A DNA stretch of 64,000 nucleotides from an uncultured cyanobacterium. Lineage in GTDB: Bacteria > Cyanobacteriota > Cyanobacteriia > Cyanobacteriales > CAWCAG01. Shown here one piece after another: positions 1 through 64,000 of this stretch. Numbering within the stretch: position 1 is the stretch's first letter; each line of letters starts with the position of its first letter. The translations under genes and the position numbers were made by a program. Location: assembly GCA_963793425.1 (NCBI GenBank), contig CAWCAG010000001.1:64001-128000 (forward strand), read 5' to 3'. The notes beneath the pieces were generated by a model that did not search any database, was not told where the DNA came from, and was given only the letters and a program-made list of their open reading frames with translations.

Positions 1-891
1 GAAGAGTTTGAACTAGAACAAGGCTTAACCCTACAAGATATTCGTTCTCAGCAAGAACAACCTTTTAATGTCGCTTATAACCAACTGCGACAGTTCATGT
101 ATAAGCAACATCCCTACGGAGTTTCAGTCTTAGGGACACAAGAAACCGTTTCTCAATTAACGCGCCAGGACTTACAAGAGTTTCACCAAAATTTTTTCCA
201 GCCTAGTAAAATGGTAGTAAGTATTTCCGGTCGCCTGAAACCGGAAGCAGCTTTTAAATTAGTACAAGAAACCTTCGGAGATTGGCAAGTTTCCTCAAAG
301 TCCCCTTCGCCTCACGAAATCCCTAATCTTGAATCTCAACCAGAAGCCGGAACCATAACTCAAGATACCCAACAAAGTATTGTTATCTTAGGCTATCTCG
401 CTTCATCTGTTTATCAACCTGACTTTTTTGCCCTCAAACTCCTCAACACCTATTTAGGCAATGGTTTGTCAAGTCGTTTATTTGTAGAATTGCGAGAAAA
501 GCGAGGCTTAGCCTATGATGTCTCCTCTTTCTATCCTACCAGAGTTGATCATTCTCAATTTGTAGTTTATATAGGAACAGCGCCAGAAAATACGGAAATT
601 GCCTTAACAGGTTTACGTCAAGAAACAAAACGTTTATGCGAAACTGAGTTAACCTCAGAAGAGTTACAAACAGCTAAAAACAAGTTGTTAGGGCAATATG
701 CGTTAGGGAAACAAACCAACTCAGAAATAGCCCAAATCTATGGTTGGTATGAAACCCTTAATTTAGGAGTTGATTTTGACGTTCAGTTTCAAGAAGAAAT
801 TGCCAAAGTAACTCCTCAACTTGGCCAAGAAACGGCTTGTCGCTATTTCGGTGAACCCTATGTATCTATAGTTGGGCCGGTGGGAGAATAA
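1..891 (+). CDS. M16 family (pitrilysin-like) peptidase subunit, 5' end outside the window
   Basis: Frame is open from base 1. Contains the HPYG motif and GNGLSSRLFVELREKRGLAY, typical of the M16 C-terminal domain. Confidence 0.9.
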   Translation, partial: EEFELEQGLTLQDIRSQQEQPFNVAYNQLRQFMYKQHPYGVSVLGTQETVSQLTRQDLQEFHQNFFQPSKMVVSISGRLKPEAAFKLVQETFGDWQVSSKSPSPHEIPNLESQPEAGTITQDTQQSIVILGYLASSVYQPDFFALKLLNTYLGNGLSSRLFVELREKRGLAYDVSSFYPTRVDHSQFVVYIGTAPENTEIALTGLRQETKRLCETELTSEELQTAKNKLLGQYALGKQTNSEIAQIYGWYETLNLGVDFDVQFQEEIAKVTPQLGQETACRYFGEPYVSIVGPVGE

Positions 892-941
892 GTAATAGGT
901 AATAAATTAATAACTGTAGGGCTTGCCCTTGCCCTTAGACA

Positions 942-1991
942 TCATTGATTATATAGAAAGTCTTTTAAACTTAACTGAATAGGTTCAAAAAAACTAGCAG
1001 TATACTCACTATAAACTTCTGGTAAAAATGATTTATTACTATTAATAAATAAAGTATCTCCTAAAACTTGCAAAGCCCTTTCATTAAGAGATTCGATTAA
1101 TACTTCTGGCATAGTAGCTTGACGATCTGCTATTTGTCTTAAAGCCACTTCATCCCCTGAGACAATTGCCTTAAATACGCTACGTTGTTCTTCATTAAGG
1201 CTAAGATTAAATTCTTGCCACTCTAACCATTCCTTTGGTATATAGCTTTCTCTATTTTCTGGCTCTTCTTTAATTATAGGCTGAGACTGGGGTTCTTTTT
1301 CCTGAACTAAAGTTTGAGTTTGAGTTTGAGGACTATTAAAACCAGACTCCAACTGCTTTTTATAACTAGCTAAATTATGAAGATATTCATTGATTTGGTT
1401 ACGTTGTTTTTGCTTTTCAGAAATTTGTTTACGTAGTCTCTCTAACTCCCCTCGCGATTGGTTGAGGCGGTTTTCTAACTCCCTAATTTGGCCATTTCTC
1501 ACTGTAAGGGATAAAGTCATTTCTGAACCAAGCTTTTCAAGCTGTTGTACTTGCTCCTGGCGCTGCCGTAGACTTGTTTCAAGCTCTTGCTTTTGTTGCT
1601 GAATGTAGCCAAGCTCTTGATAGAGAGTGTTACGTTGGTTGTGTAATTCTGAAACCCTACTTAGTAAATGATTTGATTCAGTGTGTAGAGCATAGTTTCT
1701 CGCTTCTACTTCTTGAATAATTTCTGTAGCCGCTGATAAAGATTGTTGTATTTGAACTTCTTCTGCTTCTAGTTCTTGAATTTCGTCATAAAGATGGAAA
1801 CGAAGCTGTTTTTCTTGTCTGATCCGGTTCTGTTTCGCAATTATGACTCCTAAATAAGCAGAAGGAACGGTTATTATCCCGGTTAAAAGCGCTTTAGCAA
1901 AGTCACGTTGAAGGAATAATCCTAGTCCAAAACTTACACCGAAGGCAACCGAACCTAAAACGAGCTGATTAACTGGCTTGCTGAATCTCAT
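942..1991 (-). CDS. Membrane-anchored coiled-coil protein with a C-terminal TerB_C domain
   Basis: Two N-terminal hydrophobic helices, a long Q/E/L coiled coil, and C-terminal MPEVLIESLNERALQVLGDTL typical of TerB_C. Confidence 0.7.
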   Translation of the reverse strand: MRFSKPVNQLVLGSVAFGVSFGLGLFLQRDFAKALLTGIITVPSAYLGVIIAKQNRIRQEKQLRFHLYDEIQELEAEEVQIQQSLSAATEIIQEVEARNYALHTESNHLLSRVSELHNQRNTLYQELGYIQQQKQELETSLRQRQEQVQQLEKLGSEMTLSLTVRNGQIRELENRLNQSRGELERLRKQISEKQKQRNQINEYLHNLASYKKQLESGFNSPQTQTQTLVQEKEPQSQPIIKEEPENRESYIPKEWLEWQEFNLSLNEEQRSVFKAIVSGDEVALRQIADRQATMPEVLIESLNERALQVLGDTLFINSNKSFLPEVYSEYTASFFEPIQLSLKDFLYNQ

Positions 1992-2233
1992 ATTTCAGAC
2001 AGAGCAATGATCCCTAAAAATGGTGTCTATGTGCTGAATTTATCTTATTGTTGCCTATTACCCTTATTATTTTGCCACAGGAGAGCAAACTAAGTAGCAA
2101 GGAGGAGGCTTTTTATCCATCGCAGAACTTAATTAGTCATGGTTTGATGACTAAGTATTCCCTAGCCTCAAGTTCTGAAAAAATACTGGTTGTTTGTTGC
2201 TAAGGAACGTAAAAGGGACTTATTGACAGAATT

Positions 2234-2272
2234 ATAGCGCCATACCTACTTTAATCGTAGATACGGCGCTAT
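2234..2272. repeat. Intergenic inverted repeat (ATAGCGCC...GGCGCTAT), REP-like palindrome or terminator
   Basis: 16-bp arms with 2 mismatches and a 7-nt loop. Confidence 0.6.
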
Positions 2273-2417
2273 TAAAATTGTTTTTATTATGTTTAGGGTC
2301 TTTATATTGGCTGACCCCATTTGAAGCACTCTTTGATTTTGCCAGCAATTAAGCTGTTTTCCTGGATTTATTAATAATTTCTTTATATTTCATTTGATTA
2401 AATTTCGTTATTTAAGG

Positions 2418-2945
2418 TTAATTTTTACTAATTTGCTGAAGTGAGACCCCTAATGCCTTAGATAGCCAAACCTCAAAAGAACGGATAGGATAAGAACGAG
2501 CAACAATCGCAGGATCAACCATCGGTTCAACCAAGATAGTAAACATACCCTGGCGATTTCCGGCCAAAACATCTGTAAACAAGCGATCGCCTACCATTGC
2601 AACTTGCTTGACTGGCAAGCCCATTTCTTGGGCAGCTTGCTTTAATTTACGTCGAGAGGGCTTTTTCGCAGCCAGCAAATAGGGCAAATCAAGTTCTTTG
2701 GCAATATTACCGATTCGAGTTTCACTAAGGTTATTGCTTACTAACCAGATTTGTGCCAATTTCCTCGTTTCTTCGATCCACAGGGCAACATCAGGGGAAA
2801 CCTGCTTGATTTTAATGGGAACGAGGGTTTCATCTACATCTAAAATTAGACCCTTAAGATTGTACTGTTGGAGTATATCTGGAGTAATACCAATTACCGG
2901 ACCTTCTAGAACTAAGTCAGGTTGTAAGTTTGATGCCCAAGCCAT
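2418..2945 (-). CDS. yqeG: YqeG family HAD IIIA phosphatase
   Basis: DVDETL motif I, VSNN, KP and GDRLFTDVLAGNR; lies downstream of mltG. Confidence 0.9.
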   Translation of the reverse strand: MAWASNLQPDLVLEGPVIGITPDILQQYNLKGLILDVDETLVPIKIKQVSPDVALWIEETRKLAQIWLVSNNLSETRIGNIAKELDLPYLLAAKKPSRRKLKQAAQEMGLPVKQVAMVGDRLFTDVLAGNRQGMFTILVEPMVDPAIVARSYPIRSFEVWLSKALGVSLQQISKN

Positions 2946-3001
2946 AGTTTTTTTAGTTATTTTGAGAGTGATAATTTGTTATGGATTACTAACAACTTAA
3001 C

Positions 3002-4075
3002 CTACTGCTGGGCCTCTCTTTGTTGGCGAATAGCATTTTTAGCGGCTTCATGTTCTTGCACAGTTTTACTAAAAAAGTGAGTTCCATCGTAGCGGGCGAC
3101 AAAATAGAGATAAGGGGTGTCTTCAGGATTAAGGGCAGCTTTGAGACTAGCTGAACCAGGATTAGCAATAGGAGTAGGAGGAAGACCAGGATTAAGATAG
3201 GTATTATAGGGAGAAGGAGTCTTAACTTGAGCAAAGCTTAGGGGTTGATCAGCGGTTTGTTGAATATTCAAACCGTATTCAACGGTAGGATCAGTTTCTA
3301 GTTTCATACCTTGCCGTAAACGGTTAATAAAGACTCCGGCAATAGTAGAACGTTCTTCATCTATTACTGCTTCTTTTTCGACAATACTGGCTAGACTGAG
3401 CCATTGATAAAAAGTTAGTCTCTTGCTTTCCCCTTGTTGATATATAGGTAAAGCCACCTCTTCAAAGCGCTTTAACATCATCTCAATAACTTGTTCAGGA
3501 GTGACGCGATCGCTAGCTAATTGATAGGTATCTGGATATAAAAAACCTTCTAAATGGGGTATATCCTGGGGTAACCAAGCATATTCTGCTTGAGGATTTT
3601 GTCTGGTGGCGCTAACAAAATCCTCCGAAGGAAAATAGCCGAGGGATTCAAAATAGCTAGCCATTTGCTTGATTGTCCAACCTTCAGGGATAGTAAACTT
3701 AAGTTGAATTACATCCCCCTGCCAAATAGTACGAGCAATTTTGGGTAAAGATTCTGTGGGAGAAACCTTATAAGTACCAGCTTTGAAATGCCCTGTTGGT
3801 TCTTTTAATTTCATTTGCCATGCCCACAACTGCCAAGCCTGACTAGATTTAATTAAATCAGCAGCTTGTAAATCTTGGCCAATTTGTTTAGTGGCAGTTC
3901 CAGCAGGAACATTTATTTGGACTGTTTCATCTGCTTCAGTGGTTTGGGAATTAGACTGAGTTTTAGCAAAAGTTGGGGAAATAGCCCAACTAAACCAACT
4001 CCAACCTTGCAAAGCACAAAAACTCAAGAAAATGGGCAAAACAATTAAATAATAAAACCATTTAAAAACTTTCAT
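3002..4075 (-). CDS. mltG: Endolytic transglycosylase MltG (YceG)
   Basis: TIPEG, LEGFLYPDTY, LASIVEKE and SPYNTYLNPGLPPTPIANPG motifs. Confidence 0.95.
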   Translation of the reverse strand: MKVFKWFYYLIVLPIFLSFCALQGWSWFSWAISPTFAKTQSNSQTTEADETVQINVPAGTATKQIGQDLQAADLIKSSQAWQLWAWQMKLKEPTGHFKAGTYKVSPTESLPKIARTIWQGDVIQLKFTIPEGWTIKQMASYFESLGYFPSEDFVSATRQNPQAEYAWLPQDIPHLEGFLYPDTYQLASDRVTPEQVIEMMLKRFEEVALPIYQQGESKRLTFYQWLSLASIVEKEAVIDEERSTIAGVFINRLRQGMKLETDPTVEYGLNIQQTADQPLSFAQVKTPSPYNTYLNPGLPPTPIANPGSASLKAALNPEDTPYLYFVARYDGTHFFSKTVQEHEAAKNAIRQQREAQQ

Positions 4076-4173
4076 TTCCTAGCCAGTTAAAAGTAAACTA
4101 CTGCCATTGAATCAAAGATTACTGTTGTGGACTCTAACTTAAGAAATAAATACAAGCTTAAGTTACCGAGGAA

Positions 4174-4746
4174 TTAATCCATGCCTTCAAAAAGCAATTC
4201 CTCAAGAAATGGTTGCAATAGTTTAAACTCTTCTGGTGAAGTCAACTCTAGTTGATTACCATAGGTAGTTTTAGCAAAAAACAGTAAAGGAGCCAAGGGA
4301 GTATAGATTTCGTATTCCTTACCATGATGATAAAAAGTTGCTAAGAACTGGTATTCCTCAGCTTCTGAGTCACCTTCCTCTTCTTCAATTTCTAGGATAA
4401 GGATATCATCTTCGGAGGTTGAAGGTAGTTCTCCAGTCGCTGTTAAAGTAAAGGCACTGTGTTGAAGAGTTAAGTTATGTTCAGCTAATACTGCTTTGGC
4501 ATCTCCAAAAATTTCTTTAATTTCTGCCTCATCTTCCAGCCAGACAGCGCCAGAGTCTTCGTGATCATTGTCCCAAGCAATAATTGTTACTGCTGCAGCT
4601 ATGGGCATAAGCATTAAATAAGTTGAGCCTTCGATTTCAAAAGAACGCTCTACATAACAATCAAGTGATCGCTCATCTTCATCAATTAGGGTGACAATTT
4701 CCGTGTCAGATTGATCGTTCTCATTGGGAAATTGGGACAGGGACAT
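4174..4746 (-). CDS. DUF3727 domain protein
   Basis: Acidic protein with DAKAVLAEHNLTL and YEIYTPL, in the usual position upstream of mltG. ATG at 4746 preferred as start. Confidence 0.8.
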   Translation of the reverse strand: MSLSQFPNENDQSDTEIVTLIDEDERSLDCYVERSFEIEGSTYLMLMPIAAAVTIIAWDNDHEDSGAVWLEDEAEIKEIFGDAKAVLAEHNLTLQHSAFTLTATGELPSTSEDDILILEIEEEEGDSEAEEYQFLATFYHHGKEYEIYTPLAPLLFFAKTTYGNQLELTSPEEFKLLQPFLEELLFEGMD

Positions 4747-4919
4747 ACTTTCAATAAATATTATGCTGTGGGTAGCTAACAATCTAATTAAGTTGCTAGA
4801 CAGTTAAATGTTTAATCTTATCATGTCGAAGCCTACCTGATAGCTAGTTAAGTTTTATGAGTATAAAGAATTGGCTGGGGAGCTGGGGGGCTGGGGAGAA
4901 AACTAATGGCAACTAGCAA

Positions 4920-7900
4920 CTAGCCACGACAAAGATTATCCCGCAAACTCTTTTCTTGCTGTTTAACTGCTGCTAATAGTTCGGCGTGTTGAATAATTAC
5001 CCCAGCTTGGGAGTTGAAAATATCCATATACTTTTCATCATTTTGGTCAAAGCTTGTACATAAATATTCCGGTATCTCTTCGTTGCCTTCCCTGTAGGGT
5101 TCAGCATAGTCTCCAAAGAGTTTCTTATTAACCAATTGAGTGACCCCAATCAAATCCCCATCAGGATTCCAAACCGGAGTACAAAGTAAGCTACAGGTAC
5201 GATAACCAGTCTTGCTATCGGTCTTTTTGGCAATTTCCGATTGGGGATGGGTGTACAAATCAAAGGGGATATTCAAAGACTCTTTGGTTCGAGCAACAGA
5301 ACCGGCATAACCAACTCCCACTTTAATCCGTAATTCTTTGAGAGAACCATCTTCAAAAGGAATTTTCGTCCACAATTCATTGCTACGGAGATCCAATAAC
5401 CAAAGGGTGCTGCGGTCAGAGTTAATTAATTCTTTCGCTGCTTCCATAACTCGCTTGAGTATATCCTCTGGTTCTAGGGTACTTTGGTTAACAGAACGAG
5501 TAGCAGCCATTAAAGCAGCGGCTACCCTCTGCCCCCTAGCTGTTTTGTGGTAGGAACGGAAGCTTTCTAAAATCATTTGGATGAGGGGAACTTGGGAGGC
5601 AAAACGTTCTTCATCTTTAGGAGTGAATCCCTCTTGGTCAATTCTTGCTTCTAAAGGGGCATTTTGATCACTAAAACGTTTCAGTTTGTTGAGACATTGA
5701 ACAACAGCAAATAAATCTCCTTGCTCGTTTAAAAGAGGGAAATTTAGCATACTGTAGGTACGATAGCCATTTTTACGATCTTGTTCTTTGGCTGTGAGGG
5801 AACGGGGGTCGTCGTAAAAATCGTAGGGAATATTCATAACTTTCTTGCTAGCAGCCACTTCCCCCACAATACCTTTGGTGATGGGAATGCGAATTTCTAG
5901 GGAGCGATCGCCTTCTGCTTGGGCGACAATTGACCAAAATTCATCTCTTTCTTCATCAAGGAGGAAAATACTGGTACGATCTGCTTCAACAGATTTACCA
6001 AGTTTTTGAGAAATGGAACGCAAAGTAGAGTCCATAACTTCATCGAAACCCTGACTTTCCATTACTTGGGTTAACATGGCTAAGGTTTGACTAACCACAT
6101 TTTGGGGATTACCTTCTGCTTGTTCTTTCATGGCAGCGAATTTTTTGGCGTTTTGAATAGCGACCCCAACTTGAGAATTGAATATTTGCATATATTTTTG
6201 GGAGTTGGCATCGAAGCTTGCTTGAAAACATTCCGGTGCTTCTGGCCAGTCAACAGGATTATATGTAGGAAAATTTCCTGGTTTCCTTTTATTTACGAGT
6301 TGAGTAACGCCAATTAGTTCCCCATCAGGACTCCAAACAGGCATACACAAGAGGCTACAGGTGCGATAACCGGTTTTTTGGTCGGTTTCTTGGGCTGTTT
6401 CGGAGTCTATATGGTTGTAGAGGTCAAAACCAATGTTTAAAGGCTCTTCTGTGGCAGCAACTTTCCCGGCATAACCTTGACCTACTTGTACTTCTAATTC
6501 CTTGACGCTACCATCTTCAAAAAGAATTTTTGTCCATAATTTGTCAGCTTCCCTGTCTAATAACCATAAAGTGCTACGGTCGGCATTCATCAATTTTTTA
6601 GCCGCATTCATAACATTGTGAATCACCTCATCGGAGTCGAGACTACTTTGGGAAACGACTCGGGTAGCAAAGGTGAGGGCTTCGGAGGCTTGTAATCTTT
6701 GGGTTAATTTATAGCAGTATTGACATCTTTCAATGATTCGTAAAAGTTCTGGTGCATATTCACTAAATTGCTTTTGGTCAGCTTCGTTAAAACCTTCGCG
6801 ATCAATACGATTAATTAAGGATTCAGTGGGATGATTGTTTTCTTCTAACTTGTTAATTAAGTTAACAACTGCAACTAATTTATTATGTTTATTTAATAAA
6901 GGGACAGCTAAAAGAGTATAGGTGGGATAACCTGTTTGTAAATCGACATTTTCCGGTTTTTCAAAGTTACTATCTTGGGCATAACCAAAAGGCACTTTGA
7001 CCATCTCTTTTAAACTTGTAACCAAATCAACAATTTCGCGATTAGCACTAACTTCTACTTCAGAGCCAAAATAGTTACTTTGATTCCGGGCAATAATTGA
7101 CCAAATTTCACTTTTTTCTTCATCAATTAAATAGATGTTAATGCGATCAACACAAAGCAAATCGCTCATTTTTAAGGTAATAGAACCTAAAATTTCATCG
7201 AGGATATAATCAAAGCCTTTCCCTTCCATAAAGTTAAGCATGGAGAGGAGTTTTTGCTCTTGTTTGGCTACTACTTGCATAAAGTCAGCGTGCAAATTAG
7301 CTAAAGCTTTATTAACCCAATTCCAATTGAATACAGCAGCATAAATGCGATTATAAATACTTAAAATAGGGGTGGACTCTTTCTTCCCTAACCATCTTTT
7401 AACCACCAAACCAGAAAGCCGTAATTCCATTTGTTCAGGAGTTTCTTCAGCAGGAATTTCTCCTAAATTACTTTCTTCGGTAGCAGATTGGGCAGAAAGT
7501 AAAATTTGCTGATAAAGCTGCAAAAGAGGGCCACTCCTTTGACCAATTCTTAAGATGCGATCGCGGATAGTTTTCAAATGAGGCGGATCATCAGTGGCTT
7601 CCCAGTTATCAATGATGCGTCTGCGGACGATATCTTCTACCCACCTAGCAATATCACGACCATAAACATCTCCTTCATTTTCTACTTCTTGTAAGATTAA
7701 ATAACAAATTTTTTGGGTTAAAAAAGGTTGTCCTCCAGTCCAATATAAAACCGCTTCTAATACTTCCTGGGGCTGACTAACTTTTCCTTCTAAACCTTTA
7801 GCTAAAGGTTGGGCTTCTGCTAAGTTGAAGCCATTTAATTCAATGCCACGACCAATATTAAAAGGAGTACAAGTTTTATCTTGAATCAAATCCGAAGGAG

Positions 7901-8450
7901 TTGCTACCCCTAATAAAGCAAAAGTAAGGCGTTGATATTCAATACAAGCGCGGATAAAAGCAAAAAAATCATCAGTACTAAAATTTAAGCTGAGAATACT
8001 ATCAATTTCATCAATAAAAATAACAATTTTGCCCGGTACAGATTCTAATAAAACCTGTTCAATAAACTCGCTTAAACGCTGTACCGGGGGGAGAAATTCT
8101 CTTTCTTTTAGCCAACGTTGCAGTTTGATGCGATCAGCTAATTTAAAATTCATGACTAAGCGTCGCATCACCCCGGCATACCATTGTTCTGGGGTAATAT
8201 CCTGGGAACCAATTTTAGTTAAATCAACAGCCCCACAAGCTACACCTTCTGCTTGCAAGCGGTGCATCGTCCTCACCCGCAAGCTAGTTTTACCCATTTG
8301 TCGCGAATTAAGAACGTAGCAAAATTCCCCTGCTTTTAACCCTTGATATAATTCCTGATCCGCTTGGCGTACCACATAAGTAGGAGCATCTAAATGTAGA
8401 TGTCCACCAACTTTGTAGCTATAATTTAAGGTTCGCTCTTGACTTATCAT
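4920..8450 (-). CDS. AAA_35 (STAND-like) NTPase fused to four CyaB/PDE-type GAF domains
   Basis: Walker A SRQMGKTS, Walker B IFIDEID and [10 protein letters not shown]. Repeated [10 protein letters not shown]...[11 protein letters not shown]...LVNK...F..DE GAF motifs. No cyclase or kinase domain. Confidence 0.85.
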
Positions 8451-8598
8451 GGGTCATTTATCATTGTTGGCGTTTCGCGTAGTCTGGCGACAATGCTCCG
8501 CAAACGTGTAAACGTTGTCGTATTTACTATGCGTTGCCGTAGGCTAGCCTTGCGCCCTGGCTACATTAAACATTAAACGTTAAACATTTATCAATTAA

Positions 8599-10431
8599 TT
8601 AATTTCCTAGGCGATCACTAAAATATTGACGATATAATTCAAAGCGGGGTGTTACCTCATTTCCTTTTAAGTGGACTAAGCCGAGACTGTGTAACTTAAA
8701 TGCTAGTACAGATTCCAACTCCACGGGTTTTCTCATTGTTACTACTTGACTTAAAGCCAGTGCCAACTCTGGATGTTGTTGTAAGTTCCAAAGGTGGCGA
8801 CGCAAGTGATCTCCATAAATACCTGCTTCTGTAGGAGCAGTTTCTGATAGCTTTTTTAGGCTAAGCTGATGTTTAACTAGATGATAGAGAGCGACCTGTA
8901 CTAGATAGGGATGTCCTCCCACAATATTCATCAACTGTTCCACTTGCTCTGAGTGCCAGTTAAGTCCGTAACGTTGAGCAAGATCAGCCACTTGAGGGTT
9001 AGTAAATTCCCTTAATTCAATGGGTAATCCTACATTAAAGGGGGATTGATTAACATTCAAGGGTAGATATACCTCTGTTGAATGTACTACCACTAACCTC
9101 AGCTTCTCCCAGAGATCGCTGTCACCATAACCATAGCCAGCCTCTTCGTACCAAGCCCTTAAAAGTCCGAAAAAGTCATCGGCTACTTTAGGATATTGAA
9201 AAACTCGGTCAACTTCATCTAAGCCTAAGACTAAAGGGCTATCAGCTTCTGGTAAAAGTAGATCCTCAAAAATGGCCGTGCAGTTATCTTTGCTGCCGTA
9301 GGTATCTGTCCAGTAATCATCTACTTTATAGGGTAAACGCAATTTACGGCAAATTTTAGTACAAAACCAGCGTAGAAGCTGATTGAGGTTGGTGAATACT
9401 CCCTTATCTGCGTGTTGGAAGCTTAAGGGGACGGTACGATAGCCTTGTTCTTTGGCTTGGTAAAGAATTCTGGCCATTAAGGAAGTCTTACCCATTTGGC
9501 GTGGTGCTTTGAGGCGTATTAAAGCCCCTGGTTTAACAATTTCCTGGTAACATTGTTCTTCTCCAGGAACCCTTTTGACATAAAAAGCAGAAGCTAGGCG
9601 TACTTGTCCTTTGGGCAATTCTGGTTCAGCGACAGGTAAAGGAGGAGGAGTAGGAGTAGGGCTGAGATGATAAGTTGGAGTTGCTTCATCAATTAGGGGG
9701 AGACACCATCCCCCCTGACCAGACAAAATATTGCTAATCTCTTGGATAATACCAGGAGTATCTTCTGGCGATCGCCAATCTCTTTGATAAGTCCCTTGAA
9801 GGTATCTACGGAGGTCGTGGTTAAGGGGAACTGTAGGGGGACAGTTGATTCTTACGGTAAGGATAATCGGTTTAGTTTGTAAATCTTTGTCTTTAGCTTG
9901 TCTCAACTCCTCAATTAACATTTCGCTTGTTGCTGCTTGGGGAGAAAGAAGGAGTAAAAAGTAATCACACTGTTCTAATTCTGAATCAATTTGTGCTAAC
10001 CAGTTTTCCTCCGTTAAACCGACACTAGCCCTAAAAGCTTGGTGTCCTGCTGTTTCTAGGGCAGTGGCTAATTGGGTAGCTAGTTCATGATCTGGTTCTT
10101 GGTGCAAATAACTAAGGAATACTCGCTTAATCTTCTGGCTGGTTTCTTCCCTGCCCTCTTCTCCTTCCTCTTCCTGGCGTTTTAAAGCCCGTTCTAAGGC
10201 CCCTCTGATTCTCTTTTTTGTTACCTTTTCCCCCAAAGCATTGGAGAGTTTTTGCCATAATTTATAACCCACATACTTTTCGATGTATTGGGGATTGAGG
10301 GGGTAAATCTCTTCATAGGTTCGTCCTTGGCACGAACCGATAAAGACTTCCCTTTCGAGGTCATTAAGATGTTTACCAACTTTTTGATAAACTAAGCGAT
10401 CTACTAATTCTAAACCTTGATCAAAATCCAT
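8599..10431 (-). CDS. N-terminal HTH + TIR + AAA_35 NTPase
   Basis: N-terminal HLNDLEREVF...LWQKLSNALGEKVTKK helical/HTH region. TIR motifs VFLSY and CDYFLLLLS...EMLIEEL. Walker A PRQMGKTS, Walker B LGLDEVD, SPFNVG and GGHPYL. Start set at ATG 10431. Confidence 0.85.
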   Translation of the reverse strand: MDFDQGLELVDRLVYQKVGKHLNDLEREVFIGSCQGRTYEEIYPLNPQYIEKYVGYKLWQKLSNALGEKVTKKRIRGALERALKRQEEEGEEGREETSQKIKRVFLSYLHQEPDHELATQLATALETAGHQAFRASVGLTEENWLAQIDSELEQCDYFLLLLSPQAATSEMLIEELRQAKDKDLQTKPIILTVRINCPPTVPLNHDLRRYLQGTYQRDWRSPEDTPGIIQEISNILSGQGGWCLPLIDEATPTYHLSPTPTPPPLPVAEPELPKGQVRLASAFYVKRVPGEEQCYQEIVKPGALIRLKAPRQMGKTSLMARILYQAKEQGYRTVPLSFQHADKGVFTNLNQLLRWFCTKICRKLRLPYKVDDYWTDTYGSKDNCTAIFEDLLLPEADSPLVLGLDEVDRVFQYPKVADDFFGLLRAWYEEAGYGYGDSDLWEKLRLVVVHSTEVYLPLNVNQSPFNVGLPIELREFTNPQVADLAQRYGLNWHSEQVEQLMNIVGGHPYLVQVALYHLVKHQLSLKKLSETAPTEAGIYGDHLRRHLWNLQQHPELALALSQVVTMRKPVELESVLAFKLHSLGLVHLKGNEVTPRFELYRQYFSDRLGN

Positions 10432-10957
10432 ATATATACTGATAAGACTATGATTGATTTTAATCTGAAATTCAAGATGAGGTAAGGGGTAAAGCAAGAA
10501 TCAAGAGTAAGTTTTCTAGAGTTTTTACTTAAAAAAAATGAACATAATTACTAATTGAATTAAGTGTTTATTCTTGAATTAATATTTTGGTTATCAGATC
10601 CTTTAAAATACTGATTCAGATCACAGCCAAGATACAGTTAATTATTTATTTTTTAGATATAGACTTTGGGGATATAAGTGCTTTCCTTAAGTTATTTTTT
10701 ATTAAGTAGTAGCTAGTATGGGGTTTTATGAGGTCTGGAATAAAGATGGTTTTTGAGATGATTTTATAGCATTAACAAGAACTAAGAAACTTATGGTATT
10801 TCCTGGTTCTCCTCCCTCAAGTATTTAGTTAAAATTATATAAAGTAAGCAATATTCAATCGTTGTTTAATTAATTAAGAAAAAACTGAAATAGTCAGAAT
10901 CAACTTAGCTATTTCAACTGGATTGAAACAAAAGTAAAGTCCACCAGGTAAACAGAA

Positions 10958-11950
10958 ATGTTTAACTTAACTCAAGAAAGAATCGATAGCTGTGTGCGGC
11001 GTTTGCAAGGTGGTTACTTCCGTATTTACGGTAGTTCCAGGGCTGAATATGCTGAATTAATTGCTAGTGTAGCGAGGATTGGTTTAGACAATATTGCTCG
11101 TAGTGATGCTGCCTATCATGATGTAGATCATACTATTCTTGTTACCTTAGCCGGACAAGAAATATTGCGAGGTAAACACATTCGCGAGGGTAATGTTTCT
11201 TGCGATAATTGGTTCCATTCGATTATTTCTTTGTTATGCCATGATATTGGTTATATAAAAGGAATTTGTCGTCAAGATAACCCTCAAGAAAAGTTGTTTG
11301 TCACAGGGAAAGATAGGGAAGCAATCACCTTAAAACCAGGGGCTACCGACGCGGCTTTGACTGATTACCATGTAGACAGGGGCAAACTATTTGTTGAAGA
11401 GAACTTTTCTGGTTATAAACTAATTGACATAGAAGTTATCAATGAAAACATTGAAATGACTCGTTTTCCTATTCCCCAAGCAGGAAAATATCAACAAACT
11501 AGTACCTATGCAGGCTTAGCTAGGGCGGCTGATTTAATCGGTCAATTGGCAGATCCTCACTACTTGCAAAAAATGCCAGCTTTATTTTACGAGTTCTGGG
11601 AAAATGGTACTAGTGAAAAGCTAGGTCATCACCATCCAGGGGAGTTGCGTTCTGCTTATCCTAACTTCTTCAAAACTGTGGTTAGTCGCTATATTCAAGA
11701 GGCTTTGCATCACTTAGAAGTTACCAGACAAGGGCGAGAAATTATTGCTAGTTTGTATGAAAATGTTTGGGTTGTGGAAAATGAGTTAGAGAACAAAGGT
11801 GGTAACAGTTTGGGGCAACTCCCTCGAACCCTACCTTCTATACCTTCTGTAACCGATGTCGGTTCTATTCCGACCAAAGCTAACTTTTTCTCCAGTCAGG
11901 GCGGGCTGGGAAGCTGGTTGCATAAGTCCTTGCGTATTAGTCATGCCTGA
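10958..11950 (+). CDS. HD-domain metal-dependent phosphohydrolase (Npun_R2479-like; class I PDE-like motif order)
   Basis: YHDVDH...CHDIGY...DYHVDRG...EMT...AADL. Confidence 0.8.
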   Translation: MFNLTQERIDSCVRRLQGGYFRIYGSSRAEYAELIASVARIGLDNIARSDAAYHDVDHTILVTLAGQEILRGKHIREGNVSCDNWFHSIISLLCHDIGYIKGICRQDNPQEKLFVTGKDREAITLKPGATDAALTDYHVDRGKLFVEENFSGYKLIDIEVINENIEMTRFPIPQAGKYQQTSTYAGLARAADLIGQLADPHYLQKMPALFYEFWENGTSEKLGHHHPGELRSAYPNFFKTVVSRYIQEALHHLEVTRQGREIIASLYENVWVVENELENKGGNSLGQLPRTLPSIPSVTDVGSIPTKANFFSSQGGLGSWLHKSLRISHA

Positions 11951-11965
11951 TGGTAAATAACCGTT

Positions 11966-12610
11966 ATGAAGACTACCCTTGATTTCAATCCCCATAAATA
12001 TGGTTTCGCCCTCCATAGTACTAGTCCTCAATTAGGATTAGCCCTCAGTAACTTTACTAATCCCTCTCTATGTCAAACTTTTGCATTGGGGAGGGATTTA
12101 TCATCCCAGCTACATCTACAAATATTAGAGTTTCTCCAGCCCTATTGTTGGCAAGATTTAGCTTTTATCAGCGTGGCGAAAGGCCCTGGTAGCTTTACGA
12201 GTACTCGCATTGGTATGGTGACAGCTCGTACCCTCGCCCAGCAGTTAAATATTCCCCTCTTTGTCTTTTCTAGCCTTGCTGCGATCGCTTGGTTAGAAGC
12301 AGATAAACACTCGCAAAAACCTATTGCCATAGAAATGCCAGCCCGACGCAACCAATTATTTGTCGGTATCTATCAAGCTTCCACCGATGGTTTGGTGCAG
12401 ATATTGCCGGATACCACCACAGAAGCGGCATCATGGCAAAATATTCTTAATGGTTTAGATAGTTATAAATTAATTCAAACCCCAGCTAATCTCGGCTACA
12501 CAGTTACTAGCCTCCTGGAGTTAGCCCTATTAAGTTGGCAACAAGGAAACCAACCCCATTGGCAGAGTGCTTTACCCTTTTACGGCCAACATCCTGTAAG
12601 CAATTGCTAA
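11966..12610 (+). CDS. tsaB: tRNA threonylcarbamoyladenosine biosynthesis protein TsaB
   Basis: GPGSFTSTRIG motif. Confidence 0.92.
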   Translation: MKTTLDFNPHKYGFALHSTSPQLGLALSNFTNPSLCQTFALGRDLSSQLHLQILEFLQPYCWQDLAFISVAKGPGSFTSTRIGMVTARTLAQQLNIPLFVFSSLAAIAWLEADKHSQKPIAIEMPARRNQLFVGIYQASTDGLVQILPDTTTEAASWQNILNGLDSYKLIQTPANLGYTVTSLLELALLSWQQGNQPHWQSALPFYGQHPVSNC

Positions 12611-12630
12611 ACTGTAGAGTAATTCTCTAA

Positions 12631-13197
12631 GTGAAACTCTTTAGTTTTCTTGCTTTTAAGTTGTATCTTTCCTTGCTATCAATACTCAGAAAATTGTGGC
12701 ATACAGTGGCACAATTCCAGTTTGTTTCTTCTCAACCTCCCCCAGGTAAGTCTGGGCTGTTGAGGTATTATCGTTATTGGTTGAAGCGTTTTTCTCGCTT
12801 AAAAGATAGTCCCAGGAGAATTGCACGGGGTTTGGCAGCAGGAGTGTTTACAGGTTGCTTTCCCCTGTTAGGTTTGCAAACTATTTTAGGTATTTTGGTA
12901 GCTTGGTTAATTAGAGGCAATAAAATTGCTGCCGCTGCGGGAACTTGGATTAGCAATCCTTTTACTTATTTTCCTATTTTTACCTTCAATTTTAGTATCG
13001 GTAGAATTATGACCAGGGGAGAAGATTTATCTTTAACTGATGTTCATTGGGAAAACTGGTCAGAGTTATTAGATTTGGGGGCAACTTTTATTGCAACTTT
13101 AATGATTGGGTCTTTGTTAGTGGGTTTAATTGTTTCAATTTGTGCTTATTTTTTGAGTTTGTGGTTGTTGGTTAAGCTGCGAAAATCTGAAGATTAA
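12631..13197 (+). CDS. DUF2062 family membrane protein (start may be GTG 12706)
   Basis: SPRRIARGLAAGVF...GTWISNPFT. Confidence 0.8.
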   Translation: MKLFSFLAFKLYLSLLSILRKLWHTVAQFQFVSSQPPPGKSGLLRYYRYWLKRFSRLKDSPRRIARGLAAGVFTGCFPLLGLQTILGILVAWLIRGNKIAAAAGTWISNPFTYFPIFTFNFSIGRIMTRGEDLSLTDVHWENWSELLDLGATFIATLMIGSLLVGLIVSICAYFLSLWLLVKLRKSED

Positions 13198-13706
13198 ATA
13201 TTATTTGTCATTGATCATCAAACGGATATTCCCAGGTATCTTATCTATCGTAGATAGTAATTTTGCCAAATTTTGAGAAAGTCAAGAAATCATTAAAGCT
13301 GTATTTTGTCAATGGGGGATAAAATTCAGTTCTCAAAAAAATAATTGTAACATAGCTTGTAGCATGGAAAAATCTCTTCACTTGAGCTACTTAATGTAAG
13401 ACAAAGCCCACTATACGGTGGTTTTGCTCGTTTAAAGATTATTTTGGGTACAAAAAACCTACATTATCATTATTTATAAATCTTGATTAATTCTATTACA
13501 AAAGAAACTCCTTTCAATGCCTTATTAAATTGTTCTTAACATAACTTTATAAAGGCATTGAAAAAGTGCTAATGTTTAAATTATTTAAACTTTGAACAGA
13601 GAAACAGAAAGTTTTGCTTATTAATATTAGCTGGTGCAAAACTCTCTCCCCATTTCCCTACTCCCCATCAATCCCAACAAGTAAATTAAATGCGGTGACA
13701 GCTTAC

Positions 13707-14120
13707 TTATTGCTTATTACTTATTAGTTGTTCTCCCCCCTGACAACATAGCTTAATCAAATCATCAATCTTTTTTAACTTAGGATCTCCTGCTAAATAA
13801 CCAATACCACGATGTAAATGTAAGCGAAATTGACGGGCGAGAGTTTCTTGATCTGTACCTAAACCATCTTGATAGCAGCGTTGTTTTAAGGCCAAAATAA
13901 AAATATCAGACATTTGCCCAGAAAAGACTTGCCAAGTTAATTCGATATTACTATCAGCAGGAATTGGTATGGGAGAAGGAATGCTTGCCTCAGCCAGGGA
14001 ACGACAAAAGCCCCAGCGACATAAGACATTCCAATGTTCAATTTTAGTAATACGTTTGAGTTTAATTAATTGATCTCTAGCGGTATTTGATAATTTGATG
14101 TTGTTGAGAGGAGGTTTCAT
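13707..14120 (-). CDS. dndE: DNA phosphorothioation protein DndE
   Basis: IKLSNTARDQLIKLKRITKIEHWNVLCRW...SLAE and FRLHLHRGIGYL. Confidence 0.88.
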   Translation of the reverse strand: MKPPLNNIKLSNTARDQLIKLKRITKIEHWNVLCRWGFCRSLAEASIPSPIPIPADSNIELTWQVFSGQMSDIFILALKQRCYQDGLGTDQETLARQFRLHLHRGIGYLAGDPKLKKIDDLIKLCCQGGEQLISNKQ

Positions 14121-14258
14121 TTAAGTAATGGGTAAGCTAAGCTGTCAGGTATTTAGATTGTATTGCTAGGGTAGGGGAAACCGGAGCAGTAAAGACATCG
14201 GGAGAAATTTAGTTAAGGCAAAAAATCCCAGTTTAAATGCGTCTTAGCTTGATGGGTA

Positions 14259-16316
14259 TTAGCTATTTGCCAAACCCAAACGGTCTAATAAAAAAGCATA
14301 CTCAAAAGCTGTTTCTTGCAAAGAGTCATAACGCCCCGATGCACCGCCGTGACCTGCTCCCATGTTGGTTTTGAGCAATAAGAGGTTCTCATCTGTTTTC
14401 ATCTCCCTTAACTTTGCTGTCCATTTGGCTGGTTCCCAATATTTAACGCGAGAATCATTTAATCCGGCGATTATTAACAGATCCGGGTAAGCTTTTGCTT
14501 CTACATTGTCGTAGGGAGAATAGGACTTCATGTAGTCGTAGTAAACTTTATCATTGGGGTTGCCCCATTCTTCCCATTCCATAAAAGATAAAGGTAGGGA
14601 AGTATCCAAAATTGTGGTCACTACATCAACAAAAGGAACACTGGCGATTCCAACTTTGAAAAGATCAGGACGAAGGTTTAACACCGCCCCCATTAATAAT
14701 CCTCCTGCACTACCCCCAGAAATAGCTAGGCGATCGCAACTTGTCCAGTTCTCTGCAATTAAATGTTCAGCGCAGGCAATAAAATCTGTGAAGGTGTTTT
14801 TTTTCTTAAGGAATTTCCCCTCCTCATACCATTTACGGCCCATTTCTCCGCCGCCACGAATATGTGCCAAAGCGCAGACTATGCCCCTATCTAATAAAGA
14901 AAGACGAATGGAAGAAAAGTAAGCCCAGTAAGGATAACCGTAGGAACCATAACCAGTTAGGAAAAGGGGATTTTCACCTTCAGTTTTAATTCCTTTTTTA
15001 TAGACCAAGGAAATAGGAATTTCCGTACCATCTTCAGCAGTGGCAAAAACTCTTTGGGAAGTATATTGGGTAGGATCATAACCACCAAGAACTTCCGTTT
15101 CCTTTTTTAATTCCCTTTTTTTAGTATCAAGGTTGTAATCAAATACTGAAGAGGGAGTAATAAAAGAACTATAACCAAACCGCCAAACATTGGTATCAAA
15201 TTCAGCATTGCTACCTTCATAAACAGCATAGGTAGGTTCAGGAAAACTAAGATAATGTTCTGCCTCAGTAGCAAGTTGGCGAATCCGTACCGCCGGGAGT
15301 CCTGCTTTTCTCTCAAAAATAATCAAATGATTAATAAAAGCACTCACTCCCGAAACCATAGCATCTTCGCTATGGGGAATTACTGTTTGCCAATTCTCTT
15401 TACTAGGGGCCGTTACAGGGGCTACCATTAACTTAAAATTAATCGCTTCATCGTTAGTAACAATATAAAAACGATCGCTGTGGTGTTCGATCTCATATTC
15501 CATCCCTTGCTGGCGAGGATGAATTACCTGAAAAGAACCAGTAGGATGATTAGCATCTAAATAATGGACTTCTGAAGTTATTTTACTATCCAAACTTAAA
15601 ATTAAATAGGCTTCACTGCGGGTTTTGCCAACAGAAAGGAAGTAGGATTCATCCCCTTCTTCATAAACTAAAATATCCTCTTCTACCTTTGTTCCTAAAG
15701 TATGTCGCCATAATTGATAAGGACGGTTAGTACTATCAACTTTGGTATAAAATACAGTGCGGTTATCATTGCCCCAAGCAAAAGAATAATAGGTATCTTG
15801 AATAGACTCAGAATAAACTTTTTTAGTAGTTAAATCTAAAAAGTAAAGGATATATCGTTCTGCACCACTATAATCTACAGAATAAGCAAGAAGTTGGTGA
15901 TTAGGACTAACGCTAACAACCCCTAATTCACAAAACTCTTTCCCTTCTGCTAACTGATTTTGATCAAGAATTATTTCTTCAGGGGCATCCAAATTTCCTT
16001 GTTTGCGGCATTCAATAGAGTAGGGCTTGCCTTCTTCTGTGCGGGAATAATAAAAATATGCTCCTTCACGATAAGGTACAGAAAGATCAGTTTCTTTAAT
16101 CCGCCCCAACATCTCTTTGTAAAGGGTTTGCTGCAATTCAACAGTATGGGCCATCACTTTTTCTGTATAGGCATTCTCCGCCTCCAAATAAGCAATAGTT
16201 TCCGCTTGTTGAGCATGGCGCAACCAAAAGTAATTATCTATCCGTTTGTCACCATGATTTACCAATTCTTCAGGGTGCTTTTTGGCTTGAGGAACTTCTG
16301 CTTTTTGGTTCACCAC
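14259..16316 (-). CDS. ptrB: Oligopeptidase B (S9A)
   Basis: DNYFWLR, GGSAGG nucleophile elbow, NDSRV and GAGHGG; GTG start. Confidence 0.93.
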   Translation of the reverse strand: MVNQKAEVPQAKKHPEELVNHGDKRIDNYFWLRHAQQAETIAYLEAENAYTEKVMAHTVELQQTLYKEMLGRIKETDLSVPYREGAYFYYSRTEEGKPYSIECRKQGNLDAPEEIILDQNQLAEGKEFCELGVVSVSPNHQLLAYSVDYSGAERYILYFLDLTTKKVYSESIQDTYYSFAWGNDNRTVFYTKVDSTNRPYQLWRHTLGTKVEEDILVYEEGDESYFLSVGKTRSEAYLILSLDSKITSEVHYLDANHPTGSFQVIHPRQQGMEYEIEHHSDRFYIVTNDEAINFKLMVAPVTAPSKENWQTVIPHSEDAMVSGVSAFINHLIIFERKAGLPAVRIRQLATEAEHYLSFPEPTYAVYEGSNAEFDTNVWRFGYSSFITPSSVFDYNLDTKKRELKKETEVLGGYDPTQYTSQRVFATAEDGTEIPISLVYKKGIKTEGENPLFLTGYGSYGYPYWAYFSSIRLSLLDRGIVCALAHIRGGGEMGRKWYEEGKFLKKKNTFTDFIACAEHLIAENWTSCDRLAISGGSAGGLLMGAVLNLRPDLFKVGIASVPFVDVVTTILDTSLPLSFMEWEEWGNPNDKVYYDYMKSYSPYDNVEAKAYPDLLIIAGLNDSRVKYWEPAKWTAKLREMKTDENLLLLKTNMGAGHGGASGRYDSLQETAFEYAFLLDRLGLANS

Positions 16317-16424
16317 GGTTATACTACCTCTGCTAATTACCAGTTGTTGAGTTATTAATTCAGTCTACGGCAAAGGCTACGCTGTATGGCTGCCAGCTTC
16401 AGAAAGAAACACTAGAACAAGGAA

Positions 16425-17933
16425 ATGATTAAACAAGCAATTTTATGTGTCGATGACGAACAAATTATTCTCACTAGTCTTAGAGAACAACTTAAACGTC
16501 ACTTCGGGACAAATTATTATGTAGAAGTTGCTAGTAGTGGTGAAGAGGCCCTGGAAATTATGGCAGAATTGCTAGCTGAAGAAGTTGAAATACCTTTAGT
16601 AATTTCTGATGAAATTATGCCTTTTATGAAAGGGGATGAACTTTTAATTAAAATTCATCACCAATATCCTCAAACTTTAAAAATACTTTTAACAGGGCAA
16701 GCTACTACCGAAGCGATTGGCAATGCGGTTAATCAAGCGGCTCTCTATCATTATATTTCTAAACCTTGGCAGGAAACTAATCTTTTGCTAACGGTAGGTG
16801 AAGCCTTAGAACGTTATAATTTACAACAAGAACTAACTAAGCGCAATCAAGAATTAGCTCAACTTAATGCTTCATTGGAACAAAAAGTTAGTGATCGCAC
16901 TCAAGAACTACAAAAAGCCAAAGAAGCTGCTGAAGTCGCCAGCGAAGCAAAAAGTACTTTCATCGCTACAGTAAGTCACGAGTTACGCACCCCCCTCAAT
17001 GCAATTCTGGGCTTTTCTCAAATCCTCAAACGTAGTCCTCAACTTTCTGCCCAAGATCAGGAAAATGTAAATATTATTAGCCGCAGCGGAGAAAATTTAC
17101 TAGCAACGATTAATCAGGTTTTAGATTTTGCTAAAATTGAAGCAGGTAGAATGACTCTCCACCTTAATAGCTTCGATCTTTATTATCTACTTCTTGAAGT
17201 AGATAATATTTTCCATCTTAAAGCATTTAAAAAAGGGCTAGAACTAACTTTTCATTGCCAAGAGCAAGTTCCCCAATATATTAAAACTGATGCTGTCAAA
17301 CTGCGTCAAATTTTATTTAATCTCATTGAAAATGCCATTAAGTTTACTCAAAAAGGGCAAATAACAGTGAGGCTAGAAACTCAACAAGAAAATTCGGACT
17401 ACCTTACTTTAATAGTAGAAGATACTGGGACAGGAATTACACCAAAAGAAATGGATGATCTTTTTGCTCCTTTTATCCAGACACAAACAGGAAGAGAATC
17501 CCAACAAGGAACAGGCTTAGGCTTACCCATAACTCGCCAATATTTGCAATTAATGGGAGGAGATATCATCGTTACTAGTTCCCCCCAAGGTAGCCAGTTT
17601 ACCTGTCAATTCCCTGTTGAAATTGCCAACCCTGAAGAGATTAAAGAAAAACCACAAGAAGCAATAAAGATAGAGCAGGAGAAGCCGATTAAGTTTCCTA
17701 AAAAAATGCTATTAGAGCAATTGGGGCAAATGCCCCAAACTTGGAGAGAAAAACTAAGTAAGGCAACCATATCCGGTTCAGATCACCAGATCCTAGAACT
17801 AGTTAAGCAAATCCCCCCAACCAGCACTCCTTTAGCCGAAACTTTGATAACTTGGACTGAAGATTTTTATTTTGAGCAAATTTTTGACTTACTCCAAGAG
17901 CTAAGAAAATGGGATAATTTCGATCAGACCTAA
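16425..17933 (+). CDS. Hybrid histidine kinase/response regulator (REC-HisKA-HATPase_c plus C-terminal helical tail)
   Basis: VDDE...SDEIMP...KPW receiver, [10 protein letters not shown]-box, NAIKFT, DTGTG and GTGLGL. Confidence 0.9.
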
Positions 17934-17954
17934 TCTTGAAGCGTGGGGTAGTAA

Positions 17955-19523
17955 ATGACTTATCGGCGGTTAATTTTAATTATATTGACCTTTTTTGCGA
18001 TCACGAAGGTGCTTCTTTCTTTAGGGGATAGTTTAGGGCAACCTCAAGTTCAGAGTCGCTTAGAACTTTATCAAACCAATTTAGTACTTCATAGTGCAGA
18101 GTATCAAGTTGAAGGAGAAAATAGTAACTTAACTACCTCTTTAAAAGCTATAATCGGCGAAAATCCTTATGCTACAGCCCAAAAGCAGTATGAAAAAGCC
18201 CAAGAATTTGCTCAAACCAGTTTAACTAGCTTAAAAGAACAACTCTCACAAGGAAATAAAACCAATACCTCAGCCCCTAACCAAGAACAAAACACGGTTC
18301 CACCTCAACAAACTCTTTCCCCCCAAGAAAAAGCCTTACGCCGAGAAATCTCAGCTATAGATGAGTTTATCGATAATCTTAATTTACATTTAGGTATACT
18401 CCAAGCTCAATTAGGAGAGCCTCAAAAAGCGCAACAAACCTGGCAGAATTCAATCAAAAATAACCACAATTCTACTAATGTCCAAACCGCCCAAACCTTA
18501 ATCAATCTCTGGGATAAATCCCAAAAAGTAAACCCCAACAGCGAATCTCAATTAGAAAAAAACTTAGATAGCTGGTTTCGCTACCGTAGCTTAAGCAAAT
18601 TGTACGAAGTACAAAACAAACCAGAAGCCTTAACCCAACTACGAAAACAAGAACAAAAAAGAGCAGAACAAGCTTTAATTAAATTAGCTGTAATTAGTGG
18701 ACTACCAGCTTTAGGGGGAATCTTAGGAGTAACCCTAATTATCTTTTTATTAGTACAACTAGCTACTAAAGGTCAACAATCCCTCCTCGCCACTAATCAT
18801 AATTTAGCTTGGAATACTCCTTGGGATTGGGAAATTACTTGGCAAGTATTAATTGTCGGCTTCTTTGCCATTAGCCAATTGCTGTTACCTCTGTTACTGC
18901 CCCTACTTTTCAGCCTCTTAGGAATTAACCCCGCAACTTTTAGTCTCCGTGCCAAAGCTTTCTACGTTCTAACTAGCTATTTATTAATGGCTGGGGGTGG
19001 GTTTTTAGTACTTTATTTATCCCTGAAAAAATACTTCCCCCTGCCAGAAGATTGGTTTCGTTTACGGTGGTTAAATAATTGGTTTCTGTGGGGCTTAGGA
19101 GGCTATTTAGTTGCCCTTCCCATTGTGGTCATAGTCTCTTTGGTCAATCAACAAATTTGGCAAGGGCAAGGGGGCAGCAACCCCATAATCCTTTTAGCCC
19201 TCCAATCCCAAGATAAACTAGCTTTGGTCATCTTTTTCTTCACTGCTTCCATTGCAGCACCTATCTTTGAAGAAATCATCTTTAGAGGCTTCCTGCTACC
19301 TTCTTTAACTCGCTATATTCCCGTTTGGACAGCAATTGTCGTGAGTAGCTTAATCTTCTCCATTGCCCACCTCAGCCTCTCAGAAGTATTGCCCCTAACT
19401 GCATTAGGTATGGTTTTAGGTTTTGTTTACTCGCGATCGCGCAATCTCCTTGCCCCCATGTTGCTTCATGGTTTATGGAATGGCGGCACTCTGTTGAGTC
19501 TGTTTGTCTTAGGTAGTGGTTGA
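17955..19523 (+). CDS. CPBP (Abi/CAAX) intramembrane glutamic protease
   Basis: EEIIFRG, FSIAH and HGLWN motifs in a multi-TM C-terminus. Confidence 0.9.
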   Translation: MTYRRLILIILTFFAITKVLLSLGDSLGQPQVQSRLELYQTNLVLHSAEYQVEGENSNLTTSLKAIIGENPYATAQKQYEKAQEFAQTSLTSLKEQLSQGNKTNTSAPNQEQNTVPPQQTLSPQEKALRREISAIDEFIDNLNLHLGILQAQLGEPQKAQQTWQNSIKNNHNSTNVQTAQTLINLWDKSQKVNPNSESQLEKNLDSWFRYRSLSKLYEVQNKPEALTQLRKQEQKRAEQALIKLAVISGLPALGGILGVTLIIFLLVQLATKGQQSLLATNHNLAWNTPWDWEITWQVLIVGFFAISQLLLPLLLPLLFSLLGINPATFSLRAKAFYVLTSYLLMAGGGFLVLYLSLKKYFPLPEDWFRLRWLNNWFLWGLGGYLVALPIVVIVSLVNQQIWQGQGGSNPIILLALQSQDKLALVIFFFTASIAAPIFEEIIFRGFLLPSLTRYIPVWTAIVVSSLIFSIAHLSLSEVLPLTALGMVLGFVYSRSRNLLAPMLLHGLWNGGTLLSLFVLGSG

Positions 19524-19543
19524 AGAAAGTCACAAGTTAAACA

Positions 19544-20089
19544 TTAATGCCATAACAATTTTGCTAAAATCCGAGCAATATTTCCGGCATCATCTACTCC
19601 ACGATGGTGAGTACCTTGTAGAGGTAGGTCAAGTATTTCCAAAGCTTGAGCCATACCGACTTCTTTTGCTAAGCGCCTTTGCAAAGCTAATAAAGTTTTG
19701 ACGTTAATATGCCTAGTACCAAAAGGATATTTGACCCCACGAGACTTACATTGTTTAGTAAATTGCTGGCGGTCATATTCCCCATAACTCGCCCAAACTT
19801 GTTGCCTTGACTGATACTTATCTTGCAAAATACCACAAGCTTCAGCAAAGGGAATTCCTTGGTCAACTTGTTCTTGAGTTAAAGTGGTTAACTCAGTACA
19901 AAAATCGCTAACTGTAGAGCATTGCGGCTTAACCAAAATGCCATCTTTTTCTAAAGGCTTGCCTAACCTAATATCAACAGGACAAATACCTATTTCAATA
20001 ATTTCGTTTTCCTGTCCAGGCGGTGGTTTACTACTCCAGCAAGTTGCTTCTATATCAATAACAAGGATTTGGTCTAATTTTCTAGTCAT
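19544..20089 (-). CDS. DEDDh 3'-5' exonuclease (ERI1/KapD-like)
   Basis: DIEATC, EIIEIG, YD and HRGVDDA. Confidence 0.88.
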   Translation of the reverse strand: MTRKLDQILVIDIEATCWSSKPPPGQENEIIEIGICPVDIRLGKPLEKDGILVKPQCSTVSDFCTELTTLTQEQVDQGIPFAEACGILQDKYQSRQQVWASYGEYDRQQFTKQCKSRGVKYPFGTRHINVKTLLALQRRLAKEVGMAQALEILDLPLQGTHHRGVDDAGNIARILAKLLWH

Positions 20090-20160
20090 AGTTGGATAGG
20101 TACAGCTACAATTATCTGTAGGGTAAGTTTGTTTAGTTTAAGACAAAATTAAATCAAGTT

Positions 20161-20469
20161 ATGAAACAACTTCTTAAACGATACAAGTTCCCACTCTTAG
20201 TAATTCTTTCTAGTGTGCTATTTGGTTTTTTGCCAATAATATCAGTAATCTTGGCTAGCATAATTGCTAATATTGGCGACTGTACTTTACATGAAGGTTA
20301 TACCAACCCTTGTGAGATTGGCCCATTTGATTTAGGTGAAACTTTATACAGTATGTTTGTGGCTGGTTGGTTTATTTTCCTCTCTTTGCCGATAGGATTG
20401 TTGGGATTCGCAATTGGCACAGTTTTTTTGTTTGTTAAAGTAACTGCTGAGGTAAATGAAAAATCATGA
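20161..20469 (+). CDS. Small two-TM hypothetical membrane protein with a CxxxEGxxxPC loop
   Basis: ATG-started ORF filling the intergenic gap, with two hydrophobic segments. Confidence 0.65.
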   Translation: MKQLLKRYKFPLLVILSSVLFGFLPIISVILASIIANIGDCTLHEGYTNPCEIGPFDLGETLYSMFVAGWFIFLSLPIGLLGFAIGTVFLFVKVTAEVNEKS

Positions 20470-20522
20470 TCTGTAAGCTTGTAGGGAAAATAGCTCAACT
20501 TAAAGGTTTTGAAATACAAGAT

Positions 20523-21149
20523 TTACCCAGGCTTAACACCAACCAATAAAGCCATTTCTAACCATTTCCAGTAGCAGTCTACATCAACAAAACCAATTTC
20601 AGTCAACCAACCAAGTTGAGTTTCTACATCCAGAAGAATATTAGAAGGATCTTCGGTTTTTGGAGTACAACCCAGAGTATGGAGAAACTTCTCGTGGAGG
20701 TTTGCAGTAGGAGAAGAAACGTGTTCTAAGTTAGCAAAAACTCCCCCTGGTTTAAGGATATTAAAAATTTCGCTATAGAGCGATCGCTTACGTTGGTTAG
20801 AGAGATGATGAATAGCAAAGCTAGAAACTATGGCCTCAAAAGAGCCTAATTCAGGCAAAGCTTCCTCAAGATTATGGCTAACTATATCTACTTTTGTATC
20901 TTCTGCAAATCTATTTTTAACTATCTCTAACATAGTTGGCGAAAAGTCCAGGGCTACACTCTCAACTTGAGGACGATCAATTTTCAGTAGCCCCAGTAAA
21001 CGACCATCTCCTGTACCTAAGTCAAGAATACGCTCAACTTTAGTGGGAATCTGCTCTAGCAGTACAGCTTCTCCTTCTGTACGATGAGGTAAGCTATCTG
21101 CCTTGGTTAGATAATCTAGAGCATGGCCGGCACAAGTCCATTGGTTCAT
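20523..21149 (-). CDS. Class I SAM-dependent methyltransferase
   Basis: ILDLGTGDG motif I and SSFAIHH. Confidence 0.88.
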   Translation of the reverse strand: MNQWTCAGHALDYLTKADSLPHRTEGEAVLLEQIPTKVERILDLGTGDGRLLGLLKIDRPQVESVALDFSPTMLEIVKNRFAEDTKVDIVSHNLEEALPELGSFEAIVSSFAIHHLSNQRKRSLYSEIFNILKPGGVFANLEHVSSPTANLHEKFLHTLGCTPKTEDPSNILLDVETQLGWLTEIGFVDVDCYWKWLEMALLVGVKPG

Positions 21150-21162
21150 TTTTTTGTTGCTC

Positions 21163-22461
21163 TTAATCTTCTTGAGTTCTAAACTTTACCGAGTCACCAT
21201 GGGAAGGTAAACCTTCAGCCTCAGCAAGTAGTTGAATCGCCCTAGACATTTTATTCAAAGCCGTAGGGGAATATTGAATCAAGCTAGAGTGCTTCAAAAA
21301 AGTTTCTACTCCTAAAGCAGAAGCGTAACGGGCTGCTCCCGAAGTTGGCAAAGTGTGGTTGGGGCCGGCTAAATAATCTCCCACCGCTTCAGGAGTTGAA
21401 CTACCTAGGAAGATTGCTCCTGCGTGGCGAATATATTCTAAAGTTGCCCAAGGATCTTTAACTTCTAACTCCAAATGTTCTGGGGCAAATAAATTAGAAA
21501 GTTCAGCAGCTTCTTCAATAGAACCCACCACCACAATCAAACCATAATTAGCGATCGCCTTTTCTGTATACAGACGACGAGGATGATCCTGGAGTTGTCG
21601 CTTAACTTCTGCTTGAACTTTGGTTGCTAATTCTGTTTCTGTAGTTAAAAGGATCGCAGCAGCCATGGGGTCATGTTCTGCTTGGGCTAACATATCTGTA
21701 GCCACATAAACTGGCTTAGCACTGCGGTCTGCAATAATTAGCACTTCTGAAGGCCCAGCTAAAGAATCAATACCCACTGTGCCGTAAACCATTTTCTTAG
21801 CCAAGGTGACATAAATATTACCCGGTCCAGTAATAATATCTACCTTGGGAATAGTTTCCGTTCCATAGGCTAAGGCAGCGATCGCTTGGGAACCACCAAC
21901 ACGATAAATTTCCTCAACTCCAGCCTCCGTAGCTGCTACCAACACAGCAGAATTAATTCTGCCCTCTGCCCCTGGCGGCGTTACCATCACCAAGCGAGGA
22001 ACTCCAGCTACTTTCGCCGGAATAGCGTTCATCAATACAGTACTAGGATAAGAAGCTTTGCCCCCAGGTACGTAGATGCCTGCCTTATCCACAGGAGTAT
22101 AGCGCTTACCTAAAACCACCTCATCTTCAGCAAAATGCACCCAAGACTGGGGAATTCTTTGGCGATGAAAATCTTCTATACGCTTAGATGCTAACCCAAT
22201 AGCATCTATTAATTCTTTATTAACTTGCTGATAAGCAGCATCAATTTCTGAACCGCTAACCCGGAGTTGTTCAGGCTTTAAAACTTGCCGATCAAACTTC
22301 GCTGTGTAATCTAGAAGACCTCTGTCTCCTTGAAGCTTGACAGTTCGTAGGACTTCGCGAACAACTTCCTCTTTCGAGTGGATCTCGAAATCAAAATTGC
22401 GATCGCAGATTCGCCGCAGTTCAGTTTTTGCCTCAGCCTGCTGAGTGATAATTCGCAGCAT
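21163..22461 (-). CDS. hisD: Histidinol dehydrogenase
   Basis: YVPGG, GPGNIYV, AGPSE, QAEHD, APEHLE and GDYLAGPNHTLPT. Confidence 0.97.
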   Translation of the reverse strand: MLRIITQQAEAKTELRRICDRNFDFEIHSKEEVVREVLRTVKLQGDRGLLDYTAKFDRQVLKPEQLRVSGSEIDAAYQQVNKELIDAIGLASKRIEDFHRQRIPQSWVHFAEDEVVLGKRYTPVDKAGIYVPGGKASYPSTVLMNAIPAKVAGVPRLVMVTPPGAEGRINSAVLVAATEAGVEEIYRVGGSQAIAALAYGTETIPKVDIITGPGNIYVTLAKKMVYGTVGIDSLAGPSEVLIIADRSAKPVYVATDMLAQAEHDPMAAAILLTTETELATKVQAEVKRQLQDHPRRLYTEKAIANYGLIVVVGSIEEAAELSNLFAPEHLELEVKDPWATLEYIRHAGAIFLGSSTPEAVGDYLAGPNHTLPTSGAARYASALGVETFLKHSSLIQYSPTALNKMSRAIQLLAEAEGLPSHGDSVKFRTQED

Positions 22462-22677
22462 GGAGTCAATAGTGCCAATTCTAGCGATTAACCAATGAAT
22501 GTGAGAAAGGCTTTATGTAGAACAAAATTCTACTTTTGCTTTAACCCACTTCTATAGCTTAACTCGGATTTTTTAGTGCTTGCACTTCTAGAGCAATAAT
22601 ATCCTTGAATTAAATTGCCACAGAAATGTTATACTGTTCGCTCTAAGTAACTACAAAAACTTTTTGTCTAGACAACA

Positions 22678-22968
22678 GTGGCCAACAGTAAGTCAGCAAT
22701 CAAACGTATCCAAATCTCCGAAAGGAACAGACAGCGCAACAAAGCCTATAAGTCAGCGGTGAGAACTCTGATGAAAAAATGCTTTAGCGCAACTCAAGAA
22801 TATGCCACCAATCCTAGCTCCGAAGCTCAGGAAAAGGTACAGCAAACCATGTCCGAGGCCTACCAAAAAATAGATAAAGCTGTTAAGCGCAAAGTTTTAC
22901 ACGCTAATAACGGGGCCCGCAAAAAGTCTCGTCTCGCCAAAGCTGTCAAACAAGCAACAGCATCATAA
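22678..22968 (+). CDS. rpsT: 30S ribosomal protein S20
   Basis: [10 protein letters not shown]...[22 protein letters not shown]. Confidence 0.97.
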
Positions 22969-23010
22969 AAGCACAATTCCCTTGAAGTTTTTAGGTGGGA
23001 ACCAGTAAAA

Positions 23011-23793
23011 ATGCAGCTAATAGATAGCCATGTTCACATCAACTTTGATGTTTTTCAGGAGGATTTAGATGAGCTGCAAAAACGTTGGCAAGAAGCGGGA
23101 GTAGTACATCTAGTTCACTCCTGCGTCGAGCCAAAGGAATTTTCTAGTATTCAAGCTTTAGCCAATCGCTTTGAAGAACTTTCCTTTGCTGTGGGGTTGC
23201 ACCCCCTTGACGCTGAACAATGGAATAACCAAACAGCGGAGCAAATCCAGACTTTAGCCAAAAGTGATAACCGAGTTGTAGCAATTGGGGAAATGGGACT
23301 CGATTTTTACAAAGCGGAGAATCAGCAACAGCAAAAGTTGGTATTGGAAGAACAACTGAAAATTGCCCTCAAATTAGACAAACCCGTGATTATTCATTGT
23401 CGAGATGCTGCTGTTACCATGAGGGGGATTTTGCAGGATTACAAGCAGCAAAATAGTTCTTTACAAGGAGTAATGCACTGCTGGGGGGGAACAAAAGAAG
23501 AAACAAAATGGTTTTTGGACTTAGGCTTTTACATCAGTTTCAGCGGCATTATCACCTTTAAAAATGCTAAACAAGTCCAAGAATCAGCCCAACAAGTTCC
23601 GAGCGATCGCCTATTAGTTGAAACAGATTGTCCTTTTCTGGCTCCAGTTCCCCGCAGAGGGAAGCGTAACGAACCAGCTTTGGTACGTTATGTTGCTGAA
23701 TACTTAGCCCAACTGCGCCAAGTATCCCTAGAAACCCTCGCCAATCAGACCACAGCTAATGCCTGCGAGCTATTTGGTATTGCTCTAAATTAA
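23011..23793 (+). CDS. tatD: TatD family hydrolase
   Basis: DSHVH, GLHP, IGEMGLD and [10 protein letters not shown]; usual rpsT-tatD-rpoB order. Confidence 0.93.
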
Positions 23794-24132
23794 TTGAAAA
23801 CTTCCTGTTTTGCTCTTGAATTTTAAGTCATAATAGTTAAAGGAGTAACTAGCAAGAAAATCAAGCTAGTGGATGATGGGAAAATTTCGCCCCTAACAAC
23901 ATCTAACCGAAGAAAATGAGAGCAGCTCTACTTCACTACATAAACTAACCGTAAGTGAAAACGCAACATCAAAAAACTGCAAGCAAAAAAGTTGAAGATA
24001 TCAACTAAAATCAACCATTGGTAATCAGTCTCCTGTCTAAAGATTGATTGCTTTTTGCTGCTGTTAGGGACAACATAATAAAAAAATTCCTAACCCCCTT
24101 GCCCCTCAAGATATATAACTGCCAAAAAACCT

Positions 24133-27100
24133 ATGACTAATCTAACTGATAATTTGCTCCCCGACCTAATTGACATTCAGCGCTCCAGCTTTCGCTGGTT
24201 TTTAAAAGAAGGATTAATCGAAGAATTAAATAGTTTTTCTCCTATTACCGACTATACAGGAAAATTAGAATTGCATTTTATTGGGGCTGAGTACAAACTC
24301 AAGCGACCAAAATATGATGTTGATGAAGCGAAGCGCCGGGACAGTACCTATGCAGTACAAATGTATGTCCCCACCCGCTTAATTAATAAAGAAACTGGAG
24401 AAATTAAAGAACAGGAAGTTTTTATCGGTGATTTACCCCTAATGACAGATAGGGGAACCTTCATCATCAACGGAGCAGAGCGAGTCATCGTCAACCAAAT
24501 CGTGCGATCGCCTGGGGTTTACTACAAAGGAGAAACAGATAAAAACGGTCGCCGTACCTATTCTGCTTCTTTAATTCCTAACCGAGGGGCATGGTTAAAA
24601 TTTGAAACCGATAAAAATGATTTAGTTTGGGTTCGCATCGACAAAACCCGCAAACTTTCAGCCCAAGTACTCCTCAAAGCCTTGGGTTTAGCTGATAGCG
24701 AAATAATGGACGCATTGCGCCATCCCGACTATTACTACAAAACCTTAGAAAAAGAAGGTAATCCCACCGAAGAGGATGCCTTAATGGAGTTATATCGTAA
24801 ACTTCGTCCTGGAGAACCTCCCACAGTCAACGGGGGTAAGGCGTTATTGGAATCACGCTTTTTTGATCCCAAACGCTATGATTTAGGGCGAGTAGGGCGA
24901 TACAAACTCAACAAAAAGCTACGCCTTAATGTACCTGATACCATGCGGGTACTGACCTCCACCGATATTCTTTCTGCCATTGATTATCTCATCAACTTAG
25001 AATTTGACATTGGTAGCACCGACGACATTGACCACTTAGGCAATCGCCGAGTCCGTTCTGTAGGAGAATTACTCCAAAACCAAGTTAGGGTAGGACTAAA
25101 TCGCCTAGAGCGCATCATCCGGGAGCGTATGACAGTATCAGAAGCAGATTCCCTTACCCCAGCTTCTTTGGTTAACCCCAAACCCTTAGTAGCTGCCATT
25201 AAGGAATTTTTTGGTTCCTCTCAACTCTCCCAGTTCATGGATCAAACCAATCCCCTCGCTGAGTTAACCCATAAGCGTCGTCTTAGTGCCTTAGGCCCAG
25301 GAGGCTTAACCAGGGAAAGGGCTGGATTTGCTGTCCGAGATATTCATCCTTCACACTACGGCCGTATTTGTCCTGTAGAAACTCCTGAAGGTCCCAATGC
25401 TGGCTTAATTGGTTCTTTAGCTACTTACGCTAGGGTTAACCAATACGGCTTTATTGAAACTCCTTACTTCAGAGCCGTTGATGGGCGGGTGCTTAAAGAC
25501 GAACCAGTAGCCTTTTTAACCGCTGACCAGGAAGACGATCAGAGGGTTGCTCCTGGAGATGTAGCTACAGACGAGGAAGGTTATATTTTGGGGGAAACCA
25601 TTCCTGTACGCTATCGTCAAGAATTCTCCACCACCAGCCCAGAGCAAGTGGATTACATAGCAGTTTCTCCCATGCAAATTGTCTCTGTAGCTACTAGCTT
25701 AATTCCTTTTTTAGAACACGACGATGCCAACCGAGCCTTAATGGGTTCTAATATGCAACGCCAAGCTGTTCCTTTACTACGGCCAGAAAGACCTTTAGTC
25801 GGAACGGGATTGGAAGCCCAAGCAGCGAGAGACTCTGGAATGGTAGTGGTTTCTCGCACCCATGGCATTGTCACTCATTTAGATGCTGAACGAGTTAAGG
25901 TTAGGGTAACTCAACCAAATGGAGAACCTTTACCTCCTAATGAATCTCCTCAAGAACTAGAATATATCCTGCAAAAATACCAACGTTCTAACCAAGATAC
26001 CTGCTTAAATCAGCGTCCTTTAGTTTATGAAGGAGAAGATGTCGTACCAGGACAGGTACTGGCTGATGGTTCCTCTACTGAAGGAGGGGAACTAGCTTTA
26101 GGGCAGAACGTACTAGTAGCCTATATGCCTTGGGAAGGTTACAACTACGAAGATGCCATCCTGATTTCTGAACGTCTAGTGTACGACGATGTCTATACCA
26201 GCATTCACATCGAAAAGTACGAAATTGAGGCACGGCAGACCAAGCTAGGGCCAGAAGAAATAACCAGAGAAATTCCCAACGTCGGGGAAGATGGACTGCG
26301 CCACTTAGATGAGCGGGGGATCATTCGCATTGGCGCTTGGGTAGAAGCAGGAGATATTTTAGTTGGAAAAGTAACTCCGAAAGGAGAATCAGACCAGCCT
26401 CCAGAAGAAAAACTCCTCAGAGCAATCTTTGGAGAAAAAGCTAGGGATGTGAGGGATAATTCCTTAAGAGTACCTAACGGTGAAAAAGGTCGCGTTGTAG
26501 ACGTGCGGGTCTTTACTAGGGAACAAGGAGACGAACTGCCTCCTGGAGCCAACATGGTGGTACGAGTTTATGTAGCCCAGAAACGAAAAATCCAAGTGGG
26601 AGACAAAATGGCAGGTCGCCACGGCAACAAAGGAATTATTTCCCGCATCCTTCCCATCGAAGATATGCCCTATCTCCCTGATGGCAAGCCCTTAGATATT
26701 GTTCTTAACCCATTAGGTGTACCTAGCCGTATGAATGTTGGCCAGGTCTTTGAATGTCTCCTCGGTTGGGCGGGAGACAATTTAGGAGTCCGCTTTAAAA
26801 TAACTCCCTTTGATGAGATGTATGGGGAAGAAGCTTCCCGCAATAGCGTCCATGGCAAACTTGCTGAAGCTACTAAAAGGCCGGGACGGGATTGGGTTTT
26901 TGACCCTGAAGAGCCAGGTAAAATCCAAGTTTACGATGGACGTACAGGAGAAGCATTTGATCGCCCTGTAACCGTCGGTCGAGCTTATATGTTGAAATTA
27001 GTTCACCTCGTAGATGATAAGATCCACGCCCGTTCCACCGGTCCTTATTCCTTAGTCACTCAACAACCTTTGGGAGGTAAAGCTCAACAAGGGGGTCAGC

Positions 27101-27459
27101 GCTTTGGAGAAATGGAAGTATGGGCATTAGAAGCCTATGGAGCCGCATATACCTTGCAGGAACTATTAACAGTTAAATCTGATGATATGCAAGGTCGTAA
27201 CGAAGCCCTTAACTCCATCGTTAAAGGTAAACCAATTCCCCGTCCGGGTACCCCAGAATCTTTCAAAGTCTTGATGCGAGAATTACAATCTTTAGGACTA
27301 GATATTGCAGTACATAAAGTAGAAACTGCCGAAGACGGAACCAGCCGCGATGTAGAAGTCGATCTTATGTCTGACTCAGAACGCCGCCGCGCCCCTAATC
27401 GTCCGACCTACGAATCCTTAACCAGGGAAGATATGCAAGAAGAAGGGGTAGATAGCTAA
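24133..27459 (+). CDS. rpoB: RNA polymerase beta subunit
   Basis: [20 protein letters not shown] and [10 protein letters not shown]. Confidence 0.99.
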
Positions 27460-27545
27460 AAGCAAGTTGAAGAGTGGGAGGTTTTGGCGCTTATTAATCT
27501 CCCACCCCCAGTTACTAAATAACTAAACCACTAGTCACTAAAAGA

Positions 27546-29423
27546 ATGAGAAACCAAGTAGAACAAAAATTCGACTATGTAAAAATTGGTATCGCTTCTC
27601 CAGAAAGAATTAGGCAATGGGGAGAGCGAACTTTACCTAATGGTCAAGTAGTGGGGGAAGTTACCAAACCAGAAACCATTAATTACCGGACATTAAAACC
27701 AGAAATGGACGGACTCTTTTGTGAGCGCATTTTTGGCCCAGCTAAAGATTGGGAATGTCACTGCGGTAAATATAAACGGGTACGCCACCGAGGTATTGTT
27801 TGTGAACGTTGTGGTGTAGAAGTGACTGAAAGCCGGGTACGTCGCCATCGCATGGGCTACATCAAGCTAGCGGCCCCTGTTACCCACGTTTGGTATCTTA
27901 AAGGCATTCCTAGCTACCTAAGTATTCTCCTCGATATGCCCCTGCGAGATGTGGAGCAGATAGTTTATTTTAATGCTTATGTTGTACTAGATCCTGGTAA
28001 TGCTAACAATCTTAACCACAAACAACTATTGACCGAAGACCAGTGGTTAGAAATAGAAGAACAACTCTATGCTGAAGAAACTGAATTAGAAGGTATTGAA
28101 GTTGGCATTGGAGCCGAAGCAATTCAACGACTCTTAGAAGAAGTAAAACTTGAAGAAGTTGCTGAACAACTTAGAGAAGATATTGCCAACGCCAAAGGAC
28201 AAAAACGAGCTAAATTAATCAAGCGGTTGCGAGTAATCGATAACTTTGTGGCCACAGGCGCTCGTCCGGAATCAATGGTTCTTACCTACATTCCGGTCAT
28301 TCCTCCCGATTTGCGTCCTATGGTGCAGTTAGATGGGGGCCGCTTTGCTACCTCTGACCTTAACGATTTGTATCGGCGGGTTATCAACCGGAATAATCGC
28401 TTGGCAAGGTTGCAAGAAATTCTTGCTCCGGAAATTATTGTCCGTAACGAAAAGCGGATGTTACAAGAGGCGGTAGATGCTCTCATTGATAATGGTCGTC
28501 GTGGTCGTACTGTAGTGGGAGCCAATAACCGCCCCTTAAAATCTCTCTCAGATATCATCGAAGGTAAGCAAGGGCGCTTCCGCCAAAACCTCTTAGGTAA
28601 AAGGGTAGATTACTCTGGTCGTTCCGTAATTGTGGTGGGACCAAAGCTAAAAATTTACCAATGTGGTTTGCCAAGGGAAATGGCTATCGAGTTATTCCAA
28701 CCCTTCGTCATCCATCGTTTAATTCGTAGTGGGTTGGTTAACAACATCAAAGCAGCCAAAAAACTGATCCAAAGGGGTGATCCTAGTGTTTGGGATGTCC
28801 TTGAAGAAGTAATTGCTGGACACCCAGTACTCCTTAACCGCGCTCCTACCTTACACCGTCTGGGTATTCAATCCTTTGAACCGATCATCGTTGAAGGTCG
28901 AGCAATTCAACTCCATCCTTTAGTTTGTCCAGCTTTCAACGCTGACTTCGATGGAGACCAAATGGCTGTTCACGTTCCCCTCTCCTTAGAATCTCAAGCT
29001 GAGGCCAGACTACTGATGCTGGCTTGTCATAATATTCTCTCTCCTGCTACAGGAAGGCCCATTGTTGCACCTTCCCAAGATATGGTACTTGGTTGCTACT
29101 ATCTCACGGCGGACAATCCTCAGTCCCAGAAAGGTGAAGGAAGCTATTATGGCAGCTTAGAAGATACTTTAAGGGCTTTTGAACAAGGAATTGTCCATAT
29201 TCATGCCTATGTCTGGGTTCGCTACCAAGGGAAAGTGCAAACTGCTCAACCGGACGACGAGGTTGTCTCTTCGGAAAAATTAGCCGATGGTACTGTGATG
29301 AAACATTATCGAGAAAGGCGAGTACGAGAAACAGCATCAGGAGAACAGTTATCCCAATTTATCCGCACAACCCCTGGTCGAATTATTTACAACAAAACAA
29401 TCCAAGAAGCCTTAGCTGTTTAA
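27546..29423 (+). CDS. rpoC1: RNA polymerase gamma subunit (beta' N-terminal half)
   Basis: NADFDGDQM active site and zinc finger. Confidence 0.99.
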
Positions 29424-29493
29424 GTCCTTCAGGTTTCTAGGAAAGAGTTTTAGACAAAGCGATCGCCACCTAAATTTTGATAACCGAAAAAAA

Positions 29494-32400
29494 ATGAGTA
29501 AAGAACAAGTCTTTTTCAATCGTATTGTTGATAAGAAGCAACTCAAAAACTTAATGGCCTGGGCTTATACAAATTATGGTAGTGCTAGCTCAGCTCAAAT
29601 GGCAGACCTGCTAAAAGAAATGGGTTTTCGCTATGCTACCCGTGCAGGGGTATCTATTAGTATTGATGATTTGCAAGTACCGCCAGTTAAACGGAAGATG
29701 CTTGAAGAAGCTGAGGCGGAAATCAAAGTTACTGAATCTCGCTATTCTAAAGGGGAAATAACCGAAGTAGAGCGATTCCAAAAAGTAATTGATACTTGGA
29801 ATAGTACTAGTGAAGCCCTTAAAGATGAAGTGGTAACCAACTTCCGTACCACTGATCCTCTTAACTCTGTCTATATGATGGCCTTCTCTGGGGCGCGGGG
29901 CAATCTTTCCCAAGTGCGTCAGCTTGTGGGTATGCGAGGATTGATGGCAGATCCCCAAGGAGAAATCATTGACCTCCCCATTAAAACCAACTTCAGAGAA
30001 GGGCTAACGGTAACAGAATATATTATCTCTTCCTACGGCGCTCGCAAAGGTTTAGTGGATACGGCTCTACGTACTGCGGATTCTGGTTATTTGACCCGAC
30101 GTTTAGTAGATGTATCTCAAGACGTAATTGTCAGGGAAATTGACTGCGGCACTCAACGAAGCATTGAAGCCACTAGTATGCGGGATGGTGAGAGGGTTTT
30201 GATCCCCCTTGGTCACAGACTCTTAGGTCGAGTTCTGGCTGAGGATGTAGTAGACCCTGAAACAGGAGAGGTAATTGCTAAACGGAACAAAATCATCGAC
30301 CAAGACTTATCAGAGAAAATTGGTGCTGTTACTGACGATGTGATGGTACGTTCTCCTTTAACCTGCGAAGCAGCTAGGTCTGTTTGCCAAACCTGTTATG
30401 GTTGGAGCCTAGCCCACGGCTACCCAGTGAATTTAGGAGAAGCCGTAGGGATTATTGCGGCTCAATCCATTGGTGAACCAGGTACTCAGCTAACTATGCG
30501 TACCTTCCATACAGGAGGAGTATTCACAGGAGAAGTGGCTCAACAAATTCGCGCTCCTTTCTCTGGGAAAGTAGAAATTGGTAAAAAACTGCGTACCAGG
30601 GTAGTTCGTACTAACCATGGAGATGAGCGAGAGCAAGTAGAAGTGGCCGGAGATTTGACAATCAAGCCTAGCTCTGGTGGCAAATCTGCTTCTAAAATAT
30701 ATAACTTAACCCCTGGCTCTAGGATTTGGGTCAAACATGGAGATACTGTTACTGAAGGGCAAATGCTAGTAGAACTAGCCGCCGGGAAAAAAGCTCGTTC
30801 TACCGAAAGAGCCGCTAAGAATGTAGCCTCCGACATGACAGGAGAAGTTCTCTTTGACAAACTCGCTGTAGAAGAAAAAACTGACCGCCAAGGCAATACA
30901 ACCCGTAATGTGGTTAGAGGTGGCTTGCTTTGGGTATTGTCTGGAGAAGTATATAACTTGCCTACTGGAGCAGAACCTGTAGTTAAAAATGGTGATGAAA
31001 TCAATCCAGAAACGGTTATTGCTGAAACCAAGCTTTCCAGTGTAGCTGGGGGCATAGTACGCCTTTCTAAGGAAGAAGACAATCGTAATATCGAAATTGT
31101 CAACTCCTCAGTTCAACTCGACGACGGTATTGTCCGACGAGAAAGTAATGGTGGTCGAGAGCAATATGTCATTGAAACAGAGGATGGTCAGCGCTATCTC
31201 CTCAAAGCTACTCCAGGAGCCAAAATTGCTGATCAGCAAATTATCGGCGAACTCATTGACGAACGCTACCATACCAATACCGGAGGTATGGTCAAATACG
31301 CAGGTATAGAGGTAGGGAAGAAAAGCAAAGGCAAGCCAGGCTATGAAGTCATTCAAGGGGGAACTTTAGTTTGGATACCGGAAGAGTGTCACGAAGTTAA
31401 CAAAGATATCTCCCTATTGCAAGTTGAAGATGGTCAGTATGTAGAAGGAGGAACTGAAGTAGTTAAAGATGTCTTTTGTCAAACCTCTGGAGTCGTTGAG
31501 GTTGTTCAAAAAAATGATATTCTTCGGGAAATTGTCATTAAACCAGGGGATCTTCATCTCATTGAAGGGGACATACCCAGCGATGCTGAACCTAGATTAG
31601 TTCAAGCGGGAGAAGAGGTTATTCCTGGGGTTGTATCATCGGAATTACGTTATGCAGACTACCTGGAAACTCCATCAGGAGCAGCCTTACTCTTACGTCC
31701 GGTAGTAGAATATACTATCACCAATGAACCGGAAACTCCCAAAACCAGCTCCCTCAACCAACAAGTTAATCGAGAAATTCAACTAGCTGCTGTACAACGG
31801 CTATTCTACAAAGATGGAGAACGGGTCAAGTCTGTAGAAGGTTTAGAGCTAATGCGGACTCAGCTAGTCTTAGAAATTGGGCATCAGGAAAACGAAGAAA
31901 AACTAGACCGCGCCAACCTTGCTGCGGACTTAGAATTAGTCCCTATTAGTGACAATGAGGAAGATATAGACCAATACAGCTTACAGCTAGTTTGTATAGA
32001 AACTTTGGTTTTGAGGCGTGATCGCTCTAACGAGCCCCATAGTGGTGGTACGAAAAACCGCCTCCTCGTTAAAGATGGGGATGAAATAACTCCTGGTGCT
32101 GTCGTTGCCCGTACAGAAATTCAATGTAAAGAAGCCGGAGAAGTACGAGGTATCAGAGAAGGGGTAGAAGCTATTCGCCGGGTTTTGGTAGTTCGCGATG
32201 GCGATCGCATCACTATTCCTGTAGAAGGGGAAACAAAAGTCAAAAAAGGTGACCTTCTTGTCGCAGGTAGTGAGCTTGCCAGTGGCATTTACAGTGAAGA
32301 CTCTGGACAAGTTGTCAAGGTTGAACCATCACAAGTGACTCTTCGTCTGGCCCGTCCTTATCGGGTTTCTCCAGGTGCAGTACTGCACATTGATGACGGA

Positions 32401-33456
32401 GATTTAGTCCAGCGTGGTGATCACTTAGTGCTGTTGGTTTTTGAAAGGGCCAAAACTGGAGATATTATCCAAGGTTTACCTCGTATTGAAGAACTGCTTG
32501 AAGGACGCAAACCCAAAGAAGGGTGTATTCTTGCTCGTCTACCTGGGGTAGCCCAAGTGGTTTATGATGAGGACGATGTGGTGGATGTGAAAGTAATTGA
32601 AGAAGATGGCACTATTGCTGACTATCCCCTACGCCCTGGTCAAAATGCCCTCGTCAGTGATGGACAGCAAGTACAAACTGGTACTCCTTTAACAGACGGA
32701 CCAGCTAATCCCCATGAAATTTTAGAGATTTTCTTTAACTATCATCTTGAAGAACATGGGGTTTATGAAGCAGCTTTATTGGGTTTACAACAGGCTCAAG
32801 CCTTTTTGGTTAATGAGGTTCAGTCAGTATACCAATCCCAAGGCATTGACATTTCTGATAAGCACATTGAAGTTATTGTCCGCCAGATGACTTCTAAGGT
32901 AAGAGTTGATGATGGAGGTGATACCACCACCCTACCTGGAGAATTGGTGGAACTGCGCCAAATTGAGCAAGTTAACGAAGCCATGTCCATCACTGGTAGC
33001 GCACCAGCCCGCTATACTCCAGTCTTGTTAGGCATCACCAAAGCTTCTTTAAATACCGATAGCTTCATCTCAGCAGCTTCTTTCCAGGAAACCACCAGGG
33101 TTCTAACCGAAGCTGCTATTGAAGGCAAATCTGACTGGCTGAGAGGTTTGAAAGAAAATGTGATTATCGGACGCTTAATCCCTGCTGGTACGGGTTTCAA
33201 TCAACATAGCGATGACTCCCTTACTCCACCTATGGAAACAGACCAAAGTATTGCTAGTGCAGCAGCTTATCCCTTTGGTAGCGTAGGAGATGGAGGAGCT
33301 AATATAGGCAACCAAGATCCTCTGGATGTGGTTCTTGATGACCGTACAGCCCGTGCTTACACTCGTTCTGAACGTCCTTTTTCTCAAGAGGGTTTCAATC
33401 CTGTAATTGATGATGAGAATATCGGCAGTTCGGGTTGGAATACTCCGTCGGAGTAA
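29494..33456 (+). CDS. rpoC2: RNA polymerase beta' subunit (cyanobacterial C-terminal half with large SI3 insertion)
   Basis: [27 protein letters not shown] and [17 protein letters not shown]. Confidence 0.99.
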
Positions 33457-33463
33457 TAATGTT

Positions 33464-33492
33464 GTAGAGACGTTCTGCTAGAACGTCTCTGC
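33464..33492. repeat. GTAG-type REP-like palindrome (GTAGAGACGTTCT-N3-AGAACGTCTCT) after rpoC2; possible terminator
   Basis: Near-perfect hairpin; a near-identical copy lies at 45311-45337. Confidence 0.75.
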
Positions 33493-33521
33493 TTAAAGGA
33501 GGGGAGAAACGAAAACATTGT

Positions 33522-34181
33522 ATGACTACAAAGATTGACTTAGTGTTAGGGTTGGTAATTACGAGTTTATTAACCCTTAACTCTCAAGCCATTGCAACTC
33601 CTAAATTAGCTCAAGTAGAAGATGTTGCTTCCCATTTGGTAGGAGTTATGGATACTTCCCAGCAGGCTGCGGTTAATCCTAATCGGGTTAACGTTCGTAT
33701 GACCACTTGTCAAGTGCGCTTAAATGAAGGAAATTCTAGTTTCAATATTTCTAATTCAATCTTCCTTTATCAAGAACAAGCATTAGTAGAAAATCTCAAT
33801 CAGCCTTATCGCCAAAGAATTTTACGCCTTGCTCCTAATCCCTATGGAGAAGGCGTAGAGTCTAAATCTTTTAAATATCTTCAGCCTGAAGCTTTGGTGG
33901 GTTTGTGTCAACAACCTGAAGCAAATAGAGTAGTTTCGGCTCAGGAATTAACGGATGTTAATTGTAGCGTTTTCTTAGTTCCCATTGCGACTATTTATCT
34001 AGGTAAAACTTCCTCAGAAGGCTGTCCGACTAACTTTCGGGGAGCAACTAAAATTACTAATTTAGTTATCCTTAATGCTCAAGGTATGGAAACTTGGGAT
34101 CAAGGTTTAAATGAGAAAGGAGAGCAAGTTTGGGGGGCAGAAAATGAGCCTTTTATTTATACTTGGCAAGAACAGAATTAA
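33522..34181 (+). CDS. CpcT/CpeT-family (chromophore lyase-like) protein with signal peptide
   Basis: LYQEQA...PYRQR, GCPT and WDQG...GEQVWG. Confidence 0.8.
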   Translation: MTTKIDLVLGLVITSLLTLNSQAIATPKLAQVEDVASHLVGVMDTSQQAAVNPNRVNVRMTTCQVRLNEGNSSFNISNSIFLYQEQALVENLNQPYRQRILRLAPNPYGEGVESKSFKYLQPEALVGLCQQPEANRVVSAQELTDVNCSVFLVPIATIYLGKTSSEGCPTNFRGATKITNLVILNAQGMETWDQGLNEKGEQVWGAENEPFIYTWQEQN

Positions 34182-34194
34182 AGGAATATAGGAA

Positions 34195-35295
34195 TTATCC
34201 CAAAGGATTTAGGTTGAACCGGGCAATAGTACGCTCATTTTCCTGGCTACTACCTACTGTAACCCTTAATCCTCCTCCTGTGTGACGAATTAAAGTACCT
34301 TTTTGTTTTAAGGTTTGGGTTAGTTGTTGCAGATTGGTTTGGGAGCGTAGGTAAAGAAAATTAGCTGAACTAGGCCAAACTTCTAAGGCAGGATTTTGGC
34401 AGAAAGCCTGATATAGCCTTTGTCTTTCTTGTAAGGTTTTGGGAATGGAGGCGAGAAGAAGATGGCGAAAATCTAAAGCAATTTGCGCCGCAGCCTGGGA
34501 AAAACTCGGTAAATTATAAGGGAGGCGGACTTTTTCTAGAGCAATAATCATTTCTGGATGGGCAATGCCATAACCAATTCTGTGGGCAGCGAGGCGGAAG
34601 GCTTTGGAGAAGGTTCGCAAAATTATCCAATTAGGATGGCTTTTTAATTCTTCTACTAAAGAAGTTTGGCTAAATTCAAAATAAGCTTCGTCGATAACTA
34701 CCAAAATATTTTGGGGCAGGTTGCGTAACCAAGTTATTTCTTCTGGGGTGAGGGGGTTAGCAGTGGGAGAGTTGGGATGCACCACAAAAACAACCCGAAT
34801 GGGAGGATTTTTGGTGGCTTTGATCGCTTCTTTAGCTTGGTTGATATTTAGGGCAAAATCATCTTCCTTTCGCTCTATACTAACAACCGGAATACCCAAA
34901 GTTTTAGCTAAGATTCCGTACATAGAGAAAGTCGGGTTAGCAACCAGAATTGCCCCTTCCCCCCCTAAGCAAGTGGCAATTAGTATTGAACGAATTAATT
35001 CATCGGAACCATTACCAACAGAAATATTTTCTGGTGAAATTGCTCTTTCCAAACCAGCAGATTCATTAACATAAGCAGCAATCTTTTGTTTTAATATTAG
35101 GTGAGAGCCATCAGGATAACGATTCGTTTTGATTGCTTGTTGATAAACTGAAGCGAGTTTATCTTTCAATTCTAAAGGCAAATCAAAGGGACTTTCGTTA
35201 GTATCAAGTTGGTCTATAGGAATATTAACTTTACCGCCAGGATGGGCTTTATAGGCTTGCAGTTGGTTAAGATCGGGACGAATAAAAGGAAACAT
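34195..35295 (-). CDS. hisC: Histidinol-phosphate aminotransferase
   Basis: [20 protein letters not shown] and RTFSKAF. Confidence 0.92.
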
Positions 35296-35410
35296 ACAAA
35301 ATATGCTAACGGCTAATAGCTGATGGGAATTTTTTTTAGCGAGAAATAATTGAAGAGGGGGTTAGCTTTTGCTAATGATAAGTAGTCAGCTTAGCCTACA
35401 ACGATGACAA

Positions 35411-36244
35411 TTAGCAATTAGTAACTAGATTAATTATCGTTACTTCCGGAGGACAAAACAAGCGTCCTGGGGAGTAGCTGCCTAAGCCGCGATTAACATA
35501 GAGTTGATTGTTACCTAATTTATGGAATCCTTGACTCCATTGCCAGTTTTTAAAAACACGGGAACAGTTTTTAAAATAGGGTATATAATTCCTTATTGGT
35601 GATGGTAAGCTTTGTCCCCATTCTGTTATTAAACGAGGAAAAGGGCCAACTCCAGGAATCACTATTTGCCCTCCGTGGGTATGGCCAGAAAGCTGTAAAT
35701 CTACACGCCATTTTTGTAAGGCTTGGGCAGAATCTGGATTGTGGGATAAAACTAGGCGTGGTATCTCTGGGTTTAATTGCTTCATTATAGGTTCTGGCTT
35801 GAATTCCTGCGACCAAAAATCAGCTAATCCAACAATCGGTAATTCTTGACCGAAAGGATAAGCAATTTCATTCCACAAAACTGTAATACCAATGCTGGTT
35901 AAACTCTCTTTAATTAACTTTCTAGATAGAGGCCAATAGTTGTCATGGTTGCCTAAACAAGCGTAGATTCCTAAACGACTTTGTAATTGTTTGAGGTGTA
36001 ATACTAAATTGTTGATGGGAGTAGGAGAATCGGTAACATAATCCCCGGTGAGCAAGATAATGTCGGGCTTTTCGGCGTTAGTTATGGCAATGGCTTCTGT
36101 TAGCAACTTTTCTGAAAGCCGACAACCATCATAGTGAAAATCAGAGAGTTGAACTAATTTTGTCCCTGATAGTCGAGGAGGTAAATCTGCGATCGCAACA
36201 TTTATTCTTTCTATGCTTAAGGGTTCAGTTATAATTAATTGCAC
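35411..36244 (-). CDS. Metallophosphoesterase (YkuE-like)
   Basis: SDFH, TGD, GNHD, LSHNPD and SGHTHGGQ. Confidence 0.9.
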   Translation of the reverse strand: MQLIITEPLSIERINVAIADLPPRLSGTKLVQLSDFHYDGCRLSEKLLTEAIAITNAEKPDIILLTGDYVTDSPTPINNLVLHLKQLQSRLGIYACLGNHDNYWPLSRKLIKESLTSIGITVLWNEIAYPFGQELPIVGLADFWSQEFKPEPIMKQLNPEIPRLVLSHNPDSAQALQKWRVDLQLSGHTHGGQIVIPGVGPFPRLITEWGQSLPSPIRNYIPYFKNCSRVFKNWQWSQGFHKLGNNQLYVNRGLGSYSPGRLFCPPEVTIINLVTNC

Positions 36245-36268
36245 AGGATAATCTACCTATTACTTAAA

Positions 36269-37669
36269 TTAGATTTCCAATTCAGCTAATTGTTTAGTGA
36301 CTTCCTTTCCTAAAGCTTCCCAAGCAATTTCTATTTGTTTTCCTGTTCTCAAATTCTTCAAACCACACTTTTGCGCCGCAGCTTCTTCTGAACCAATAAT
36401 CACGCAAAAAGGTATACCCCGTTTATCCGCTTGCTGTAACTGTTTGCCGACACCGCGCTTCTCAAAACTGGTAATGACACTTAATCCTTCCTGGCGCAAT
36501 TTCTGAGAAACTTTGAGATACAAAGGCATTAAATCTTCTTGCATATTAACTACCATTACCTGGGCAGGGGTAGCAGCTAATGGTTCCATAATTTCAGCTT
36601 TAAGCAAACGACTCATTAACCTAGTTAAACCAATGGAAATGCCTACTCCTGGCATTTTTTCTCCCACAAACATTCCCACTAATTCTTCATACCTACCCCC
36701 AGAACAAATACTGCCTAATTCTTCATTTCCTACCAAACTGGTTTCATAAACTGTACCTGTGTAATAGTTTAGTCCTCTGGCAATGGCTAAATCGAGGCAA
36801 AAGTACTTTTCGGCGACTCCTAAGTTGCGAACGTTGATAACTACGGTTTCTAATTCAGTAATACCTATTTTAAGTATTTCAGAATTATCGCTATTTTGAG
36901 CAATATTTCTTAGTTTTTCTAAAACTTCATCAACGCTACCTTTAACTTGAGTAAAAGCTAAAACCTGCTCTACTTGCTCCTCATTTAAACCTTCTTCTTC
37001 TAAAGCTTTTTCGACTTTTGTTGGGCCAATCTTTTCTGCTGCATCAATGATCCGAATACAGGCAATAATTTGTTCCTGGGCTACTTTTATAGCTTGAAAG
37101 AAACCTGTCAAAACTTTGCGATTATTGATCCGAATTAAAAAATCGCCAATATCAATCGCCGTGAAAATTTCGGTGATAATAGCAGGGATTTGAGCATCGT
37201 AAAGTAAACTTAATTTATTCCTGCCCACCACATCAATATCACACTGCCGAAATTGGCGATAGCGTCCATCTTTAGCCCTTTCCCCCCGAAATACCATATC
37301 CATTTGATAGCGGGCAAAAGGAAAGTTTAATTCGTTAAGATGGCGGGCAATATAGGCAGCTAAGGGAACGGTTTGGTCAAATTTTAAAGCCCGTTCCTCA
37401 GAACTAGAATTTCCGGCTTGCTCTTGCTCTGCTTGACGAAGGGGGGGCAAAATGGGGTTTAAACCATAGATGATATTATCCCCTTGATTTCCCTTAGCTT
37501 GGAGTACTTCGAGGCGTTCCACAGCAGGAGTTTCAATGGGGGTAAAGCCATAGCGCTCAAAAACTTGGCGTATGGTATCTAATAAATAAAGTTCTAGACG
37601 TTTTTCCTCTGGAAGAAATTCAGGAAAGCCACTAGGACAAGAATAATTGATTTTATCAGCCTTTGCCAT
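36269..37669 (-). CDS. hisS: Histidine--tRNA ligase
   Basis: FRGER...RYRQFRQCDID, ARGLNYYTG, SGGRY and an anticodon-binding domain. Confidence 0.95.
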   Translation of the reverse strand: MAKADKINYSCPSGFPEFLPEEKRLELYLLDTIRQVFERYGFTPIETPAVERLEVLQAKGNQGDNIIYGLNPILPPLRQAEQEQAGNSSSEERALKFDQTVPLAAYIARHLNELNFPFARYQMDMVFRGERAKDGRYRQFRQCDIDVVGRNKLSLLYDAQIPAIITEIFTAIDIGDFLIRINNRKVLTGFFQAIKVAQEQIIACIRIIDAAEKIGPTKVEKALEEEGLNEEQVEQVLAFTQVKGSVDEVLEKLRNIAQNSDNSEILKIGITELETVVINVRNLGVAEKYFCLDLAIARGLNYYTGTVYETSLVGNEELGSICSGGRYEELVGMFVGEKMPGVGISIGLTRLMSRLLKAEIMEPLAATPAQVMVVNMQEDLMPLYLKVSQKLRQEGLSVITSFEKRGVGKQLQQADKRGIPFCVIIGSEEAAAQKCGLKNLRTGKQIEIAWEALGKEVTKQLAELEI

Positions 37670-37775
37670 TTGGTAGTTAGTTATTGGTCATTTATTATTA
37701 GTTACTTTTTAAGCAAGTAGAGGAGATAGTGAGAAATAAGACAATTAGCGATTAGCTATTAGCAACTAGCAAAGT

Positions 37776-38738
37776 CTATTTCTTCCTACCAAATAAGCCT
37801 CCAAATCTTCCTCCAGATTTATTATCTCCTGAAGTATTTTTAGAACTGCTATTAGTCTTTTTGCTGCTAGCTTGTCCACCATCCATTTTATCTAAAAGTT
37901 TCTTACCTTTAACACCATTAGGATCATTAGGACTTATTTTCAAGGCTTTATTAATATAAACTTTGGCCATGCCCATTTGCTTTTGTTGCAAATAAATTAA
38001 GCCCAATAAGCTATTACAAGGAGCATCGTTCGGTTCTAGTTTCAAGCCATCCCGCAATTCCAAAACAGCTTTACTATAATTCTTTTTGGTAATATATTCT
38101 TGAGCGCGGCGTACATAAGGCTCTGACCTAGAAGTTGGTACTTTTTTCTCTGTGTTTCCTCCCTTACCGGCAGGTTTTCCCTGTCCCATAGGCGGTTTTC
38201 TCGCCCCTACCGTTGAAGCTGTAGTTCCTGTAGTTCCTCCTCCAGTCCTAACACCTTTACCCTGCTTCTTCATTAAGTAAACCATGTTCAGTTCACTAAT
38301 TTGAGCAATTTTGCTAGCAATTTCCCCTAGACTTTGGTACTGCTCTTTGGCTAAGGTTTGTAGCTGTTGCTTGTAAACACTATCTAAGTTGTTACCAGCC
38401 TTAGAAAGTTCCTTTGCTCCTTCGCTAGACAAAGAGATTTTTCCTCCCTCAGTGGCTAGACGTTGCCCCATCTGAGAAAGGACTAGTTGGTACTCTGCAC
38501 GAGAGTCTTCTTTAGATAATTTCTCGTAAGCAGGATTAACTAACTTTGATAATAATTCGCTAGCTTGCTTTTTCTCCGCTTCGTTTTCAGCCTTACAGCT
38601 ATCCGGGTGCAAATTTCGAGCTACTTTTAGATATCTTTTACGTACTTGTTTGGCATCTGCGGTAAGAGGTAACCCCAAAACAGCATGATAGTCGGTAAGA
38701 TCGTATTTAAAAAGTCCTTGCTCAATTTTTAAAGACAT
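37776..38738 (-). CDS. J-domain protein with C-terminal TPR
   Basis: DYHAVLG...LHPD J domain and C-terminal TPR helices. Confidence 0.88.
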   Translation of the reverse strand: MSLKIEQGLFKYDLTDYHAVLGLPLTADAKQVRKRYLKVARNLHPDSCKAENEAEKKQASELLSKLVNPAYEKLSKEDSRAEYQLVLSQMGQRLATEGGKISLSSEGAKELSKAGNNLDSVYKQQLQTLAKEQYQSLGEIASKIAQISELNMVYLMKKQGKGVRTGGGTTGTTASTVGARKPPMGQGKPAGKGGNTEKKVPTSRSEPYVRRAQEYITKKNYSKAVLELRDGLKLEPNDAPCNSLLGLIYLQQKQMGMAKVYINKALKISPNDPNGVKGKKLLDKMDGGQASSKKTNSSSKNTSGDNKSGGRFGGLFGRKK

Positions 38739-39107
38739 AAACTTCTACACCATCTCCTTGCTGAAATAATTCCTTAATTTTTGTGTTAGCTCGATTGCTA
38801 GTCTTGTAAGCTGTAGCAGCCTTCAAAAAACTTACTTAATAAAGATAATAGCTAATTTAATCTGTTTCCTTGTGCTTGGGGACACCTTTTTCTTAGGATA
38901 CCTAATTTTAATTAAGAAAATCCTCTCCCAGACAGAATCTACACGAGTTCTTCATTAAGGCTTCATTAATACTTTAAGAATAGAGATATCCCTTAGTTAG
39001 TTTAACTAATATAGTCATTTCAATTTAGATTGAGACCAACTTTTCTTACTGTGAGTAGAGATACAAATGAAAAAGTGTCTCATTCTTATTTAGAACAACT
39101 ATAAATA

Positions 39108-39944
39108 CTAACCTTTGGGGTTTGCCCAATCTGATAAAGGTGGTGCTTCTTGCAAAGCTTGGCTAAGTTGAGGGTGCAAAATGCCATTGGTTGCTAAAAT
39201 TCGACCAGAGTTAAGTTCCCAAGGACTGCCATCGTAAGCGGTGACTTTTCCTCCTGCTTCTTGCACCAAAACTATACCCGCAGCAACATCCCAAAGTTTG
39301 ATACCCCTTTCCCAATAACCATCAAGACGACCGCAAGCAACATCGCATAAATCAAGGGCCGCAGAGCCGCTACGCCTTACTCCTTGGGTTAAATGAGTTA
39401 AGTGGCAAAACTCTGCATAATTATTATCTGCTGTTTCCGTGCGATCATAAGCAAAACCACTTACTAGTAAACTCTGCCTCAATTGAGACACACCAGAGAT
39501 TTGAATGGGGCGATAATTACAACTAGCACCCAATCCTGTAGCAGCACGAAAAAGCTCTTTACGAAAAGGATTGTAGATAGCCCCAACTTGAGGTACTCCT
39601 TCAATCAGCAACCCCACAGAGACGCAAGAAACAGGATACTGGTGGGCATAATTGGTTGTACCATCTAAAGGATCTACTGCCCAAAGATACTTACTTTTGC
39701 TGGTATTAATCTCCCCAGATTCTTCTGTTAGGATGGGATGATCTGGGGTGCGATCGCCTAAAACCTTAAGAATTTCTACCTCTGCGGCTTTATCTGCTTC
39801 TGTCACTAAATCTCCAGAACGCCCTTTTTCTTCAATAAAGTTTAGGTTTCCCCAATAATCTTCTAAAATTGCCCCAGCAGCGTGTACTGCTTCTGTGGCA
39901 ATATCAAGGAAAATTGCTAACTGTTCGGAAGATGTTTGAGACAT
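39108..39944 (-). CDS. Inositol monophosphatase family protein (SuhB-like)
   Basis: DLVTEAD, DPLDGTTNY, GSAALD and WDVAAG. Start set at ATG 39944. Confidence 0.9.
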   Translation of the reverse strand: MSQTSSEQLAIFLDIATEAVHAAGAILEDYWGNLNFIEEKGRSGDLVTEADKAAEVEILKVLGDRTPDHPILTEESGEINTSKSKYLWAVDPLDGTTNYAHQYPVSCVSVGLLIEGVPQVGAIYNPFRKELFRAATGLGASCNYRPIQISGVSQLRQSLLVSGFAYDRTETADNNYAEFCHLTHLTQGVRRSGSAALDLCDVACGRLDGYWERGIKLWDVAAGIVLVQEAGGKVTAYDGSPWELNSGRILATNGILHPQLSQALQEAPPLSDWANPKG

Positions 39945-40004
39945 AGTAGGCTGTTGAGTATTTAATGGGAACTGTAGTCTATTTAGCCATAATCTACCAA
40001 TCTC

Positions 40005-40153
40005 ATGATCATTCAAGCGATTACAAAGCCTTTAACCTTTGAAGAATTCTTAGTTTGGGATAAGAACGAGTTGAATCAGGGCTTTTTCCTGAGCTTAACC
40101 TCTCAGCAAAGCAAATTTTTGCTCCGGGGCATTTAAACGACACGGGTATTTGA
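40005..40153 (+). pseudogene. Internally deleted Uma2-family (DUF820) endonuclease remnant
   Basis: ATG at 40005 gives MIIQAITKPLTFEEFLVWD (Uma2-like N-terminus), joined out of frame to ERVESGLFPELNLSAKQIFAPG (Uma2-like C-terminus). Confidence 0.7.
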
Positions 40154-40732
40154 TTATTCCCAAATGACTTGCAATTCCAAAACAAAACCGGGCAAAATAT
40201 CCTCCCCTGACAAACTCGTCGGATTATCCAAAGCCTCTTTAGTTTCTCCTTGGCGATAAATTTCAACTTGGTGAGTTTGAGGATTAATCAACCAACCTAA
40301 CTTCACCCCATTATTCATGTACTCCTCCATCTTTTTTCGAATACTAGTTAAAGTATCGCTAGGGGACATCAACTCTAAGACAAAGTCTGGGGCAATGGGG
40401 GGAAACTTCTCTTTTTCTTTAGTAGTTAAAGCATCCCATCTTGACTGTTTAATCCAAGAGACATCAGGGGAACGGTTTGCACCATTAGGTAAACGGAAAC
40501 AAGTAGAGGAATCAAAACAAACTCCTAACTTGGTTTGACGATTCCAAAATACAAAATCAGCATTGATTTCTGAGTTATATTTGCCAGTTTCTCCACCTGT
40601 CGGGGGCATAATAATTATCTCTCTGGTAACATTGCGCTCAAACTTAATATCAGGATTGGCACGACAGAGATTATAAAACGTTTCGTCATCAATTTGACTG
40701 ATAGGAGCAAAATCAATTGTGTAAGCAGTCAT
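40154..40732 (-). CDS. Uma2 (DUF820) family endonuclease
   Basis: PPTGG, FDSST, RSPDVSW, PDFVLELMSPSD and LGWLINP. Confidence 0.92.
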   Translation of the reverse strand: MTAYTIDFAPISQIDDETFYNLCRANPDIKFERNVTREIIIMPPTGGETGKYNSEINADFVFWNRQTKLGVCFDSSTCFRLPNGANRSPDVSWIKQSRWDALTTKEKEKFPPIAPDFVLELMSPSDTLTSIRKKMEEYMNNGVKLGWLINPQTHQVEIYRQGETKEALDNPTSLSGEDILPGFVLELQVIWE

Positions 40733-40814
40733 TTTATCTAGATAAAGAGTTGGTTTAAGTTTAATTTAACTGCTAAGCAAGTTAGGGCGCAGACATACGC
40801 GCCCTGATAAAAAA

Positions 40815-41498
40815 CTAACCGCCTCTAAGAGATGTCGAACCTTCAGGACATTCAATCTGACCGTCTTCCCCTGGTGCTTTTGGCATAGCTGGGGGCTTGT
40901 CAGAAGGCTCGTCAGTTTCACAAATTCCCGGTACAGGAGCGCTTTCTCCGTTAACTTCAATCACAAAAATTGCTCCGGTGTAACTTTTTAAAGCCTCATC
41001 TTTCGCCTTAGCTGTTACCATCACACTTTTATCATCTTGAGGATTAATTTCATACTGGAAATTATCTGTTTCCGATTCAATTTGCAAGCCTAACTCCTCA
41101 AAGCTACTACCGAACTTGTTATTCTGTAAATAATAAGCTTGTTGAGCCTGTAACAATGAAGCTACAAGAGTTCTGCCTTCACTTTGTTTAGCTTGTTCTT
41201 CTAAGTTAATAACTTCTGTCCCTTCAGGCAAATCTGTCTCCTCAGAAACCTTTTCCAAAGGAATTTCGTAAGCAACAGATTCACCTTCTGGTGCCTGTCC
41301 TTCGGGGGGAACGACAAATACCTTCCCTTCAGGAGAAAGAATAATTTTAATCTCTTCTTTGGTTGTTGGTTCGGTAAATTGCCAAGTACCCTGCCATTCT
41401 TTACCAGATTGGCAGCCAGCAATGCTCAAAACACTCACGGCTAAACCGCAAAAGATTGAGGCACGGGATAAAGATAAAGACCGCAAAAAATTAGACAA
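40815..41498 (-). CDS. Lipoprotein with a type IV pilin-like G/H domain
   Basis: Lipobox IAGC. The segment AKQSEGR...AQQAYY...LKSYTG...ICE...CP is Pilin_GH-like. TTG start. Confidence 0.75.
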   Translation of the reverse strand: MSNFLRSLSLSRASIFCGLAVSVLSIAGCQSGKEWQGTWQFTEPTTKEEIKIILSPEGKVFVVPPEGQAPEGESVAYEIPLEKVSEETDLPEGTEVINLEEQAKQSEGRTLVASLLQAQQAYYLQNNKFGSSFEELGLQIESETDNFQYEINPQDDKSVMVTAKAKDEALKSYTGAIFVIEVNGESAPVPGICETDEPSDKPPAMPKAPGEDGQIECPEGSTSLRGG

Positions 41499-41506
41499 GA
41501 TTTTAT

Positions 41507-41803
41507 TTAAGTTTTAAGTTTACATCTAGAAGGATAATAGATTTGACGCATTTTGCTGTGATTGAGTTGCGAGTAAACCTTTTTAGAAGCAATTAAGGGT
41601 TTGAGACAATGAAGGGTCATTGATATTGGCCTATTCAAGATTTGGCTAACTTCTTGTAAGGTAAGACCTTGAGGATGAGATTGAATTAAGGTCAATATCT
41701 TTTCTGTAGTTGTTGGGCCAGGAGTGGGGTGGATAATACGAATAGTGGTCAAGGTTTTCACACTTAGAGTAATTATTTGTGGAACTGTTGGTTTGTGCTG
41801 CAC
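41507..41803 (-). CDS. Small winged-helix hypothetical protein (start uncertain, possibly GTG 41761)
   Basis: KILTLIQSHPQGLTLQEVSQILNRPISM fits an HTH pattern. Confidence 0.55.
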   Translation of the reverse strand: MQHKPTVPQIITLSVKTLTTIRIIHPTPGPTTTEKILTLIQSHPQGLTLQEVSQILNRPISMTLHCLKPLIASKKVYSQLNHSKMRQIYYPSRCKLKT

Positions 41804-42008
41804 CCTAATCTGTGAATTTAACTTTTGTAACCCTGATGAATTACTTAATATTTCTATAATATTCTTCTTGATTTTTCTCTACTCAACCGGATTTTTTCTC
41901 TAAGCTGTTAAGCAAAACCAATATTTTTAATTACTTTGATAGCTAAACGTTAAAGTAGAATTTGCAAGGTAATTTTTCCCTGGCTAATCAATTGCTTCAG
42001 AACAGATC

Positions 42009-42644
42009 ATGACTAACGCTGCTTCTACCTTCACCAGTGATTTATGGGACTGGAATTTGACTAGTCCCCAACCAAACCAAGATACTGAACTACTGAAGCA
42101 GCTATGCTTTATCCCTGGGCTTAAAGAAGTTCTGATGGTGCGTCAAGTTCATGCCTTAGAACATGGAACTGTTTGGGTTCTCAGTGAAAATCAAAATTTC
42201 CTCCCTCAAGATACTCATCAAGCAGATAATGAAGCCTTGGGAGGTCTTTCTACTGAAACAGGTTTTTATTTATACGGTCAAGTTAACCTTTCTAAGCTCA
42301 AAAGAGCCGTTAGCTTAGCCCTGAAGCGCTTGAAACAAGGAGAATGGGATTTAGCAATCCATCCTCGTTGCGGTACAAACCTATCTGTGACGATGGTTTT
42401 AACCGCAGGTATGGTTTTGGGTACTCATCTCCTTTTGCCACGAGGCCCCATAGAACAACTTCTTGGTTTAAGTGTTGCTACCACAACCGCAGCACAATTA
42501 GCTCCGGATTTGGGAAGTCTTGTGCAAAGATATATAACTACTGCTGTCCCCTTTAATTTAGAGGTGGTAGAAATAGCTCAAACCAAAGATAAATGGGGGC
42601 GTTCAGCACATTTTATTCGTGTCAAATGGCGAGACTTGCAATAA
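42009..42644 (+). CDS. DUF6391 family protein
   Basis: RQVHALEH...GF...LAIHPRCGTN. Confidence 0.75.
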   Translation: MTNAASTFTSDLWDWNLTSPQPNQDTELLKQLCFIPGLKEVLMVRQVHALEHGTVWVLSENQNFLPQDTHQADNEALGGLSTETGFYLYGQVNLSKLKRAVSLALKRLKQGEWDLAIHPRCGTNLSVTMVLTAGMVLGTHLLLPRGPIEQLLGLSVATTTAAQLAPDLGSLVQRYITTAVPFNLEVVEIAQTKDKWGRSAHFIRVKWRDLQ

Positions 42645-42726
42645 AACTTAAAGCTCTATTTGCACAGCGAATCCCAATAAAATAGTACGCTTTGATTTAA
42701 AAGATATATAAAAAAGGAGAACACTT

Positions 42727-43080
42727 GTGGTTCAACGTGGCTCTAAAGTAAGGATTCTTCGTGAAGAGTCCTATTGGTATAGAGATGTAGGAACTGTTGC
42801 TTCTGTAGATAAAAGCGGCATCAGATATCCTGTCATCGTTCGTTTTGATAAAGTTAACTACACCGGAATAACCACCAATAACTTCGCTCCTGAAGAGGTA
42901 GAAGAAATTGGCGCTCCTAGCGGTAAATCTAAGTCAAAATCTAAGCAAGCAACCCCTGCACCTCAGCGTACTACTGGCGAAGGACAAACTAAGTCCAAAA
43001 AACCTGCTGCACCAGAAACTGCTGGCGGCGGTAGCAAGACTGTAGAAGGTGATCCTAACCAAGGAACAGAACCTCGCTAG
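42727..43080 (+). CDS. psaE: Photosystem I subunit IV with a C-terminal extension
   Basis: [15 protein letters not shown]...[12 protein letters not shown]...TNNF; GGAG RBS and GTG start. Confidence 0.93.
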
Positions 43081-43083
43081 ATA

Positions 43084-43923
43084 GTGCCAGAATTACCGGA
43101 AGTTGAAACAGTCCGTAAAGGATTAAATCAACTCACTTTGCAACAAGAGATTAAGGGTGGGGAAGTGCTGCTGAAACGCAGCCTTGCCTACCCCGTTTCT
43201 GTACCTGAATTTTGGTCAGGATTGGAAGGGGTTGGAATCGCAAGTTGGCAAAGGCGGGGTAAATATTTACTCGCTCAACTTGACAATTCTGCTTATCTTG
43301 GGGTTCATTTACGCATGACAGGGCAACTTTTGTGGGTAAAGCAAACTGAACCCCTACAAAAACATACCCGCATCAGAATTTTTGTGGGAGATGAAAAAGA
43401 GTTACGTTTTGTGGATATTCGCACTTTCGGTAAAGTTTGGTTAGTGCCTCCCGGACAGGAAATAACTAAGATTATTACCGGGTTACAAAAACTAGGCCCC
43501 GAACCCTTCGATCCTGAATTTTCTTGCCAGTATTTAGGGGGAAAATTGCAGAAGACAGGGCGTTCTATTAAAGTTGCTCTTTTAGACCAGGGAATTGTTG
43601 CCGGAATTGGTAATATTTATGCTGATGAAGCCCTCTTTAAAAGCGGTATTCGTCCAGAAACTATTGCTAAGGATTTAAGTTTTGCTCAAGTTACCAGCTT
43701 ACATCGAGCTATTGTTGAAGTTTTGCAAACAGCTATTGACAAAGGTGGCACAACCTTTAGCGATTTTCTCAATTTGTTAGGAGTAAGCGGTAACTACGGG
43801 GATCAGGCCCTGGTTTATGGCAGAAAAGGGGAACCTTGCCGGTTGTGCAGTACAACCATCGAACGTATAAAGTTAGGAGGGCGTTCTGCTCATTTTTGTC
43901 CTCGTTGTCAAAAAAAAGGCTAG
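43084..43923 (+). CDS. mutM: Formamidopyrimidine-DNA glycosylase
   Basis: MPELPEVE, HLRMTG, GIGNIYADE and a C-terminal zinc finger. Confidence 0.97.
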   Translation: MPELPEVETVRKGLNQLTLQQEIKGGEVLLKRSLAYPVSVPEFWSGLEGVGIASWQRRGKYLLAQLDNSAYLGVHLRMTGQLLWVKQTEPLQKHTRIRIFVGDEKELRFVDIRTFGKVWLVPPGQEITKIITGLQKLGPEPFDPEFSCQYLGGKLQKTGRSIKVALLDQGIVAGIGNIYADEALFKSGIRPETIAKDLSFAQVTSLHRAIVEVLQTAIDKGGTTFSDFLNLLGVSGNYGDQALVYGRKGEPCRLCSTTIERIKLGGRSAHFCPRCQKKG

Positions 43924-44097
43924 GAGGCTAGGGGGCTTGAGGGCTGGGGAATTAGAGAGAAAACTATTAGCCATTAGCAATTAGTAATTAACCATTAGTC
44001 AATAGTAATTAGCCAAAAGGCCACCCAAACTGTAAGCTATTGAAGTATGTCCAAATTAGTCCAGTAAACATAAATTAGGTTCTTCTAGCTTAAGCTT

Positions 44098-44316
44098 ATG
44101 GCAGGCAAGATTAAAAAAGGTTCCTTGGTTCGTGCAGTAGAAGAAAAACTAGCTAATAGTCTCGAAGCGACAGCTAGTGATACTCGGTTTCCTCCTTACA
44201 TATTTGAGAGTAAGGGAGAAGTTGTGGAAATTAATGAAGATTATGCTTTCGTGAAATTCTACGTCCCAACCCCAAATATCTGGTTCCGCATTGACCAGTT
44301 GGAGCTAGCGGAGTAA
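44098..44316 (+). CDS. ndhO: NDH-1 subunit O
   Basis: KKGSLVR...[18 protein letters not shown]...VPTPNIW. Confidence 0.92.
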
Positions 44317-44332
44317 TTATTTAGTTACAATC

Positions 44333-45301
44333 ATGAATTCTTCCCCTAATTCCCTACCTAACCATAGCGCCGCCCTAGTCTCTATCATTGGGGCTGGTAA
44401 AGTGGGTAGCACCCTCGCCCAGAGAATTATCGAAAAAAACTTAGCAGATGTTGTCTTATTAGATATTGTAGAGGGTTTGCCCCAAGGCATTGCCCTCGAT
44501 CTAATGTCATCTCAAGGGTTAGAATTACATGATTGCACCATAACTGGTAGCAACGACTACAGCGACACAGCAAATTCTGATGTTGTTGTCATTACTGCTG
44601 GCTTCCCTCGTAGGCCAGGGATGGATCGCGATGATTTAATTAAGAGTAATGCCAGAATAGTTACTGATGCAGCTAGGCAAGCGATCGCTCATTCTCCTGA
44701 TGCTTTGGTTATTGTGGTAACAAATCCTTTAGATGTCATGACTTATATGGCTTGGAAGGCGACGAATCTTCCGGTGCAAAGGGTTATGGGCATGGCTGGA
44801 GTTCTTGATTCTTCTCGTCTGCAAACCTTTATCGCCATGGAGCTAAAAGTTGCTGTCAGCAATGTTAGCGCTATGGTTTTGGGTAGCCACGGAGACTTGA
44901 TGGTTCCTTTGCCCAAGTACTGCACCGTGAGCGGCATTCCTATCGCTGAAATGCTAGATGAAGTAACTATCAATAGATTAATAGAACGAACTCGCCACGG
45001 GGGAGCGGAAGTGGTTAAGCTACTAAAAACAGGAGGAGCTTACTTTGCCCCTGCTTCCTCTATTTGTTTGATGGTAGAATCCATCTTGCTCGATCAATCC
45101 CGCCTACTTCCTGGAGCAGTCTATTTACAAGGGGAATATGGCTTGAATGATATTTTCTTAGGGGTTCCTTTTCGTCTGGGAAGCCAAGGGGTAGAGAAAG
45201 TATTGGAGCTAAAATTAACTATGGCAGAACGTTCTGCCCTGCAAGTTTCTGCTGATGCAGTGAGGGAGAATATTCAAAAAGCAACCTCTTTTCTCTGTTA
45301 G
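44333..45301 (+). CDS. mdh: Malate dehydrogenase (LDH-like)
   Basis: GAGKVG, AGFPRRPGMDRDDL, VTNPLD and GSHGD. Confidence 0.93.
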   Translation: MNSSPNSLPNHSAALVSIIGAGKVGSTLAQRIIEKNLADVVLLDIVEGLPQGIALDLMSSQGLELHDCTITGSNDYSDTANSDVVVITAGFPRRPGMDRDDLIKSNARIVTDAARQAIAHSPDALVIVVTNPLDVMTYMAWKATNLPVQRVMGMAGVLDSSRLQTFIAMELKVAVSNVSAMVLGSHGDLMVPLPKYCTVSGIPIAEMLDEVTINRLIERTRHGGAEVVKLLKTGGAYFAPASSICLMVESILLDQSRLLPGAVYLQGEYGLNDIFLGVPFRLGSQGVEKVLELKLTMAERSALQVSADAVRENIQKATSFLC

Positions 45302-45310
45302 AAAATAAGA

Positions 45311-45337
45311 TAGAGACGTTCTGTCAGAACGTCTCTA
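45311..45337. repeat. REP-like palindrome TAGAGACGTTCT-N3-AGAACGTCTCTA between convergent mdh and psbY
   Basis: Perfect 12-bp stem; same family as 33464-33492. Confidence 0.75.
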
Positions 45338-45366
45338 CGGGCTTTTCCACTGTCAATTAGTTTTTT

Positions 45367-45486
45367 TTAGCTTTGTTTGTTCAAAAAACCTTGGGCTTGG
45401 CGCAGAGCGATAGCACCAACGTTATATAAAGCCCAACTTCCAGCCGCAATGACAGGGAGAAGAACAACTATAATTCGCCAATCCAT
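45367..45486 (-). CDS. psbY: Photosystem II protein Y (39 aa, not in the ORF track)
   Basis: Translates to [39 protein letters not shown], with purine-rich RBS-like sequence upstream. Confidence 0.92.
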
Positions 45487-45692
45487 TTTTTCCTTCCTCT
45501 CTTATATTTCTTTGTTAAGTATTTTAAACGATTCTCATTTTTTCTGATCTGATTATATTGTCACCATAGTTAGGGATTTTTTTCAAGTAGGAATTTGCTT
45601 GTTCCCATAACCTAAATAAGAAATCTATACCTCTTTTTGAGTAACTATCTTATTTTAGATATAGAAAGTTTTGCAGAGATATAAAAACACTT

Positions 45693-46136
45693 ATGGTACG
45701 TCTTCGGTCTATTTTGCCCTTAATTCTGGCTTTGTTTGCCACCTTCTTGGTGAGTTGCGGTTCCGGTGTAGCCCAAGCGCCTCCTACCTATACACCAGAA
45801 AAAGTTGCTCAAATTGAAACTGCTTTGATTCCCATTAAGCAAGCTCAGGAAAAACTCCCCAAATTAGCTCAATTAATTGCCGATCAGGACTGGATTGATG
45901 TTAGGAATTTTATCCATGGCCCCATGGGATTGTTGCGACGTAACATGAGCTATGTATCTCGCCAGCTTTTAGAGAAAGATCAAGGGCCAGCTAATGAATT
46001 AGCCAAAGAAGTCTTTGCTGATTTTGACAGCCTTGATCTGGCAGCTAAAGAGCAAAGTCTTGTTGCTACTTCCGAAAGCTTTTACGAAATAGTTGAAGAT
46101 TTTGAAGAATTTCTCCAATTCGTTCCTACCAACTAG
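45693..46136 (+). CDS. psbQ: Photosystem II lipoprotein CyanoQ
   Basis: Lipobox LVSC, PPTYT and WIDVRNFIHGPMG. Confidence 0.92.
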   Translation: MVRLRSILPLILALFATFLVSCGSGVAQAPPTYTPEKVAQIETALIPIKQAQEKLPKLAQLIADQDWIDVRNFIHGPMGLLRRNMSYVSRQLLEKDQGPANELAKEVFADFDSLDLAAKEQSLVATSESFYEIVEDFEEFLQFVPTN

Positions 46137-46141
46137 TAGAA

Positions 46142-47247
46142 ATGCCCAGAGTCACTATTATTGGTGCTGGTGTAATTGGTGCTGGAATCGCCTATGAGCT
46201 AAGTTTGGTGGAGGGGTTAAGAATCACTCTTCTGGAACGAGAAACTCCTGCCTATGGCTCCACAGGGGCTGCTTTAGGGGTGTTGATGGGAGCGATTAGC
46301 CATAAAGTAAAAGGTAAGCCTTGGCGGTGGCGAAAAACCAGCCTCCAGCGTTATGAAACTTTGATACCAGAGTTATTAGCTTTAACCGGGAAGCAAGTAT
46401 CTTTTAACCGCCAAGGTATTATCAAGTTAAGGTTTGTGGGGGAAGATGTTTCTCATTGGGAAAAACTGGTTACCAAACGCCATAGCCAAGATTGGGCTTT
46501 GGAAATTTGGCATTTGTCTCAGTTACAAGCTCAATGTCCCCAAATTCAAAATGAGCGGGTTATCGGTGCGGTTTATTCTCCCCAAGATCGCCAGGTAAAT
46601 CCTCGCCAGTTAACAGAGGCTTTGGTGGCCGCAGCAGAGTTGAAAGGGGTTAAATGCCAATTTGGGGTTGAGGTAGAAAAGGTAGTCCCCAATGACTACC
46701 AAAACCCTACTTCCTATGAACTTCATACCACCTCCGGTATCATAGAAACCCAGTGGTTAATTATAGCCGCAGGTAATGGTTCAACTCCTTTAACAACTTC
46801 CCTTAACCAACCTGTAGATATTCGTCCAGTTTTAGGGCAAGCATTGCAAGTTGAGTTAAAACAACCTCTGGGCAATCCTGACTTTCAACCAGTGATTACC
46901 GGGGAAGATACCCATATTGTCCCTTTAGGTGATAATCAATATTGGTTAGGGGCAACGGTAGAATTTCCGAATCAAGAAGGGAAAGTATTTGCTCAAGAAG
47001 TTTGTTTAGAAGAGTTAAAAAATAAGGGAATCGCCCTTTGTCCAGCTTTGGCACAGGCGAGGATTGTTCATACTTGGTCAGGTAATCGTCCTCGTCCTGA
47101 AGGAAGGCCGGCCCCATTGTGGAAGAATTACCGGCCCACCCTCAAGTACTCTTAGCTACAGCCCATTATCGCAACGGTGTACTCCTCGCCCCAGCTACGG
47201 CTTTAGCAATTAAAAGTTGGTTTGTAGAAGAAAAAAATACTTTTTAA
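46142..47247 (+). CDS. FAD-dependent oxidoreductase (DAO/ThiO-like) with a frameshift near 47115
   Basis: GAGVIG Rossmann motif, STGAALG and WSGNRPRP. The C-terminus ATAHYRNGVLLAPATA continues in another frame to TAA 47247. Confidence 0.85.
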
Positions 47248-47255
47248 GTTGAGAA

Positions 47256-47744
47256 TTATTCATCAACAATAATCTTCAACCGGGCATTTTTCTGAGCAGA
47301 ATTTTGCACCCAAAACTTCGTAACTGGAGTTTCGAGATCCCGATTGATTTTTAAAGGTTTGCCTGCGGTGCAAGTGTAAGTTTTGAAGTTATCACCGCAG
47401 GGCAAAGCGATATCTCCTGGTTCGATTTTGACGGTTATTGCTGTAGCGGGAGGGTTTAATTTAATGGTTTGCCTAGCTGTTTCTGGCAATATTAAGAGAT
47501 TGTAGTTTTTCAGAGGTTCCTTAACTGGGATATTCTCCGGGAGGGATTCTTGAGCTTGTTTTTGTAATAAATTATCTTCCCCCTTGGGTAGCACAACTTC
47601 TTGAGGAAGAGATTCTTTTACAGGGAGATTTTCTGAAGCGGGAGGTAAAGCGGTTTCTGCTTGTACGGGTAAAGCTATAGTTAGTAAGAAGAAAACAATG
47701 CTGATAATAATAATTTTTGGTTTCATTGGTATTTTTTCTGACAA
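47256..47744 (-). CDS. Hypothetical secreted protein
   Basis: Signal peptide ending PVQA, Pro/Glu-rich linker, small Cys-containing C-terminal domain. Confidence 0.6.
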   Translation of the reverse strand: MSEKIPMKPKIIIISIVFFLLTIALPVQAETALPPASENLPVKESLPQEVVLPKGEDNLLQKQAQESLPENIPVKEPLKNYNLLILPETARQTIKLNPPATAITVKIEPGDIALPCGDNFKTYTCTAGKPLKINRDLETPVTKFWVQNSAQKNARLKIIVDE

Positions 47745-47868
47745 TAACTTACCTTATAACATTTAATATTTATCATTCACTTCTTTAAGCTATTAGGAAT
47801 GTAAACTGCGTATTATCGAATCAACGAAAATAAGCTGTAATTCTTTACTATTCACCTCTCCCCACTCC

Positions 47869-48456
47869 CTAGCGCTGTTTATTACCTACTTCTGATTGAC
47901 CTGGTTGACTTAATTGGGGTTGCTCTTGCTGGAAGCTATAGCCTAGCCAAATAAAGCCACCTCCAAAAACACTAATCATGCCAATTAAAATAACTGTGAG
48001 CAATTTTACTTGAGAGCGAAGTAAATCTACTTCTTGGTTACTTTTTTGAATTTGAGATTGAGGAGGAGTTTCTTCAATACCGAGCTTTTTACGAGCAACT
48101 TCTTCAATAATTTTCTCTTCTTTCTGATTAAATGTAACTTGAGAATGGAGCCAATTAGCAATTAATTCTGGGCAGTTTTTTTTGACCCAGCGCATAGCCA
48201 CTATTTTAAACAAGGGCTTAGACATTTTCGCTATTGGTTTCATCACTTTGTTGATAAAATGCGAGCGAAACTTTTGGTCAATGAGGTTTATTGAACCTAT
48301 ATCATAGAGACAATCTAAGATTAGCTTGATAGTAACCTCTTCTCTTTGAGTTAAATGTTCAAGAAGGAAAAAAACTTGAGACATCAGTTCTTTTTCTTTT
48401 TTATCTTTTTCTGAAAGCGGCTCGATTTCAGCTAGATTTTCTGAGGAGGGCTTCAT
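47869..48456 (-). CDS. Hypothetical protein with a C-terminal TM helix
   Basis: REEVTIKLILDCLYDIGSINLI...WVKKNCPELIANWL. ATG 48456 preferred as start. Confidence 0.7.
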   Translation of the reverse strand: MKPSSENLAEIEPLSEKDKKEKELMSQVFFLLEHLTQREEVTIKLILDCLYDIGSINLIDQKFRSHFINKVMKPIAKMSKPLFKIVAMRWVKKNCPELIANWLHSQVTFNQKEEKIIEEVARKKLGIEETPPQSQIQKSNQEVDLLRSQVKLLTVILIGMISVFGGGFIWLGYSFQQEQPQLSQPGQSEVGNKQR

Positions 48457-48645
48457 CTTTATCTTGCTCTTCCAACTTTGACTCTTTGGGTACAATAGCT
48501 GCTAATCGTTGCTTTTATATTATATAGGAGAAGTAAGCAAAGCCCACTGCCTACGAATCTCCAAGCTAATGAAAACGGGTAGCCTCTACAGAGAATGTTA
48601 GTTTAATGGTCAATGTTTAATGTTTAATGATAAATCCACTAGCCA

Positions 48646-49287
48646 TTAGCAAGATTTGTCGTCATACCAAACCTGACGATAAATCAACTCTAACTCGCTT
48701 CCCACCTCATAAAAATAATCCATTTGCTGAGATTGCAAAGTTACTAAGGTACGAAATATTAACAAAGCCATAATTGCCACTATCATACCTGTAGCTGTGG
48801 TTAAAAGAGCCTCGCCAATACCTTGGGCGACCCCAGCCGCTTCTTCCGTTGAACCGCCGCTACCAATATTTAAGTTATTGAAAGTACCAATCAAACCCGT
48901 CACCGTACCCAACAAACCTAATAAAGGAGACACCGCCACGATAGTTTCTAAGATTTTGTCTCCTGTACGCATCTTTATAAACTCGCGATCGCCTGCCGCT
49001 TCCATGGCTAAACGAAAGGTTTCTGGGGTGGGCTTTTTCAACTTTAAAGGTGCAATCAAAAAGCGTCCAATCGGTAAATTTTGGGCTGAGTTAGCAATTT
49101 CCGCTGCTTTATCAAGATCATAATGGGCAGCTTCAAGCACATCCTTAACAAGGCGATTTTCTTGAGTTAACAGTCGTAACCAAAACCAACTACGTTCAAT
49201 GGCACAAGCTACAGTGATTACCGATAAAGCAAGGAGAGGCCACATAATTGGGCCGCCTTGAGTAATTAAACTAGATACGCGAGTCAT
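48646..49287 (-). CDS. MotA/TolQ/ExbB proton channel family protein
   Basis: GGPIMWPL, SPLLGLLGTVTG and GIGEALLTTATG. Confidence 0.92.
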   Translation of the reverse strand: MTRVSSLITQGGPIMWPLLALSVITVACAIERSWFWLRLLTQENRLVKDVLEAAHYDLDKAAEIANSAQNLPIGRFLIAPLKLKKPTPETFRLAMEAAGDREFIKMRTGDKILETIVAVSPLLGLLGTVTGLIGTFNNLNIGSGGSTEEAAGVAQGIGEALLTTATGMIVAIMALLIFRTLVTLQSQQMDYFYEVGSELELIYRQVWYDDKSC

Positions 49288-49810
49288 GAAATATTTCAGT
49301 TAAAACCACTAGTCGGGAATAAAATCTGTTCAATAATAGATGACGGAATTCCCGAACTTTTATTCCCGAAAGGCCCTTTTTTATTGAAAATATAGTGTTG
49401 TGTAAGGGAAAACACGCTGAAAACAGCTATAATAGAGCGTATGTAAGAGAAAATACTCGAAAAGCAGCCAATACAACCAAATAGACAGAAAATCAGTAAT
49501 TCAAGTCACAATATCGTGGTTTTCTTGATCACTAAAGCAGCCTTCTAAGCTCACACTCATAAGGCCGGTTTTTGATTAATGTATATATGGCGAAGAAAAA
49601 AACCTTTGCTGCTGGCGGGAGAAATGAGATGCTAAACCCTTTCCCCCAAATCCAACTCCCAGCATCTCATTGATTATTCCCAAAAGCGTAGCAATTTTTA
49701 TCATCAGTTAGTTAATTAATTTGGTGATAGAGGTTGAAAGCTTTTCGGTTGAGAGCTTTTCTCCGTAGTAAGAGATAAACCGTAAATCATCGCGAACACC
49801 TTGGTTGAGT

Positions 49811-49842
49811 GGCTGCTATTCTTTTTAGAGTGGCAGTCTTTT
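49811..49842 (+). terminator. Rho-independent terminator-like hairpin with no coding gene upstream on this strand
   Basis: GGCTGCTATTCT-TTTT-AGAGTGGCAGTC-TTTT. The 12-bp stem needs G-U pairs that form only on the + strand. Confidence 0.6.
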
Positions 49843-49978
49843 CATTGCCAGTTGCAATGGCAAAAATCTTAAATTAACAAACGCTATAGCAATAACCAAA
49901 ACAATTAGAACAGAACTGAAGCCTAAAACTTAGACATAGCAACTGTTCCTCTCCTACTCCCTACTCCCTGCTTATAAA

Positions 49979-50059
49979 TGCGGACGGAGAGACTCGAACT
50001 CTCACATCAAAGACACTAGAACCTAAATCTAGCGCGTCTACCAATTCCGCCACGTCCGC
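49979..50059 (-). tRNA. trnL: tRNA-Leu (anticodon TAG)
   Basis: Reverse complement GCGGACGTGGCGGAATTGGTAGACGCGCTAGATTTAGGTTCTAG...GTTCGAGTCTCTCCGTCCGCA, with a variable arm. Confidence 0.97.
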
Positions 50060-50127
50060 AGGCATTTTACAACTAGTCAATTGATATAGTAACAAAATGC
50101 CGACGCTAAGTCATCAAATAAATTAAC

Positions 50128-51699
50128 TTAAATTTGGCAACGCTTACGAGCCGCAGTATACTCAGGTTCTTGCCAAGAAAAAGCAAAATGGCTAACAGCA
50201 TTGATTTGAGGGAATTCTTGGCGTAGTGCTGCCATCTGAATTTCTAAGGAAGGACGGCCTGTATGGGAAGCCCCCCAAACCCCTGCTAAAACGGGCATAA
50301 CCTTATTAGTTTTATTTTTAGCTCCCTTCATTACCCATTCAACCTCATCCACAATACAACTAGCTTTGTTGCAAACAGCATAGGACATAGGATGTAACCG
50401 AATCGTATCGGGGAATTGGTCCCAAGGTTGAAGGCGAGAATCATATCCTTGCTGCCCTACCCCTCGGTTGCCATAGGGGAAAAAGACAGCCCCCGCCGGA
50501 ATACCTTGACTTTCAGAAATGCGAGATGCCAACGAAAGAAAATCAATTACCCCTTGGGCAGCATGAGCAACACTAAGACTCCATAATTCTTGTTGGATCT
50601 GATTGCGTAATGCCCCATCATAAATAGAGTTGACTAATTTAGTGGTTTGGGCAGGATCTGTTGATTGCTTGTCTAACTGGCTTTGTTCTTGAGGAGTGGG
50701 TGTACGCCCTTGCCAAAGAGGAGGCCCTTCATCAGGATATAAACGAACCATATCCTGGAAGTCTTGGCTTGTCAGAGAACCTCGACTTAAATATTTCTCA
50801 ATTAATAACTTACCACGATTATTTAGCGATCGCCGCAACAAAGTTTCTCGCGAAGCATCACCATAAATCCACAAATCCTTAACTTTGCTAGCCACAGAAG
50901 CTGCCCCTGTACCACGGGGATAGCGAATATAATCAAACATGATTTCATCGGGCTTCCTTTTGACCACTTCCCGCACTAACTGGCTATACTGCTGTCGGGC
51001 TTGGGAGTTGTACGGGTCAATAAAAGCTTCTGAATGTCCCACATCAAAAGCCAAACTATTATCTCCCTGACCATTTAAAGCTAAGGTACTACGTGTCTGG
51101 GGGTTTTGACCATAGGCATAACCAAAGTTCATCGAGAACATCCAAGCATTAACTTTTAAGCCTCTTTTACGCCCTTTCTCAATCACCTCAGCTAATAAAT
51201 CTCGATTCTCATCCCCAGGAGTCCGTAACATGGAAAGCCAAGGAGTTGGGTTATCAGCCACCGGTAAGAGAACTTGACTATTACCAAAGGTTTCTATATA
51301 AACTTCGTTGTAGCCTAAGTTAACGATTCGGTCTAAGGTTTGTTCCAAAACTCCTGATTTGGCATCGCAGGGATGGAGACGTAACCAAATACCTTGGGAT
51401 CTTGGCCAATTACGAGAGCGACACAGGTTTAAAAGATCCCCATGCTTCTTGAGCATATTTTGGTAGCTGGCTTCTGCGTTGGCATCTCCTTTAACCCAAG
51501 CTTGGCGAAGATTTTCCTTTTCTGTAATTGCTTGGGCATTAAAGCGACAATATTCTCTAATTTGGGCGCTAGCTGGGACGCTAAAAAGACATTGGCTAAC
51601 TAAACCACTCATGGTCATCAACCCAGTTACCAAAAAGTTTAAAGTACGTTTCCTTGCAGGTTTAGATTTTAAAAGTAGGGTTTTTGACGGTGATTTCAT
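50128..51699 (-). CDS. GHL10 (family 10-like glycosyl hydrolase) exported protein
   Basis: GYNEVYIET, DLLAEVIEKGRKRGLKVNAW, FIDPY and MFDYIRYP. Confidence 0.8.
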   Translation of the reverse strand: MKSPSKTLLLKSKPARKRTLNFLVTGLMTMSGLVSQCLFSVPASAQIREYCRFNAQAITEKENLRQAWVKGDANAEASYQNMLKKHGDLLNLCRSRNWPRSQGIWLRLHPCDAKSGVLEQTLDRIVNLGYNEVYIETFGNSQVLLPVADNPTPWLSMLRTPGDENRDLLAEVIEKGRKRGLKVNAWMFSMNFGYAYGQNPQTRSTLALNGQGDNSLAFDVGHSEAFIDPYNSQARQQYSQLVREVVKRKPDEIMFDYIRYPRGTGAASVASKVKDLWIYGDASRETLLRRSLNNRGKLLIEKYLSRGSLTSQDFQDMVRLYPDEGPPLWQGRTPTPQEQSQLDKQSTDPAQTTKLVNSIYDGALRNQIQQELWSLSVAHAAQGVIDFLSLASRISESQGIPAGAVFFPYGNRGVGQQGYDSRLQPWDQFPDTIRLHPMSYAVCNKASCIVDEVEWVMKGAKNKTNKVMPVLAGVWGASHTGRPSLEIQMAALRQEFPQINAVSHFAFSWQEPEYTAARKRCQI

Positions 51700-52013
51700 G
51701 GAATCGCTTAACTATAAAAATTGATACTCTTGTTCTGTCAGCAGTGGTATAGATACACTCAATAAATAGATAATATAGGGAATTTGACCCTAAGCATGAG
51801 ATTCAACCAATAACTTAAGTTTGGCAATCTTTTGCCCCAAGTTTCCCTTAATGATTCAGTCCAATATACTTTAGTTCCGGATACTGGTGGGAAATGGGGA
51901 GACATCGGAGGTGGGCAGACTAAGAAAATAGGTAAAAATAAACAAAAAAATTGGGTCTGATTTCTCAAACCCTAGCTTGGTAAATTATCAATTATCAATT
52001 ATCAATTATCAAA

Positions 52014-52424
52014 CTATCTACCCCGCTTCAGAGCAATTTCTACTTGCTTAAACTCTTGCCTTAAACGTTTTTCCAATTTCGCTGATAAAGGACGGCTAGA
52101 ATAAGCGCTATAATAACCAGCCAAAGAATTTAAGGCTGTTTGCATAGTTGTGAAAGAGCGCAAACCAGCAACTTTACTATTTCTGCGATAGCGAGAAGTA
52201 TAATCGTTAATTTGTTCCCGTAATTGATTAACAGATTCTATACGTTCAGGGGCATCATTTGCTAACTCAATATTTGTGTTAACGCTACTAAGCAAAGTTT
52301 GAGTATCTTGACCATAGTTTCCTGTTAGCCCTGTAGTACTATTGGCACTAGAGCAGCCCATTAAGCCCATAGTAACCACAAGAAGTAAAGCCATTAAACG
52401 AGATAAAAAAGGTTTTAGACGCAT
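52014..52424 (-). CDS. psb27: Photosystem II assembly lipoprotein Psb27
   Basis: Lipobox LMGC, LTGNY and YTSRYRR...SFTTMQTALNSLAGYY. Confidence 0.94.
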   Translation of the reverse strand: MRLKPFLSRLMALLLVVTMGLMGCSSANSTTGLTGNYGQDTQTLLSSVNTNIELANDAPERIESVNQLREQINDYTSRYRRNSKVAGLRSFTTMQTALNSLAGYYSAYSSRPLSAKLEKRLRQEFKQVEIALKRGR

Positions 52425-52596
52425 GATTTATGTTACTAAAATTACAAATTACTATCGATCCTACCAAGAATTGAGAATTAATTGCTAGTTGCTAATGGTT
52501 AATAGCTGGTGGCTAATTTTAAGAACTTTATCTTTGAGGCAGTTTATGTTCCTCTTACCGTCAAAATAGTTCCAACGTCTAAGTTGAAGGAACAAA

Positions 52597-53679
52597 ATGG
52601 GCGAAAAAAAGCGAATTGGTATTCTCACTAGCGGCGGTGATTGTGCTGGCTTAAATGCTGTGATTAGAGCAGTTGTACAATGTGCTGTCGGGAAGTATGA
52701 CTGGGAAGTTTTGGGCATTTGTCGGGCTACCCAAGGATTAATGAACAATCCACCGGAAGTTCAGCATTTAGATCCCCATCAAGTTGATATGTGGTTAACC
52801 AGGGGGGGAACTATGTTGGGAACAACTAATAAAGGTAACCCTTTTGCTTTTCCCCTAGCTGATGGACAGGTAAAAGACTGCTCAGAAGAGATTATTGCTA
52901 ATTACTATCAGCTAGGGTTAGAAGCCTTAATTGGGGTTGGTGGAGATGGCAGTTTAGCAATCCTACGCCGTCTGGCTCAACAGGGTGGTATCAATATGGT
53001 AGGGATTCCTAAAACCATTGATAATGATGTGGGGGTGACAGAAAAATCAATTGGTTTTGATACCGCTGTTAACATTGCCACAGAAGCTTTAGATAGACTT
53101 CATTTCACCGCAGCTAGCCATAGCAGAGTAATGATCCTCGAAGTGATGGGAAGAGATGCCGGACATATTGCCCTGAATGCAGGCATTGCTGGAGGCGCTC
53201 ATGTTATTCTTATTCCCGAAATTCCTTATAAAATTGAGAGAGTTTGCCATAAAATTAGGGAACGTCAAGCCCAAGGACAAAATTTTTCTTTAGTGATTGT
53301 TTCTGAAGCTGTTTGTACAGAAGCAGGAGAACAAGTAACTAAAATGGAGCAGTTTGGCGAATGCCGCTTAGGAGGCATCGGCCAGTATATCTCTGAACAA
53401 GTTGCCCAAGGTACAGGGGCAGAAACGAGGGTAACTGTGTTGGGGCATATTCAACGAGGTGGTATACCTTCTCCTTTAGATCGGGTTTTGGGTTCTGCTT
53501 TTGGGGTAGCAGCAGTGGATTTAATCGCCCAAGAAAAGTATGATCACATGGTTAGTTGGCAAGATCGTCAAATAGTTAGCGTACCCATCGCTGAGGCGAT
53601 TAAAGACTACCGAGCAATAGATCCTCAAGGCACTTTAGCGAATACAGCTAGGGGTTTAGGTATTTGTTTGGGTGAATAG
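52597..53679 (+). CDS. pfkA: ATP-dependent 6-phosphofructokinase
   Basis: LTSGGDCAGLN, GGDGS, PKTIDND, EVMGR and LGHIQRGG. Confidence 0.95.
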   Translation: MGEKKRIGILTSGGDCAGLNAVIRAVVQCAVGKYDWEVLGICRATQGLMNNPPEVQHLDPHQVDMWLTRGGTMLGTTNKGNPFAFPLADGQVKDCSEEIIANYYQLGLEALIGVGGDGSLAILRRLAQQGGINMVGIPKTIDNDVGVTEKSIGFDTAVNIATEALDRLHFTAASHSRVMILEVMGRDAGHIALNAGIAGGAHVILIPEIPYKIERVCHKIRERQAQGQNFSLVIVSEAVCTEAGEQVTKMEQFGECRLGGIGQYISEQVAQGTGAETRVTVLGHIQRGGIPSPLDRVLGSAFGVAAVDLIAQEKYDHMVSWQDRQIVSVPIAEAIKDYRAIDPQGTLANTARGLGICLGE

Positions 53680-53729
53680 CTAATTGCTAATTGCTAGTTG
53701 CTAGCAGTGACAGGCAGTTGTCATGTTCT

Positions 53730-53772
53730 TTACTTATTACTTGTTACTTGTTACTTATTACTTATTACTTAA
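53730..53772. repeat. Heptamer STRR array (TTACTTR)n
   Basis: About six tandem 7-mers. Related arrays occur near 56050-56106 and 62146-62164; other heptamer arrays occur near 8565, 43965, 48600 and 51983. Confidence 0.8.
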
Positions 53773-53810
53773 CCAAATCTCTGGAGCAAAAGCCAACAAG
53801 CAAATTACTA

Positions 53811-53894
53811 TGGGGGTGGAGAGACTTGAACTCTCACGACCTTTACGGTCAACGGATTTTAAGTCCGTAGCGTCTACCATTCCGCCACACCCCC
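53811..53894 (-). tRNA. trnL: tRNA-Leu (anticodon TAA), intronless
   Basis: Reverse complement GGGGGTGTGGCGGAATGGTAGACGCTACGGACTTAAAATCCGT...GTTCAAGTCTCTCCACCCCCA. Confidence 0.97.
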
Positions 53895-54035
53895 TTGAGG
53901 TGGTTAAAGAAATTTATTGGTTGAATTAAATTTCTCCATTTGTATATTCCAACATTATCTGGGCTTCTGTGCAACCTTTCTGAACAAATAAATTATAATT
54001 TTCCTTTAAAATAGAACAAAGATACTATTTTTGTT

Positions 54036-54692
54036 ATGTGCGGTCGATTTACTCAAACTAGTTCAGCAGATGCTATTGCCACAGCCTTCAACTTAAGTGC
54101 TGTCCCTCCTCAACAACCTAAATATAATATTGCTCCCACCCAGATAATTCCAACTATTTTATACCCTTCTTCAGAAAGCCAGAAAGAATTTAAGGAGTTA
54201 CGGTGGGGATTAATTCCTAGTTGGGCAAAAGACCAGAAAATAGGTAATAAGCTCATTAACGCTAGGGCAGAAACTGTAGCCGAAAAACCTTCTTTTCGTA
54301 GTGCTTTTCGTAAGCGTCGCTGTTTAATTGTTGCTGATGGTTTTTATGAGTGGCAACACCAGGAAGAGGGGAAACAGCCTTTTTGTATTCAAATGAAAGA
54401 TGAGCAGGTTTTTGCTTTTGCTGGAATCTGGGAACGCTGGCAAGCCCCAGAAGGAGAGGTAATAGAGTCTTGTACAATTATCACTACAGAAGCTAATGAA
54501 TTGATGAACCCGATCCATAAACGAATGCCGGTGATTTTGAACTCTGAAGATTATCAGCTTTGGTTAGATCCCCAGGTAACAGAAAAAGAGAAACTGCAAC
54601 CTTTATTAACGCCCTACAATAGTGAGATGATGAAGGCTAATCCTGTGAGTAAAAAAGTTAATAATCCGAGAAATTCTTTTCCTTTCAAATAG
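54036..54692 (+). CDS. SRAP (SOS response-associated peptidase, HMCES/YedK family)
   Basis: MCGRF N-terminus, YNIAPTQ, INARAET, DGFYEW and HKRMPVIL. Confidence 0.93.
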   Translation: MCGRFTQTSSADAIATAFNLSAVPPQQPKYNIAPTQIIPTILYPSSESQKEFKELRWGLIPSWAKDQKIGNKLINARAETVAEKPSFRSAFRKRRCLIVADGFYEWQHQEEGKQPFCIQMKDEQVFAFAGIWERWQAPEGEVIESCTIITTEANELMNPIHKRMPVILNSEDYQLWLDPQVTEKEKLQPLLTPYNSEMMKANPVSKKVNNPRNSFPFK

Positions 54693-55887
54693 AATTCAAC
54701 AGCAACAAGTCACCAGAGGAAACACTACCCTCAACATTACCAACAGCTAACAAACCGTTGCGATCGCGATAAGTTACCAGCCCTTGTTTATCAACAACTT
54801 TAAACTGCATTCCTGGTTCAAGTTTACCAGGATCAATGCCACCTAACCAAAATTTAGCCTGGTTGTTTTCCACTTTAATTACTGCACCGTGGGCTGCTGA
54901 TCTAGTAGGAGAATTAAAATAAACTGGTTGTTGTCCATAATCTGTATCTACTTCCACTTCTAAAGTAGGAGTTTGTCGGAAATCTTTTTCTTTGAAGTAG
55001 TTAGCAAGCTTCTCTACTGTATAGGCAACCGCTTCTTCTGGAGTAGTATTTTCTTGCCAAAGATATTGAGTGAAGGTATGGGTAAAGATCCCAGCGTAAA
55101 AGCCGTTAAGACGAACATCAGCAGCATATTGGTTAGGATTTGTTGAGGCAATGACAACTCCCTTAGCAACTCCCTCACGATAACCAGCAATGAATTCTTC
55201 AGGGGAAAGATTTAACTTACTTAACCATTGTTCTTGATAAGTTTTTTCTTTCGGAGAAACTAAAGTTTTTTCACCTCCTAAGCGGGAACGAATCCGGAAA
55301 TCATTTTTAGTAGCAGCACCAGAAAAACAACTATCTAACACTGCCGTAAAATTCTCTGTGGGGACAGCAGACATGAGCAGATAAAGGGTATGACCCATGA
55401 TATCTTCAACAATAGTTTCTTCTCGAATATATTCTCTGGGAGTAGCATCAAAAGGTACGAAAGTACCGTTTAAATTACTTTCTTTCTTGTTAGGATCGCT
55501 AACAATAGGATCGGGATCAAAAATCAGGGAACCGTGACCAGAATAGTGATAAACTGCTATATCTCCTGGTTTAACTTGGTTAATTAAATATTCTTCAAAA
55601 GCACCCAGTATCCCCTCACGAGTGGCTTTTTCGTCGAGAAGAATATGAATATCTTTGGGATTAAAACCAAAGCGGTTAATTAATAACTCTTGTTGCATAA
55701 AAACATCATTCACACAACCTTCAAGAGGGCCAGCGTATTGATATTTATTAATACCCACTAAAAGAGCAACTTTGCGGGGTGTATCCTGTGCTAAAACTTT
55801 ACCATAACGTTCCCATTTACTTAAGCCTAAAGTAGCTAAGGTAGCCCCAGCAAATTGCAAAAAATGACGACGAGATAGTTTACTCAT
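54685..55887 (-). CDS. Caspase family (C14) peptidase with a twin-arginine-like leader
   Basis: SRRHFL leader, ALLVGINKY, LEGCVND, and catalytic YSGHG and LDSCFSG. Confidence 0.9.
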   Translation of the reverse strand: MSKLSRRHFLQFAGATLATLGLSKWERYGKVLAQDTPRKVALLVGINKYQYAGPLEGCVNDVFMQQELLINRFGFNPKDIHILLDEKATREGILGAFEEYLINQVKPGDIAVYHYSGHGSLIFDPDPIVSDPNKKESNLNGTFVPFDATPREYIREETIVEDIMGHTLYLLMSAVPTENFTAVLDSCFSGAATKNDFRIRSRLGGEKTLVSPKEKTYQEQWLSKLNLSPEEFIAGYREGVAKGVVIASTNPNQYAADVRLNGFYAGIFTHTFTQYLWQENTTPEEAVAYTVEKLANYFKEKDFRQTPTLEVEVDTDYGQQPVYFNSPTRSAAHGAVIKVENNQAKFWLGGIDPGKLEPGMQFKVVDKQGLVTYRDRNGLLAVGNVEGSVSSGDLLLLNSI

Positions 55888-56049
55888 ATCTAGATTAGTT
55901 CTCCTTTATTTAATAGGTTAATTATTGTCATACCAGATTGGTGGGTGAAAGTTTATCAAGATTTAGTGAAGAAAGAAATAATTATTCAATTAATTATATT
56001 TCGTAGCCAAGTCTCAAGAATTACGCAAATCCGCCAAAATCTTTCTAGT

Positions 56050-56106
56050 ATTACTTATCACTTATCACTTATTACTTATTACTTATCACTTATTACTTAT
56101 TACTTA
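56050..56106. repeat. Heptamer STRR array (TYACTTA)n immediately downstream of the CHAT gene
   Basis: About eight tandem 7-mers. Confidence 0.8.
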
Positions 56107-56108
56107 AC

Positions 56109-59100
56109 CTACCATTCTCCTTGCACAGTAAAAGCAGCCCAGTGATAAGGGTCTTTTTCCGCACTATCACTTCGCCACATTTCTAATTGTGCCGCCCTCA
56201 ATGCTGCTGCTGGTTGAAGATTGTCTTGGTACATTTTTTCATAAAACTTACTCATCAACTTAGAAGTAGAAAGATCCTGCACTGCCCAAAAACTTACTAC
56301 CACCCGCTTTGCCCCGGCATACATAAAGCCCCTAGTTAAACTAACTAATCCTTCCCCTGCTAACTCTTGCCCTAAACCTGTTTCACAAGCGCTTAATACT
56401 ACTAATTCTGCTGGCAAGTTGAGGTTATAAATATTATTTAAACGGAGTAAAGGATCTTGAAATTCTCCTTCGGAGTTGTAAGCTGATAGGGCTAAACCAG
56501 AAAGTTGTGGCTTATCTTTATTAATGCAACCGTGGGTAGAAAAGTGTACGGTCTGGTAGTTGGCAAGTTGAGGACTAGTTGCCGTAGCTAGGGAAGCTTC
56601 ATGACCTAACGCTGCAAAGCTTTGGCTTTCTGGGACAAGGGCAAGAATATTTTCTGCTTCTGTGCGGGTGAATTGTAGTTGGGCTAGGGATAAGCAGGAT
56701 TCTAAAGCTTGTCTAGTTGAATCTTCTCTAGGATTTTCATAATCTCTTTCTTCTCCTGATTCATAAACCGGGTCGGCAAGGACAGCAAGTTTTTTAGGGG
56801 CAAGAGGACGACCTTTGACTTGTTTTCTCAATGCAGCAAGGCTAGAAGCGGAAGGGAGAGTAATGATTTCGTGGTTGGCTAACAGAGGTTGGGAGTTAGC
56901 GGTGGGTAGGGCAGCAAAGGGGATACTTTGTAAGATTCCGTCTCCGACGATTAAGAGACGTTTGTTTTCTAATTCTTTAGCAGCAGGGGCGAGGAGGATT
57001 TGCTGAGTTGTTGGGCAGCTTCTGGATCTTTAATATTAACGTCGGCTATGTCGTCGCGGAATTTTTGGGCTAATTTTTCTATTTCTGCTTGGGGAGGGAG
57101 TTCATAACTAGTAACTTTGTTTTTACTAACTACCCAAAGATAGCTTTGTTTTTCGCTGAGGTAATATTCTAAGAGGATGGTGTCATCATCTAGGAGTTGT
57201 TGAATTTCTTCTGTTTGTAGGGTGAATTTAGTAGGTTGGTTGATGGCAGCGTAGTTAGGGCTTTTGAGGCGGATGGTGGCTTCTACTTGGTCAAGTTTAG
57301 TTAAGAGTTCGTTGATTTGGTCGTTGACGACTTCTTTTTCTGCGTCGCTAGCACTAACACTCCTTTGCAGTTTGCCTTGATTTTCTAGGGCGGCAGTAAG
57401 TTGTTTGTTGAGTTGTTTTTCTTGTGCTAAAAGTTCTGCATCTATACCTTGACGAATGTCTACGTTGGCTTCTTGGAGTTCGGTGAGAAGTTGGCGGGCG
57501 CGGACTCTTTCGCTGTAGTGGAGGGCTTGGGCGTTGTATTGTTGTGTGGGGTTTTGTTGGTGCAACTCCATTAGTAATCTGATGTGGAAGTCGTAGTATT
57601 GTTCGATGGTTTGGTAGAAGGAGGTTTGTAGTTGGGGGTTGAAGATTTGGTTGCGGAGAAATTCTATTTTTTCGATGGCTTGTTCCATTGTTTGAGATGC
57701 AGCAATGAGATTGTTTTGTTGGTATTGGATTTGAGCAATGTTCCAGAGGGTAGTTGCTTCTCCAGCCCTGTCTCCCACCATATTGTGAAGCAGTAAAGCC
57801 TGATTCAAGTAATTCAGTGCTTCTTCCTTGTCTCCTAACGAGTTGTATACAGCACCAAGATTAGCGAGGGTATTTGCTTCCCCTCTGCGATCGCCCACTG
57901 CACGTCTCAACGGTAAAACCTGCTTAAATAGCTTTAAAGCCTCTTCTTCTTCTCCTAAATTTAAGTAAACAGCACCAAGATTGTTTAGGGTAATTGCTTC
58001 CCCATGCAAATCTACTATCTTACGAAATAAAGACAAAGCCTGATTATAAGACTCTAAAGCTTGCTCATTTTCTCCTGAATCTAAATGGATACGACCAATA
58101 TTATTCAGAATAGTTGCTTCTGTTTCGTGAGCTTCTGCTGCACGAGATATAGGCAAGGCTTGATTATAAAACTCTAAAGCTTTTTCTTTCGCTCCTAAGT
58201 CTACATAGACGCGGCCAATACTGTTGAGAATGCTTGCTTCTCCACCCTTATCTTTTACTGAACAAGATAGAGGTAAGGCTTGATTGTAGAAATCTAGAGC
58301 TTTTTCCTCTTCTCCTATGTCCGAGTAAACGCGACCAATATTATTGAGGATAGCTGCTTCTGCTCCCTTATCTTTTGCTGCACGAGACAGAGGTAAAGCC
58401 AAATTATAAAACTCTAAAGCCTTTTCCTTTTCTCCTATACGTGAGTAGACAAGGCCAATATTACTGAGAACAGTTGCTTCTTCACTTCTGTCTTCGAGCA
58501 TACGATAAAGAAGCAAAGCCTGATTATAAGACTCTAGAGCCTTTTCCTTTTCTCCTATATCTGAGTAAATATGGCCAATGTCACTGAGGGTAGCCGCTTC
58601 CCTTCTATGGTTTCTCAGTTCACGATAAAGAAGCAAAGCCTGATTAAGATACTCTAAAGCTTTATCCTTCTCTCCCTCTTCCATATTTAAGTAGACACTA
58701 GCAAGATTGCTGAGGGTATTTGCTTCCCCTTGACGGTCTTTTACTTCACGCCTTATTGGTAAAGCTTGGTTCAGATACTCTAAGGCTTTTTCTTTCTTTC
58801 CCATATTTAAGTAGACATGGCCAATGTTGTTGAGGGTAACTGCTTCTTCACGACGGTTTTGCACTACCCGATGTAGAGGTAAGGCTTGATTAAAGTATTC
58901 CAAAGCCTTTTCATCTTCTCCTAAAGCTGAGTAAATACCACCAATATTATTGAGACTACCTGCTATCCCCCCTTGGCTGCTTATCGAACGAAATAGAGAC
59001 AAAGCCCGATTATAGAACTCTAAAGCCTGTTTCTTTTCTCCTAAAATTGAGTGCAGACGACCGATATTAGTGAGGGTAGTTGCTTCCTTAAGCTGATCTC

Positions 59101-59350
59101 CTAATTTTTGCCAAAGTTTAAAGGACTCCTCAAATTTAGCGATCGCCTCCCGTAAAGACTCTGCTGTCCCCTCCTGATAAAGCCGCAAACCTTCCTGATA
59201 AGCTTCCTCGGCAGCAGCGCGAACATCTTCCGCATTTGCATCACTTTCCTGTGCAACCTCTATCGAATCTGTATTCCCTACAGCAACATTAACTGGAGTA
59301 ACAAAAGAAACCAAAAAAGCAAGGGAAATAGTAGAGAGTTTTTTATTCAT
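56109..59350 (-). CDS. Signal peptide + about 12 TPR + CHAT protease (about 1080 aa), split by one frameshift near 57000
   Basis: 40-aa EAxxLxNIG repeats and YSERVRAR. Restoring one A at about 57000 joins LLIVGDGILQSIPFAAL to HFSTHG (His) and LSACETG (Cys), ending YHWAAF. Confidence 0.88.
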
Positions 59351-59538
59351 GGTTTGGGAGGACTGCGGTAGAAAAAATTCTTGTGTATTGATACTGAAAT
59401 GTTTCTACGTTAACCTACCAATTCCCTCAAAAACTATTCAGTTACAAAAACTGTAACCTCGCCAATTGTTAAAAATATAACCTGAAAGCCACGGTTCGCA
59501 CCAGAATCATCGTAGCGATTGTCTTGACCATTCCAACC

Positions 59539-59681
59539 GTAGGGGCGACCCGTTGAGATCTACTCTGCTACTCATAAATAAATAACCTGGGGTCGCCTGC
59601 CTAACCAATAATACCCAGCAAGGGCGACCCCAAAATGTTGATTGGTAGGTGGCGAAAACAAGGGAAACGGGTCGCCCCTAC
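59539..59681. repeat. REPIN/MITE-like 143-bp element with perfect 16-bp terminal inverted repeats GTAGGGGCGACCCGTT
   Basis: Terminal arms are exact reverse complements, and there are internal GGGTCGCC / GGCGACCC copies. Confidence 0.75.
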
Positions 59682-59706
59682 ATATTTTTATGGTTGGATA
59701 TATTTA

Positions 59707-59735
59707 GCGATACCTGCGGTGGGCTTTGCCTACGC
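59707..59735. repeat. HIP1 site carrying a 21-nt insert (SDR5-like)
   Basis: GCGAT[ACCTGCGGTGGGCTTTGCCTA]CGC; the exact reverse complement lies at 60639-60667. Confidence 0.75.
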
Positions 59736-59791
59736 GCTAGGTATATCATCGGAAGCGATATCGCTAAACAAACAGAAGTATCTAAAATAAT

Positions 59792-59843
59792 ACTCATACT
59801 TTCTGTCTTTGTTGCTTATAATTATAATCTTTGTCATAGTCTA
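59792..59843. repeat. 52-bp direct repeat, left copy
   Basis: 48/52 identical to 60481-60532. Confidence 0.8.
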
Positions 59844-59866
59844 AACAAAATTAAAAATCACAACTA

Positions 59867-60049
59867 ATGTCCGAAAATGAAGCGCCGGAAAATCGACATT
59901 CGGTAACAGATAAAAAATATTGCTATAAAATGTCTCGTAAGTATCAATGGACGCTTTTGAGGGTTGAGTCTAATGGTAGTCGCGACCTACCCTATGCTTG
60001 CATATTTAAAGGTAAGCAAACTAGCTTTGAGGATAAAACCTATGACTAA
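59867..60049 (+). CDS. Small hypothetical protein (60 aa), translationally coupled to the next gene
   Basis: Its stop overlaps the next start (ATGACTAA at 60042-60049). Confidence 0.65.
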   Translation: MSENEAPENRHSVTDKKYCYKMSRKYQWTLLRVESNGSRDLPYACIFKGKQTSFEDKTYD

Positions 60050-60437
60050 AACCGATAGCATAAATAATTCTCAAAAGGGAGTAAGGATAGTTTTTCAAGT
60101 TGACTTAGAAGATCCAAACTGGGGAGATTGGGTAGATCCGATGGGCGGTTTAACCAGGATTCTGACGGAGCATTGGAATGCTGAAGACATCCCTCCTCTT
60201 GGCTACCGATTTCGTCAATATACTAAGCTGGAAAAAGAGGCTGATTCTAATTTCCTCAATGCTTCGACTCATAGTAGAGTAGGAGATTGGGTTGTTAGCG
60301 GGGTAGAGCGTTATGTAGCGAAAGCTAACAACTGCGAATTTAGAGAAATAGCAATCTGTACCTGTAGGTTTGAACCTGTTGAACCTCAATGGCAGAAGAT
60401 GAATCCTTCTCAAACTACCCTTACCCATTTTTCTTAA
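60042..60437 (+). CDS. Hypothetical protein (131 aa)
   Basis: ATG at 60042 overlaps the upstream ORF end. Contains ILTEHW...PPLGYR...STHSRVGDWVV...IAICTC. Confidence 0.7.
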   Translation: MTKTDSINNSQKGVRIVFQVDLEDPNWGDWVDPMGGLTRILTEHWNAEDIPPLGYRFRQYTKLEKEADSNFLNASTHSRVGDWVVSGVERYVAKANNCEFREIAICTCRFEPVEPQWQKMNPSQTTLTHFS

Positions 60438-60480
60438 AAAGCCCAGCTTTCAAACTCTAGTAATTAAATCTTGCAGCAAC

Positions 60481-60532
60481 ACTCATACTTTCTGTCTCTG
60501 TTGCTTATAATCATAATCTTCGTCATAATCTA
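60481..60532. repeat. 52-bp direct repeat, right copy
   Basis: Matches 59792-59843. Confidence 0.8.
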
Positions 60533-60638
60533 TAGTTCCAAATAAATCTAGAACTTTCAACCTCTTCCGTCTTTGAATATATTTCCGTCAAGCTTCTTCT
60601 ACTATAGATCCTGGAGACAGCAAAATAATTGCAGAAAT

Positions 60639-60667
60639 GCGTAGGCAAAGCCCACCGCAGGTATCGC
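60639..60667. repeat. HIP1 site carrying a 21-nt insert, opposite orientation
   Basis: GCG[TAGGCAAAGCCCACCGCAGGT]ATCGC. Confidence 0.75.
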
Positions 60668-60751
60668 ACTCGGTGTATCAATCGTCAATAGTGTCACTGT
60701 CTATCTCAACTATCTCTAAACTATTGCTAAGGTAAGGGAAAATCTTAGTAA

Positions 60752-61288
60752 ATGGAATTAAGCAAAAATATATTGGTAATCGAATCTTTACTATCACCAG
60801 AAGAGTGTAGTCAGCTTATCAAAAAGTCAGAACAAATAGGCTATTGTAAAGCTGATATTCAAGTTCATAATGGTAGGCAACACTTACCTAAAATTAGGAA
60901 TAACGAGAGAGTAAATTTACACTCAGAGCAGTTAGCCCATGAATTATGGGATAAAATAGCTTTCTACTCTTTGCCTATCTATGAAGGTAGATACGCTATT
61001 GGATTATCTCCATACTTTCGTTTTTATAAATACATCGAAGGCCAAAAATTTAAAATACACCAGGATGGTCGGCAAAATGTAGAGGGAAATGAAACTTTGT
61101 TTACCCTTTTAGTGTTTCTTAGCGAGGGATTCAAAGGCGGTGAAACGAAGTTTAGGCAAGAGCGAATTTCTGTTAAACCAAAAACTGGTAAAGCACTAAT
61201 CTTTGAGCATCGGCTGTGGCATAAAGGGTGTGTACTTGAAAGTGGTATCAAGTATGTAATACGTACAGATATTGCCTACAGCAGCTAA
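60752..61288 (+). CDS. 2OG-Fe(II) oxygenase (prolyl 4-hydroxylase-like)
   Basis: LLSPEEC, RFYKY...FKIHQDG (HxD), GGET, WHKG and KYVIRTD. Confidence 0.88.
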   Translation: MELSKNILVIESLLSPEECSQLIKKSEQIGYCKADIQVHNGRQHLPKIRNNERVNLHSEQLAHELWDKIAFYSLPIYEGRYAIGLSPYFRFYKYIEGQKFKIHQDGRQNVEGNETLFTLLVFLSEGFKGGETKFRQERISVKPKTGKALIFEHRLWHKGCVLESGIKYVIRTDIAYSS

Positions 61289-61298
61289 CAAATTCATT

Positions 61299-61649
61299 TT
61301 AGCTTTTAGAGAATTTATCAATACCAAATCCCGTATACTCTCGAACATAGGGAGGCTTAAGCCCAAAAACAATATCTTCTTTAGGAACTCCCATTTGTAC
61401 TAACTCTTCAGCAATGCTTTGGTCTGTTTGATTACGCTGAATCCAGATTTGCCCATTTTTAATATCTAAATGTAGGAAACAGTTATAAACACGACAGTCT
61501 TGATCCCAACCTAAATCAACAACAACATAGCGATCGCGTTTCTGATCAAAAATAACCTCTACCTCTATATCACCGTTGACAGGGGGATTTTGACCATGTT
61601 CTAATAGCAACTTTTCAATACACTGACGATAATGCTCTAGCTTACCCAT
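61299..61649 (-). CDS. xisI: XisI protein
   Basis: HLDIKNGQIWIQRNQTD...IAEELVQMGVPKEDIVFG..PP. Confidence 0.9.
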   Translation of the reverse strand: MGKLEHYRQCIEKLLLEHGQNPPVNGDIEVEVIFDQKRDRYVVVDLGWDQDCRVYNCFLHLDIKNGQIWIQRNQTDQSIAEELVQMGVPKEDIVFGLKPPYVREYTGFGIDKFSKS

Positions 61650-62056
61650 CTCACAATTTCCTCCTTAACTGGATCATAAACAATTACTTTGATGTTGTAA
61701 TATTTAACAGATGCAGATGGCAATTCTTTCTGGAAAAATGATTGATAGGCATAGCTTGGAACAGCTAAATATAAAACACGTTCTGGCTCTATTTTCTCTA
61801 AAACTAATCTATAATTTAAAAATTGCCCCAAGGCAGTGTGAAAATCAGCTAGTGCTGAATCATTTAGAAAACTCTTAACTTCCACTGCAATTTTCTGACC
61901 TTCTTTTTCTGCTCCCAGAATTTTCTCAGCACCCAGATCAATCTCAACCCTCTCCTCTTGTGCATATTCAAGCCTCAAGGGATCGTGAGTGATTACCCAT
62001 TGATCTTTTTCAAGACCTTGCTTAACTGCATTATGAAATTTATCTTTTGCTGCCAC
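61637..62056 (-). CDS. xisH: XisH (PD-(D/E)XK fold) protein; GTG start at 62056
   Basis: AKDKFHNAVK...W.ITHDP...IDLGAE...IAVEVKSF...ALGQFLNY; overlaps xisI. Confidence 0.9.
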   Translation of the reverse strand: MAAKDKFHNAVKQGLEKDQWVITHDPLRLEYAQEERVEIDLGAEKILGAEKEGQKIAVEVKSFLNDSALADFHTALGQFLNYRLVLEKIEPERVLYLAVPSYAYQSFFQKELPSASVKYYNIKVIVYDPVKEEIVRWVS

Positions 62057-62166
62057 AAACCAATACTCCAAACCTAGTTTGATAATACTAGGCTATTACT
62101 GCTCAAAAAACTTGATTTTGGTTCTGAAACAATCTTTAGAAATAAACTTATTACTTATTACTTAAC

Positions 62167-64000
62167 CTACCACTCCCCTTGCACAGTAAAAGCCGCCCAA
62201 TGATAGGGGTCATTTTCATTTCCTTCACTTCGCCACATTTCTAATTGTGCCTCTCTTAAAGCCGCAGCAGGTTTAAGGTTATCTTGATACATTTTTTCAT
62301 AAAACTTGCTCATTAATTTAGAAGTAGAAAAGTCTTGCACCGCCCAAAAACTGACTACCACTCGCTTTGCCCCCGCATACATAAATCCTCTGGTTAAACT
62401 TACTAATCCTTCTCCGGCTAACTCTTGTCCTAAACCTGTTTCACAAGCGCTTAATACTACTAATTCTGCTGGTAAGTTGAGGTTATAAATATTATTTAAA
62501 CGGAGTAAAGGATCTTGAAATTCTCCTTCGGAGTTGTAAGCTGATAGGGCTAAACCAGAAAGTTGTGGCTTATCTTTATTAATGCAACCGTGGGTAGAAA
62601 AGTGTACGGTCTGGTAGTTGGCAAGTTGAGGACTAGTGGCCGTAGCTAGGGAAGCTTCATGACCTAACGCTGCAAAGCTTTGGTTTTCTGGGACAAGGGC
62701 AAGAATATTTTCTGCTTCTGTGCGGGTGAATTGTAGTTGGGCTAGGGATAAGCAGGATTCTAAAGCTTGTCTGGTTGAATTTTCTCTAGGATTTTCATAA
62801 TCTCTTTCTTCTCCTGATTCATAAACTGGGTCGGCAAGGACAGCAAGTTTTTTAGGGGCAAGAGGACGACCTTTGACTTGTTTTCTCAATGCAGCAAGGC
62901 TAGAAGCGGAAGGGAGAGTAATGATTTCGTGGTTGGCTAACAGAGGTTGGGGTTAGCGGTGGGTAGGGCAGCGAAGGGGATACTTTGTAAGATTCCGTCT
63001 CCGACAATTAAGAGACGTTTGTTTCTTAATTCCTTAGCAGCAGGGGCAAGGAGGATGTTGCTGAGTTGTTGGGCAGATTTCTGGATTGTTAATATTAACT
63101 TGGCTATATCGTTGCGGAATTTTTGGGCTAGTTTTTCTATTTCTGCTTGGGGAGGAAGTTCATAACTAGTAACTTTGTTTTTACTAACTACCCAAAGATA
63201 GCTTTGTTTTTCGCTGAGGTAATATTCTAAGAGGATAGTGTCATCGTCTAGAAGTTGTTGAATTTCTGCGGTTTGTAGTGTGAACTTAGTAGGTTGGTTG
63301 ATGGCAGCGTAGTTAGGGCTTTTGAGGCGGATGGTGGCTTCTACTTGGTCAAGTTTAGTTAAGAGTTGGTTGATTTGGTTGTTGGCAGCTTCTTTTTCTG
63401 GAGTGCTAGCATTATCACTCCTTTGCAGTTTGCCTTGGTTTTCAAAAGCGGCAGTAAGTTGTTGGTTGAGTTGTTTTTCTTGTGCTAAAAGTTCTGCATC
63501 TACACCTTGGCGAATGTCTACGTTAGCTTCTTGGAGTTCAGTGAGGAGTTGGCGGGCGCGGACTCTTTCGCTGTAATGGAGTGCTTGGGCGTTGTATTGT
63601 TGAGTAGGTTTTTGTTGGTGCAACTCCATTAGTACCCTGATTTGGAAGTCGTAGTATTGTTCAATGGTTTGGTAGAAGGAGGTTTGTAGTTGAGGGTTGA
63701 AAATTTGGTTGCGGAGGAATTCTATTTTTTCGATGGCTTGTTCCATTGTTTGGGAGGCAGCAATGAGATTGCCTTGTCGGTATTGGAGTTGAGCAATGTT
63801 CCAGAGGGTACTTGCTTCTCCTCTTCTATCTGCCTACTGCACGACGTAGAGGGTAAAGCTTGGTTGTAGTAATTGAGCGCTTTTCCTTTTCTCCTAATGA
63901 GTCGTAGACAAGAGCCAATATTGTTGAGGGTAGTTGCTTCCCCTCCTCTATCTCCTACTGCACGACGTAGAGATAATGCCTGGTTATAGTAGTTTAGTGC
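62167..64000 (-). CDS. Second TPR-CHAT protease paralog, 5' end outside the window, with multiple indels (pseudogene or read errors)
   Basis: CHAT domain is near-identical to 56109-57000. Indels at about 62950, 63085-63100 (compensating) and several at 63830-63915. Confidence 0.82.

Follow-up and report, generated by a model that had tools for sequence, protein, structure and literature searches.

A conserved cyanobacterial cassette of TIR- and GAF-bearing AAA_35 ATPases with a divergent PDE-like HD gene: a candidate cyclic-nucleotide switch

In the 64,000-nucleotide stretch of DNA from an uncultured cyanobacterium that we analysed (hereafter, the window), a gene for an AAA_35 ATPase with a TIR domain stands beside a co-oriented gene for a second AAA_35 ATPase that ends in four GAF domains, and a gene for an HD protein is transcribed divergently from them. 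Do these three genes form one system and, if so, which molecule might govern it? A preliminary description of the sequence had proposed nucleotide signalling, in which the GAF array senses a small molecule, the TIR domain acts as the effector, and the HD protein erases the signal.

Our genome searches found dozens of paired AAA_35 ATPases per genome, and we found no paper on these paired A-type/B-type ATPases of cyanobacteria. They consist of two paralogous NTPase modules in tandem, of which the A-type bears the output, such as a TIR or a cyclase, and the B-type bears the sensor. The sensor is formed by WD40 repeats or TM segments in the other pairs, whereas it is a cAMP-type GAF array in the present pair, whose conserved unit also includes a third gene, HD. 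The idea that the GAF array replaces a repeat sensor agreed with our comparison within the genome: GAFs of the cNMP-binding PDE/CyaB subfamily stand where another B-type AAA_35 protein has WD40-type repeats.

All three genes were found as described (HTH-TIR-AAA_35, AAA_35-(GAF)4, and HD), with the following features.

4909..4927, minus strand: terminator-like hairpin at the stop codon of the B-type gene (consensus scan only)
4920..8450, minus strand: B-type ("sensor") gene, AAA_35-like NTPase and four GAF domains, 1176 aa (Pfam)
4956..5483, minus strand: GAF-D, about aa 990-1165, CyaB2 GAFb-like, full NKFDE (profile match and contact residues)
5556..6068, minus strand: GAF-C, about aa 795-965, CyaB2 GAFa-like, full NKFDE (profile match and conservation)
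6126..6653, minus strand: GAF-B, about aa 600-775, CyaB2 GAFb-like (profile match and contact residues)
6726..7223, minus strand: GAF-A, about aa 410-575, degenerate (orthologue conservation)
7266..8450, minus strand: B-type AAA_35-like NTPase module, aa 1-395 (Pfam, Walker motifs)
8599..10431, minus strand: A-type ("executor") gene, HTH_VMAP-M9, TIR, and AAA_35 NTPase with a winged-helix end, 610 aa (Pfam, orthologue alignment, model)
8617..9615, minus strand: A-type AAA_35 NTPase module, aa 273-605 (Pfam, Walker motifs)
9724..10125, minus strand: TIR domain of the A-type protein, aa 103-236 (Pfam TIR_2)
10159..10431, minus strand: N-terminal HTH of the A-type protein, PF26355 HTH_VMAP-M9 type, aa 1-91 (ESM Atlas structure, model)
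10432..10957, no strand: divergent intergenic control region between the A-type and HD genes (box scan)
10958..11950, plus strand: HD metalloprotein gene, Npun_R2479 family, 330 aa (NCBIfam NF045583)
10958-11806, plus strand: class I PDE-like core of the HD protein, aa 1-283 (predicted structure)
within 10958..11950, plus strand: low-confidence tail of the HD protein, aa 284-330 (predicted structure)

As in an operon, the A-type and B-type genes are separated by only 148 bp in the window and by less in most orthologous loci. The cassette of the window is surrounded by the housekeeping genes mltG/yceG and tsaB, with no defence island there, and PADLOC gave only TIR-type matches, all of them weak.

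The ATPase pair and its TIR and GAF domains

The ORF caller extended the A-type gene to an upstream TTG start at 10497 (8599-10497, minus strand). As 23 of the 25 A-type orthologues that we fetched align from the Met at 10431 (the two other called ORFs are a few residues longer upstream), the gene is likely 8599-10431, encoding 610 aa, and the TTG start is probably unused. The N-terminal ~92 aa matched PF26355 HTH_VMAP-M9 (ESM Atlas structure, TM 0.83-0.94); this HTH is helical in the predicted model, conserved, and present in 26/26 orthologues. Pfam gave TIR_2 (about 3e-15) and full-length AAA_35 (about 8e-150) in the remainder of the protein. The Walker motifs had been reported as intact in both ATPases, and this was the case, with core residues invariant across orthologues. 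The A-type protein has GKTS at residue 314 as Walker A, with G, K, T, and S all invariant in 23 orthologues, and LDEVD at 404 as Walker B, whose D-E is invariant in the same set.

The acidic TIR helix previously noted as EMLIEEL is real and reads SEMLIEEL in the A-type protein. The candidate catalytic Glu is E175 (codon 9907-9909), preceded by the near-invariant E174; in profile alignments, the catalytic-helix Glu of the Roq1 and Cat1 TIR chains falls on the E175 position. The canonical Glu is present in the protein of the window but not in the whole family, in which this position is Glu in only 20/26 orthologues and T, I, V, A, I, or Q in the other six. Position 174 is Glu in 25/26, and at least one Glu is found at 174/175 in 26/26.

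When the A-type model was compared with the PDB by Foldseek, the top match was the plant TIR-NLR RPP1 (E 1.3e-11, 574 columns), followed by Avs3, ORC2/Cdc6, CED-4, and EfAvs5; the proposed NLR-like character is therefore seen in the fold. The best PDB sequence match for the TIR profile was the TIR of Cat1 (E 0.0021). The order of domains is also that of TIR-NLR and TIR-STAND receptors (RPP1 and Roq1; bacterial Avs), in which the TIR precedes an ORC/STAND-like NTPase that has a winged helix. In contrast to these receptors, the NTPase is Pfam AAA_35 instead of NB-ARC or NACHT, the sensor and the effector are split over two paralogous NTPase proteins, and the sensor is a GAF array of small-molecule-binding type instead of LRR, TPR, or WD40 repeats. 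The HTH_VMAP-M9 type and the TIR-plus-STAND-like layout are described as typical for predicted conflict systems (PMC7159879).

In the B-type protein, Pfam assigned residues 16-255 to AAA_35 (3.8e-22) and recognised four GAF stretches (1.4e-47); no enzyme output was found, as had been claimed. GKTS at residue 53 forms Walker A, and IDEID at 146 forms Walker B; G53, K54, S56, D147, E148, and D150 are invariant in 25 orthologues, and 99/395 columns of the NTPase module are invariant across orthologues. The protein has at least 120 relatives among full-coverage cluster representatives, annotated merely as "GAF domain-containing protein".

All four GAF domains had been credited with NK...F...D(E) motifs. 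The full NKFDE is present in GAF-C and GAF-D, whereas GAF-A has NK..F..DQ and GAF-B has NK..F...SQ. By profile, the GAF pairs matched 1YKD, the cAMP-bound tandem GAF of Anabaena CyaB2 (E 1.3e-169), followed by the GAFs of PDE5, PDE2, PDE10, and PDE6. The cAMP contacts of CyaB2 GAFb are Arg291, Thr293, Ile308, and Asp356 (PMC4411481). R625, T627, I642, and D690 of GAF-B are at these positions, and GAF-D keeps R1013, T1015, I1030, and D1078 there; in the orthologues, the equivalents in GAF-B, -C, and -D are R in 24-25/25, T/S in 24-25/25, I in 21-24/25, and D in 25/25. At the positions of CyaB2 Asn359 and Thr309, GAF-B and GAF-D have other residues. GAF-A has 4/166 invariant columns and conserves neither the contact Asp nor the GYRT motif. 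From these sequences, only three of the four GAFs (GAF-B, -C, and -D) look ligand-competent.

Because the GAFs are CyaB2-like with the contact residues kept, the ligand is most likely 3',5'-cAMP. Among the ligands considered in the preliminary description (cAMP, cGMP, or a cADPR-type molecule), the GAF subfamily favours a cNMP, cAMP in particular, and a cADPR-type product of the TIR is less likely. The tandem GAFs of CyaB2 are reported to have an IC50 of 0.05 uM for cAMP versus 2651 uM for cGMP, and the isolated GAFb to bind cGMP as well (PMC4411481). Anabaena CyaB1 and CyaB2 (GAF-GAF-PAS-cyclase) share with the cassette a closely related GAFa/GAFb unit with its R, T, I, and D contacts; in the cassette, however, the tandem unit is doubled to four GAFs, the first degenerate, and is joined to an NTPase instead of a cyclase.

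The divergent HD protein

The HD protein scored 426 bits against NCBIfam NF045583 (Npun_R2479 family HD metalloprotein; cut-off 400). It had zero matches in the local copy of Pfam, with PDEase_I unmatched even at E 10, and the family profile found no chain in the PDB by sequence. PDEase_I was the sole Pfam family that matched more than one of 30 HD-family members (8/30, best E 2.9e-4), and one relative (P0126, a cluster of 30 members) is a natural fusion of HD with CAP-type cNMP_binding and PP2C domains. The motifs Y53-H54-x3-H58, H95-D96, H138, T168, and A191-D192 follow the class I PDE order noted earlier (YHxxxH, HD, H, T, AD). In the 25 intact cassette copies, H54, H58, H95, D96, H138, R141, T168, R169, R189, D192, and Q196 are all kept, the metal ligands among them.

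The predicted model (pLDDT 87) was compared with the PDB, and 50 of the 50 Foldseek matches listed were class I PDEs. By VIA-align, in which the best Z of mostly helical models against unrelated chains is ~14, each of the best 17 chains was a class I PDE catalytic domain (Z 14.3-16.7, with 224-255 aligned residues and an rmsd of 3.4-4.8), followed by generic HD hydrolases (Z at most 13.3 and at most 194 residues aligned among the next matches listed); (p)ppGpp hydrolases (SpoT, Rel, Mesh1, and small alarmone hydrolases) and generic HD hydrolases matched at Z 9-13. The PDE-like character is thus seen in both the predicted fold and the motif order. Eukaryotic class I PDEs, especially the GAF-bearing PDE2, 5, 6, 10, and 11, share with the cassette the whole catalytic-domain fold, the motif order YH(N/D)xxH ... 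HD ... D, and the association of the enzyme with PDE-type GAF domains. In the cassette, however, the GAF and PDE-like domains are on separate divergent genes, and the HD protein lacks a significant match to the PDEase_I HMM and has a Tyr in place of the second His of HDxxH (CHDIGY), an H(X)3H-to-D spacer of 37 residues (quoted as 25-35 for class I PDEs, PMC4222275), and a core of ~280 aa without regulatory extensions. According to the same source, the substrates of PDEs are unreadable from sequence; SpdA, with 3',5'-cAMP as its predicted substrate, acts on 2',3'-cNMP (PMC4222275).

Conservation of the cassette and its control region

The three genes are conserved as a unit. In the order sample, 8/8 full-length loci have the HD gene next to the pair and divergent from it; in the class sample, it is adjacent in 18/19 further testable loci, and one locus (G262) has no HD gene. 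The same layout recurs in 26/27 testable loci, which come from at least 12 GTDB families, and chance therefore falls far short of explaining the arrangement. Absence of linkage in other genomes would have spoken against the preliminary proposal, and this neighbourhood check found the opposite. The genes are single-copy, with 55-70% identity across families, and their distribution is patchy (28/401 sampled genomes). The outer flanks vary between genera and are not syntenic. Some copies are decayed or hit by an IS (G205, G295, and G364), the ATPase pair is interrupted by nuclease or Abi genes in two genomes (G015 and G248), and in one variant (G011) a class III cyclase (Guanylate_cyc 7.9e-14) replaces the TIR on the A-type partner.

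The cassette HD proteins do not group as a single clade (3 label changes, of which at least 2 are forced), and their divergence correlated with that of the ATPase pair at r about 0.1 and -0.05, against 0.69 for A-type versus B-type (15 genome pairs). An OppC-type permease gene adjoins 16/52 HD-family members. The other 44 HD paralogues examined had no AAA_35 neighbour; for 27 of the 28 paralogues with neither an AAA_35 nor an OppC-type permease neighbour, the 84 neighbouring genes included one cyclase domain and zero cNMP-binding domains.

In the intergenic region of the window, ACTGATTCAGATCACA at 10610-10625 is a CRP-like box that departs from TGTGA-N6-TCACA by 2 mismatches, and a single TTTTATGAGGTC box lies at 10724-10735. 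In the orthologous intergenic regions, 10/24 have CRP-like boxes with at most one mismatch, a density of 0.64 per kb versus 0.024 per kb in 653,521 bases of the other fetched loci (26-fold enrichment), and 12/24 have at least two TTTTATGAGGTT boxes at 10-bp spacing. In the genome of the window, 10 CRP-family HTH matches exceed the Pfam cut-off, and there are two GAF-GAF-PAS-cyclases and one cyclase-TIR-AAA_35 protein; none of the three genes of its cassette encodes a cyclase.

A possible switch, its alternatives, and related systems

We propose, with a probability that we put at about one half, that the cassette is an NLR-like TIR switch gated by cAMP and equipped with its own eraser. As a cyclic-nucleotide module, it would be self-contained, with two paired AAA_35 (ORC/STAND-like) NTPases as its basis. 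The reader would be the B-type subunit, in which two CyaB2-like tandem GAF units bind 3',5'-cAMP via GAF-B, -C, and -D, with GAF-A as a structural or dimerisation copy. The signal, whether it acts as on or off, would pass through a helical linker to the B-type NTPase module and alter its assembly with the A-type subunit. Such a hetero-oligomer could gather the A-type TIR domains, leading to NAD+ cleavage; TIR-NLR resistosomes and cNMP-activated TIR filaments are precedents for TIR clustering. The A-type HTH may bind DNA, possibly the phased boxes of the cassette's own promoter region. The divergent HD protein, with its class I PDE-like fold, would hydrolyse the cyclic nucleotide and therefore set the threshold of the switch and reset it. 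Through the CRP-like boxes, the cassette may be controlled by a CRP-family regulator that possibly responds to cAMP, and cAMP would be supplied from outside the cassette by the GAF-GAF-PAS-cyclases and the cyclase-TIR-AAA_35 protein of the genome.

A rather unlikely but serious alternative is a physiological cAMP-responsive regulator with no role in death or immunity, in which the B-type protein senses cAMP, the HTH of the A-type protein makes it a transcription or chromatin switch, the TIR is a scaffold for oligomerisation without NADase activity, and the HD protein tunes local cAMP. The universal HTH, the conserved phased 10-bp and CRP-like boxes, the incomplete conservation of the canonical TIR Glu (20/26), the single-copy state at 55-70% identity across families, the housekeeping flanks in the window, and the role of cAMP as a normal messenger in cyanobacteria (PMC4222275) all fit such a regulator. 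It is less compatible with the Glu at 174/175 in every orthologue, the conflict-system type of the HTH and TIR-plus-STAND-like layout (PMC7159879), the patchy distribution (28/401), the non-syntenic flanks, the decayed or IS-hit copies, and the nuclease or Abi insertions inside the pair.

We regard it as improbable that the cassette is functionally linked while the HD protein acts on another phosphoester (a TIR-made ADP-ribose-derived signal, a 2',3'-cyclic nucleotide, or an alarmone) or the GAF ligand is not cAMP. The matches to generic HD and (p)ppGpp hydrolases at Z 9-13, the unpredictability of PDE substrates illustrated by SpdA (PMC4222275), and the HD paralogues elsewhere without a recurring cNMP partner would allow another substrate, and cGMP binding by isolated CyaB2 GAFb (PMC4411481) and the differing Asn359 and Thr309 equivalents would allow another ligand. 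However, class I PDEs outrank the other HD folds and span the whole 283-residue core, beyond the HD core; PDEase_I alone among Pfam families matches repeatedly; one relative carries a fused CAP-type cNMP-binding domain; and the neighbouring gene encodes cAMP-type GAFs with the contacts kept. That the HD gene is only a positional neighbour, sharing a promoter region or carried along without a part in the function of the pair, is very improbable. The lack of co-divergence, the non-monophyly of the cassette HDs, the locus without HD, and the location of most family members elsewhere (16/52 beside the permease gene) speak for mere proximity, but the divergent layout persists in 26/27 loci despite changing outer flanks, the catalytic residues are kept in 25/25 copies, and the shared intergenic boxes are conserved.

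The cAMP-gated TIR switch proposed here would follow the logic of the CNBD-TIR proteins of Pycsar/Pucsar, in which a 3',5'-cyclic mononucleotide sensor leads to oligomerisation and turns on the TIR NADase (bioRxiv 10.64898/2026.08.12.744502; PMC11224242). Unlike them, the cassette has a GAF array instead of a CAP-type CNBD as the reader, carries it on a separate NTPase subunit and not on the TIR protein, has no cyclase (except where it replaces the TIR), and adds a PDE-like gene and an HTH. The same preprint notes immune cNMP cyclases fused to STAND NTPases; the terms GAF, cyanobacteria, phosphodiesterase, and AAA are absent from its main text (bioRxiv 10.64898/2026.08.12.744502). Type III CRISPR with ring nucleases and Cat1 (CARF-TIR) likewise combines a second messenger, a TIR NADase, and a dedicated eraser phosphodiesterase (ring nuclease: PMC13148439), but its messenger, CARF sensor, eraser fold, and RNA-guided signal synthesis are all unrelated to those of the cassette. 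With an outcome that may be abortive infection or physiological, the three genes look like a cyclic-nucleotide-controlled switch for cell death or signalling.

Gene layout and conservation of the cassette

The cassette studied here consists of an A-type ('executor') gene with the architecture HTH-TIR-AAA_35, a B-type ('sensor') gene encoding AAA_35 and four GAF domains (GAF-A to GAF-D), and a divergent gene for an HD protein (P0003) of the Npun_R2479 family. The ORF listing and translation gave two co-oriented ORFs on the minus strand, 148 bp apart, and a third ORF on the plus strand beyond a divergent intergenic gap of 526 bp, measured from the likely A-type start.

Open reading frames of the cassette
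8599-10497 (-) as called, likely gene 8599-10431, 610 aa: A-type ORF, TIR_2 and AAA_35
4920-8450 (-): B-type ORF, partial AAA_35 and four GAF stretches
10958-11950 (+): HD ORF, NCBIfam NF045583

The Met at 10431, not the TTG at 10497, was the alignment start for 23 of the 25 fetched A-type orthologues; thus, we took the shorter frame as the A-type gene. In Pfam, its product matched TIR_2 (57.2 bits, E = 3e-15), above the gathering score of 28 bits, and AAA_35 (PF14516) at full length (498.7 bits, E = 8.5e-150; gathering score 27 bits). The B-type protein matched part of AAA_35 (79 bits, E = 3.8e-22, profile positions 4-246 of 331), above the same 27-bit gathering score, and GAF in four stretches (E = 1.4e-47). 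The Pfam search of the HD protein gave zero matches; this protein matched the whole profile (1-275 of 275) of NCBIfam NF045583 ('Npun_R2479 family HD domain-containing metalloprotein') with 426.4 bits, the curated cut-off being 400. The three-gene layout and the domain content proposed in the preliminary description were confirmed in every detail by the ORF listing, Pfam and NCBIfam, and the intact Walker A and Walker B motifs claimed there for both NTPases were located and are conserved across the orthologues.

A structure look-up in the ESM Atlas gave, as a lead, a helix-turn-helix of the HTH_VMAP-M9 kind for residues 1-92 of the A-type protein. Variable all-helical 'VMAP-M' modules belong to predicted conflict systems in the available part of Kaur et al. 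2020 (PMC7159879), and its Pfam name suggests that HTH_VMAP-M9 is one of them. The composition profile contained no sharp GC break at the cassette. In PADLOC, the A-type protein gave weak TIR-type matches at most, and the B-type and HD proteins gave none.

Two other ORFs of the window were recorded in passing. The ORF at 13707-14120 (-) is DndE-like (Pfam DndE, 3.6e-43; PADLOC DndE, 2.6e-15) and apparently stands alone, no other dnd gene having been found among the neighbouring ORFs scanned. The ORF at 942-1991 (-) encodes a coiled-coil protein with a TerB_C domain and a weak PADLOC SngA match (2.3e-12).

We examined the cassette in 41 genomes of the same order (order sample) and in 401 genomes sampled evenly across the class (class sample). 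Full-length relatives of the GAF protein were found in 8 of the 41 genomes, plus one cut by a contig end, and all eight loci had an HTH-TIR-AAA_35 gene directly upstream with a gene of the HD family divergent beside it. In the class sample, 30 genomes had a match at E <= 1e-150, 28 of which span the AAA_35-GAF architecture or fragments of it. The HD protein was then searched in 25 new genomes of this sample; 20 loci were fetched and 19 were testable, and at 18 of these the HD gene occupied the same divergent position. The exception was G262, where an alpha/beta-hydrolase gene lies upstream instead. Seven genomes, in which contigs end inside the unit, stood outside this count. Taking both samples together, the layout was kept at 26 of 27 testable loci in at least 12 GTDB families. 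The linkage of the HD gene to the AAA_35 pair, on which the preliminary description had staked its proposal, thus holds in other genomes, and it is unlikely that the HD gene is merely a positional neighbour.

The genes beyond the three vary between loci; in the window, the cassette is flanked by mltG/yceG and DUF3727 on one side and by tsaB on the other. Decaying copies were also observed: a DDE transposase splits the HD gene in G295, stops lie within the HD frame in G364, and the ATPase genes are truncated in G205. DUF4058 genes are wedged between both AAA_35 genes in G015 and G248 (L028:9515-11124 and L081:5536-7474), accompanied by an AbiGi-like gene in the former and by RusA and AHJR-like REase genes in the latter. 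The GAF protein family comprises at least 120 full-coverage cluster representatives, whose sole name is 'GAF domain-containing protein'; the named representatives are almost all cyanobacterial.

The GAF array and the TIR-ATPase

The GAF region of the B-type protein matched the cAMP-bound tandem GAF of Anabaena CyaB2 (PDB 1YKD) with E = 1.3e-169, and the next PDB matches were the GAFs of PDE5, PDE2, PDE10 and PDE6. GAF-C and GAF-D aligned on GAFa and GAFb of CyaB2, and GAF-B aligned on GAFb. From these alignments, the array is a duplicated tandem unit of the CyaB2 type.

The NKFDE motif marks cNMP-binding GAF domains of the PDE/CyaB type, according to the available part of PMC4411481. The preliminary description ascribed this motif to all four GAFs; GAF-C and GAF-D have it in full (NK...F...DE), whereas GAF-A has NK..F..DQ and GAF-B has NK..F...SQ. 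The N, K, F and D of the motif in GAF-C and GAF-D are kept in 25 of 25 orthologues. In CyaB2 GAFb, cAMP is contacted by Arg291, Thr293, Ile308, Thr309 (backbone), Asp356 and Asn359 (through water), as the same part of PMC4411481 describes. Mapped via the alignment, the R, T, I and D positions are identical to CyaB2 GAFb in GAF-B and GAF-D, but the equivalents of Thr309 (L or P) and Asn359 (T) both differ. In the set of 25 orthologues, GAF-B, -C and -D all retain the R, T/S, I and D positions. Conservation is poor in GAF-A, where the contact Asp is lost and 4 of 166 columns are invariant; the other GAFs have 34-45 invariant columns of about 175.

The portion of PMC4411481 available to us gives an IC50 of 0.05 μM for cAMP versus 2651 μM for cGMP for the CyaB2 tandem GAFs, and also states that isolated GAFb binds cGMP too. 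Because of the homology to CyaB2, the kept contact residues and the cAMP preference of CyaB2, cAMP is, by homology, the most likely ligand of the GAF array. The genome of the window encodes two GAF-GAF-PAS-cyclases; therefore, synthesis of cAMP in trans is plausible.

The full-length model of the A-type protein (pLDDT 76) consists of the HTH, the TIR, a disordered linker and the NTPase with a winged helix. The best fold match in the PDB was the TIR-NLR RPP1 (E = 1.3e-11 over 574 columns), and further matches were Avs3, archaeal ORC2/Cdc6 and related ATPases, CED-4 and EfAvs5. With the single TIR sequence, no TIR chain was found in the PDB. A profile of 26 TIR regions placed the helix 'S-E-M-x-x-E-E-L' on 'S-T-W-C-L-E-E-L' of Roq1 and on the equivalent helix of Cat1 ('WDEL'); these alignments put the canonical Glu on E175, with weak E-values to PDB TIR chains (0.0021 to 1.4). 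We take this position, in the helix after strand C, to be where TIR NADases of plants and bacteria have their catalytic Glu. Position 175 carries Glu in the window protein and in 20 orthologues out of 26, and position 174 does so in 25; every one of the 26 has Glu at one of these positions or at both. NADase competence of the A-type TIR is plausible as a prediction from these residues.

The HD protein and the control region

A model of the HD protein, built from 30 family members, was confident over residues 1-283 (pLDDT 87). All 50 rows listed by Foldseek against the PDB were catalytic domains of class I PDEs, with weak E-values (1.2e-3 to 7.5e-3) and TM of about 0.5. In a fold search independent of Foldseek, the top 17 of 48,161 chains were all class I PDEs (Z 14.3-16.7, 224-255 residues aligned), including Leishmania PDEB1, PDE5, PDE9, RhoPDE, PDE3, PDE8, PDE7, PDE4, PDE2, TcrPDEC1, PDE1 and yeast PDE2; their alignments span model residues 1-288. 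Generic HD hydrolases ranked below them, with Z <= 13.3 and shorter alignments. Since chance can give helical models a Z of about 14, the fold does not decide the matter by itself.

Sequence features of the family point the same way as the fold. Of the 30 family members, 8 matched PDEase_I, the sole Pfam family that more than one of them touched; the best E-value was 2.9e-4, and every match fell short of family-level certainty. All 25 intact cassette copies have the motif Y-H-(N/D)-x-x-H ... H-D ... D. A relative, P0126, is fused with a CAP-type cNMP-binding domain and a PP2C phosphatase. Thus, in the model, the HD protein is folded like a class I PDE, and it is predicted that it probably works like one. 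We do not file it as a member of that class, because it had no match to the PDEase_I HMM (PF00233, cut-off 24.8 bits) even at E 10, because the family profile found no PDB chain by sequence at E <= 10, and because of its motif spacing: the class I motif is H(X)3H(X)25-35[D/E] in the available part of PMC4222275, and here H54-x3-H58 is present and invariant but 37 residues separate H58 from D96, two above the quoted range. Across the whole genome of the window, the PDEase_I HMM likewise found nothing at E <= 10.

A search restricted to a length band found 4,697 proteins at E <= 1e-5 for the large Npun_R2479 HD family, which has several copies per genome and three in the genome of the window. 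Among 52 copies examined, 8 were in cassettes, 16 lay beside an OppC-type permease gene and 28 were in varied places. No recurring cNMP partner was found among the 84 neighbours of 27 of the latter, the 28th, at locus L035, having been covered separately. In six genomes with both types, the mean identity between genomes was 63% for cassette-linked HDs versus 81% for permease-linked paralogues; therefore, the cassette copies are faster-evolving or older. HD identity did not correlate with A-type or B-type identity over 6 genomes (15 pairs). Neither a quick IQ-TREE tree (52 rows) nor a FastTree tree (68 rows, with L026 left out owing to masked residues) grouped the cassette HDs in a single clade. 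We claim no origin or root from these trees, which are unevenly sampled, the non-cassette paralogues being from the order of the window only.

Several other members and neighbours of the family were noted. P0124 and P0125 are HD-family proteins fused to HEAT repeats of the PBS-lyase type. Near P0003 by language-model features, the ESM Atlas has a bacterial cluster (107 members, PDEase_I on 15%) and a phage cluster (60 members, PDEase_I on 23%, HD on 17%), a lead suggesting that bacteria and phages may have further small HD proteins that are PDE-like. An HD paralogue adjoins an NNH3-NACHT-pentapeptide STAND gene in G007 (L050:6283-9933), and another adjoins a patatin gene in G037 (L073:6809-8002). 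In the genome of the window, a CBASS-like pair of patatin phospholipase and CD-NTase (SMODS and AGS_C) is divergent from an HD paralogue (L035:5583-7966, contig C9, about 120-122 kb). The same site in the sister genome G001 has a C-5 methylase and a PIN gene, the CBASS pair being absent, and the adjacency of the pair and the paralogue is unproven.

The divergent intergenic regions of 24 loci have three elements in common: CRP-like boxes, TTTTATGAGGTT boxes and, as the third, a GCTTTTCTGGTT-like box. CRP-like boxes with at most one mismatch to TGTGA-N6-TCACA occur in 10 of the 24 regions, at a density of 0.64 per kb; other loci, totalling 653,521 bases, have 0.024 per kb and contig C1 has 0.016 per kb, coding DNA being part of the background. 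The TTTTATGAGGTT boxes are phased at 10 bp, and at least two copies are present in 12 of the 24 regions. The region of the window itself has one CRP-like box with two mismatches and one TTTTATGAGGTT box, and its genome has 10 CRP-family HTH matches above the cut-off.

A variant in G011 (L032:108-2030) has an A-type gene of the form HTH-like - AAA_35 - class III cyclase, without TIR, followed by an AAA_35-GAF gene; the HD position lies beyond the contig ends. Related arrangements occur elsewhere in the genome of the window. In L099:2988-19925 (contig C9, about 811-828 kb), a YcaO/ThiF and PatG-like subtilase cluster adjoins an A-type AAA_35 gene; next come a B-type AAA_35 ORF, whose beginning encodes the final part of a GAF domain, and a cyclase-TIR-AAA_35 gene, in this order. 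In L101:2051-5961 (contig C5, about 890 kb), a cNMP_binding-HATPase_c gene runs up to the start of a B-type AAA_35 gene, with a CRP-family HTH match about 1.7 kb upstream.

Possible readings of the cassette

The logic of the cassette resembles that of the Pycsar/Pucsar CNBD-TIR effectors (available part of 10.64898/2026.08.12.744502) and of stand-alone effectors reading a host messenger (available part of 10.1101/2025.06.19.660554). Its anatomy differs from theirs in the GAF reader, the place of this reader on a second NTPase subunit, the HTH and the linked eraser. Pycsar/Pucsar systems have a dedicated cNMP cyclase gene beside an effector composed of a CAP-type cNMP-binding domain and TIR; in contrast, the cassette has no cyclase within the unit at 27 TIR-partner loci and, by Pfam, no cNMP_binding domain, the GAF reader being on the partner protein. 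In the G011 variant, a cyclase is fused to the A-type protein in place of the TIR. STAND/NLR-like receptors carry effector, winged-helix NTPase and sensor on one polypeptide, whereas in the cassette the TIR and the GAFs are on separate NTPase proteins; the A-type fold is nearest to RPP1, Avs3, ORC2 and CED-4. The occurrence of cNMP cyclases, GAF and calcineurin-type PDE in vWA-MoxR systems is described in the available part of PMC7159879, in which the terms 'AAA-like' and 'ORC' are absent. Preprint supplements aside, we found no description in the literature of the cassette, of AAA_35 pairs or of the function of the HD family, and, among the matches listed, nothing on the Npun_R2479 family as a cyanobacterial class I/HD-domain cAMP phosphodiesterase.

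The best-supported reading is a cAMP-read, two-subunit, NLR-like switch, in which the A-type subunit would deploy the TIR and the HTH and the PDE-like enzyme encoded alongside would trim the signal. Its main rival keeps the same wiring but makes the cassette a physiological regulator with a non-catalytic TIR; the six orthologues without Glu at E175 speak for it, and the Glu at position 174 or 175 in every orthologue speaks against it. In a second rival, the three genes are linked in function, but the substrate of the HD enzyme, or the ligand of the GAFs, is a different one. For this rival we may consider the two altered contact positions and the cGMP binding of isolated GAFb; against it stand the kept R, T/S, I and D positions. 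Mere positional adjacency of the HD gene, for which one might cite the exception in G262 and the uncorrelated identities, is unlikely given the conserved layout.

If the reading as a cAMP-read switch is true, the cassette would be a purine-cNMP-gated TIR/NLR-like switch with a GAF-array sensor on a partner ATPase and a built-in eraser, and it would extend the logic of Pycsar/Pucsar, CBASS and type III CRISPR to the ordinary messenger cAMP. With three soluble proteins and a known candidate ligand, each step would be open to direct bench work. One of the paired AAA_35 ATPases of cyanobacteria, a very large family that is uncharacterised, would also gain a concrete ligand, and the HD proteins, a large and unstudied family of cyanobacteria, would become candidate phosphodiesterases of a class I-like kind; class I PDEs are described as eukaryotic enzymes in the available part of PMC4222275.

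A bolder joint reading, which we consider rather improbable as a whole, is that the Npun_R2479 HD family is a sister, among prokaryotes, of the catalytic domain of eukaryotic class I PDEs and an unrecognised cyanobacterial 3',5'-cAMP phosphodiesterase, wired in the cassette to CyaB2/PDE-type tandem GAFs, and that the cassette is an NLR-like TIR death switch gated by ordinary cAMP, with its own eraser setting the trigger level. If this were true, the cassette would watch over cAMP homeostasis instead of relying on an alarm nucleotide of its own. The HD protein and the tandem GAFs would then represent the same combination of GAF and PDE that animal PDE2, 5, 6, 10 and 11 carry as a fusion, and such cyanobacterial modules would mark the prokaryotic roots of GAF-regulated PDEs.
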